Of a stretch of 27,505 bases of DNA, positions 1 through 27,505 are shown piece by piece. Positions within the stretch are counted from its first letter, which is position 1. Every line of letters begins with the position of its first letter. The notes below the pieces were generated by a model that searched no databases, had not been told where the DNA came from, and saw nothing but the letters and a program-made list of their open reading frames with translations. The position numbers and the translations under genes were made by a program. The stretch is from NCBI GenBank assembly GCA_964471025.1, contig CAYYES010000004.1, forward strand, positions 1 to 27,505, read 5' to 3'. The DNA is from an uncultured Candidatus Saccharibacteria bacterium (GTDB lineage: Bacteria > Patescibacteriota > Minisyncoccia > Phycocordibacterales > UBA1006).

Positions 1-2
1 TC

Positions 3-2852
3 TGTTTAACCGGATGCCCCGGATCTGAATTCATTCAATTATTGAAAAACGGACAAACCAAGGAAGCCCGCGAGCTCGTCCAGTTCTATATCGATGCATT
101 CGGCAAGGATCATGTATTCGTCGAGGTCATGTGCCACGAAGAAACGGGTTTTTACCGTGAATGGTACCAGCCACTCATTCCCGAAATGAAAAAAATTGCG
201 GGTGAATTCGGGTTATCCATGGTCGGAACATGGGATTCCCACTATTTGTGTGCGGATGACAACGAAGCCCATGATACGCTCTTGAAAATCAACACAGGCG
301 GAGATTCCATGAAAATGGACGGCAATTGGTCGTTCATCAATCAGAAACAAGCCTGCGAAGCGTTCCGCGACATTCCCGAAGCAATCGAGGGGACCAAAAA
401 AGTTGCGGATTTGGTGGACATTGAAATTGAACTGTCGCCTTGGCGATTTCCCGAACCGATCATCCCTGCAGGCAAAACATATGACGAAGTGCTGAAAGAA
501 AACGTACTGGCAGGCATTGCGGAAAAAGGCATGACCTACGACGGCGCCGTCAAAGACCGCATTGATTTCGAATTGGACGTCATCAAACAAAAAGGATTCT
601 CTTCGTATTTCATCGTGGAAGCCGACATGGTACGCGCTGCAACCGCGCGCAAAATTTATACCAACACTCGTGGTTCAGCCGCAGGTTCGTTCGTATCATT
701 CGCAACCGGCATTACCAACATTGATCCATTGAAATACAAACTGCCGTTCGAACGATTCTTGAACCCGTTGCGCCCCGGCATTCCCGACATCGATCTGGAC
801 ATTGCCGATAACCGCCGCGACGACTTGATTTCCTATTTGAAAGAACGCTATGGCGACAAATCCGTGGCACAGATCGGTACGTTCGGCACCATGATGGCCC
901 GCGGTGCGGTGCGCGATGTGGCCCGCGCGCTCGGTTATCCGTACGGGGTCGGTGATAAAATTTCAAAAATGATTCCCATGGGATCCCAGGGGTTTCCGAT
1001 GACGATCGATCATGCCATGGAAACGATCACGGAATTGTCTGCGGAATATGAAAACGACAACGCCGCACGCGAAATCATCGATATGGCGAAAAAAATCGAA
1101 GGTAACGTGCGCCATCTCGGGGTGCACGCAGCAGGCGTGATCATTGCCCCAACCGGCGATGTGACGGATTTTGCCCCGATCCAATACGACCCCAAGGGCG
1201 AAGGAAAAATCGTAACGCAATACGACATGTATTCCGGCGGACGCGACGGCGTGGTGAACTTGCCGAAATTCGACTTGCTCGGATTGCGCAACCTAAATTT
1301 CATCGCCGAAACGGTCGACCGCGTGAAAAAAATCCGCGGGATCGACATCGACATGGAAAAAATTCCGCTCGACGATGCCAAGGTGTTTGAAATGCTTTCC
1401 CGCGGCGAAACCATGGGCGTTTTCCAGATGGCCGGCGGCGGCATGACCAAATACATCAAGGACCTGCGTCCGACCAAAGTCGAGGACCTGATGGCCATGG
1501 TGGCGCTCTATCGCCCCGGGCCGATGGAAGTAATCCCCGAATACATCGAACGCAAGCGCAATCCGTCACTCGTCACCTATCCGGATCCGCGCCTGCGCGA
1601 CGACCTAGAAGCATCCTACGGGTTGCTGGTGTACCAAGACGACGTGTTGTTTACGGCCATCCGCCTGGCGGGATATTCATGGCTCGACGCCGACAAATTC
1701 CGCAAGGCCATGGGTAAAAAAATTCCTGAGGAAATGGCCAAGGAAAAAGAAAAATTCTACAAAGGCTGCAAGGAGATCGGCGGCCTGGACGAATCCACGA
1801 TCGACGGCATCTGGAAAAAAATCGAACCATTCGCCGCATACGGATTCAACAAGGCGCACGCCGCATCCTACGGAATGCTCGCGTATAAAACCGCATACCT
1901 GAAAGCAAACTATCCCGCCGAATACATGACGGCCTGCATGACGGCCGAATCCGGCGACATTGAAACCGTTTCGGAATACATCAGCGAAGCAAAAAAAATG
2001 GGGTTCAAGATTTTGCAGCCGGATATTAACGAGTCATTTAATGACTTTACGGTCGTGGTGGAAGAAGAAACAAATCCCCCTCTTCTAGGGGGGGAGCCAC
2101 GCGAAGCGGGCGGGGGGGTACGGATTACCAATAAAATCCGATTCGGACTGAAAAATATCAAAAATTTCGGCGAGGAAATCGGCAAGGCGATTACCACCGA
2201 ACGCAAAACCCGCGGTAAATTCACCAGCATCGAAAATTTCCTGGAACGCGTCATTCATCGCAACCTGAACAAAAAATCGATGGAGGCACTGATCATGTCA
2301 GGCGCGTTCGATTCGTTCGAGGAGCGCGGCAAATTGCTTGCCAACCTCGAGGACATGCTCGCGTTTAACAAGGAAATCGCCAAGGAATCCGGCGACCAAT
2401 TGGGATTGTTTGCGGGATTCGACGGCGCACCCAAAGCGCATTTCAAACTGCGCGATGCGGAACCGACACCAACAAAACAAAAATTGGCATGGGAAAAGGA
2501 ATTGCTCGGTCTGTATGTAACCGGGCACCCGCTTGAACAATATGCAGATCGCCTGGCCAGTGCGAAACTGACCATCCGCCAATTGCGCACGATGGAAAAT
2601 CCGCCACTTGAAACGGCAATCGCGGGCATCATCGAGGAATGCAAGGAAATTTATACTAAGGCGAAAAATGAAAAAATGGCGTTCCTGCGCATCGCAGACC
2701 TGACTGGATCGATCGAATGTGTGGTCTTCCCCCGTTCGTTTGAGGAATTCAAGAAGCTTTGCATGGTTGACCAACTGGTCATGATCAAGGGCAAACTGTC
2801 TGAACGCAACGACGAACGATCCATCATTATCGACAACATGCGAGCGCTCTAA
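3..2852 (+). CDS. dnaE: DNA polymerase III alpha subunit (5' end outside window)
   Basis: Frame is open from nt 3 (CLTGCPGSEF, PHP domain). Motifs include DSHY, RGSAAGS, PDIDLD, HAAGV, KFDLLGL, FNKAHAASY and a C-terminal OB-fold (RIADLTGSIECVVF). Confidence 0.97.
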   Translation, partial: CLTGCPGSEFIQLLKNGQTKEARELVQFYIDAFGKDHVFVEVMCHEETGFYREWYQPLIPEMKKIAGEFGLSMVGTWDSHYLCADDNEAHDTLLKINTGGDSMKMDGNWSFINQKQACEAFRDIPEAIEGTKKVADLVDIEIELSPWRFPEPIIPAGKTYDEVLKENVLAGIAEKGMTYDGAVKDRIDFELDVIKQKGFSSYFIVEADMVRAATARKIYTNTRGSAAGSFVSFATGITNIDPLKYKLPFERFLNPLRPGIPDIDLDIADNRRDDLISYLKERYGDKSVAQIGTFGTMMARGAVRDVARALGYPYGVGDKISKMIPMGSQGFPMTIDHAMETITELSAEYENDNAAREIIDMAKKIEGNVRHLGVHAAGVIIAPTGDVTDFAPIQYDPKGEGKIVTQYDMYSGGRDGVVNLPKFDLLGLRNLNFIAETVDRVKKIRGIDIDMEKIPLDDAKVFEMLSRGETMGVFQMAGGGMTKYIKDLRPTKVEDLMAMVALYRPGPMEVIPEYIERKRNPSLVTYPDPRLRDDLEASYGLLVYQDDVLFTAIRLAGYSWLDADKFRKAMGKKIPEEMAKEKEKFYKGCKEIGGLDESTIDGIWKKIEPFAAYGFNKAHAASYGMLAYKTAYLKANYPAEYMTACMTAESGDIETVSEYISEAKKMGFKILQPDINESFNDFTVVVEEETNPPLLGGEPREAGGGVRITNKIRFGLKNIKNFGEEIGKAITTERKTRGKFTSIENFLERVIHRNLNKKSMEALIMSGAFDSFEERGKLLANLEDMLAFNKEIAKESGDQLGLFAGFDGAPKAHFKLRDAEPTPTKQKLAWEKELLGLYVTGHPLEQYADRLASAKLTIRQLRTMENPPLETAIAGIIEECKEIYTKAKNEKMAFLRIADLTGSIECVVFPRSFEEFKKLCMVDQLVMIKGKLSERNDERSIIIDNMRAL
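2075..2119. repeat. Palindromic element family B, long variant, in frame inside dnaE (encodes PPLLGGEPREAGGG)
   Basis: TCCCCCTCT-tct-AGGGGGGGA hairpin, then a GCCACGCGAAGCGGGC hairpin and GGGGGGGT. The core hairpin matches the copies at 9029 and 11010. Confidence 0.8.
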
Positions 2853-2869
2853 CCCCAACTGGGGTTTTT
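2851..2869 (+). terminator. Probable intrinsic terminator of dnaE
   Basis: AACCCC-aact-GGGGTT followed by a T run, directly at the stop codon. Confidence 0.5.
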
Positions 2870-2932
2870 GCGTTCCAGGACACCCTGCGCGATTGATTCC
2901 AATTCTATCCTTGGATGTGGTAGGATTTCCCT

Positions 2933-3436
2933 ATGGAACACGAAAAAATGCCTCGCCACACCCGTAAACCTCTGGATGTTGTTGCTGCTCATATCGCAGA
3001 ACACGCCACAATCCGCGAGGCGGACCTTATGGTGTCGCGATATTTGAAAACGCGCAGCGCAGAACTGGCGCAGGCAGGCGAACACGGTGCAAGCATCCTC
3101 CTTGAACATCTGCGCGAAAAAATAGAAAAGGAAATCGAATTGATGGATACGCTTCAGAGCATGGCAGCCGTGGGCGTCGAACGCACCATCGTGCACGGCG
3201 AGGATGATGAACAGCAGGATGACCCCATGATCATGGAAACTGCCGTCTTGAAACCGCGCGCGGGCGAATCCTCGGTCAACCTGGAAGCCGTCCGCGGACT
3301 GCTCGAGGATGTGCACCGCGCTCGTCTGTTTTTAGAGGAAGAAATCGAGGAACACTATCCCGAGGAAGCGCGGCTCATCAACCATCAGCTCCGCAACCAA
3401 CCGGATCTCGGCCAGATGCCGAAAAATCTCAACTAA
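2933..3436 (+). CDS. Hypothetical protein (167 aa, acidic, helical)
   Basis: ORF with TGgTAGGAT -10 box 6 nt before the ATG and host-like composition. No recognised motif. Confidence 0.7.
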   Translation: MEHEKMPRHTRKPLDVVAAHIAEHATIREADLMVSRYLKTRSAELAQAGEHGASILLEHLREKIEKEIELMDTLQSMAAVGVERTIVHGEDDEQQDDPMIMETAVLKPRAGESSVNLEAVRGLLEDVHRARLFLEEEIEEHYPEEARLINHQLRNQPDLGQMPKNLN

Positions 3437-3458
3437 AAAAGCAGCGACAAGCGCTGCT
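3435..3458 (-). terminator. Terminator between convergent genes
   Basis: AAAAAA-GCAGCG-acaag-CGCTGC, giving a U-tract on the minus strand. Confidence 0.55.
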
Positions 3459-3497
3459 GTATTGGGTGTATGATTCGCGAAAGATTTAATCCTATCT

Positions 3498-3926
3498 TTA
3501 TTTAAGAAAAATTCTTTTAAAATCAAAATTATTACCGCTAGTTTTAGTGCCTTCTAAACATTTAATCTTATCACCAAATGTCAAAAGCATGTCTGAATTT
3601 GAATAGGTAATTATTATTAGTACATCATTCTTGCTCCCAATCTGTCCTGAGATTTCAGTAGTTAACGCATTAATAATTTTTTTCGGTGTGTCTAACCCTA
3701 CAATTCCAGGCTTCGCAAAGGATTTTAAATTACCTGCAGGTAAAGGAAGAAACTGTATTAACGTTTCAGCAAGAGCCAAGGGGCCGACTGAGCGAGATGC
3801 AAGAATCCCGCATTTGCCATACTTTGCCTTTGGCAATACTTTCTTAATTAATGCTCCGAATTCCATCATATTACCCTGATTGAATTCGAAATCTGTGCTT
3901 ACAAGAAATAGTAATATCTTTTTCAT
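3498..3926 (-). CDS. Hypothetical protein (142 aa), AT-rich
   Basis: Long ORF in AT-rich DNA, with an A-rich leader and a downstream terminator. No recognised family. Confidence 0.65.
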   Translation of the reverse strand: MKKILLFLVSTDFEFNQGNMMEFGALIKKVLPKAKYGKCGILASRSVGPLALAETLIQFLPLPAGNLKSFAKPGIVGLDTPKKIINALTTEISGQIGSKNDVLIIITYSNSDMLLTFGDKIKCLEGTKTSGNNFDFKRIFLK

Positions 3927-4018
3927 TTTATTTTTATTTTTTAAAGCAAATCATATTTTTTATAAGAAGTCAACCCCCCTCCCCAATTCCCCTTATAAAT
4001 GCTATAGTTTCCCAATCT

Positions 4019-5785
4019 ATGGAACCTGAAAAGCTTTCTCATATGCGCCACACGCTCGCCCATTTATTGGCGCAGGCAGTAATCGAAAAATATCCCAACG
4101 CACAGCTGACGCTCGGCCCTGCCGTCGACAATGGTTTTTACTATGACATTGATTTCATCGACGCAAAGGTTTCAGATGACGATTTGAAGGAATTCCAGAC
4201 ATCCATGCGCAAAAACTTGAAAAAATGGACGGAATTCACCCACCGCGAAGTTTCACGCGACGAGGCATTAGAATTTTTCAAGGGAAATCCATACAAGAAA
4301 GAATTGATCAATGAAATCGCGGAACGCGGCGAAGCCATCACGCTCTACACCTGCGGAGGATTTACCGATCTTTGCCGCGGAGGTCACCTTGAAAATCCTG
4401 CAGCAGAAATTTCTGCAGATTCATTCAAGCTGGATCGCATTGCCGGCGCGTATTGGCGCGGCGACGAGAAAAATAAAATGTTGACCCGCATTTACGGACT
4501 GGCGTTTGAGTCCGTAGAAAAATTAGATGACTACTTGAAACAACGTGAAGAAGCCGAAAAACGAGACCACCGCAAATTGGGCAAGGAACTTGATTTGTTC
4601 ATCTTTTCCGATGTTGTCGGCAAGGGGCTGCCGTTGTGGACCGAAAAAGGAGCAACAATCCGCCGCGAATTGGAGCGGTTTATCGTTGACGAAGAATTGA
4701 AACGTAACTACAAACACGTTTATACTCCGGACATTGCAAAGTTAGACCTTTATCGAAAGTCGGGACATTATCCGTACTACAAGGAATCCATGTACGCGCC
4801 GATTGTCATCGATGACGAGGAATTTATGCTGCGTCCGATGACCTGCCCGCACCATTTCGAATTGTATTTATCTAAACCGCGCAGCTACCGCGAACTGCCC
4901 ATGCGCATCGGCGAATTGGCGAAATTGTACCGCTATGAGCAGTCAGGTGAATTGTCAGGATTGCTCCGCGTGCGCGGATTCTGCCTGGCTGATGCGCACA
5001 TCATTTGCAAGGATGCCGAACAAGCGGGATCCGAAGTAAATGGCGCGCTCGATTTGATTGAATACGTCTGCGCCGTGTTCGGATTAAAACCTGGAACAGA
5101 TTTCTGGTATCGCCTATCACTCGGCGATCGCGCCAATACTGAAAAGTATTACGACGATCCGCACGCATGGGATATCGCCGAAAACGAACTCCGCAAAGTG
5201 CTTCAAGCACGCGGTGTTCGCTTCGAAGAAGCAGCTGCCGAAGCCGCATTCTACGGACCAAAAATCGACATTCAGATGCGTGACGTCCGTGGCAAGGATA
5301 ACACCGCGTTCACGGTTCAGTATGATTTCGTCATGCCAAAACGATTCAAATTGAATTACACCGATTCGGATGGACAAGAAAAAGAAGCAATCGTGGTGCA
5401 CCGCTCATCAATCGGCGCGATCGAACGCGTCGTAGCATTCCTCATCGAGCATTGGGGCGGCAACATGCCAACCTGGTTATCACCGACGCAGGTTGCGGTC
5501 GTTCCGGTAAACGCTGAAAAGCACGGCACCTACGCAGCAGACTTGGCAAAACGATTGAAAGACTGGAACATTCGCACGGATTTCATGGACGACAACGATT
5601 CCATGGGCAAAAAAGTCCGCCGCGCGAAAAACGAACGCATCCCCTACACCATCATCGTCGGCGACAAGGACATCGAGACTAACATGGTGACCGTTGAAAA
5701 ACGAGGCGTGGAACAAGGAGAGCAAATGACATTTGACGATTTCAAGGAAAAAGTGTTGAAGGAAATCAGGGAACGCAGTTTATAA
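4019..5785 (+). CDS. thrS: Threonine--tRNA ligase (short form lacking the N-terminal TGS domain)
   Basis: HTLAHLLAQAV and DLCRGGH editing domain, GAYWRGDEKN, RDHRKLG, RPMTCPHH, FYGPKID, and the anticodon-binding domain. Confidence 0.97.
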   Translation: MEPEKLSHMRHTLAHLLAQAVIEKYPNAQLTLGPAVDNGFYYDIDFIDAKVSDDDLKEFQTSMRKNLKKWTEFTHREVSRDEALEFFKGNPYKKELINEIAERGEAITLYTCGGFTDLCRGGHLENPAAEISADSFKLDRIAGAYWRGDEKNKMLTRIYGLAFESVEKLDDYLKQREEAEKRDHRKLGKELDLFIFSDVVGKGLPLWTEKGATIRRELERFIVDEELKRNYKHVYTPDIAKLDLYRKSGHYPYYKESMYAPIVIDDEEFMLRPMTCPHHFELYLSKPRSYRELPMRIGELAKLYRYEQSGELSGLLRVRGFCLADAHIICKDAEQAGSEVNGALDLIEYVCAVFGLKPGTDFWYRLSLGDRANTEKYYDDPHAWDIAENELRKVLQARGVRFEEAAAEAAFYGPKIDIQMRDVRGKDNTAFTVQYDFVMPKRFKLNYTDSDGQEKEAIVVHRSSIGAIERVVAFLIEHWGGNMPTWLSPTQVAVVPVNAEKHGTYAADLAKRLKDWNIRTDFMDDNDSMGKKVRRAKNERIPYTIIVGDKDIETNMVTVEKRGVEQGEQMTFDDFKEKVLKEIRERSL

Positions 5786-5786
5786 T

Positions 5787-5810
5787 AAAAAAGCCCTTTG
5801 GGTTTTTTAT
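5787..5810. terminator. Bidirectional terminator between thrS and the convergent gene
   Basis: AAAAAAGCCC-ttt-GGGTTTTTT. Confidence 0.55.
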
Positions 5811-6244
5811 TTGTCGAGATAAATTATTTCAATTCCTAATTCCTTGGCTCGATCGTGTTCCCATGTCGCCCCAATGGATGATTGCCAGTCCGGTATGAAA
5901 TAAAATTTCTTGATTTTTCCTGTTTTGAAAAGTGGCAAATAGAATCCTTCTAAAATAACCATTTTGTCGCCACCGGATTGATCATAAAAGTATTTAATCT
6001 TTTCTTGGAATGGCATCTGATCAAACATTGCATTCCCTTCCTCGTAGCGTTCATCAATAACTTTCTGGAATCGTTCCAAGTTTTTCTCTCGGGAACCCAG
6101 CCCGCCACTTCCGATAGGGCCGGTAACCATTCCAATGTCACCATCTATCATATTTAATAACTTGAGCGCAAAATCTCTCATTTCTTCTACGGAAGCTACT
6201 TGCGATAATTCTTGAGCAAGATTTTCTGTCCAATAGCGTTTCAT
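5807..6244 (-). CDS. Hypothetical protein, DUF4406 / nucleoside 2-deoxyribosyltransferase-like fold
   Basis: VTGPIGSGG...NLERF...FDQMP...FIPDWQSSIGATWEHDRAKELGIEIIY resembles the DUF4406 pattern (GP..G; W..S.GA..E...A..LG). Family recognised by eye only. Confidence 0.55.
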   Translation of the reverse strand: MKRYWTENLAQELSQVASVEEMRDFALKLLNMIDGDIGMVTGPIGSGGLGSREKNLERFQKVIDERYEEGNAMFDQMPFQEKIKYFYDQSGGDKMVILEGFYLPLFKTGKIKKFYFIPDWQSSIGATWEHDRAKELGIEIIYLDK

Positions 6245-6309
6245 ATAATTCGAACCTTATCATCCGATTACGTATTTTGCAACAAAAATTTATGGTATAC
6301 TTGCTCCAT

Positions 6310-6504
6310 ATGAAAAACAACAACCTCTACAACCTGATGACCCAGTTGACCCAGGAAGCCCGATCATTGTGGCGCATTAAAAACGACTACATGAAAGACG
6401 CTGGTAAATCCAAGGAATTGAAAGCATTCTGGACAGAAATTGCATTGGAAAAGGAAGCATTGATCGCAGATCTCAAGAAGGTTATTGCGGTAGAAATGGA
6501 CTAG
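6310..6504 (+). CDS. Small helical protein (64 aa), possibly a ferritin-like half-bundle
   Basis: ATG at 6310 follows TGgTATACT (6293-6301). Sequence begins NLYNLMTQLTQEARSLWRIKNDYMKDA. The family call is tentative. Confidence 0.65.
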   Translation: MKNNNLYNLMTQLTQEARSLWRIKNDYMKDAGKSKELKAFWTEIALEKEALIADLKKVIAVEMD

Positions 6505-6532
6505 AAGAACATAGAACAAAGAACTTAGAACG
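6505..6532 (+). repeat. Heptamer array AAGAACA-TAGAACA-AAGAACT-TAGAACG
   Basis: Four tandem WAGAACN units. The innermost units overlap the S-F-stop codons of the four-helix gene. Confidence 0.9.
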
Positions 6533-6896
6533 AGTGTCCCATCGCCTTGCGCATAAATACGGTTAAAAGCTTTGCCACCTCGGTAAGGCTTTTTTCTAAT
6601 TCATCATGAACTCCCGACTTGATATATCCCAAATCTCTAGCAACCAAAATCTGACTTAAACATTCCATGGTTGATGCTTTTGCCATTAGATAAAATCTAC
6701 ATTTATCTTTTGCTGTACGCATCGTAAACCTTTCGGCAATATTTGAAACAATTGAAACTGAAGCTCTTTGTAGCTGATTAGAAAGGGCAAATCTTTCTTC
6801 CTGGGGAAAACTTTTTGTAATTTTATAAACAAAAAGCACAGCGTTGTGTGCTTTTTGCCAAACTACCAAATCTTTAAAAGTTCGTATTTCGCTCAT
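6525..6896 (-). CDS. Four helix bundle protein (23S rRNA intervening-sequence protein / Avd-like family)
   Basis: FKDLVVWQKA...YKITKSFPQEERFALSNQLQRASVSIVSNIAE...RFYLMAKAS..E..SQI..A.DLGY, the family signature. Confidence 0.92.
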   Translation of the reverse strand: MSEIRTFKDLVVWQKAHNAVLFVYKITKSFPQEERFALSNQLQRASVSIVSNIAERFTMRTAKDKCRFYLMAKASTMECLSQILVARDLGYIKSGVHDELEKSLTEVAKLLTVFMRKAMGHSF

Positions 6897-6918
6897 TAGC
6901 TAAATTATACCAACTCCT

Positions 6919-6945
6919 TGTTCTTTGTTCTAGTTCTCTGTTCTT
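6919..6945 (-). repeat. Heptamer array inverted relative to 6505-6532
   Basis: TGTTCTT-TGTTCTA-GTTCTC-TGTTCTT. Positions 6920-6932 are the exact reverse complement of 6512-6524. Confidence 0.9.
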
Positions 6946-9009
6946 TTAAATATCCAACTCCACCATCTTCGCATTGCTCTGGATAAACGATTTGCGCACC
7001 GACACGTCGTTCCCCATCAGCATGTCAAACGTTTTGTCGGCATCAATGGCATCATCGATGGTAACCTGTTTCAAGATGCGTCGCGCAGGATCCATAGTCG
7101 TTTCCCACAATTCCTCGGCGTTCATTTCACCGAGACCCTTGTAGCGCTGGACTGAAATCTTGGCAGACTTTTTGGCCTTTGCCTTGGTATCGGATTCGTC
7201 GGATTCTTCATCAGTTTCCTCGACAGAATCGTCAGCACCGGCCACTTCGCCACCCATGGCCTTGATGACCTTTTCTTTTTCCTCGTCGGAAAACGCATAG
7301 GCAACCTCCTTGCCTTTCTTGATTTTGTACAGCGGCGGCTGCGCGATATACAGATATCCCGCATCAATCACGGGACGCAGATAGCGATAAAACAGCGTCA
7401 GCAGAAGCGTGCGGATGTGCGCACCGTCGACGTCGGCATCGGTTGCAATCACGATTTTGTGATAGCGGATTTTTGAAATATCAAACGTTTCACCGATTGA
7501 TGTTCCTAATGCGATGACGATTGATTTAATTTCCTCGTTCGCAACCATTTTATCCAATCGTGCGCGTTCAACATTGAGCGGCTTACCCTTGAGCGGCAGG
7601 ATCGCCTGCGTTTTCTTGTCGCGGCCTTGTTTAGCCGTTCCCCCTGCCGAGTCTCCCTCTACGATAAATATTTCTGAATCCTCGGAATCCTTGGACTGGC
7701 AGTCAGCCAGTTTGCCCGGCAATGTGAATCCTTCCAGTGCACCCTTGCGCAGAATCGAATCCTTGGCAGCTTTGGCGGCCTTGCGCGCGCGCAGGGCGAG
7801 CACGGCCTTGTTAATGATGGCTTTGGCATCATCAGGATTTTCCTCAAGGAATGCTCCGAATGCTTCGGCAAACACGCTTTCTACGGCACCCTTGGCTTCA
7901 GGTGATCCCAATTTCGCCTTGGTCTGGCCTTCGAACTGGATTTCAGGCATTTTAACCGTCACCACGGCCGTCAAACCTTCCAGTACATCAGAGCCATCAA
8001 ACGATTCACCGTCCTTCAAAACTTTTTTCTCTTTGTTATAGCTGTTGATCAAACGCGTGAGCGCCGTCTTGAAGCCCGTCAGATGCATGCCGCCCTCGGG
8101 CGTTGAAATATTATTCGCAAACGGAACGATGCGCGATTGAATATCATCGACGTACTGCAGTGCGATTTCGACATTGATGTCACCCGCATTTTTGTCCACG
8201 TGGAAAATCTTGTCCTGAACGGCTTTTTGATTCTGGTTCAAGGAACGCACCATCGAAACGAGGCCTCCCTCGAAATAGAAGCTGAACGATGGTACTTCGT
8301 AACCCAATTCCATCATGTAGGTTTCGTTGTCCAAATTGATTTTGCCCGCATAGTCGCGCGCGTCCACCACCACGATTTTCAATTTTTTGCACAAGTATGC
8401 CTGTTCGCGCAAACGGTCCACGACGCGCTGGAAGTTGAATTTGACCTCCTTGAAAATTTCCACATCCGGTTCAAACGTAATCACGGTTCCGGTCTGTTTC
8501 GTTTTCGCAACGGCTTTTACCTTCGCCTTGGGTTTGCCCTGCGAATATTCCTGCATGTGCACTTGGCCTTCCTTGTGAACCTCGGCCTTCATGAAAATGG
8601 ACAAGGCGTTCACGACCGATGAACCCACGCCGTGCAAACCTCCGGAAACTTTGTAACCTGATCCCTCGCCGCCGAACTTACCGCCGGCGTGGAGCACGGT
8701 CAAAATGGTTTCGAGTGCCGAAACTTTGGTTTTGGGATGAATGTCAACGGGAATACCGCGTCCGTTGTCAACGACGCGGATGCGGTTGCCGGGAAGCAGT
8801 GCTACCTCGATATGGTCGGCGTGTCCGCCCATGGCTTCGTCGCGGGAGTTGTCGAAAATTTCCCAGATCAGGTGGTGCAAGCCGTCTGGACCAGTGGAAC
8901 CGATATACATTCCGGGTCGTTTGCGCACGGGATCAAGGCCCTCGAGGACCGTAATCGATTCAGCCCCGTAGGAGCCCGATTTTTTCGTTTTTTCAGTGTC
9001 TTTGGCCAT
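6946..9009 (-). CDS. gyrB: DNA gyrase subunit B
   Basis: VRKRPGMYIGS, LHAGGKF, GGLHGVG, toprim VEGDSAGG and TDADVDGAHI, QRYKGLGEM, and a C-terminal LDI. Confidence 0.96.
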   Translation of the reverse strand: MAKDTEKTKKSGSYGAESITVLEGLDPVRKRPGMYIGSTGPDGLHHLIWEIFDNSRDEAMGGHADHIEVALLPGNRIRVVDNGRGIPVDIHPKTKVSALETILTVLHAGGKFGGEGSGYKVSGGLHGVGSSVVNALSIFMKAEVHKEGQVHMQEYSQGKPKAKVKAVAKTKQTGTVITFEPDVEIFKEVKFNFQRVVDRLREQAYLCKKLKIVVVDARDYAGKINLDNETYMMELGYEVPSFSFYFEGGLVSMVRSLNQNQKAVQDKIFHVDKNAGDINVEIALQYVDDIQSRIVPFANNISTPEGGMHLTGFKTALTRLINSYNKEKKVLKDGESFDGSDVLEGLTAVVTVKMPEIQFEGQTKAKLGSPEAKGAVESVFAEAFGAFLEENPDDAKAIINKAVLALRARKAAKAAKDSILRKGALEGFTLPGKLADCQSKDSEDSEIFIVEGDSAGGTAKQGRDKKTQAILPLKGKPLNVERARLDKMVANEEIKSIVIALGTSIGETFDISKIRYHKIVIATDADVDGAHIRTLLLTLFYRYLRPVIDAGYLYIAQPPLYKIKKGKEVAYAFSDEEKEKVIKAMGGEVAGADDSVEETDEESDESDTKAKAKKSAKISVQRYKGLGEMNAEELWETTMDPARRILKQVTIDDAIDADKTFDMLMGNDVSVRKSFIQSNAKMVELDI

Positions 9010-9028
9010 AGGATTTAAGTGCCCGATT

Positions 9029-9063
9029 CCCCCTCTTTTAGAGGGGGTTAGGGGGTGTGTTTT
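9029..9063. repeat. Palindromic element family B, intergenic copy upstream of gyrB
   Basis: CCCCCTCT-ttt-AGAGGGGG-tta-GGGGGTGTGTTTT. It differs from the 11010 copy by one substitution and one indel. Confidence 0.88.
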
Positions 9064-9103
9064 ATAATTAAACTATTATATCACAAGGATATTTTGGGGA
9101 TAC

Positions 9104-9132
9104 TTGACTGTTAATATAATATATGCTATTGT
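9104..9132 (+). promoter_or_regulatory. Sigma70-type promoter of the 9166 gene
   Basis: TTGACT-N17-TATTGT with an extended -10 TG. Confidence 0.55.
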
Positions 9133-9165
9133 ATTATTAATTAACTAACCTAAACAACAATAAAT

Positions 9166-9492
9166 ATGGCTTTCAAGACAACCCTTCTTCAAGCGGCAAT
9201 AAACGCAAAAACTACTGAAATCAATTCTTTGGCCAAATCTTTTGGCTATCAAATGACTCCGTTAGTTACAAATGTCAAAAAGCTAAATACTGAATTCCAA
9301 AGAAAAGAACCTTCTCTTCTTCAGATTTCAAAACAGCTATTGAAATTAAAAAATTCAAAATTACAGCAGAACTCGACAAGAGCTTTCTACTATGTAAGTG
9401 ATGAAAGTACCTATTTAATGCAACAAATAGGGACGTTTGAAATACTTGCAGAAGAACTACGATACAAACTTGAATACAACGCGAATAACTAA
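9166..9492 (+). CDS. Hypothetical protein (108 aa), AT-rich
   Basis: ORF with its own promoter, an A-rich leader and a terminator. Confidence 0.65.
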   Translation: MAFKTTLLQAAINAKTTEINSLAKSFGYQMTPLVTNVKKLNTEFQRKEPSLLQISKQLLKLKNSKLQQNSTRAFYYVSDESTYLMQQIGTFEILAEELRYKLEYNANN

Positions 9493-9497
9493 CCACC

Positions 9498-9537
9498 AAC
9501 TGAGATCATTTTCCTTATATGATGATCTCAGTTTTTT
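9498..9537 (+). terminator. Terminator between convergent genes
   Basis: Perfect 12-bp stem AACTGAGATCAT/ATGATCTCAGTT followed by a T run. Confidence 0.65.
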
Positions 9538-11212
9538 ATTTCTCAATTTTTATATGCTCCCGCAAATAATCCTTCGTATCACCCACTTTTTTCCCGGGAT
9601 TGAAAATATTTTTCGGATCGAAAAGGGTCTTCGTAAATTTAAACAGTCCTGTAATAAACGGCCCGTACATTTTTTCCAAGTATGGCGTGCGAACAATGCC
9701 GTCGTTATGTTCGGCCGTGATTGATCCGCCGTAGGAAAGGACGAGGTCGTAAACTTTATCTGAAAGAGCCAAGATTAATGCCTTGTTTTCAGGCTTGCGC
9801 ATGTCCATCAGAGGAATAATATGGAAATTTCCGTTGCCTACGTGTCCTGCAATCGTGTAGGTAATATGCGCGTCATCCAGGAGCGTTTTTATTTTCGGCA
9901 TGAATTCAGGCAGAACGTCAGGAGGAACAATGATGTCGTCAATGAACGGCGCCGTGCGCGCGCCCTTTACATGCTTGCGCAGCAGATTGAACGATTCGCG
10001 GCGAATGCGCCAGTATTTTTCAGCCTCGGACGAATTGCGCGCACTATGCGTTTCGTACCCGAATTGTTTTTTTACCGCTGCTTCTATCAATCCGAGTTTC
10101 TCTGTTACCCCTCCCTCGCTTTCTCCTGTTACTTCAACGAGCACGGTCAGTTTCGGCATACCTCCACGCAATATTTTGATGCCGTCGGGAATCATGGCAA
10201 TGCCTAATTTAACAAAGCGCCACAGCCCCATCTGTTTCAGAAAATCAAAGAAAAACGTGAATGCCAGACGGAGACTATAATCATCAAATGATTCGATGCT
10301 TTCAGGCCGAAATGATACGAGTGTTTTTGCCAAATCCCCCACGCGATCAATTGAATTCATATAGATCGCAAGCACATTTGAAACCGGTGCAACCGGCACC
10401 AATTTCCACGTCATTTCCGTAACGATACCGAGGGTACCCTGGGACCCGACCAGCAATTTGTTCAAATCAAACACGCCAGTGTCCTTGTCCCACACGTTCC
10501 ACAAATAATATCCCGCCGAATTTTTCGAAACTTTGGGTTGTGCGTTTTTAATCGCATCGTAATTTTTTTCAATCGTTTCAAGGAGGCTTTTGTAGATACC
10601 GCCCTCGAAATCGCCCTGCGCGATTTTTGCATCCAACGCATCGCGCGACAGCGGTTTGACGACATATTCATTCCCATCGGAAAACACCACCTTGGTTTCG
10701 AGGATGTAATTTTCCATTTTGCCGTACTTGATTGATTTTTCCCCGCCCGCATTATTGCCGAACATACCGCCCGTTGCGCAAATATTTTTTGATGCGGTAT
10801 ACGCAGGCATCATGCGGCCCCGATCCAAGGTTTCCGTTTCAAGGTCCCGATACAGCAAGCCAGGCTGCATGACGGCAGCATCATCGGTGATCGAAATCAG
10901 CCGGTTCATATACCGCGTCACGTCGATGATTACCGAATCATTCAATGATCCGCCCGACATGCATGTTCCCGCAGCGCGCACGGTGAGCGAGATGTTGCGG
11001 TGTTCGGCGCCCCCTCTGTTAGAGGGGGTTGGGGGTGTGTTTTGTTCGTTCGCCCATTTCACCAAATTCTTGATATCCTCGGCATCGCGCGGAAATACAA
11101 CCGCCTGGGGCATTACCTCGAACAAGCTCGCATCATGCGCATACGCCGCACGCGTTGCCGCATCCGTTGCAATGTCGCCCTGAAATACCGGTTTGAGGGT
11201 GTCGAGATTCAT
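9536..11212 (-). CDS. FAD-binding oxidoreductase (D-lactate dehydrogenase / GlcD-like, FAD_binding_4 plus FAD-oxidase C-terminal domain)
   Basis: PQAVVFP, RAAGTCMSGGS, GGMFGNNAGG, LLVGSQGTLG, GHVGNGNFH, GSITAEHNDG. Start placed at ATG 11212, 6 nt after TATACT. Confidence 0.88.
   Translation of the reverse strand: MNLDTLKPVFQGDIATDAATRAAYAHDASLFEVMPQAVVFPRDAEDIKNLVKWANEQNTPPTPSNRGGAEHRNISLTVRAAGTCMSGGSLNDSVIIDVTRYMNRLISITDDAAVMQPGLLYRDLETETLDRGRMMPAYTASKNICATGGMFGNNAGGEKSIKYGKMENYILETKVVFSDGNEYVVKPLSRDALDAKIAQGDFEGGIYKSLLETIEKNYDAIKNAQPKVSKNSAGYYLWNVWDKDTGVFDLNKLLVGSQGTLGIVTEMTWKLVPVAPVSNVLAIYMNSIDRVGDLAKTLVSFRPESIESFDDYSLRLAFTFFFDFLKQMGLWRFVKLGIAMIPDGIKILRGGMPKLTVLVEVTGESEGGVTEKLGLIEAAVKKQFGYETHSARNSSEAEKYWRIRRESFNLLRKHVKGARTAPFIDDIIVPPDVLPEFMPKIKTLLDDAHITYTIAGHVGNGNFHIIPLMDMRKPENKALILALSDKVYDLVLSYGGSITAEHNDGIVRTPYLEKMYGPFITGLFKFTKTLFDPKNIFNPGKKVGDTKDYLREHIKIEK
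11010..11043. repeat. Palindromic element family B, in frame inside the FAD oxidoreductase (NTPPTPSNRGG)
   Basis: CCCCCTCT-gtt-AGAGGGGG-tt-GGGGGTGTGTTTT. Confidence 0.88.
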
Positions 11213-11274
11213 AATGGTAGTATATCGTACCCGATACTTGCGCAACAGTTTCCCGAAACTCATTTTTGTTGCAC

Positions 11275-11300
11275 AAAAAAAGACCCGCGTACGACGCGGG
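11275..11300 (-). terminator. Terminator of the 11324-11905 gene
   Basis: A-tract plus CCCGCGT-acg-ACGCGGG. Confidence 0.65.
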
Positions 11301-11323
11301 CCAGGGATGTTGCAGGTGATGGG

Positions 11324-11905
11324 TTAGAAACCCGAACCACCTGCCTTGAGAATTTCTTCTGCATCCTTCTTTCTAATTTGTAGAAATGTGTTTCCGTTCG
11401 ATTGATTTTGATCAATCGAATAGAAGTCCTTTGCCGAATAAAATCTTCCCTTGTCATAAAAGTAGATCGCAAACCCGTTCTCTCCGCCACCTTCAACCGT
11501 TTTAAACGGAATAAGCGGGAAGGGTTTTTCATCTTCTACCTTTGCCACAAAATAGCGGCCAAGGATTTTTTTCTCTTCGATACTCATTGAATTTCCTATA
11601 TAGGTTGTGTCATAGTACACAACGCTATCGCGTATTTCAACAACACGACAAGGAGTGTTTGCGGGAATAGTTATACGCTTATCCACAACTTTTAAGTTGT
11701 GGTTTTTCGTCGCCACACCCTCCGTTGGTTGGTTGTTTTTGATGAGTACCACTTCTGAACTGGTCCAGAATTGAAGGTTTTTAATGGTTTGAGCCGAGCA
11801 TATTCGGCTCATAGTGTCCGTAAACGGCACCTTGGGTGTAAGTAAATTTTGTGCTGTGGCATTGATGCCTAAGCATACTAAAATGGCTGCTACTATACTT
11901 TTCAT
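11324..11905 (-). CDS. Hypothetical exported protein (193 aa), AT-rich
   Basis: Signal-peptide-like N-terminus MKSIVAAILVCLGINATAQ, with its own promoter and terminator. Confidence 0.75.
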   Translation of the reverse strand: MKSIVAAILVCLGINATAQNLLTPKVPFTDTMSRICSAQTIKNLQFWTSSEVVLIKNNQPTEGVATKNHNLKVVDKRITIPANTPCRVVEIRDSVVYYDTTYIGNSMSIEEKKILGRYFVAKVEDEKPFPLIPFKTVEGGGENGFAIYFYDKGRFYSAKDFYSIDQNQSNGNTFLQIRKKDAEEILKAGGSGF

Positions 11906-11980
11906 GGTCTTGGTTTTTACTTGTTTTTGAATATTGGAATATTGTTTTGTTACAGAATGCCCGTTTTCAGGCTTGTTAAT

Positions 11981-12009
11981 ATCATAGCATATTTTGTGTA
12001 TATAGTCAA
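11981..12009 (-). promoter_or_regulatory. Sigma70-type promoter of the 11905 gene
   Basis: TTGACT-N17-TATGAT with an extended TG. Confidence 0.65.
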
Positions 12010-12045
12010 GTCCTCAAACGCCCCTAAACTCGATACAATAGGTTC

Positions 12046-12963
12046 ATGAAAAAACCGTTGGAAAATAATGATATTTTAGCTATCCTCCCCTTTGATCATC
12101 GCACCGGCCTCTATCGTGAGTTTGGATGGACCGAACCCCTGTCCGACGACCAAAAAAACCAGATGCGTCAAGGCCGCCGCCTCATCTATGACGCCATTAT
12201 CAAGGCCGTTGCGGACGGAATCCCCCAGGACCAGACCATCGTGTTTACCGACGACCTGTTCGGCGCCGAAATACTGCGCGATGCGCGCGCCGCAGGATTT
12301 ACCACCTCGCTCACCATGGAGCAAAGCGGTTTGCCGTATTTTGATTTCGAGCACGCTGATTTTGCCAGCGCCATAGAATCCATCCAACCCGACATGGTCA
12401 AGGCGCTCGTCAGGTACAATCCGGCAGGCGACGCATCAACAAACGCACAGAGTCGTCAGAACCTCAAACGATTATCTGACCATGCCCGAGAACACGGACT
12501 TTTGTTCCTCATTGAACCGCTGATCGCAGGCACGGAATCACAACTCGAAACCGTCGCTCGCGACAACCATCGGTTCGACCACGAGATCCGCCCGACACTT
12601 ACGGTGCAGATGATTCATGAATTGCAAAACGCCGGGATTGAACCCGACGTGTGGAAAATCGAAGGCTTTTCAGATCCTGAATCGTACCGAATGGCAGTAG
12701 CCGCCGCACAACAGGACGGCCGAACCGCGCACATCATTGCGCTCGGACGAAACGAATCTGACGAGGTAGTTGGGTCGTGGCTGCAAGCGGGCGCGCCCGT
12801 TCCCGGCGTGATCGGGTTTGCCGTCGGCAGGACCGTGTTTCTGGAACCATTGAAGCAATTCATGGCAGGAACTATTTCGCGCGAATCTGCTGTGTCTGCC
12901 ATTGCAGAAAAATTTAAATCGTTCTACGACGTCTTTATTGCAGCAAAGATTTCCAATCCGTAG
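12046..12963 (+). CDS. DUF2090 / IolC C-terminal-like class I aldolase-domain protein
   Basis: ILPFDHR, VKALVRYNP, FLIEPL, PDVWKIEG (putative Schiff-base Lys), GFAVGRTVF, consistent with a TIM-barrel aldolase. Confidence 0.82.
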   Translation: MKKPLENNDILAILPFDHRTGLYREFGWTEPLSDDQKNQMRQGRRLIYDAIIKAVADGIPQDQTIVFTDDLFGAEILRDARAAGFTTSLTMEQSGLPYFDFEHADFASAIESIQPDMVKALVRYNPAGDASTNAQSRQNLKRLSDHAREHGLLFLIEPLIAGTESQLETVARDNHRFDHEIRPTLTVQMIHELQNAGIEPDVWKIEGFSDPESYRMAVAAAQQDGRTAHIIALGRNESDEVVGSWLQAGAPVPGVIGFAVGRTVFLEPLKQFMAGTISRESAVSAIAEKFKSFYDVFIAAKISNP

Positions 12964-13792
12964 CGAATTTCTCAATTCCTTTGCGCGTCAATTCATGATC
13001 GATGTCATAGAGCACCCAGTCCTGATCAGGCAATTCCCGAAACGGAATTGCCTTTTTATCTGAAACGGAAAACGGGTAGAGCGACGGGTCCTTTTGAATT
13101 CCATACTGATGTGACCAGTCCTGCAACACCGCGATAGGGGCTGTAATGATGTCTGCTCCTGCGATCATGCTTGCAAACAAATGCTCGAGCCCGCGGATAC
13201 TCGCCGCCAAAACCTGCACGCGGCTCCCCCATGCCCGATACATCATGATGATATTTTTTACCACATCGATGCCGTGTTCGCCTCTATCGTCGAGGCGACC
13301 AATGAATGGCGATACATACACCTGGCCACGCGCATTACGCGTAGCAGCATGCACTGCCGCAGCCTGTTCCTGAGTAAAACAGAGCGTCATATTGATATTG
13401 ATGCCTTCGCCTGAAAGCACTTCTGCCGCCTCGAGCCCCGCGCGCGTAATCGGCAGTTTTACAAATATTCCAGGAAACCAGGCTGCGAGTTCTCGACCCT
13501 TGGTTATCATTTCATCAGCTGGGGTTGCCATATCGGCATATACCTCGGCTGAAACTGAACCGTTGGGTATCGTTTCATGGATCTGTTCGGCGATGCTGCG
13601 ATAAGCGTCCCACACGAGCGCATCCGTCAGGGCTCCCGATGCCTTGAGCTCGCTAATATGGGGGTTTTTTGCAATAAGGCTCGGGTTGGTCGTTTGTCCA
13701 TCCAAAAAGCCAAGCGCTCGGAGCGCCTCGCGCGTTTCTGCCGGATCGCCGGAATCAAGGAATATTTTTGAGGTAAGGTAAGCAGGTTTCAT
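12935..13792 (-). CDS. tal: Transaldolase (small Tal/FSA family)
   Basis: IFLDSGD, TTNPSL, VSAEV (Glu, Tal-type), VKLP, NMTLCF, YVSPFIGRLDD (Phe, Tal-type), LAASIR. The Glu plus Phe pair favours transaldolase over fructose-6-phosphate aldolase. Confidence 0.88.
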   Translation of the reverse strand: MKPAYLTSKIFLDSGDPAETREALRALGFLDGQTTNPSLIAKNPHISELKASGALTDALVWDAYRSIAEQIHETIPNGSVSAEVYADMATPADEMITKGRELAAWFPGIFVKLPITRAGLEAAEVLSGEGININMTLCFTQEQAAAVHAATRNARGQVYVSPFIGRLDDRGEHGIDVVKNIIMMYRAWGSRVQVLAASIRGLEHLFASMIAGADIITAPIAVLQDWSHQYGIQKDPSLYPFSVSDKKAIPFRELPDQDWVLYDIDHELTRKGIEKFATDWKSLLQ

Positions 13793-13821
13793 GAGGCTAT
13801 TTTATAGGATATAATACATTT

Positions 13822-14844
13822 ATGCTATTTTTCAAAAAATACCCGACATTCCTGGCAATCGGCGACGTGTTCATCGACACGTTCATTGAGCTTGCAGATG
13901 CGAATGTGCATTGCAACATCAATAATTCCGATTGTACTATTTCCATGAAATGGGGCGACAAAATCCCCTACGCAAACGAATGGCCAATTGTAGGGGTCGG
14001 CAACGCTGGAAATGCGGCCGTTATGGGCGCACGACTGGGATTGCCATCAGGAATTTTTGCAACCATCGGTTCTGATGATGACGGAGAAAAAATAAAAAAG
14101 GTATATGACCGCGAAGGAGTATTAACGCGTTACCTGACAACCGATCATAGCCTGCCGACCAACAACGCCTACGTGCTGTTGTTTAATGCCGAGAGGACGA
14201 TTCTCGTAAAACAGTTTGATTATTCCTATCACATTCCCTCATCGCTCCAGAACCATGCACCTTCCTGGATCTATCTCACCTCGCTCAACAAAGGATCCGT
14301 TTCATTCCATCAGGAATTAGCAGCATGGATCCGATCCCATCCCGAAACCCGCCTCGCCTTTCAGCCTGGGACGTTTCAGATGGAACTCGGGACCGACACG
14401 CTCAAGGAAATCTATGCAGCAACTCATATCTTTTTCTGCAACAAACAGGAAGCCCAGCGCATTTTGAAAACCGATTCCGAGGACTGGGCTACGTTGCATG
14501 CCGGCATCCGCGCACTTGGACCGAAATTAGTCGTCATTACGGACGGCGTCAATGGACTGACCGCATCTGACGAAACTGGCGCAGGCTATCACCTGCCGAT
14601 GTATCCGGATCCCAAACCGCCGATTGACCGTACGGGTGCAGGGGATGCATGCAGCTCGACGATTGTCGCGGCTATGCAACTCGAACTTCCCTTTCTCGAG
14701 GCACTGCGCTGGGGCCCCATCAATTCCATGTCTGTCGTACAATACATCGGCGCGCAACAGGGGCTGCTGTCACGCGAACAGCTCGAACATTACCTGGCAG
14801 ATGCGCCGGCCCATTACCACCTAACTCCCCTTTTCTCTTTATGA
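13822..14844 (+). CDS. PfkB/ribokinase-family carbohydrate kinase
   Basis: GNAGNAAV..ARLG, FCNKQEA, VITDG..G, and the DRTGAGDA anion-hole motif. Confidence 0.92.
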   Translation: MLFFKKYPTFLAIGDVFIDTFIELADANVHCNINNSDCTISMKWGDKIPYANEWPIVGVGNAGNAAVMGARLGLPSGIFATIGSDDDGEKIKKVYDREGVLTRYLTTDHSLPTNNAYVLLFNAERTILVKQFDYSYHIPSSLQNHAPSWIYLTSLNKGSVSFHQELAAWIRSHPETRLAFQPGTFQMELGTDTLKEIYAATHIFFCNKQEAQRILKTDSEDWATLHAGIRALGPKLVVITDGVNGLTASDETGAGYHLPMYPDPKPPIDRTGAGDACSSTIVAAMQLELPFLEALRWGPINSMSVVQYIGAQQGLLSREQLEHYLADAPAHYHLTPLFSL

Positions 14845-15110
14845 ACACCCCTGATTCAGCACCCCGAAATCCCGTTGACCAACAACATGTCAAAAATACC
14901 CGCGCCTCCATTGCCGAAGCAGAACGACATCTGAAAACAATTAACGAAGAGTTGGCGCGCCAGGAATCTGACGGACCTCATCCCAATTCAGCGGCAGTTG
15001 CTACGGCCAGACTGCAAGAAACCAGATCGGCACTCGAAGAAAAAATTTCCATCGCAAAAACCAAACTTGCAAACCTAGAAGACATCCATGGATCCGATTT
15101 TAACGAATAA
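14841..15110 (+). CDS. Hypothetical coiled-coil protein (89 aa)
   Basis: ATGA overlap with the kinase stop codon and an amphipathic helical sequence, followed by a terminator. Confidence 0.6.
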   Translation: MNTPDSAPRNPVDQQHVKNTRASIAEAERHLKTINEELARQESDGPHPNSAAVATARLQETRSALEEKISIAKTKLANLEDIHGSDFNE

Positions 15111-15131
15111 CAACCCTGCCGGGTTGTTATT
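15106..15131. terminator. Bidirectional terminator
   Basis: Perfect 11-bp stem AATAACAACCC-tgcc-GGGTTGTTATT between convergent stop codons. Confidence 0.7.
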
Positions 15132-15543
15132 TTTTCTTCTCTTCTTTTTTAAACAAACCGAAGAATCCGTTAACGATCGTGACCGCATGACGGTCCATTC
15201 CCTGCTTGCCGTCTTTTTTCTCTTTTTCCAATTCCTCTCCCCAGACCCACACATAGAACCAGAGAAACAGGAACGCAGTGACGATCATAAACAGTGGATC
15301 GGAATGGCGAAACAGCATGAAATACAAGACGATTCCCCCAATAATCACAACGGAAGTTTTGAACCATCCTACCGGACCGATATCCACCAACCAGAACCGA
15401 AACCTGATGTACATTTCCTCGAAAAAACCAACCGGTTTGTCGCCGACTTTTTTCTGCGAAGGGCCAAATGATTTCGCGAATTTTACGAAAAAATCCCTTA
15501 CGGACTGAATGTCCTGCTTGATGAGGTCATGGTTCAGTTCCAT
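15127..15543 (-). CDS. Hypothetical membrane protein (138 aa, two predicted TM helices)
   Basis: Two hydrophobic stretches. Start at ATG 15543, 7 nt downstream of TTGACT-N17-TAATGT (15579-15551). Confidence 0.7.
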   Translation of the reverse strand: MELNHDLIKQDIQSVRDFFVKFAKSFGPSQKKVGDKPVGFFEEMYIRFRFWLVDIGPVGWFKTSVVIIGGIVLYFMLFRHSDPLFMIVTAFLFLWFYVWVWGEELEKEKKDGKQGMDRHAVTIVNGFFGLFKKEEKKK

Positions 15544-15590
15544 AAGGGAAACATTACGTATTTTAATCAAAAAGTCAATGTGTTTATTCC

Positions 15591-15704
15591 GCGCCCTACG
15601 CGACGACTTCGTGGCGGCGCATTTTTCTCGACCGGTAACGGCTCGCGGCCGTCGCCGCCCCGGCTCTGCGAAAAAGTGCATCCGCCCCTCGTGTGCGTGG
15701 GCGC
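15591..15704. other. 114-nt GC-rich nested imperfect hairpin (candidate ncRNA or MITE/REP-like element)
   Basis: Seven nested complementary segments: GCGCCC/GGGCGC, ACGC/GCGT, ACGA/TCGT, GGCGG/CCGCC, GCATTTTTC/GAAAAAGTGC, CCGG/CCGG, ACGGC/GCCGT. Confidence 0.6.
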
Positions 15705-15713
15705 TATCCTCCG

Positions 15714-16709
15714 TCACTTTCTCCGGATAACATCACGCACGGCAATCATGATGGATTCCTGGTCCAGTTGGTAATGTTTCATCAATTCATTAGGCGTGCC
15801 GGATTGTCCGAACTGGTCGCGCACGCCGATAAATTCCATCGGCACGGGATGCTCCTCGGCCAATACTTCGGCAACGGCGGATCCCATGCCGCCCATGATT
15901 TGATGTTCCTCGCAGGCAACAATCACACCCGCCGATTTTGCAAGGTTCACGATTGCATCGCGGTCAATCGGCTTGATCGTGTGCAAATTGATGACGGTTG
16001 CATTGATGCCCTCGTTCCCCAATTGCTGCGCGGCAAGGATTGCTGGGTAGACCAGACTGCCGCAGGCAATAATGCCGACATCAGGATGTTCTCCGTCAGC
16101 CGACGGATCAAATACCGCATATGCTTTCCCAATCTCAAAAGGAGTCTCTGCGGTAGTAAACGACGGCACGTTGGCACGTCCCAATCGCAGATAAGCCGGT
16201 TTTCTTCGGTCAGTTGATGGAAGAGCAATTGCAAGGGTCGCCTTGCGCGCTTCCTCGGCATCGGCTGGCACGATTACTGTCATATTCGGCATGCTGCGCA
16301 TGATGGCAATATCCTCGAGTGCCTGATGCGTCGCACCATCGGGACCGACCGTCAGCCCTGCATGACAGCCGATGATTTTCACCGGCACGCTATTGATCGC
16401 AATCGTCGTGCGGATTTGTTCCAAGTTGCGCCCCGGCGAAAATGTTGCATACGACGTAATGAATGGAATTTTGCCGTAATTGGCGAGTCCCGATGCAACG
16501 GTTGCAAGGTTTTGTTCAGCCACCCCCATTTCAATAAATCGTTCCGGGAATTGTTTTGAAAATTCCTCGACACGCGTAGATTCCTTGAGGTCTGCCGAAA
16601 GGGCGACGATGCGATCGTCAATTTTTGCTGCCTCGATCAAACCAATCCCGAATCCGTCGCGGGTGGGTTTTGGTTCACCAGTATCAAGTTTGAGCGTTTT
16701 TACGAGCAT
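15714..16709 (-). CDS. tkt: Transketolase, C-terminal (pyrimidine-binding) subunit
   Basis: TRDGFG, ADL..ST, EMGVAEQN, GPDGATHQ, YLRLGR, EEHQ..GG.GS, FGQSG. Confidence 0.94.
   Translation of the reverse strand: MLVKTLKLDTGEPKPTRDGFGIGLIEAAKIDDRIVALSADLKESTRVEEFSKQFPERFIEMGVAEQNLATVASGLANYGKIPFITSYATFSPGRNLEQIRTTIAINSVPVKIIGCHAGLTVGPDGATHQALEDIAIMRSMPNMTVIVPADAEEARKATLAIALPSTDRRKPAYLRLGRANVPSFTTAETPFEIGKAYAVFDPSADGEHPDVGIIACGSLVYPAILAAQQLGNEGINATVINLHTIKPIDRDAIVNLAKSAGVIVACEEHQIMGGMGSAVAEVLAEEHPVPMEFIGVRDQFGQSGTPNELMKHYQLDQESIMIAVRDVIRRK
16091..16109. repeat. Palindromic element family A, in frame in tkt-C (DPSADGE)
   Basis: CTCCGTCAGCCGACGGATC, 16/19 identical to 24752-24770 with a compensatory base-pair change. 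Confidence 0.75.
16204..16223. repeat. Degenerate family A copy in tkt-C (LPSTDR)
   Basis: Core TCGGTCAGTTGATGGA is 13/16 identical to TCCGTCAGCTGACGGA and is read in the same codon phase as the other copies. Confidence 0.45.
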
Positions 16710-16711
16710 AA

Positions 16712-16951
16712 TCAAGAAAGTATTCTAATTATTGCAACAAGGCCAATGAAAATCCAGACAATGTTCAGAACGGTTGGCTGCCAATCTTTTTTAGACGAAG
16801 CTTCGATTACAATTCCTAATGATCCTAGAATATTCATCGCCTGGTAAGGAACGGCTCTTGCTGAAAGCAAATTAAAACTTACTGCAAAATAAGCACCGAT
16901 GATAAGAACTGCCCCAGCCCAACCAATTATTTGAAAAAGTCGTTTATTCAT
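16712..16951 (-). CDS. Small membrane protein (CBU_0592-like, 79 aa)
   Basis: IIGWAGAVLIIGAYF...YQAMNILGS...VLNIVWIFI, about three TM helices, packed between the tkt subunits. Confidence 0.7.
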   Translation of the reverse strand: MNKRLFQIIGWAGAVLIIGAYFAVSFNLLSARAVPYQAMNILGSLGIVIEASSKKDWQPTVLNIVWIFIGLVAIIRILS

Positions 16952-16952
16952 G

Positions 16953-17813
16953 TTAAGCAAGATGACCAGGCTCAATTATTTCTTGTATAGATCGAAGTTC
17001 GGTAAGCCATTTATCAGCCTGTTCCGCATTCGGCGGCGTCCCGTGCCATTTATAATCACCCTCGATTTCCTTGATCCCCTTGCCCGGAATCGTGTGGGCA
17101 ATAATCACGGTCGGCTTCTCGACGATCGTTTTTGCGGTTTCGACAGCACTGACGATTTCATTAAAATCATGGCCGTTTATTTCAATCACATGCCAGTTAA
17201 ACGCTCGCCATTTATCTGCCAGCGGTTCAAGTGGCATCACGTTTTCCGTCATCCCATCAATTTGAATATTATTACGATCGATAATCGCCGTTAGATTATG
17301 CAATTTCTGATTTCCCGCAAACATGATCGCCTCCCATGAATTCCCTTCGTCCAATTCCCCGTCGGACATTAAACAATAGACGCGTTCCTTGCGATTATCC
17401 ATGCGCAGACCGAGAGCGATCCCGGAAGCTTGTGAAAGGCCCGATCCGAGCGGCCCCGACGTAGTTTCCATGCCCGGCAATTTTTCCCGTTCCGGATGCC
17501 CCTGCAATCGCGAACCGAATTTGCGCAACGTTTTTAATTCCTCTACCGGAAAATACCCCGCATGCGCCATGGTGGCATACCGCACCGGCACGATGTGACC
17601 ATTGGACAGGATCAGACGATCACGCCCGTCCCATTCCGGATGTTTCGGATCATGGTTCAAGATATGAAAATACAGCGCCGTGAAAATATCCGCCATGCCC
17701 AAAGGTCCCGCCGTGTGGCCGGATTTCGCCTCGGCCAGCATTTCAATGATTGATTGGCGAATTGAATTGGCTTTCAGTTCTAAATCCTTGATTTGTGCAT
17801 CACTAAGAGACAT
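16953..17813 (-). CDS. tkt: Transketolase, N-terminal (TPP-binding) subunit
   Basis: SGHTAG, DRLILSNGH, LQGHP, GPLGSG, SDGELDEG...WEA...IIDRN, and HG at the C-terminus. Start at ATG 17813 (MSLSDAQ). Confidence 0.95.
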   Translation of the reverse strand: MSLSDAQIKDLELKANSIRQSIIEMLAEAKSGHTAGPLGMADIFTALYFHILNHDPKHPEWDGRDRLILSNGHIVPVRYATMAHAGYFPVEELKTLRKFGSRLQGHPEREKLPGMETTSGPLGSGLSQASGIALGLRMDNRKERVYCLMSDGELDEGNSWEAIMFAGNQKLHNLTAIIDRNNIQIDGMTENVMPLEPLADKWRAFNWHVIEINGHDFNEIVSAVETAKTIVEKPTVIIAHTIPGKGIKEIEGDYKWHGTPPNAEQADKWLTELRSIQEIIEPGHLA

Positions 17814-17817
17814 GGGT

Positions 17818-18450
17818 TTATTGTACCAAAGATTCCAGCTTTTTAATATTTTCTTTCGGTTCCCCGTCAAACACCGCACTGCCGCATACAAACCGTACCG
17901 CGCCCGCATCGCGGAGTTTTTTGATAGTTTGCAGGTTCACTGCCCCATCTACCGAAATCGGCATGTTGGGATATTGCTCCTTGAAGTAGGCAATCTTTTC
18001 CAATACCCGCTCATCAAACGGTTCGCCTTGGAATCCGATATTTTTAATGCCCATCAGCTGGATAAAATCGCAATCATCGATATACGTTTCGAGCCATTCA
18101 TTCGGCGTATCATTCGATATCGACAGCCCAATTTCAATTTCTCCGCGAACCTGTTCAAGCGCCATGAACATTTTTTGCTGATCGTGGATACTTTCAACAT
18201 GCACAACAATGCGTGCTGGGTGCATGGCAATCCAGTCATCAATCGACTGTTCCGGCTGATCAATCATCAAATCAAGTTCGTATTCGACTTGATCCGCATG
18301 CGGCAATTCATGAAATTTCGTCACGCTCGGCACAAATACCCCGTCGCACACATCCACTTGCACCTGCGTTGCAATCCCTAAAACCGCCGAAACTTTTTCG
18401 GACAATTCTGATTGTGATTTAGGGAGAATGGCAGGGATGATTTTGTTCAT
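17818..18450 (-). CDS. rpe: Ribulose-phosphate 3-epimerase
   Basis: IIPAIL, QVDVCDGVFVP, ELDLMI, IQLMGI..GFQG, VDGAVN. Confidence 0.9.
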   Translation of the reverse strand: MNKIIPAILPKSQSELSEKVSAVLGIATQVQVDVCDGVFVPSVTKFHELPHADQVEYELDLMIDQPEQSIDDWIAMHPARIVVHVESIHDQQKMFMALEQVRGEIEIGLSISNDTPNEWLETYIDDCDFIQLMGIKNIGFQGEPFDERVLEKIAYFKEQYPNMPISVDGAVNLQTIKKLRDAGAVRFVCGSAVFDGEPKENIKKLESLVQ

Positions 18451-18451
18451 A

Positions 18452-18892
18452 TTAATCGTCGATTTTCTCGATTCTGCGCTCATGCCGCGCATCGCCGGAA
18501 AATTCCGTTTCCAAAAATATTTTCACTGCCTGCATTGCTTCATCATCAGCCACAAATCGAGCACCGAGCGACAGTACATTCGCATCATTATGTTCCCGTG
18601 AAATTTTCACCACGTCCAAATTCCCGCCGTAATATTCCGTCGCACGCACGTGTGCAAATCGATTAGCATCCATTGCCTCGCCCTGGCCGGATCCGCCAAT
18701 CACGATACCGCGCGAAGCATTATCATCTGAAACGGATGTTGCAACCGGTTCAATGAAATCAGGATAATCATCGCCCGGATGTTCATCGTACGCACCGTGA
18801 TCCACCACCTCGTGGCCCAATGACTGCACGTATGGTTTCAAGATCTCTTTGAGGTTGTAGCCGGCATGATCGGCTCCCATGTGGATTTTCAT
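18452..18892 (-). CDS. rpiB: Ribose-5-phosphate isomerase B (RpiB/LacA/LacB family)
   Basis: GADHAG, DDYPD, IGGSGQG, REHNDANVLSLGAR, RHERRI. Confidence 0.93.
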   Translation of the reverse strand: MKIHMGADHAGYNLKEILKPYVQSLGHEVVDHGAYDEHPGDDYPDFIEPVATSVSDDNASRGIVIGGSGQGEAMDANRFAHVRATEYYGGNLDVVKISREHNDANVLSLGARFVADDEAMQAVKIFLETEFSGDARHERRIEKIDD

Positions 18893-18921
18893 GCGACTAG
18901 TATATCAAATAACCCGTGCAT

Positions 18922-18949
18922 GAAAAAAGCTTTCCCTATTGGGAAAGCT
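18922..18949 (-). terminator. Terminator overlapping the stop codon of the peptidoglycan-binding gene
   Basis: A-tract plus AGCTTTCCC-tatt-GGGAAAGCT. Confidence 0.6.
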
Positions 18950-19754
18950 CGGCATAATACTCTTCAATCTTTGGACGAATATGGTCAAACATTTCATCCT
19001 GGTACCACTTTTTAGGGCGATACGGCCCAATCTGAAGCAGGCGCATCGTTTGGGAACCAACAATACCATCAGGCTGCAATTGGTGTTCCTTTTGGAATTG
19101 GATCACCGCCTGGCGTGTCGTTTCATTAAAATTACCGTCTACCTGGGTAGCGTAACCGTTAATTTGAAGCGCCGCCTGAAGTGTCAGTACGTAATATCCG
19201 TCGCGTGCGAATTCGCCAATCCCGGCGCCCTTGCGGAGCGTTTTCGGAAATTGATCAATCGGGCAATTTTCCTCGGCAACCGGGTAGTAATTTTCAGGCC
19301 AACCCTGCGGCACCTGAGTCGGATCAGTCACTTTTGCAATGAATGGTTCTGGTGCAACTGAATGAATCCCCGGGGATGACCATTTTTTCAAATATTCCTC
19401 CGTGGGCTGCATATATTCCGATCTTCTGAAAATAGTTCCGTTGCGCCGTAATGCCACAAAATATCCCGTGTCATTCGACATTGCAATAAAACTGTCAGTT
19501 ACAAGAATCTTTCGGGAATAGACCTTGCCGTTTTTGTAATAGGCCAGATCCATTTCCCAAATCAAATCAATACATACCTGAGCCGAACTTTTCGACTTAG
19601 GTACTACGAAAAATTGTTTCGGGTTCCAACGCTTCAGTGTTTGATAAGCGCCATCACCCGGCAAAGGAGTTATCGCCTCGTGAACCTGAAGAGAAGAAAC
19701 ACCCACCGCAACGGTTGCCACCAAGGCGCAAACCAAGAGAGCCGTTTTCATCAT
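18936..19754 (-). CDS. Exported protein with a C-terminal peptidoglycan-binding domain (PG_binding_1)
   Basis: Signal peptide, then LQAALQINGY...VDGNFNETTRQAVIQFQKEHQLQPDGIVGSQT. Confidence 0.85.
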   Translation of the reverse strand: MMKTALLVCALVATVAVGVSSLQVHEAITPLPGDGAYQTLKRWNPKQFFVVPKSKSSAQVCIDLIWEMDLAYYKNGKVYSRKILVTDSFIAMSNDTGYFVALRRNGTIFRRSEYMQPTEEYLKKWSSPGIHSVAPEPFIAKVTDPTQVPQGWPENYYPVAEENCPIDQFPKTLRKGAGIGEFARDGYYVLTLQAALQINGYATQVDGNFNETTRQAVIQFQKEHQLQPDGIVGSQTMRLLQIGPYRPKKWYQDEMFDHIRPKIEEYYAELSQ

Positions 19755-19828
19755 TTGCTACTTTATTTTTAGGGTAAGGAAATAAGATTTAAAGTATAAT
19801 AACCCTTTTATGTAAAATGTCAAGAATC

Positions 19829-19856
19829 ATAAAAACCACCCGCGGGTAGTTTTTAT
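19829..19856 (-). terminator. Terminator of the DEAD-box helicase gene
   Basis: ATAAAAACCACC-cgcg-GGTAGTTTTTAT hairpin with A/T tracts. Confidence 0.55.
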
Positions 19857-19862
19857 TGGATA

Positions 19863-21116
19863 CTATACGAATGTGAGCGCAATCCCCTTCTTGTCCGCGC
19901 GGCCGGTGCGGCCGATGCGGTGAACATACGTTTCGTAGTTCTGAGGGATTTCGTAATTGATCACGTGCGAAACGCCCGAAATGTCGAGTCCGCGCGCCGC
20001 AACGTCGGTGGCAATCAGAATCTGTGCCTTGCCGGTTGCAAACTGCGCGAGCGACAACTGGCGCTGACGGTGTTCCTTGTCTCCGTGAATCGATTCAGCC
20101 TTGAATCCGCGAGATCTCAGTTCATCATGCAATTTGTCGACGGAACGTTTCGTTTCCACGAAAATCAACACCTTGCTGAAATGCGGATCCTGCAACAATC
20201 CCGCAAGGATATCCAATTTCTTGGATTTATCCTGTACGCGCACCACATCCTGATCCACGTTTTTCGACGTGTCGCGGGTTTTCACGGAAATTTTCACCGG
20301 CTGGTGCAAAAATTCATGCACCAGTTTTTCAATTTCCTTGGGCATCGTTGCCGAAAACAACAGCATCTGGCGTTCGCTCGGAATGTGTTTGAGGAAGTAG
20401 CGCACGTCATCGATGAACCCCATGTCAAGCATGCGGTCCGCCTCGTCGAGGATCACCGTGCTGACCGAACCCATGTCCAATTTGCCGCGCTCCTGCAAAT
20501 CCTTTAATCGTCCCGGCGTACCGATCACGATATTGTGTTTCTGTTCCAATGCGCGCATCTGCATGCGAATCGGCGCGCCGCCCACACAGGTTACATTGAA
20601 CAATGCCAATTTGCGGCACAGTTCAATGCATTCTTTCTGGATCTGGATCGCCAATTCGCGCGTCGGCGTGATGACGATTGCCTTGTGTTTCGGATCCTTC
20701 AAAATTTTGTTAATTGTCGGGATCAAAAACGATGCGGTTTTACCGGTTCCGGTATTCGCCAATCCTAAAATATCACGTCCGTCGAGCGCGTGCGGAATCG
20801 CCTGGTCCTGAATCGGACTTGGCACCGTATAGCCCTTGTGAGCAATGTTTTCCTTGAGGCGCGCGTCGATTTTAAAATCGTTAAACGTATGCGTCGGGCT
20901 GTAGACATCCTCGACGATCGTTTCGGCCTTGTTAATGAATTTTGAAATGTCGATGTAGTCGCCCGTCTGTTTGCGCCCACCGCGTCCGCGGCCAAATCCG
21001 CCGCGACCGCCAAATCGCCCGCCTCCTCGGGAACCCCCGAATCGCGAGCCGCCGGATCCGCGTCGCTTATCGCCAAACAGCGATGATGACGGCCCGGCCG
21101 TTAAATCTCGTACCAT
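19863..21116 (-). CDS. DEAD-box ATP-dependent RNA helicase with a Gly/Arg-rich N-terminal extension
   Basis: Q motif (PSPIQ), ANTGTGKT, PTRELA, GTPGRL, DEAD, SAT, ARGLD, HRIGRTGR. Confidence 0.95.
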   Translation of the reverse strand: MVRDLTAGPSSSLFGDKRRGSGGSRFGGSRGGGRFGGRGGFGRGRGGRKQTGDYIDISKFINKAETIVEDVYSPTHTFNDFKIDARLKENIAHKGYTVPSPIQDQAIPHALDGRDILGLANTGTGKTASFLIPTINKILKDPKHKAIVITPTRELAIQIQKECIELCRKLALFNVTCVGGAPIRMQMRALEQKHNIVIGTPGRLKDLQERGKLDMGSVSTVILDEADRMLDMGFIDDVRYFLKHIPSERQMLLFSATMPKEIEKLVHEFLHQPVKISVKTRDTSKNVDQDVVRVQDKSKKLDILAGLLQDPHFSKVLIFVETKRSVDKLHDELRSRGFKAESIHGDKEHRQRQLSLAQFATGKAQILIATDVAARGLDISGVSHVINYEIPQNYETYVHRIGRTGRADKKGIALTFV

Positions 21117-21234
21117 ATATAAAATCTTGGGTTGTCCTCCGATGATAATAAAGAACTTGATGGACTCTCACTAGGGCCCTTCAGATGGCGCAGGATGCGC
21201 GAGGAAAGGCGAAAAAATCAATCAAAGTAATGGA

Positions 21235-21278
21235 AAACAACGTGTGCCAAGAATAGCACACGTTGTTTATTTTGGCAA
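21235..21278 (-). promoter_or_regulatory. Sigma70-type promoter whose -10 box lies in the loop of a perfect 13-bp inverted repeat
   Basis: TTGCCA (21278-21273)-N17-TATTCT (21255-21250). Arms are AAACAACGTGTGC (21235-21247) and GCACACGTTGTTT (21256-21268). Confidence 0.55.
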
Positions 21279-21288
21279 GCTATGCCAC

Positions 21289-21441
21289 CTACTGCGCATC
21301 ATCAGATGCACTATCCGAATCTTCATGACGCATCATTTCCTCTGCAGCAATCTCCTCGTCAGTTTTGAATCCCTCGGGAAAAGGAAACGACTCGGGGCGA
21401 CCTTCGTAATCTGTCAAACCTACCCAGGTTGGTTCTTCCAT
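21289..21441 (-). CDS. Small acidic hypothetical protein (50 aa)
   Basis: ATG is 1 nt after the gap stop codon. Sequence is MEEPTWVGLTDYEGRPESFPFPEGF... Confidence 0.45.
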   Translation of the reverse strand: MEEPTWVGLTDYEGRPESFPFPEGFKTDEEIAAEEMMRHEDSDSASDDAQ

Positions 21442-21442
21442 A

Positions 21443-22492
21443 TTATTTGATGGTTTTGCCTGTTTTGACCACATGCTCGACCAGCGTATGCGTATACCCC
21501 ATTTCGTTGTCATACCACGCCAACACCTTGACCAAGTTCCCGCCGATTACGCGCGTCATTTCCAAATCCGCAATCGATCCGTATTTGCTGCCAAGTATGT
21601 CGGTGGATACCAACGGTTCGTCCGTGACTGAAAATACTCCGGCCCATCGCGCATCTGCAGCGGCTTTTTTCAAAATCTGGTTTACTTCGTCTGCAGATGT
21701 ATCGCGTTTGGCGATAAACGTCACATCAACGATCGATCCGGCAACCACCGGAACTCGCATGGAAATACCATCGAACAATCCCTCGAGCGCCGGGAACGCC
21801 TTGGTAACGGCGATTGCCGCACCCGTTGATGAGGGAACAATATTCATCGCTGCCGCGCGGCCCTCGCGCAAATCTTTCTTGCTCGGTCCGTCAACCAACG
21901 CCTGCGATGCCGTGTATCCGTGCGTCGTGGAAAGCACCGCTTTTTCAATACCGATCGCCTCGTCCAAAATGGCGATCAATGGCGATGCGGCGTTCGTCGT
22001 GCATGATGCGTTCGAGGTAATGTCGCATGTGCCGAATTTTTCCTCGTTCACGCCCATCAAAATCGTTGCGCCGGAAACGGCTTGAACACCTGCAGCATCA
22101 CCTTCCTTGGCGGGCGCGGTGATGACGACCTTTTTCGCGCCGTCATCAATGTGGAATTTCGCCTTGTCATAGGCTGTAAACAATCCGGTTGATTCCACAA
22201 CAACATCGATATTCAAATCTTTCCATGGCAATTTGGTGGTGTCTTTTTCCGAAATGAACGCGATTTTTTTACCATCGATGATGATGTTTTTATCATCGTG
22301 CGAAACCGCATGGTTCCATTTACGATACACCGTGTCGTATTTCAACAGATACGACAAGGATTCAATGCTACCCAAATCGTTCACGGCGACGATTTCAAGT
22401 TCCGGGCGTTCCCATGCCAATTTCACAAATGCTCGCCCGATGCGCCCAAACCCATTCACCGCCACGCGGATTTTTTTTGTTCCGAAAATCAT
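21443..22492 (-). CDS. gap: Glyceraldehyde-3-phosphate dehydrogenase, type I
   Basis: VAVNGFGRIGR, VVESTG, ASCTTN, MRVPV, WYDNEMGY. Confidence 0.97.
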   Translation of the reverse strand: MIFGTKKIRVAVNGFGRIGRAFVKLAWERPELEIVAVNDLGSIESLSYLLKYDTVYRKWNHAVSHDDKNIIIDGKKIAFISEKDTTKLPWKDLNIDVVVESTGLFTAYDKAKFHIDDGAKKVVITAPAKEGDAAGVQAVSGATILMGVNEEKFGTCDITSNASCTTNAASPLIAILDEAIGIEKAVLSTTHGYTASQALVDGPSKKDLREGRAAAMNIVPSSTGAAIAVTKAFPALEGLFDGISMRVPVVAGSIVDVTFIAKRDTSADEVNQILKKAAADARWAGVFSVTDEPLVSTDILGSKYGSIADLEMTRVIGGNLVKVLAWYDNEMGYTHTLVEHVVKTGKTIK

Positions 22493-22527
22493 ATGAGCCA
22501 GTATACCAGGTACGCAAAAAGCGGCAA

Positions 22528-22920
22528 TTAGGCCGCCTTGCTCACCTGATGATCGCGCGATGGCAGCAACTCGCCATTCTTGCCAACAATCCCTTTGCAG
22601 TACTGATATATTTTTTCCGTATCAATCATATAGTCAATAATATATCTTTTATATCCTCCACGGGCAGGAAACTGTGACTGCCGATACGTTGCGATATCAA
22701 ACCCTATAGCATTATTCAAGTCCTCAATGTCGGATTTAATAGCACCGTCATTACGGCCCACGAAATAAGGCTCGTTCAATAATCGCTTCAATTCACCCAG
22801 GCGCGCGCGTTGCATATCCTGGGTCAATGAAAGATATTCCCAAGCTTTTTTCTTCTTGGAGTAATCAGGCACATCCTCGATAAACCGAGGAAAGAATTCG
22901 AGCTGTTTCCCAATATTCAT
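22528..22920 (-). CDS. Hypothetical protein (130 aa)
   Basis: ATGA overlap with the helicase stop codon. No recognised motif. Confidence 0.55.
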   Translation of the reverse strand: MNIGKQLEFFPRFIEDVPDYSKKKKAWEYLSLTQDMQRARLGELKRLLNEPYFVGRNDGAIKSDIEDLNNAIGFDIATYRQSQFPARGGYKRYIIDYMIDTEKIYQYCKGIVGKNGELLPSRDHQVSKAA

Positions 22921-25900
22921 GGCTTTAGTGTACTCGCCTGGTAAATTGCCGCAAGGGCGCAATACTGGCACTCCTCGCCCTGGTAGGATTTGTGATGGCA
23001 TTGCCGGTTCACCCATTCCCCTGTTTTAAGCAACCGATCGTAATCCCGGATATCCTGACGCAGGCGCTCAAGGTGCTCCCCTGTAATTTTTGTGGCATAT
23101 AACGCATTTTTATCGCCCGGTTTTGCTTCGATAAATTCCAGCCGTGATTCAACGGCCTCCTGATTCCCGCCCGACTTCCCTTCTAATAGGAACGAATACA
23201 TCGCGAGCTGGCGCAAGTAATCCGACATGCGACCCTCCTCGTCGTCTTTTTCAATTTCAGATTTGGTTTTCGGTTTGCCGGTTTTGAAATCCGTCACGCG
23301 CACCGAAACCTCGTCGAGTTTTTCGAGCAGATCGATTTTTCCCGTAATTTTTAGATGATCGAATTCAGCATCCCGGAATTTGTAGAACGGATACTCGCTT
23401 TCATATTCGTCCGCGATTTCAGGCAGGCGCTTGGCCACCCACGATTCGAGCACCTCGAATGCATCTTTTTTAATCCGTGACTCCTCATACTCATCAGCAA
23501 AATGAATTTCCGAAACACACTCGTCGATCATGCTACGCAATATTTCATGGTCGGGAGTGATCTTTTTCTTGAGAATTTTTTCAATTGTGCCGTGAACCAC
23601 GCTTCCAAAATGGAGCGATATCGACAATGGTTCCGGCAGGCGCAACAAATTGCGGAAATACCATTTCCACGGACATTCAAAAAAATTATTGAGTGCGGTG
23701 ACCGATACGTCGATCGTACCATATTCATCTGCCACCAGTTCTGCCAATTCAGAAACGGCAACGGGTTGCCGGATGACGGGATTCGCCGTGACATACGCCG
23801 TGACATTATTTTCAAGAATGAAGGTTTCCGAATCAGCAAGAGTTCTTTTCTCGAATTGGTCCTGCAGCAAGTCCGCAACAATATGCGCCACCTGTTGCTC
23901 GCCGCCCGTATAGCTGCGGCGTGCATAGGACAACGTACAATATTGTTTTGCGCGCGTCATGGCGACATACAATTGACGCTTCAGTGTCTGCTCATCTTTT
24001 TCCTCGACACGCTCCTTGATGGTTTCAGGAAGGGTGAATGCGGCATGCTTGCGCCCGCCCAGGTTTTTCTCGTCGACATGCGCAATCCATACGTATTCAA
24101 ATTCGAGGCCTTTGGATGCGTGGAGCGTCATGACGCGCACACCCTGATCTGCGCCGAATACGGCAAGCGGGACATCCGTACCGTAGGCGCGCAACCGTTC
24201 GATGAAATTCAAAAAATCTGCGAGCTTCTGGTTTCTCGACTGCGACTTCTGAAGCCTCTCACCCTGTGACAAGGCAAGATGAAGAAATGTTCGCAGAATC
24301 TCTACTCGCCTCACCAATGCTTCATGATTGGTTGCTGTCTTGATCAACAAGTCATCACCTATTTTCTGAATCAGCCCATACACATCCGTATGCTGCGACC
24401 GTTCCAACCACGCACGGAGCTTTCCTGCCCACGGGACAATGGTTTCAGAATCATCCTCGAGCATTTTTTCGAGCGTCAATTGTTTCGCTCGCACCCCCGA
24501 CAGGTACCGGTGCGCATCGAGCGGTGCAATCCCCGATAATGGGTCAAGAATCGTTCGCGCGACATATTCAGGCGCCGTAGGATGCGCAATAGCCGCAAGG
24601 ATATCCAAGAAGCTCTGCGCCTCGGGCAATTCAAACAATTTCAAATTCCCTGCGGATGCGACAGGAATTCCCAAATCAGCAAGCACGCGCATCGCGCTTT
24701 TCACTTGGGCGTTTTTCGGAACAAGAATCGCGCATTCTTTGGGGTCGATTCCTCCGCCAGCTGGCGGATCGATCAGTTCCTTGATTTCAAGGCCTGCCGC
24801 AATGATTTCATCGCGCGGATATTCGGATTCAACCAAATGCACCGGCCGGTCGCCATCACGATGGCCGATTAATTTCGCATCGACGATTGAACTTTTGAGC
24901 AGTTCCTCGGCTGCATCCAAAATAATCTGCGTGGAACGATAGTTATCGGTGAGCGTAATGATGCGGGCATCGGGAAACGCGGTGGTGAATCCGGTAAACC
25001 GCGCAAGCGATGCGCCACCGAATTCGTAAATCAACTGGCGATCATCGCCCACGACAAACACATCAGGTTTTTCCAAATCGCCCCATACCCGCGTTAAAAA
25101 TTCATTTTGCACGCCGCTCGAATCCTGGTGTTCGTCAATCAACACGTACAGATACCGCTCGCGGAGCGTATCCCGCACCTCGTCTGAAACCTCTACGAGC
25201 CGCACGATGTTTGCCAGAACATCATCATAATCAAGAAGCGACCGTTCGATTTTTGCGGCTTCATAGTATTCGTAAAAATCAACGACTTCGCGCGTGCGTT
25301 CTAATCCTTCGATTTTCTTGATGGCATCCGCCTTCAATTGTCCCTTGGTTGCACCACGGGATGAAATATTTTCCTCGTTGTTTTTGATAGCATCAATTTC
25401 GTTTTCAATCTCGGTTTTAAACGCATCAGGGGTAATCCGTTCGCGCTTGAGCAATGATACCAATGATTTAATGTCCCCGAAAAACGCTGCCGGATTCGCG
25501 CGAGTTCTAATATGTTTCCAATCGTGCGCGTGCAAAATTTCGTCCGCAAGCGCAATGGACTGCAAGTCATCAATCAATTGCGGACGAATCTCGTAACCGA
25601 GGTGGGCATAAAATTCCTCGATCAGTTTCATGCCGAAACTGTGGAACGTCGCGATCATCACGCGCGACGCGGCCGGGCCGATGTAGGTGCGCAGGCGATC
25701 CTGCATGGCGCGTACGCCAGAATTGGTAAACGTCAGGCACAAAATCCCGTCGGCAGGCGTTCCGGTTTTCTGGATGATGTTAGCAATGCGTACGGCCAGC
25801 ACCTGCGTTTTCCCGGTCCCCGGGCCGGCAACGACCATAACAGGACCGTCAATGGCATCTACGGCTGCGCGTTGGGCGGCATTTAATTGGGCATAAGCGC

Positions 25901-25922
25901 GGGAAAAAGTATCGGGATTCAT
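22917..25922 (-). CDS. UvrD/PcrA-like SF1A DNA helicase fused to a C-terminal PD-(D/E)XK nuclease with four Cys (AddA/AdnAB-like)
   Basis: Helicase: AGPGTGKT, TFHSF, DEHQD, NYRST, TLHASKGLEF, YVAMTRAK. Nuclease: GKIDL...TDFKTG...QLAMY. Cys in FECPW and C-x9-C-x2-C. Start at ATG 25922. Confidence 0.9.
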   Translation of the reverse strand: MNPDTFSRAYAQLNAAQRAAVDAIDGPVMVVAGPGTGKTQVLAVRIANIIQKTGTPADGILCLTFTNSGVRAMQDRLRTYIGPAASRVMIATFHSFGMKLIEEFYAHLGYEIRPQLIDDLQSIALADEILHAHDWKHIRTRANPAAFFGDIKSLVSLLKRERITPDAFKTEIENEIDAIKNNEENISSRGATKGQLKADAIKKIEGLERTREVVDFYEYYEAAKIERSLLDYDDVLANIVRLVEVSDEVRDTLRERYLYVLIDEHQDSSGVQNEFLTRVWGDLEKPDVFVVGDDRQLIYEFGGASLARFTGFTTAFPDARIITLTDNYRSTQIILDAAEELLKSSIVDAKLIGHRDGDRPVHLVESEYPRDEIIAAGLEIKELIDPPAGGGIDPKECAILVPKNAQVKSAMRVLADLGIPVASAGNLKLFELPEAQSFLDILAAIAHPTAPEYVARTILDPLSGIAPLDAHRYLSGVRAKQLTLEKMLEDDSETIVPWAGKLRAWLERSQHTDVYGLIQKIGDDLLIKTATNHEALVRRVEILRTFLHLALSQGERLQKSQSRNQKLADFLNFIERLRAYGTDVPLAVFGADQGVRVMTLHASKGLEFEYVWIAHVDEKNLGGRKHAAFTLPETIKERVEEKDEQTLKRQLYVAMTRAKQYCTLSYARRSYTGGEQQVAHIVADLLQDQFEKRTLADSETFILENNVTAYVTANPVIRQPVAVSELAELVADEYGTIDVSVTALNNFFECPWKWYFRNLLRLPEPLSISLHFGSVVHGTIEKILKKKITPDHEILRSMIDECVSEIHFADEYEESRIKKDAFEVLESWVAKRLPEIADEYESEYPFYKFRDAEFDHLKITGKIDLLEKLDEVSVRVTDFKTGKPKTKSEIEKDDEEGRMSDYLRQLAMYSFLLEGKSGGNQEAVESRLEFIEAKPGDKNALYATKITGEHLERLRQDIRDYDRLLKTGEWVNRQCHHKSYQGEECQYCALAAIYQASTLKP
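24752..24770. repeat. Palindromic element family A, in frame in the helicase (DPPAGGG)
   Basis: Perfect 16-bp palindrome TCCGCCAGCTGGCGGA at 24753-24768. Confidence 0.78.
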
Positions 25923-25948
25923 GGCTCCAGTATACCAGAGCATGCGAG

Positions 25949-25976
25949 TTGACTTTCCTGGCTATCCTGCTATAAT
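25949..25976 (+). promoter_or_regulatory. Sigma70-type promoter of the 26013 gene
   Basis: TTGACT-N16-TATAAT with an extended TG. Confidence 0.65.
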
Positions 25977-26012
25977 TCACCCAAACAAATTATATAACCA
26001 AATCCAACATGT

Positions 26013-26366
26013 ATGAAAAAAGGCACGAGAGAACAAGCCCCATTGCTCGATCCGACAGGAACCCGGAAAGCAATGGACATGCTCCGAAAAAGCGGAGCGT
26101 TTGATCAAAAACGGATGGAGGAACTGGCGGCTTTTCTGAAAGACCACCACCTCACCCTCAAGCAATTGACCTCCATTATTCAAAAGAGTGACATCACCGG
26201 CTGGAAAGAAGCCATCGGTAGTATCACCAGAATTACCGGGCTAAAAGTTGAAGAGTTAGGAGTAACATCTCCTGACAAAATAATGCCTTTTGCTGCCAAC
26301 CCCGACACCACACTTCAAACCCAATGGAAGGCCCTGAACCGACAGGAAGCTGTGGATTGTATTTAA
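26013..26366 (+). CDS. Hypothetical protein (117 aa)
   Basis: ORF with a consensus-like promoter and an A-rich leader. Confidence 0.65.
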   Translation: MKKGTREQAPLLDPTGTRKAMDMLRKSGAFDQKRMEELAAFLKDHHLTLKQLTSIIQKSDITGWKEAIGSITRITGLKVEELGVTSPDKIMPFAANPDTTLQTQWKALNRQEAVDCI

Positions 26367-26401
26367 TTATTTTTTTAAGTTGAAATGAAAATTTGTAGAT
26401 T

Positions 26402-26623
26402 ATGCTGACATCCAACAACGAACAAAAGGATTACACCAAACTTACCTTAGAAGAACTCCAACAAAAACAAGAAGAGCTGAATGAGAAAATAAACGCCGCG
26501 GCAGTGCGTAACGAGAACAAGGTATTCCGAAACGACACGCTCCCTAAAAAGGAGATACTCATCGTTGGCGCCGCCAGACCATCTGACCATCAGATTCCGT
26601 GGGTTTCGATCAAGGCAAAATAG
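26402..26623 (+). CDS. Hypothetical protein (73 aa, N-terminal coiled coil)
   Basis: ORF ending just before a terminator. Confidence 0.5.
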   Translation: MLTSNNEQKDYTKLTLEELQQKQEELNEKINAAAVRNENKVFRNDTLPKKEILIVGAARPSDHQIPWVSIKAK

Positions 26624-26627
26624 TACC

Positions 26628-26657
26628 AATCCCCTTCTGCCATTGGCGAAGGGGATT
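26628..26657. terminator. Terminator between convergent genes, overlapping the mutY stop codon
   Basis: AATCCCCTTC(t)GCC-att-GGC-GAAGGGGATT followed by a T run. Confidence 0.65.
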
Positions 26658-27492
26658 ATTTTTTTAACCCGATTGTTCCATGTGTTACGGTTACAAACCC
26701 CTCATGTTCGAGCATCGAAACAATACGATCGATGCGTTCGCGACCTAATGACAATCCTGTTAATTTTAAATATAACGTTTCAATTGATAATCGCCTGTTG
26801 CCGCGCAGTAGCACTTCAAGCACCGCACCCCGGATCTGACGGTCGCTCCCCTCAAATTTTTTCTGCAGGGTATAATGCCGGCTTCTTTTATTGGGGTTCG
26901 GAATCGTGCGACCCAAATATGATCCGTAATCCATAAGCGCCCAGTACCACTCGCGGAAATTTTTATCAGGAAGAGTCTGTTCGATCAGTTGTAAAATTTC
27001 CCGATCATGAATATTCGCGGTATCGCGAAAAAAATGATGGAGGTATGCGCGCCTGATATTCGTCTCGATCATGGTGACCTTTTCATCATGCGCAAACGCC
27101 ATGATCGCGCCTGCCGTATAGGGGCCGATACCGGGAAGTTTCAAGATTTGTTCGAGCGTTTTTGGAAATTTCCCACCGTGGTCCTTGATAATTATTTCCG
27201 CAGCGCGCTTTAATCGCAATGCGCGGCTGTTATACCCCAACCCCTTCCAGTGTTTCAACACCTCAACCTGCGGCGCATTGGCAAGTGCACGGATGGTGGG
27301 AAACGCCTTCATCCATGCATTAAAAAAATCAACGACGCGGCCCACCTGCGTCTGCTGCAGCATCACCTCGGAAATCCAGATTCGGTACGGGGTGATTTTT
27401 TTGCGCCACGGCAAATCTGCCCGGTTGTGAGCCTGGTAGTAGTCCCATACGGTTTTCTGAAACGCGGCTTTGCGGGCAGGCGAAAGTTTCAT
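26656..27492 (-). CDS. mutY: A/G-specific adenine glycosylase (short, cysteine-free MutY)
   Basis: LPWR, ISEVMLQQTQV, WKGLGYNSRA, HhH motif LPGIGPYTAGAI, IETNIRR, ALMDYG. Confidence 0.9.
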   Translation of the reverse strand: MKLSPARKAAFQKTVWDYYQAHNRADLPWRKKITPYRIWISEVMLQQTQVGRVVDFFNAWMKAFPTIRALANAPQVEVLKHWKGLGYNSRALRLKRAAEIIIKDHGGKFPKTLEQILKLPGIGPYTAGAIMAFAHDEKVTMIETNIRRAYLHHFFRDTANIHDREILQLIEQTLPDKNFREWYWALMDYGSYLGRTIPNPNKRSRHYTLQKKFEGSDRQIRGAVLEVLLRGNRRLSIETLYLKLTGLSLGRERIDRIVSMLEHEGFVTVTHGTIGLKK

Positions 27493-27505
27493 ATACTGGT
27501 GACAT

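Follow-up and report, generated by a model that had tools for sequence, protein, structure and literature searches.

A stretch of 27,505 nucleotides from an uncultured Candidatus Saccharibacteria bacterium, analysed as a whole and referred to here as the window, carries three copies of a G/C-rich hairpin repeat which, judged by its sequence architecture, is assigned to the BoxC/PIT/TM kind of class II intrastrand triplex motif. On balance, we favour the reading that such triplex-motif repeats, which are spread throughout the genus, represent the terminal modules of small DUF559 cassettes, whose solo and doublet derivatives spread in trans. BoxC/PIT/TM repeats have been catalogued since the 1990s in hundreds of bacterial genomes, and we know of no origin, mover or function for them. 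In this genus, the repeats are DNA-level insertions younger than the split between its species. Coding copies persist only where the reading frame is kept and a surface loop is tolerant, so that they are predicted to be read through as Pro/Gly/Leu/Ser-rich peptides.

Architecture of the Repeats in the Window

The three copies and the genes that surround them are located as follows.

3..2852, plus strand: dnaE (DNA polymerase III alpha), with its 5' end lost at the contig start; Pfam DNA_pol3_alpha, finger, HHH_6 and OB domains.
2076..2119, plus strand: long-form TM module, in frame in dnaE, defined by arm-loop layout, shuffle test and module finder; Y-arm 2076-2083, loop 2084-2086, R-arm 2087-2094, loop-2 hairpin 2095-2111, mirror tail 2112-2119.
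6946..9009, minus strand: gyrB; Pfam DNA_gyraseB, Toprim, HATPase_c and GyrB_C.
9029..9058, plus strand: short-form TM module, non-coding, CCCCCTCT-TTT-AGAGGGGG-TTA-GGGGGTGT.
9536..11263, minus strand: FAD-linked oxidase; Pfam FAD_binding_4 and FAD-oxidase_C.
11010-11038, plus strand: short-form TM module in the FAD-linked oxidase, CCCCCTCT-GTT-AGAGGGGG-TT-GGGGGTGT.
11000..11038, plus strand: the same short-form TM module plus its outer flank GTGTTCGGCG (11000-11009), delimited by the family consensus.

All three copies were found where an earlier note on this DNA had placed them, save that the dnaE copy begins at 2076 and not at 2075, and the hairpin pattern that has these 3 sites in the window has 0 in 100 shuffles of it. 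The repeats measure 31-45 nt and consist of a pyrimidine arm (Y-arm), loop 1, a purine arm (R-arm), loop 2 and a G-rich tail, in this order, the tail being a mirror repeat of the R-arm. Every window copy thus contains the three blocks of the triplex motif, i.e., a Y-arm, a complementary R-arm and a mirror arm that sets G against G and A or T against A. Since the G-rich tail mirrors the purine arm, the element is placed in the BoxC/PIT/TM family and not among the Rickettsia palindromic elements (RPE) or cyanobacterial repeats with which the earlier note had compared it.

The stems are conserved while loop 1 is variable, as the earlier note had described; this variation extends over about 60 copies, and conserved stems with short loops are what the BoxC/PIT/TM family displays. 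Loop 2 is TTA in the 9029 copy and TT in the 11010 copy, and the sequence GTGTTCGGCG located 5' of the latter also belongs to the family consensus. The dnaE copy departs from the short-loop rule: loop 1 is TCT, the R-arm AGGGGGGG forms one G.T wobble with the Y-arm, and a 17-nt hairpin occupies loop 2 and is followed by the tail GGGGGGGT. Moreover, this copy has G in both the purine arm and the tail where the short forms have A and T. The dnaE copy is not of the same sub-type as the short forms at 9029 and 11010. Purine arm and tail co-vary over six sub-families (G to G, A to A/T), and the same co-variation holds around 28 DUF559 genes. In silico folding, which represents the hairpin part only, supports that part, with z values from -2.0 to -4.1.

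Two other identities were considered and rejected. An intrinsic terminator does not suit the short forms, since the 11010 copy is intragenic, the 9029 copy lies upstream of two divergent genes and a T-run is absent from the family consensus. Similarly, a known RNA family was discarded, as no Rfam match was obtained anywhere in the window.

Host Genes and Coding Copies

The open frame runs through both coding copies of the window, whose orientations with respect to the host genes are opposite, as had been noted before. A search for RNA runs that contain the locus found none. In dnaE, an insert of about 16 aa, TNPPLLGGEPREAGGGVR, replaces GE-V, the predicted peptide of the copy being PPLLGGEPREAGGGV. 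In the oxidase, where the module is reversed relative to the gene, the insert has about 14 aa, NTPPTPSNRGGAEH, with the peptide NTPPTPSNRGG, and the module falls inside the FAD_binding_4 domain. The claim that these insertions are recent and in frame was borne out, because the dnaE peptide has no counterpart in 8/8 congeners, and the oxidase peptide is missing in 5 congeners and in metagenome contigs of about 90% identity. The surface-loop check by structure prediction, run for the dnaE insert, places it in a disordered, low-confidence loop at the tip of a beta-hairpin (pLDDT below 50), as the earlier note had anticipated. For the window copies, neither of the outcomes that the note had named as contrary to its interpretation was encountered, namely orthologues that carry the same peptides over a hairpin broken by synonymous divergence or a genome devoid of further copies.

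The 9029 copy occupies the divergent gap between gyrB (minus strand) and an ORF at 9166..9492 (plus strand). Its distance upstream of the gyrB ATG is 20 nt, in the 5' leader or the promoter of this gene, and no in-frame start codon exists further upstream of this ATG.

Distribution and Turnover in the Genus

The source genome, obtained from wastewater, comprises 645 kb in 69 contigs, and genomes of the family range from 0.4 to 0.9 Mb. Our own module finder detected approximately 28 modules in the whole genome versus 1-3 in shuffled genomes, and additional copies occur on at least 10 contigs, in agreement with the dispersed character proposed for the element. The exact hairpin is present in 5/8 congeners with 2-31 copies (0-31 copies per species across the genus), while it was found in 0/52 genomes of other genera. 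About 16/24 modules of the source genome lie in frame within ORFs of at least 200 aa, and open frames harbor 25/31 A-type modules in congener G007 and 11/21 in G003. The host enzymes include essential proteins such as DnaE, RecG, TsaD, the clamp-loader delta' subunit and the CCA-adding enzyme. Inserts missing from congeners comprise those of dnaE, the oxidase and a C1 protein, as well as a doublet in the gene of the CCA-adding enzyme (C22:2372-2469). Furthermore, sister species carry different sub-types at exactly the same protein loop or locus, one sub-type having succeeded the other there.

DUF559 Cassettes and the Proposed Origin of the Repeats

The earlier note had stated that the mobilising enzyme is not encoded in the window, where indeed no candidate is present; two DUF559 genes are found on contigs C19 and C7 of the same genome. 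The search it had suggested for DUF559 genes flanked by the hairpin revealed that one of the two is bracketed by exactly the hairpin of the window. This ORF (C19, 7185-7580) matches PF04480 end to end (E 1.5e-23) and the structure 3HRL (E 4e-12). Inverted copies of the hairpin enclose it in a full cassette at C19:7128-7589. No empty orthologous site could be defined for the cassette, whose upstream neighbor occurs in one congener only and not in synteny. A contig search with the encoded protein retrieved one distant relative only, in a Spirosomataceae MAG. The parallel check for co-occurring RAYT or IS200 genes was negative, as no Y1/RAYT gene (PF01797) was detected in 9 genomes of the genus, while control genomes did yield matches.

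The association with DUF559 is systematic in the genus. A module occurs within 220 nt of 28/28 DUF559 genes examined and on both sides of 26/28, most genes having the same sub-family and loop on both sides. Module type follows the DUF559 tree with 12 changes, versus 13-19 in 500 label shuffles. The A2 type reaches 27 copies in G002, which has an A2-flanked cassette, and 0-4 in the other genomes; in addition, the doublets and the cassette of G002 have sub-terminal repeats in common. The commonest C-type loop variant matches one beside a DUF559 gene of the same genome in G001, G003 and G008, and in G007 one of the two commonest variants matches its own DUF559 flank. G005, the only genome without DUF559, contains no intact module of four types, and the summed copies of four module types correlate with the DUF559 count (Spearman 0.86, n=9 related and hence not independent genomes). 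Because three species have orthologues of the DUF559 gene that lies upstream of dnaJ, this gene gives the impression of a long-established resident and not of a currently mobile unit.

From these associations we infer that the mobility of the modules is driven by DUF559. In the proposed mechanism, modules would be the ends of small cassettes with a DUF559 (Vsr-fold) nuclease gene as cargo, and both solos and doublets, in which a short spacer separates two modules, would be non-autonomous derivatives. By acting in trans on the folded module, the cognate nuclease would spread, homogenise or replace these derivatives. Such a system would follow a REP/RAYT-like logic with an unrelated enzyme, and resident modules would apparently be favoured landing or replacement sites. 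Literature searches found neither a published nuclease activity, cut site or binding for any DUF559 protein nor a published DUF559 function or repeat association. As a more tentative possibility, DUF559 nucleases may be the missing protein partners of BoxC/PIT/TM repeats, cutting the folded cognate module and thereby seeding its copying. The module recognised by a given nuclease lineage would be the one on either side of its gene, and a cut there would seed copies at new sites and over older modules, which would explain the succession of sub-types at one loop or locus in sister species.

An unlikely but serious alternative is that solos are not mobile at all, but footprints of DUF559 cassettes or doublets that lost their interior and one end, an outcome that would be favoured in coding loops, where selection would retain the shortest insert that can be tolerated. 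The doublet of the CCA-adding enzyme resembles the C19 cassette minus its ORF, one G002 "solo" retains the doublet interior on one side, and DUF559 domains are located within long open frames (G007:C90, with 1033 aa, G008:C39 and G003:C43). Solos also lack a flanking target duplication: no copy-specific target-site duplication was found, since repeats in a copy's own flanks averaged 4.17 nt versus 3.96 +/- 0.14 nt when permuted, a value reached in 79/1000 permutations. GTTCGG-like words that flank many A-type copies had been considered as target duplications, and the permutation test attributed them to the element consensus. However, A-type solos are far more numerous than doublets and cassettes, most solos show no remnant of the cassette interior and preserve the conserved outer flank only, and simple recombination cannot delete inverted ends.

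Rather improbable, in our judgement, is a host process that requires no dedicated enzyme, such as template switching, or replication stalled by the hairpin or triplex and then repaired from another copy, with DUF559 genes as passengers that land or persist between repeats. TM motifs have been tied to local genomic instability with no mobile-element association (Holder et al., PMC4666352), sub-types swap at one site, and the orientation of modules around DUF559 genes is variable, with tails in, tails out or in direct arrangement. Moreover, G003 and G008 contain 21 and 6 A-type copies, respectively, with no A-clade DUF559 assembled in either, their assemblies being 88-91% complete and fragmented at repeats. 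Against this process stand the match between the commonest C-type loop variant and the genome's own DUF559 flank in at least three congeners, the coincidence of the A2 burst with the A2-cassette genome, the absence of intact modules of four types from the sole DUF559-free genome and the tracking of the DUF559 tree by module type.

The notion that the copies are not those of one element but convergent, host-selected peptide loops or regulatory RNA or DNA signals is close to refuted. The peptides are flexible and Pro/Gly-rich, and two copies are located immediately upstream of gyrB and dnaJ, yet an identical nucleotide sequence occurs in either orientation, in several different frames and also outside coding DNA, the inserts are missing in orthologues and the window has no Rfam match. 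Furthermore, in the orthologous copy at tsaD site 2 the arms of G000 and G003 differ at one of about 31 bases, while the loops and flanking codons have diverged. Finally, mis-joining of repeats into genes during MAG assembly has a negligible probability: although each of the three modules coincides exactly with a break in the short-read contigs of the likely source run, the dnaE module is crossed without gaps by independent metagenome contigs of two further runs (one belonging to a different study), every coding copy leaves the frame open and eight independent species assemblies behave alike at other sites. At the remaining window copies, Logan contigs of run X1 stop inside the 9029 module, and runs X5 and X6 have 20 other letters instead of 10985-11046, being 42 nt shorter.

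The genus departs from the strictly intergenic picture described for the model organism. Its repeats behave as a mobile family would, their number ranging from 0 to 31 per species with bursts in individual species; they are tolerated in essential enzymes and show a systematic link to a single family of small nucleases. If this link is causal, it would constitute a new type of repeat-and-enzyme system, provide a function for DUF559 and explain a source of lineage-specific protein loops in ultra-small bacteria. In tiny genomes nearly devoid of spacer DNA, the surface loops of essential proteins would be the main habitat of such a system. Lineage-specific loops are relevant for annotation, structure prediction and assembly, the latter because contigs break at modules.

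Comparison with Known Systems

The class II intrastrand triplex motif is that of BoxC/PIT/TMECO (Holder et al. 2015, PMC4666352, citing earlier BoxC and PIT work), and CD and NMR have been applied to TM motifs (PMC4666352). The module layout coincides block for block with the published TMECO sequences (PMC4666352, Table 1), including the TTA loop 2. The likeness covers the pyrimidine arm, the purine arm and the mirror "reverse-Hoogsteen" arm, a loop 1 of 3-4 nt, a loop 2 of TTA or CCG type, conserved stems with variable loops, and the presence of many copies per genome, both as singlets and as inverted pairs. C-type copies of the source genome have the CCCTCTCC(C)/GGGAGAGGG/GGGTGAGG arms in common with E. 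coli, whereas the window arms CCCCCTCT differ from those of E. coli, and a long form with an additional loop-2 hairpin exists here. E. coli TMECO are "always" intergenic (PMC4666352), while 2/3 window copies and two thirds of all copies here lie in frame in coding DNA, some of them in essential genes; intergenic location is a property of the E. coli copies rather than a structural criterion. Unlike TMECO, for which no enzyme link is reported, copies in this genus are proposed to be the ends of DUF559 cassettes. In E. coli MG1655, a distance of about 170 bp separates TMECO no. 9 from ycjD, a DUF559 gene.

RPE, of approximately 100-150 bp and restricted to Rickettsia (reviewed in PMC10969869), are likewise palindromic and selfish-looking, and are inserted in frame at tolerant positions of unrelated housekeeping genes as fold-compatible peptides. 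However, they have neither a mirror tail nor a known partner gene, whereas the present repeats are of triplex type, span 31-45 bp and are unrelated in sequence. The elements also differ from MITEs: the doublet ends are inverted as in MITEs, but solos are single ends, and no copy-specific direct repeat exceeds chance. REP/REPIN-RAYT systems offer a further parallel, with hairpin singlets and inverted doublets, a candidate enzyme gene bracketed by repeats and repeat variants that match the resident enzyme gene. Nevertheless, the enzyme here is not an HUH Y1 transposase but a DUF559 protein with a PD-(D/E)xK/Vsr-like fold, and the repeats are not extragenic. The C19 ORF resembles in sequence the known DUF559 proteins (PF04480), a family that includes the "endonuclease-like protein" of PDB 3HRL and YcjD of E. 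coli.

Repeat Copies in the Window

The motif CCCCCTCT-NNN-AGRGGGGG is found at three sites in the 27.5-kb window and at none in 100 dinucleotide-preserving shuffles, and each site reads as an earlier note on this DNA described:

2076-2119, first copy, inside the DnaE ORF (3..2852, + strand, 5' end cut off at the contig start)
9029-9058, middle copy, non-coding, 20 nt upstream of the gyrB start codon (ATG); past the copy there is no further in-frame start
11010-11038, third copy, inside the FAD-linked oxidase ORF (9536..11263, - strand)

The observation is confirmed, including the claims that the frame stays open through both coding copies and that these are oppositely oriented relative to their genes. 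The interpretation of these repeats as a dispersed element that inserts peptides into proteins is supported by comparison with orthologues, where recent indels had been predicted. The dnaE insert (48 nt, 16 aa) is missing in all eight congeners and in the other 19 family-level orthologues aligned, five of which carry an unrelated 21-28 aa extension in the same loop. Likewise, the 14-aa oxidase insert is missing in five congeners, the 98-bp doublet (two modules and a short spacer) of the CCA-adding enzyme in five of the five compared, and the insert in the C1 protein in all four with an orthologue. Surface loops had been the expected location, and in an AlphaFold2 model of DnaE built from 28 orthologues (mean pLDDT 77.8) the insert forms the tip of a beta-hairpin whose strands are residues 133-138 and 156-163; pLDDT falls under 50 across residues 141-148. 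This tip is a generally insertion-tolerant spot, and five other genera extend it too. The extensions of these genera share ...P.G..TPDGR.IT (alignment A3, columns 143-175; L147, L149, L155, L157, L160).

Public metagenome contigs provide further evidence. Contigs about 89% identical from two activated-sludge runs have 20 other letters in place of 10985-11046, being 42 nt shorter. The dnaE module is intact in the spanning contigs of a close strain variant, with 18 differences over 1142 nt, and in those of one more run, which belongs to a different study. In the best-matching short-read run, contigs end exactly at all three modules (window 2123, 9032-9056, and 11011-11038), as is expected of repeats; therefore, these repeats break up assemblies of the lineage.

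Module Structure

In every copy, a G-rich tail lies beyond the hairpin and corresponds to the purine arm reversed, in which A either stays or becomes T. Purine arm AGAGGGGG is followed by tail GGGGGTGT and, in the dnaE copy, AGGGGGGG by GGGGGGGT. A finder built on this layout (pyrimidine arm, purine arm complementary to it, mirror tail within 32 nt) returned 28 modules in the 645-kb genome, whereas three shuffled genomes gave 1, 3, and 3. Six sub-families are distinguished by arm sequence, the tail obeying the same mirror rule in each, and the rule is also true for more than 10 arm variants beside DUF559 genes of sister species. Many copies of the A-type, the exact hairpin of the window, share the outer flank GTGTTCGGYK. 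The copy in dnaE has a long form, with a 17-nt stem-loop in place of the 2-3 nt second loop; C22:2372, likewise of long form, is its nearest relative. Relative to the latter, A has become G in the purine arm and T has become G in the tail, with the pyrimidine arm unaltered, a single case of arm-tail co-variation.

Host Genes and Possible Turnover

The genome-wide count of coding and intergenic copies proposed in the earlier note places about 16 of 24 modules in frame within ORFs of at least 200 aa. Read-through of these inserts would follow from their open frames.

Hosts of in-frame modules
DnaE, one module
FAD-linked oxidase, one module
RecG, one module (L002:9345-9381)
CCA-adding enzyme, two modules
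Clamp-loader delta' subunit, one module (L004:1930-1980)
SAM methyltransferase, one module (L005:735-765)
TsaD, two modules (L006:2288-2322 and 2476-2512)
Seven further long ORFs

Locus L002, which holds the recG module, also contains a tRNA-Ile gene with anticodon TAT (L002:5519-5594, ARAGORN call). Long open frames likewise hold 25 of 31 A-type copies in G007 and 11 of 21 in G003, two of the congeners.

In four proteins, namely TsaD (two sites), the methyltransferase, RecG, and delta' (orthologues L063-L082), sister species carry differing module sub-types at the same loop, sometimes in opposite orientation, and the same loops are empty in other species. At tsaD site 2, the copies of the window's genome (G000) and G003 are orthologous: a single difference separates their roughly 31 arm bases, while both loops differ and the adjacent codons have diverged at about one position in four. 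Two explanations offer themselves: insertion is tolerated in very few loops, or modules already in place draw replacement by others.

Distribution in the Genus

Exact A-type hairpins number 7 in G000, 21 in G003, 3 in G004, 2 in G006, 31 in G007, and 6 in G008, and were not found in G001, G002, and G005, nor in a sample of 52 genomes representing other genera within the same family and order. Other sub-types have burst in particular species: the A2 type reaches 27 copies in G002 versus 0-4 elsewhere, and the C-type ranges from 0 to 33 per genome. G005, the sole species without DUF559, has only decayed modules and no intact one of four types. Its methyltransferase (L077) contains a perfect palindrome with an 11-bp stem, GCGCGGCTTGC-TTC-GCAAGCCGCGC, translated in frame at the loop that bears modules in other species; this may be what survives of a decayed long-form module, namely its loop-2 hairpin.

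DUF559 as a Candidate Partner

Among the partner genes suggested for the hairpin, DUF559 was found beside it, while no RAYT-type gene was found in the genus. The same genome has an ORF of 131 aa between two inverted copies of the window's module (C19:7128-7589). This ORF is a full-length match to Pfam DUF559 (E 1.5e-23), also matches PDB 3HRL (E 4e-12), and runs into the right-hand module, which contains its last codons and stop. In the CCA gene, the doublet looks like this cassette minus its ORF. Genomes of the genus hold 0-9 DUF559 genes; each of the 28 examined lies within 220 nt of a triplex-type module, and 26 have one on both sides, mostly of the same sub-family and with the same loop left and right. 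Module type changes 12 times on the DUF559 tree versus 13-19 times (mean 17.6) in 500 label shuffles, a comparison in which independence is overstated since some genes are orthologous. Summed module counts correlate with DUF559 counts (Spearman 0.86, n = 9, related genomes).

Moreover, the commonest C-type loop variant also flanks a DUF559 gene of the same genome in G003 (TCC), G008 (ACGATAGT), and G001 (CGCAG), and CTTCG, one of the two commonest in G007, flanks a DUF559 gene there. The A2 burst occurred in G002, which bears an A2 cassette, and at least nine G002 doublets share sub-terminal inverted repeats with A2-clade DUF559 cassettes, most clearly with the G004 copy. These doublets (L126-L134) are MITE-like, with A2-type ends and hairpins 55-139 bp apart, several having a further internal hairpin; two A2-type doublets of G002 lie in frame within ORFs of 247 and 331 aa. 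DUF559 domains also occur inside long open frames at G007:C90:563-916 (L046, 1033 aa), G008:C39:3270-3590 (L042, 448 aa), and G003:C43:1736-1999 (1220 aa). These appear to be whole nuclease cassettes translated in frame within larger genes, the first in what looks like a leucyl-tRNA synthetase.

Spread by DUF559 is the best available mechanism, although unproven. Several points counsel caution: copy-specific target duplications were looked for and none was found, A-type copies are present in G003 and G008 despite no assembled A-clade DUF559, module orientation varies around DUF559 genes, and a literature search returned no biochemical activity reported for the family. Furthermore, three species share an orthologous DUF559 gene directly upstream of dnaJ (G000:C7:9660-10260, L035; G003:C22, L038; G004:C17, L045). 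These genes form one tree cluster with different flanking sub-types per species, which suggests in-place turnover of the repeats.

Comparison with Known Triplex Motifs

Judged by its sequence, the module layout is exactly that of the class II intrastrand triplex motif named BoxC, PIT element, or TMECO. Holder et al. 2015 (PMC4666352, Table 1) give 23 E. coli sequences, which consist of a pyrimidine arm, 3-4 nt, a purine arm, TTA or CCG, and a mirror arm, and a motif oligonucleotide formed a triplex in vitro. The same study found no association with mobile elements and an unusual degree of rearrangement at motif-bearing loci. In E. coli MG1655, about 170 bp separate TMECO no. 9 from the DUF559 gene ycjD, a link that the TMECO paper (PMC4666352) does not mention; within 1351204-1351420 (L171), TMECO no. 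9 is just downstream of ycjD, and a second BoxC-like hairpin lies over the ycjD stop codon. The modules share the block order of pyrimidine arm, purine arm, and mirror arm with TMECO; however, E. coli copies are always intergenic (PMC4666352), whereas many modules here are in frame inside ORFs. The window element is a coding-tolerant, cassette-linked, new variant within a known kind of repeat.

Follow-up and report, generated by a model that had tools for sequence, protein, structure and literature searches.

A four-helix-bundle family gene between inverted heptamer arrays lies where relatives have only the gyrB terminator, and belongs to a set of repeat hairpins found in one Saccharibacteria genome but in none of eight sampled congeners

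Genes of the PF05635/TIGR02436 four-helix-bundle family were first found in the intervening sequences (IVS) of 23S rRNA, where in Coxiella burnetii and Leptospira the 'S23p' ORF sits in the loop of a terminal inverted-repeat stem inserted in helix 9, 25 or 45, within elements of 428-444 nt that carry no transposase. In Coxiella, a 428-nt element with this gene family is closed by a 28-bp stem containing tandem GACAGAT heptamers, is cut mid-stem by RNase III, and has been proposed to be or to have been mobile (PMC4990558). The family is homologous to Avd, the accessory protein of diversity-generating retroelements (DGR). Other described systems resemble parts of this layout. In REP/REPIN-RAYT systems, a small gene encoding a HUH/Y1 (IS200-like) transposase is flanked by inverted copies of a repeat of 20-25-nt imperfect palindromes that is also scattered through the same genome as gene-less hairpin doublets, and each gene subfamily has its own repeat type. 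Rickettsia palindromic elements and MITEs are short hairpin-forming repeats without coding capacity that sit between genes and, translated through, inside essential genes. Lastly, tandem heptamers, often of about four units, have been reported between genes of Xanthomonas, Nostoc and Geobacter, and Xanthomonas has 70-75 convergent pairs per genome that could form stem-loops (PMC4692102, PMC2700814).

We analysed a 27,505-nt stretch of DNA (hereafter the window; positions 1 to 27,505 of contig CAYYES010000004.1, assembly GCA_964471025.1) from an uncultured Candidatus Saccharibacteria bacterium with a genome of 645 kb in 69 contigs. A first-pass annotation made from the sequence alone had described positions 6505-6945 as a 441-bp cassette with a single AT-rich ORF and inverted heptamer arrays at its ends, fitted between two convergent stop codons, and this observation is confirmed base for base. 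On the + strand, 6505-6532 reads AAGAACA, TAGAACA, AAGAACT and TAGAACG in succession; this 3' arm of the cassette begins at the base after the TAG (6502-6504) of a conserved 75-aa ORF (6277-6504, + strand) and overlaps the stop codon of the cassette's own gene (6525-6527). The 5' arm (6917-6945) is the inverted array, with units of 7, 6, 7 and 7 nt, and reads AAGAACA, GAGAACT, AGAACA and AAGAACA on the gene's strand, starting at the base after the gyrB stop codon (6946-6948, - strand; gyrB, 6946-9009, - strand). The perfect 13-nt inverted match between 6512-6524 and 6920-6932 is real. Three AGAACNN units in a row occur nowhere else in the window, and none appeared in 100 shuffles. The cassette is 35.8% G+C, compared to 51% for gyrB and 47.8% for the genome. 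As the annotation had stated, we saw no transposase, and there is no direct repeat at the ends (6502-6508 and 6942-6950). The annotation's estimate of the stem requires correction: it had inferred an imperfect duplex of about 27 bp in gyrB read-through RNA, but when this RNA is folded the terminal stem is 7 bp, a 6-nt bulge, then 13 bp, or about 20-22 pairs (z = -4.0). Contigs of four public DNA runs of one wastewater study carry the cassette, two of them across both junctions, which excludes an assembly artefact.

The single intact ORF (6525-6896, - strand; 36.6% G+C) encodes a 123-aa protein that matches PF05635 (E 3e-33; 114.5 bits against a cut-off of 33.8) and TIGR02436 (E 2e-30; 105.3 bits against a cut-off of 24) above the curated cut-offs, and its nearest solved structure is the Xanthomonas protein 2GSC (E 3e-16). 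Within the cassette, an extended -10-like box, TGGTATAAT (6904-6912, - strand), lies 7 nt before the ATG at 6896, which is the spacing that the first-pass annotation had noted for leaderless genes across the window; the same spacing is seen in two other cassettes of this genome, on contigs C20 and C39. A consensus scan that also requires a -35 hexamer did not list this box, and it is a candidate promoter inferred from the sequence alone; a transcript starting there would lack the 5' arm, so that only read-through RNA would form the stem. A perfect 11-bp hairpin with A and T runs on either side (6830-6857) lies inside the codons for the conserved WQKA motif, in the 5' part of the ORF, and looks like a terminator on both strands. 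A further terminator-like hairpin followed by a T run on the + strand (6565-6593) could end the transcript of the convergent 75-aa ORF now that the ancestral terminator is gone.

To ascertain whether the cassette is an insert, we looked for the empty site in related genomes, as the first-pass annotation had proposed. Relatives that keep the layout of gyrB and the convergent small ORF, namely G004 in the same genus and G009, G035, G024 and G031 in the family, carry only an intrinsic terminator hairpin a few tens of nt long (roughly 40 nt; the gap between the two stops is 43 nt in G004) at this position, and the C-terminus of the small ORF is conserved in the relatives' loci L009, L012, L013, L014 and L017. 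The secF-lemA, corA-cysS and rnc-smc junctions, each filled by another cassette in this genome, are likewise empty in congeners and family members, and most of these empty gaps hold a terminator hairpin and, before the downstream gene, a -10 box. This genome has six PF05635 genes, whereas no match was found in any of eight congeners, and only two of 24 family members have a weak or broken one. One of the latter, in G024, lies about 300 nt from a reverse transcriptase gene and is probably a DGR Avd. More distant genomes of the order have eight copies (G039), three (G045) and one (G051).

All six PF05635 genes of this genome lie between inverted arrays of a 6-7-nt unit, each with a different unit (AGAACNN, AAGAAT, TTAGTAN, ATAGGTN, GCAAAAT and CCAAGAN), and all copies in G039, G045, G051 and a further relative, G017, also lie between inverted arrays of short, mostly 7-nt tandem units, close to or abutting the neighbouring start and stop codons. 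The units in this genome are 410-480 nt long and 36-40% G+C, and the other five lie between housekeeping genes (secF-lemA, corA-cysS, rnc-smc, rnhB-dnaE and rmuC-yqeY; gene names were assigned by eye from the translations). None of the six lies in rRNA. In the copy directly after the RNase III gene (rnc) and before smc (contig C9:6256-6692; locus L005:1436-1872), the 50-nt arms overlap the start of its own ORF, so part of the arm is translated. Because the two arms of each copy agree with each other while copies differ, complementarity is what is kept, not one sequence.

The arms travel with the gene. The six proteins are only 17-46% identical to one another, so they are not recent duplicates, and their nearest kin (54-63% identical) are found in other genomes, at other sites, with the same arm type. 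The rnc-smc copy pairs with copies in G045 and G039 (63% and 54% identical), all with AAAATG-type arms; the dnaE copy pairs with copies in G017 and G039 (59% and 45%), all of CCAA type; and the yqeY copy pairs with two G039 copies (56% and 53%), all of TAGTNNN types. Across 53 cassettes from many phyla, unit similarity rises with protein identity (Mantel r = 0.22; none of 2000 permutations reached it), and the share of pairs agreeing in at least 6 of 7 positions rises from 2% to 27%, although shared base composition among kin may inflate this correlation. Of the 78 best relatives in the genome collection that have both flanks, drawn from many phyla, 55 have arms scoring above the 99th percentile of mismatched controls, in a sample that is biased towards proteins like the armed ones used as the query. 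Fifty of these 55 are periodic, mostly with 7-nt units, and with 8-nt units in some Bacteroidota; 8-nt units (for example GGTTTATA) were seen at loci L170, L190, L217, L223 and L227, from Bacteroidota and other relatives.

In addition to the cassettes, period-7 and pattern scans (a period-6 scan was swamped by codon periodicity) showed that the genome holds at least 12 gene-less hairpins made of inverted heptamer arrays with loops of 7-50 nt, together with solo arrays. Eleven of the twelve use unit types carried by resident cassettes: CCAA (at least eight hairpins), AAGAAT (two hairpins and two solo arrays) and ATAGG (one hairpin). The AGAACNN type of the window's cassette has no clear gene-less partner, its hits being at background level apart from one 19-nt inverted repeat at C20:10971-11104; AGAAC-CA is, however, the perfect CCAAGAA unit read in another register. 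Three CCAANNN units in a row gave 23 hits in this genome, seven in G039, four in G017 and none in the eight congeners, with four single hits among 34 relatives without the gene. In a sample of 301 genomes of the class, 135 of 174 genomes with PF05635 (78%) and 53 of 127 without it (42%) have at least one hit (odds ratio 4.8, tallied by hand). The first-pass annotation had held that arrays occurring genome-wide independently of the gene would count against its reading, and this condition is met literally; but the gene-less hairpins match the resident cassette types, and CCAA-type arrays are missing from all eight congeners that lack the gene, so they tie the arrays to the family rather than refuting the link.

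Some of these hairpins lie inside genes. Two are in frame in the genes for the CCA-adding enzyme (C22:1606-1688; locus L142:468-550) and Dus (C43:1697-1784; locus L143:755-842), where they add about 28 residues that the congeners G001, G005 and G006 lack; at the very same codon, the congeners G004 and G008 carry a different, G/C-rich hairpin, suggesting that either one hairpin replaced the other or both target the same spots. A third hairpin lies in the rpoB-rpoC gap, without a direct repeat, and is absent from four congeners, whose gaps are 16-29 nt and hold no hairpin. Solo arrays of the CCAAGAA/AGAAC type lie in frame inside isoleucyl-tRNA synthetase, smc and other ORFs (C5:4700-4732, C9:8555-8588, C58:2075-2112 and C2:14030-14062), and the unit has no stop codon in any of the six frames. 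An apparent pair at C5:4700 and C5:5553 with an 820-nt 'loop' is not a cassette, but a solo array inside the isoleucyl-tRNA synthetase gene plus a solo array after its terminator. Two gene-less hairpins (C20:11162-11242, and C24, locus L147:7782-7861) share nearly identical arms (25 of 25 nt and 29 of 32 nt) but have unrelated loops of 16 and 21 nt, and the inner ends of CCAA-type arms are almost always CCAAAC / GTTTGG. A second gene-in-a-hairpin system, the 'Family B' of the first-pass annotation, has a parallel layout: two DUF559 (PF04480, endonuclease-like) genes (C7:9687-10232 and C19:7118-7599) each lie between long inverted repeats of 26 and 46 nt that contain a CCCCCTC...GAGGGGG hairpin, and the same G/C hairpin occurs without a gene, translated in frame, in enzymes, the CCA-adding enzyme carrying a second insert of it.

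We next evaluated signatures that could indicate how the cassette works. First, in 59 of 68 armed cassettes the arm upstream of the gene has more G than C on the gene's strand (27.6% G against 10.5% C, p = 4e-10); the two arms are therefore not interchangeable. Second, mismatches inside arms are no more often G:U-compatible on the sense strand (53) than on the antisense strand (55), and most are transversions; a looser alignment gave 169 against 186. This gives no support to selection on an RNA stem, although the variable positions of the units add noise.

Taken together, the best explanation, in which we have moderate confidence, is that the cassette is a horizontally acquired insert of about 440 nt, comprising one PF05635 gene plus its own pair of inverted heptamer arrays, that has taken the place of the bidirectional terminator between gyrB and a convergent small ORF, and that it is the gene-carrying form of a family of heptamer-array hairpin elements that have entered this genome between genes and, in frame, inside genes. 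Our analyses show that the cassette is an insert relative to kin, that the arms are inherited together with the gene, that gene-less hairpins of matching type co-occur with the gene, that the base composition is foreign, and that the arms have a fixed polarity. By contrast, it is by inference only that the two arms act as a nucleic-acid hairpin that is the recognised part of the element; that the encoded protein, probably an oligomer that binds nucleic acid like its homologue Avd, probably acts on these arrays; that RNase III might cut the stem of about 20 bp in gyrB read-through RNA as it does in the homologous 23S rRNA IVS; and that the gene's own transcript may start at the -10 box inside the loop and so escape that stem. 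Several findings weigh against this explanation. No movement has been seen, and no contig joint skips 6505-6945 in the four DNA runs, although contigs hide rare variants. There is no target-site duplication, no recognisable recombinase in the cassette, and no known catalytic motif in the protein. The unrelated loops of gene-less hairpins with near-identical arms are not predicted by simple copy-and-paste, six distinct lineages present in one genome and none in eight congeners are hard to explain by six separate arrivals, the AGAACNN type has no clear gene-less partner in the genome, CCAA arrays also occur in 42% of genomes without the gene, and the correlation between arms and protein may partly reflect shared base composition among kin.

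The interpretation given in the first-pass annotation, a minimal mobile or RNA-processing unit, is thus partly supported: the mobile half holds up, whereas the half likening the cassette to an IVS that is processed from RNA remains an analogy. The corresponding rival explanation, which we consider unlikely, is that the module is mainly an RNA device whose arms form a long stem in read-through transcripts, that RNase III would cut this stem and free gyrB mRNA from the cassette, giving an 'IVS in an mRNA', and that the stem would have taken over the job of the lost terminator, with the gene a passenger or a regulated host gene. This view is consistent with the fold of the read-through RNA, the replacement of terminators at four sites, the presence of an RNase III gene with one cassette directly after it, the RNase III cleavage of the Coxiella IVS, and the arm polarity, which fits a strand-specific role. 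However, no RNA run for this organism was found, the mismatches show no wobble bias, and hairpins of the same kind lie in frame inside essential ORFs such as those of the CCA-adding enzyme and Dus, where efficient cleavage would destroy the mRNA. The patchy, all-or-none distribution and foreign G+C content also point to an invader rather than a host regulatory device, and the stem here has only about 20 pairs and a 6-nt bulge.

A second alternative, that the protein is an Avd-type accessory factor working with the genome's reverse transcriptases and that the arrays are incidental or retro-element products, is very unlikely. The protein is a distant homologue of Avd (PF22296, E 2e-7), and the genome has four to five reverse transcriptase genes of DGR size (C19:2559-3533, C18:1774-2856, C17:8714-9727, C67:67-1047 and C25:9789-10193), two of which have an upstream ORF ending in an Asn/Trp-rich (N..W) segment that we take for a variable-protein end. 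The match to the Avd equivalog model NF033474 is nevertheless far below its cut-off (30.9 against 80 bits), the reverse transcriptase genes lie on other contigs and at least three have an adjacent small Avd-like ORF of their own, and their distribution does not follow the cassettes: they occur in four of the eight congeners that lack cassettes, and none was found in G051 or G017, which have cassettes or remnants. Lastly, although the terminator stem of G004 and G008 contains AAGAACT and starts right after the gyrB stop as the arm does, and although heptamer hairpins at two in-ORF sites sit at the codon where these congeners carry a different hairpin, we reject the reading that the gene landed in the loop of the resident terminator, as an IVS replaces an rRNA tetraloop, and that the stem then grew into arrays by slippage and arm-to-arm copying, given that across four sites the arms share no more sequence with their own ancestral spacer than with the spacers of other sites, that arm types are shared by related proteins at unrelated sites in other genomes, and that a gene-less hairpin entered the rpoB-rpoC gap where congeners have none.

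A more far-reaching possibility, which the evidence allows but which we regard as doubtful, is that PF05635 proteins are the dedicated partners of a previously unrecognised class of hairpin repeats built from inverted heptamer arrays, in a REPIN-RAYT-like or autonomous/non-autonomous pairing run by a non-HUH, Avd-like four-helix-bundle protein. Each protein lineage would then recognise its own 7-nt unit, the elements would colonise gaps between genes, tolerant loops of proteins and rRNA helices, and the classical rRNA IVS would be only one habitat of the same element. PF05635/TIGR02436 is a large family of unknown function, carried by 174 of the 301 genomes sampled in this class and often in several copies, and the rRNA IVS that first revealed it have been unexplained for more than 30 years. 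That the gene outside rRNA travels with its own heptamer arms, displaces terminators between housekeeping genes in a 645-kb genome, and co-occurs with gene-less hairpins of matching type gives a concrete hypothesis, namely that the protein acts on its own heptamer hairpin. Hairpins inserted in frame also explain odd lineage-specific insertions in conserved enzymes, which is relevant to genome annotation. Searches of a library of papers found none that links PF05635 outside rRNA with heptamer arms; the new points here are the four filled-versus-empty sites in one genus, the all-or-none contrast with eight congeners, the type matching between cassettes and gene-less hairpins, the arm polarity, and the negative results of the wobble and terminator-origin tests.

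Compared to the described systems, the cassette is closest to the ORF-bearing 23S rRNA IVS, with which it shares the protein family, a similar size (441 nt against 428-444 nt), an ORF in the loop of a terminal inverted-repeat stem that in the IVS is built partly of tandem heptamers, and the absence of a transposase. It lacks the defining feature of an IVS, residence in rRNA, as it lies between protein-coding genes and no rRNA family matched at 6000-7400 in an Rfam scan that returned only two chance-level hits; RNase III cleavage is here only inferred by analogy, and the element comes with gene-less hairpin relatives, some inside ORFs. Its protein is a distant homologue of Avd with the same fold, but it is distinct from Avd in that it is not next to a reverse transcriptase or template repeat and scores below the Avd model cut-off. 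Rickettsia palindromic elements and MITEs share the placement of short hairpins between and inside genes, but here there are no terminal inverted repeats of a known transposon and no target duplication, the arms are arrays of a stop-free 7-nt unit, and a gene-carrying form exists. The intergenic heptamer pairs of Xanthomonas, Nostoc and Geobacter, which our results may also explain, were read as G-quadruplex or regulator sites and were not linked to a gene family (PMC4692102, PMC2700814). Finally, the layout of a gene flanked by inverted copies of a repeat that is also dispersed as gene-less doublets is that of REPIN-RAYT systems, and was observed for three of the six cassette types here (CCAA, AAGAAT and ATAGG), though not clearly for the window's AGAACNN type; the protein, however, matches only four-helix-bundle models and has no HUH/Y1 transposase motifs, the repeats are tandem heptamers rather than imperfect palindromes, copy numbers are low, the loops of the doublets are not conserved, and inheritance looks horizontal and patchy.

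Follow-up and report, generated by a model that had tools for sequence, protein, structure and literature searches.

A 16-bp palindromic repeat in the transketolase and helicase genes of a wastewater bacterium and its relatives

Why do two unrelated housekeeping genes of a wastewater bacterium carry nearly the same short palindrome, read in the same codon phase? The initial annotation of this locus had proposed that these two copies, together with a decayed third one, belong to a second family of micro-elements, conserved as a hairpin rather than as protein, which might propagate itself or act as a genome-wide signal for uptake, recombination or protein binding. We examined the copies in the window (the whole 27,505-nt stretch of DNA analyzed here), in the 645-kb genome that contains it (G000) and in related genomes.

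Copies in the window and at the same sites in other genomes

We found that one 16-bp palindrome family, TCCGYCAGCTGRCGGA (family A), covers all three copies, of which two are intact and one is decayed. The C-variant copy, the perfect 16-bp palindrome TCCGCCAGCTGGCGGA (24753..24768, minus strand), lies in a gene for an AddA/PcrA-like helicase-nuclease (22917..25943, minus strand; UvrD-helicase, UvrD_C and PD-(D/E)XK by Pfam). Positions 24752-24770 encode D-P-P-A-G-G (GAT CCG CCA GCT GGC GGA), helicase residues 392-397, and the copy adds 4 codons that 23 of 25 orthologues lack, in a loop directly before the conserved AILVPKN stretch. The T-variant copy (16092..16107, minus strand; TCCGTCGGCTGACGGA on the coding strand) has a 6-bp stem whose loop is closed by a G.T wobble, and lies in the C-terminal subunit gene of a split transketolase (15714..16715, minus strand; Transket_pyr and Transketolase_C by Pfam); Pfam also assigns the N-terminal subunit (16953-17909). 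This copy reads D-P-S-A-D-G (GAT CCG TCG GCT GAC GGA), residues 203-208, in the linker that joins the Transket_pyr domain to Transketolase_C (site 1), where it adds 4 codons compared with close relatives, in a loop that varies in length among orthologues. Site 1 holds unrelated palindromic inserts in other genomes. The decayed copy (16206..16221, minus strand; TCCATCAACTGACCGA on the coding strand) has 3 mismatches to the T-variant consensus and reads L-P-S-T-D-R-R, residues ~165-171, close to where the Transket_pyr domain ends (site 2), and its 4 inserted codons are missing from 98 of 105 transketolase orthologues.

These results bear out much of what had been read from the letters of the window. 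The 19-mers at 24752-24770 and 16091-16109 have 16 of 19 nucleotides in common and identical flanks (C...TC on the plus strand), with a compensatory C-G to T-A pair in the stem and, as the third difference, the G.T wobble on the coding strand. The two coding sequences, both on the minus strand, contain them in the same orientation and phase, and the decayed copy is in that phase as well, at the very site where two other genomes have an intact one. The view that the transketolase copies are loop insertions was also correct: all three window copies add 4 codons relative to most orthologues, a multiple of three nucleotides, as the initial annotation had expected.

All three sites are filled elsewhere. 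The helicase gene of G009 carries an identical 21 nt at the same site as the window copy, such that all 21 nt and all 7 third positions agree between the inserts of G000 and G009, whereas the flanks agree at 55% of nucleotides and at 25 of 74 third positions. Transketolase site 1 is filled in G024 (T-variant) and in L110 and L125 (C-variant), and is decayed in L015/L122; its filled state extends to distant genomes labeled Kaiserbacteria and Nomurabacteria. Site 2, at which the window genome holds a decayed T-variant, is intact in G005 (TCCGCCAGCTGGCGGA, C-variant) and G009 (TCCGTCAGTTGACGGA, T-variant); the G005 copy is the same in sequence as the window's helicase copy.

Census of the palindrome family

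The helicase and transketolase pair alone is not significant, as 0.8-1.5 such pairs are expected per codon-shuffled genome (in a shuffle test that counted pairs of in-CDS hairpins with a 6-bp stem, in the same phase and with ≥16/20 identities). It is the relatives and the further copies that place the family beyond chance: we found exact matches in 97 of 401 Paceibacteria-type genomes of the order, compared to none for a reversed control sequence in the same search, and G000 has 4 copies at ≤1 mismatch, compared to 0.05 expected. The genome-wide count that had been suggested as a check yields little within G000 itself: the exact pattern proposed at the outset has only two copies in the 645-kb genome, and the family just the 4 at ≤1 mismatch.

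The consensus of the micro-repeat is T-CCGYCAGCTGRCGG-A. Over 104 unique sites in relatives, conservation is 98% at the outer T and A and extends no further into the flanks. Paired C-G and T-A variants leave the arms complementary, and a compensatory variant subfamily is present. Among the 104 sites, 44 fall within long ORFs, and 32 of these 44 copies read a PPAGG-type peptide; the palindrome is also present in non-coding DNA. Its hosts are Paceibacteria-type CPR bacteria, but also Bacteroidota and members of other phyla. Since identical codons recur in unrelated genes and in different genomes, the sequences support the reading of the palindrome as a DNA-level micro-element family rather than a protein motif, as had been proposed. 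The further claim, conservation as a hairpin, fared less clearly: the C-G/T-A variants do occur, but the claim is weakly testable, because self-correcting palindromic DNA predicts the same variants. Our literature search found no description of this 16-bp palindrome family.

By contrast, the idea of a genome-wide recognition or uptake signal did not hold up. DNA uptake sequences (DUS/USS) are dense, at ~1 per kb, and common to a whole lineage. The palindrome has ~4-5 copies in total in G000 and 0-31 sites per 0.5-1.3 Mb genome among the relatives, with a maximum density of ~1 per 20-40 kb, and 304 of the 401 genomes, three quarters of those sampled, have none. We rejected a DUS/USS on these counts, and an uptake or recombination signal is unsupported because it should be dense and common to the whole lineage. 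As a separate observation, the coding sequences of G000 contain 26 long perfect palindromes (stem at least 10 bp), compared to 3.4 in synonymous shuffles, many of them with GNA-type triloops.

Origin of the copies

To see what an insertion changes, we compared filled and empty alleles. In genus g2 (L007/L102/L010), exactly 4 nt give way to the 16-mer, so that the gene grows by 12 nt (4 codons) but not through a clean addition of 12 nt; the alleles, with hyphens at the boundaries, are GA-AACA-GAA, then GA-AACA or ATCT-GGR, and, in the helicase, G[CA]-AAAC-GGA. Where the 16-mer is absent, the alleles of close relatives have 4 unrelated nt and no deletion scars, and a proto-palindrome was absent from the empty sites in the three cases seen. 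The replaced target is 3 nt long for tRNA D-loops, 8 nt for tRNA-Lys copies and 7 nt for one MITE copy, a variation that no single clean cut-and-paste geometry accounts for. The number of copies ranges from 0 to 5 among genomes of one genus, and their loci differ. The transketolase tree requires at least 5 changes for site 1 and 3 for site 2, and thus the filled lineages are never sisters, although this inference of gain versus loss is parsimony on one gene tree with weak deep support. We looked for presence/absence polymorphism of the palindrome in the source population and found none.

We consider it probable that the palindrome is a dispersed micro-repeat, written into genomes by DNA-level events in which a GIY-YIG nuclease (described below) may take part. 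Each event swaps a few target bases for the 16-mer (4 nt in the coding cases resolved). Copies are gained or lost fast, since members of one genus differ; those that survive in genes are mostly in one frame, (N/D)-P-[PS]-A-[GD]-G, within tolerant loops or linkers, and copies decay, as at transketolase site 2 in the window. Solo copies might be spread by the nuclease itself, or by its break together with repair that copies or ligates the palindrome. The copies in G000 may be low-number relics or occasional acquisitions rather than an active burst.

We considered that the palindrome might instead be the binding site of a dimeric host or element protein (of the parS, Noc or SlmA type, or an operator), kept by selection, with the coding copies tolerated in loops. 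Sites such as parS, NBS and SBS are palindromic, occur in few to dozens of copies and lie partly inside genes, so a perfect 16-bp palindrome in few to few dozen copies, partly intragenic, is typical of them in size and number; moreover, the G000 and G009 helicase copies are extremely conserved while their flanks are at saturation, and the constant place close upstream of the GIY-YIG start codon is operator-like. G000 itself has only one canonical parS-like site, a weak one. The patchy presence and the origin by insertion, rather than by point mutation, do not match such sites, given that three quarters of sampled relatives have no copies and one genus has 0-5 at different loci. Furthermore, one window copy has decayed, other copies ride in MITE-like repeats, and no candidate binding protein co-varies with the family except the GIY-YIG gene. 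We think this explanation unlikely. It is also quite improbable, in our view, that each filled site is one old ancestral insertion, conserved and mostly lost by small in-frame deletions, with no ongoing mobility. Palindromes are known to be deletion-prone, two filled sites are common to G000 and G009, and the filled transketolase lineages of family f1 all fall in one 12-genome sub-clade in which the order of basal branching is not resolved. Nevertheless, an old origin needs more events (1 gain and 4 losses, compared to 3 gains, at site 2), and it does not sit well with the different variants at site 2 (C in G005, T in G009 and G000), with filled site 1 in the distant Kaiserbacteria- and Nomurabacteria-labeled genomes, or with the 4 unrelated nt, and no scars, of the empty alleles; in addition, the neutral third positions of the insert should have diverged like the flanks.

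A general hairpin-making mutation (template switching at quasi-palindromes or fold-back synthesis) could also perfect palindromes in place, with family A as a favored end-point, for instance because PPAGG codons are quasi-palindromic. Indeed, the PPAGG amino acids fix five of the eight pairs of the 16-mer, and the 26 long perfect palindromes of G000, the unrelated palindromic inserts at transketolase site 1 and a hairpin in the TruB gene, unchanged in length but with a stem that differs compensatorily among three congeners, all suggest that such a process may operate. We give it little credence for family A, because 64 perfect palindromes could encode xPPAGG but a single one, with its transition variants, recurs in different phyla and outside coding DNA as well, and because the event inserts foreign sequence, not a copy of neighboring DNA. 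As for a chance likeness of two GC-rich hairpins in coding DNA, to which we assign next to no probability, a pair this similar is indeed expected about once per shuffled genome, and the exact pattern of the initial annotation has no further copy in G000; but the recurrence of this sequence in other genomes at identical insertion sites, and matches in 97 of 401 genomes compared to 0 for the control, rule it out.

A candidate partner nuclease and known repeat systems

In each of the 13 top-ranking loci examined for one subfamily of small GIY-YIG genes (GIY-A; PF01541 matches), the palindrome precedes the ORF by 17-55 nt, and in 11 of them a tRNA lies immediately downstream. The cassette runs from a partial tRNA copy through the palindrome and a gene for a ~85-aa GIY-YIG nuclease to an intact gene for tRNA-Asn or tRNA-Lys. 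Likewise, the palindrome family is present in every one of the 13 genomes whose GIY-A matches rank highest (E ≤ 1e-29; ORFs of ~80-90 aa), compared to a base rate of 97/401, an association that is partly built in, as the cassette itself contains one copy. Mucilaginibacter flavidus, a cultured Bacteroidota isolate, has ~24 copies, with GIY-YIG genes adjoining copies; in G318 (~25 copies) and G188 (~22), a GIY-YIG gene lies beside no copy. Cassettes with the ORF adjoining both palindrome and tRNA occur in relatives but not in G000; we found no small GIY-YIG gene of this subfamily in the G000 assembly or in its genus, although the tRNA-Asn locus is absent from this 90%-complete assembly.

These loci point to the GIY-YIG nuclease as a candidate partner of the palindrome. 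Judging from sequence, a homing-endonuclease-like role, in which the ORF product would cleave sites and promote copying, is a candidate function. Genes of the phage T4 SegB type are free-standing GIY-YIG homing endonuclease genes in a tRNA region. The cassettes resemble these in having a small GIY-YIG gene beside or inside tRNA genes with part of the target duplicated, and resemble selfish nuclease cassettes in their sporadic distribution. Unlike the SegB type, the proteins are ~80-90 aa, a catalytic domain only with no DNA-binding domain, the genes are chromosomal in bacteria of several phyla, and the fixed palindrome also occurs as solo copies. We know of no GIY-YIG nuclease with DNA strand transfer activity. 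A bolder idea, which we hold only tentatively and think rather doubtful, is that the palindrome is the smallest known mobile DNA, a nuclease-dependent "micro-insert" with its home copy in tRNA-lodged GIY-YIG cassettes, which dimeric nucleases would copy or ligate into breaks, adding Pro-Pro-Ala-Gly loops to essential proteins in several phyla.

If the reading as a mobile micro-repeat is true, a repeat of 16 bp, far below the size of REPs, RPEs and MITEs, colonizes essential genes of the smallest bacterial genomes, with a partner nuclease from a class not known to mobilize DNA. It would be a concrete, testable case of short peptide loops joining conserved proteins, and would show selfish DNA persisting in streamlined genomes; M. 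flavidus is a cultured carrier suited to testing it. For annotation, the family accounts for recurrent PPAGG/PSADG inserts and for loci with a "broken tRNA plus small ORF" in CPR assemblies. The window alone, with its few relic copies, adds detail and not a new phenomenon: the T-variant, the decayed copy, the recurrence at the same sites and the exchange of 16 nt for 4.

We compared family A with known repeats. Small dispersed repeats (SDR) of heterocystous cyanobacteria, reportedly described by Elhai and coworkers in 2008, are said to be mobile, hairpin-capable insertions of ~20-odd nt with no transposase of their own. The 16-mer is likewise a very small, hairpin-capable repeat that behaves as such an insertion, but differs in sequence, host range and size (16 bp) and has a candidate partner gene. 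MITEs are IS-derived elements of 50-500 nt with terminal inverted repeats and a target-site duplication. We rejected a MITE, as there is no such duplication and 3-8 nt of target are replaced instead; the direct repeat next to the C5 copy is part of an 11-nt repeat array. The 16-mer does ride within MITE-like repeats of 135-330 nt in G300. Rickettsia palindromic elements (RPEs), reportedly described by Ogata and coworkers in 2000, are ~100-150 nt long, and REPs are 20-40 nt. Like RPEs and in-gene REPs, family A is a dispersed palindrome, in frame in housekeeping genes, that contributes a short peptide at tolerated positions and is patchy among relatives; unlike them, its unit is 16 bp, with a net gain of 12 nt. 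The in-frame coding insertion that characterizes RPEs, here with predicted translation, is present at the three window sites, and 44 of the 104 sites in relatives fall in long ORFs; membership among the RPEs was rejected on length and host (16 bp; CPR bacteria and Bacteroidota, not Rickettsia). According to Di Nocera et al. 2013 (PMC3733652), REPs also insert within genes, among them those for UvrD/Rep-type helicases and further DNA-repair proteins, and orthologous recB genes carry different REPs at roughly the same position.

Similarly, the REP/REPIN-RAYT systems (Nunvar et al. 2010, PMC2817692; Bertels and Rainey 2011, PMC3116915) resemble family A in having short GC-rich hairpin repeats, in tens of copies and sometimes as inverted doublets, and a single-gene partner enzyme, here a candidate, flanked by its repeat. 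In contrast to those systems, the candidate partner is a tRNA-lodged GIY-YIG nuclease, not a Y1 (HUH) transposase, and the 16-mer is common to several phyla, whereas REP sequences are lineage-specific. Y1 genes are present in 5/5 high-copy genomes but also in 5/10 zero-copy genomes, each flanked by a different palindrome. Family A flanks none of the RAYT genes, and the Y1 genes of G300, G242, G188, G318 and G069 have no family A copy within ~1 kb, except loosely in G069; a PF01797 match is absent from G000. Mucilaginibacter copies lie 112 nt apart, with a GCAG or GTAG tag; the CPR copies are without a GTAG or CGTC tag, as G[TGC]AG adjoins only 6 of 104 sites. We rejected a classical REP/RAYT element on the 16-bp unit, the missing tag and the other palindromes that flank the Y1 genes. 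The order does contain genuine REP/RAYT-like systems, as in G318, which has 26 copies of RAGGTCNGACCTY around one Y1 gene.

Copies in transketolase and helicase genes

The two 19-mers that the initial annotation placed at 16091-16109 and 24752-24770 are both present, each in a gene on the minus strand. The first lies in a gene (15714-16715) for the C-terminal subunit of a split transketolase, with Transket_pyr and Transketolase_C domains, and the second is in an AddA/PcrA-like helicase-nuclease (22917-25943; UvrD, UvrD_C and PD-(D/E)XK domains). On the coding strand, the transketolase copy (site 1, 16092-16107) reads GAT CCG TCG GCT GAC GGA, encoding DPSADG (residues 203-208), and the helicase copy (24753-24768) reads GAT CCG CCA GCT GGC GGA, encoding DPPAGG (residues 392-397), in a common codon phase, as had been proposed. 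In the helicase, all 16 bp form a perfect palindrome (C-variant). The transketolase copy (T-variant) has a 6-bp stem, in which T-A takes the place of C-G, the compensatory change reported earlier, and its coding strand contains a G.T wobble. We also located the suggested third, decayed copy (site 2, 16206-16221), which differs at 3 positions and shares the phase of the other two; its predicted mRNA hairpin is weak (~-4.6 kcal/mol, compared to -13.3 and -8.9 for the others). Three long perfect hairpins between genes of the window (11397-11420, 15106-15131 and 18928-18949; stems of 9-11 bp, 4-nt loops) bear no relation to this family, which we call family A, and are probably intrinsic terminators.

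Comparison with orthologues revealed that all three copies are insertions. At the helicase site, the four codons are missing from 23/25 orthologues, and G009, a genome of a different genus, carries the identical 21 nt, GATCCGCCAGCTGGCGGAGGA. Between the window's genome (G000) and G009, the 80 flanking helicase codons have 55% nucleotide identity and agree at 25/74 third positions; the insert agrees at 21/21 nt and 7/7 third positions. Transketolase site 2 is empty in 98/105 orthologues, but holds exactly the helicase 16-mer in G005 and TCCGTCAGTTGACGGA in G009, which validates the decayed copy in the window. Site 1 holds the T-variant in G024, the C-variant in two distant genomes, and a decayed copy in one Zambryskibacteria-labelled genome. 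Congeners of the window genome have 0-5 copies each, at differing loci. We found no indel at the three sites in contigs from four wastewater runs, a contig-level comparison that rare alleles would escape, and the helicase palindrome is intact in a ~94%-identical contig from another study. The linker loop at site 1 also bears palindromic inserts unrelated to family A (in L148, L139, L167 and L169), among them the perfect palindrome CTGCCTGCCGGCAGGCAG of 18 nt and a hairpin encoding SLASGESRSKASG, whose 15-bp stem closes on a GAA loop.

Within genus g2, the very closely related genomes L007, L102 and L010 differ in which sites are occupied, so that the boundaries of insertion could be fixed. At site 1, GA/AACA/GAA becomes GA/16-mer/GAA; at site 2, GA/AACA or ATCT/GGR becomes GA/16-mer/GGA; and in the helicase, G[C]/AAAC/GGA in G024 corresponds to GA/16-mer/GGA in G009. 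In these genes, then, the 16-mer takes the place of 4 nt, for a net gain of 12. We rejected a pure 12-nt insertion by comparing a filled allele with a close empty relative, in which each contiguous 12-nt deletion of the filled allele left at least 3/6 nt mismatched (by inspection); the 16-for-4 replacement fits better. The replaced stretch varies among non-coding copies of the 16-mer: tRNA D-loops have lost 3 nt to it, tRNA-Lys copies 8 nt and a MITE copy 7 nt. The fixed gain of 12 nt in genes therefore probably reflects a reading-frame filter acting on events of a break-and-fill type. A target-site duplication at a copy on G000 contig C5 was rejected, because the flanking direct repeat belongs to an 11-nt repeat array. 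This array (C5:26900-27045; L194:900-1045) has ~8 copies of the unit TCAAAACGACA and an iteron-like look, and one unit is interrupted by the family A copy TCCGCCAACTGGCGGA.

Recurrence and competing explanations

The exact pattern, which had been offered as a possible self-propagating or genome-wide signal, does not recur in the 645-kb G000, a wastewater CPR assembly (90% complete) in which we counted the two known copies and nothing further. Moreover, synonymous- or codon-order-shuffled versions of this genome yield similar in-CDS hairpin pairs (same phase, at least 16/20 identities) 0.8-1.5 times each; against this null, two-copy similarity by itself is unremarkable. Thus, enrichment had to come from relatives. 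With at most 1 mismatch to either consensus form, G000 has 4 copies (the extra two at C5:27015 and C27:762), compared to 0.05 for shuffled palindromes of the same composition and 0 for the reversed sequence. Furthermore, TCCGYCRGYTGRCGGA is present in 97/401 genomes of the same order (labelled Nomura-, Kaiser-, Yanofskybacteria, Paceibacterota etc.), with a maximum of ~31 sites per genome, but when read backwards in 0/401. These matches in other genomes are the decisive evidence for the family, and leave chance similarity with almost no credibility. One unpublished genome among the 401 (G271) was counted in the tallies only and is the basis of no claim. The G000 contigs also contain ~21 internal runs of ~100 N (2110 N in total; e.g. 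C1:4501-5574 and C21:9645-10274), which are either scaffold gaps or withheld sequence and which look like palindromes to naive scans.

Descent from one ancient insertion, followed by losses, is unlikely. On a transketolase tree computed without the insert columns, site 1 needs at least 5 changes and site 2 at least 3, no two filled lineages are sisters, and a single gain is less parsimonious, although the deep branches of the family are weakly supported. In G000, a generic mutational process that makes palindromes does operate: the CDSs of at least 200 aa contain 26 perfect palindromes whose stems reach 10 bp or more, compared to 3.4 +/- 2.1 in synonymous shuffles (for example in C48:3-647, C51:1191-2246, C12:4458-5717 and C35:726-1535). 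In many of these, a unique GC-rich stem 11-18 bp long closes on a GNA-type triloop, GAA or GCA (or complements). Specifically, TruB (C51:1191-2246) has at gene nt ~769-801 a hairpin with a 15-bp stem and a GAA loop, encoding TAAISRSEIAAD, that arose in place, i.e. with length unchanged relative to orthologues; the TruB genes of congeners G006 and G007 have hairpins at the same position with different but compensating stems, and those of four other congeners have none. However, such a process fails to explain one identical sequence at unrelated loci and across phyla, and we consider it an improbable origin of family A. That the palindrome is a selected protein-binding site strikes us as rather unlikely. 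One weak canonical-like parS site was found in G000.

Two other repeats were noted in G000. TruB has an extra segment of ~50 aa (residues ~151-200) that is not in its relatives, and since segments 62-63% identical to it occur at C29:6208-6357 and C49:3791-3871, this is a larger in-frame repeat. A second palindrome family, of pyrimidine/purine type (e.g. CCCCCTCCTAtgTAGGAGGGGG and CCCTCTCCTnnnAGGAGAGGG), is found in frame in genes as SP(L/S)xxGEG or SPSYVGGG (C19:7618-9990, two sites; C54:2065-2691; also C8, C11, C7 and C30).

Anatomy and distribution

We compared 104 unique sites across 34 CPR genomes. Conservation reaches 98% at the outer T and A, so that the unit is 16 bp long; further out, there is nothing but a weak bias towards A at -2 and -3, and these CPR sites carry no GTAG tag. 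Well within ORFs of at least 150 aa are 44 of the 104 sites, 32 of which are read in the frame P-[PS]-[AVT]-[GD]-G, mostly following N or D; this dominant frame is the expected remnant of random insertion and purifying selection. The remaining sites are intergenic, some at the apex of terminator-like hairpins and some within MITE-like repeats of 135-330 nt with GTAAGTCCT termini. In G300, such repeats are ~135 nt (L086, L093, L094) or ~330 nt (L082, L089, L090) long with the 16-mer internal, and their terminal inverted repeats end GTAAGTCCT/AGGACTTAC; the L082 copy has a second palindrome in place of its sister copy's GCGTTGC. A known RNA family was rejected, as Rfam gave no match at the palindromes.

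Multiple exact copies of the 16-mer are likewise present in Bacteroidota and further phyla. The cultured Bacteroidota isolate Mucilaginibacter flavidus RT5R15, a possible experimental host, has ~24 copies (e.g. C36:21000-27500, L438, and C10:4260-7156), several of them paired as inverted doublets 112 nt apart, in which the 16-mer is accompanied by a tag (GCAG or GTAG) and by a conserved tail of 18 nt. Carriage by phages was not confirmed: the 56 exact 16-mers in viral contigs are mostly in high-GC contigs, approximate the chance expectation, and in no case adjoin a tRNA or an ORF of GIY-A, the nuclease subfamily described below.

Family A behaves like RPEs and intragenic REPs, but is without the defining features of REP/RAYT, RPE, MITE or uptake sequences, and our literature search found no description of it. 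Di Nocera et al. (PMC3733652) report REPs in the genes of UvrD/Rep helicases and of other repair proteins, and REPs that share an insertion site among recB orthologues. We conclude that family A is an ultra-small, gene-colonising palindromic repeat with a candidate nuclease partner. The observations of the initial annotation stand, while its interpretation is borne out in part. The window adds the T-variant, the decayed copy, recurrence at the same site and the 16-for-4 geometry.

A candidate partner enzyme

Small GIY-YIG genes (PF01541, 80-110 aa) adjoin the 16-mer in Mucilaginibacter and in CPR genomes; M. flavidus has tandem 101-aa genes, each with a copy ~295 nt upstream. Small GIY-YIG genes of any kind are nearly ubiquitous (319/401 genomes of the order), but one subfamily, GIY-A, stands out: its 13 best-matching genomes (E<=1e-29), spread over ~10 families, all carry family A, compared to the base rate of 97/401 (hypergeometric probability ~5e-9, or ~1e-7 without the two query genomes; hand-computed). 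This association is partly built in, since the cassette itself holds a copy: in 13/13 loci, the GIY-A ORF is preceded, at a distance of 17-55 nt, by one with no more than 2 mismatches. Examples of GIY-A ORFs are G009 C1:126693-126932 and G242 C4:36629-36874. Directly after the ORF is a tRNA gene in 11/13 loci (mostly Asn-GTT, also Lys), the start of which is overlapped by the 3' end of the ORF. The DNA upstream is a partial copy of this tRNA, in which the 16-mer stands in for D-loop nucleotides in Asn, and in Lys and Val for the anticodon stem's 5' strand. A selfish nuclease cassette that has lodged in tRNA genes has this layout, and the palindrome is one of its fixed components. The association gives the palindrome's constant home, and spreading it is a candidate role for the nuclease. 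Although TCCGCC/GGCGGA, the arms of the palindrome, match the G300 tRNA-Lys acceptor stem exactly, an acceptor-stem origin was rejected, because the same arms are in tRNA-Pro and tRNA-Asn cassettes and no G000 tRNA starts so.

At the descriptive core is a specific 16-bp palindrome that is written into new places with a few bases replaced, an account that we hold to be probable. The 16-mer turns over fast, and nearly all of its surviving copies in genes lie within loops and read in the PPAGG frame; its arms are kept complementary by paired changes, and copies decay, as at site 2. We infer that breaks, made either by the cassette's GIY-YIG nuclease or at hairpin-prone sites, would be filled by copying or ligating the palindrome. 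A nuclease-driven step is a tentative proposal, which we hold to be less likely than not. Two genomes, G318 and G188, have >20 copies each with no adjoining GIY-YIG gene, and GIY-A was not found in G000 or its genus (although tRNA-Asn, the usual lodging site, is also missing from the G000 assembly); both observations count against simple dependence on the nuclease. The cassette may spread horizontally through conserved tRNA genes, which would account for identical sequence across phyla. The window copies look like a few relics or occasional acquisitions.

We also considered Y1 (RAYT/IS200-type) enzymes and rejected them as partners, because PF01797 is found in 5/5 high-copy but also in 5/10 zero-copy genomes, and each Y1 gene has a palindrome of its own on its flanks, distinct from that of family A. 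G318 has a classical REP/RAYT-like system, with 26 copies of RAGGTC-N-GACCTY (e.g. C1:26105-26143 and C1:60537-60575), several of which form doublets at a spacing of 26 nt, and just one Y1-transposase-like gene (C1:77779-78003; L239) that is flanked by, and contains, this palindrome. The counterpart Y1-flanking palindromes are GACGTCnGACGTC in G069 and GGTCAACAC in G188.
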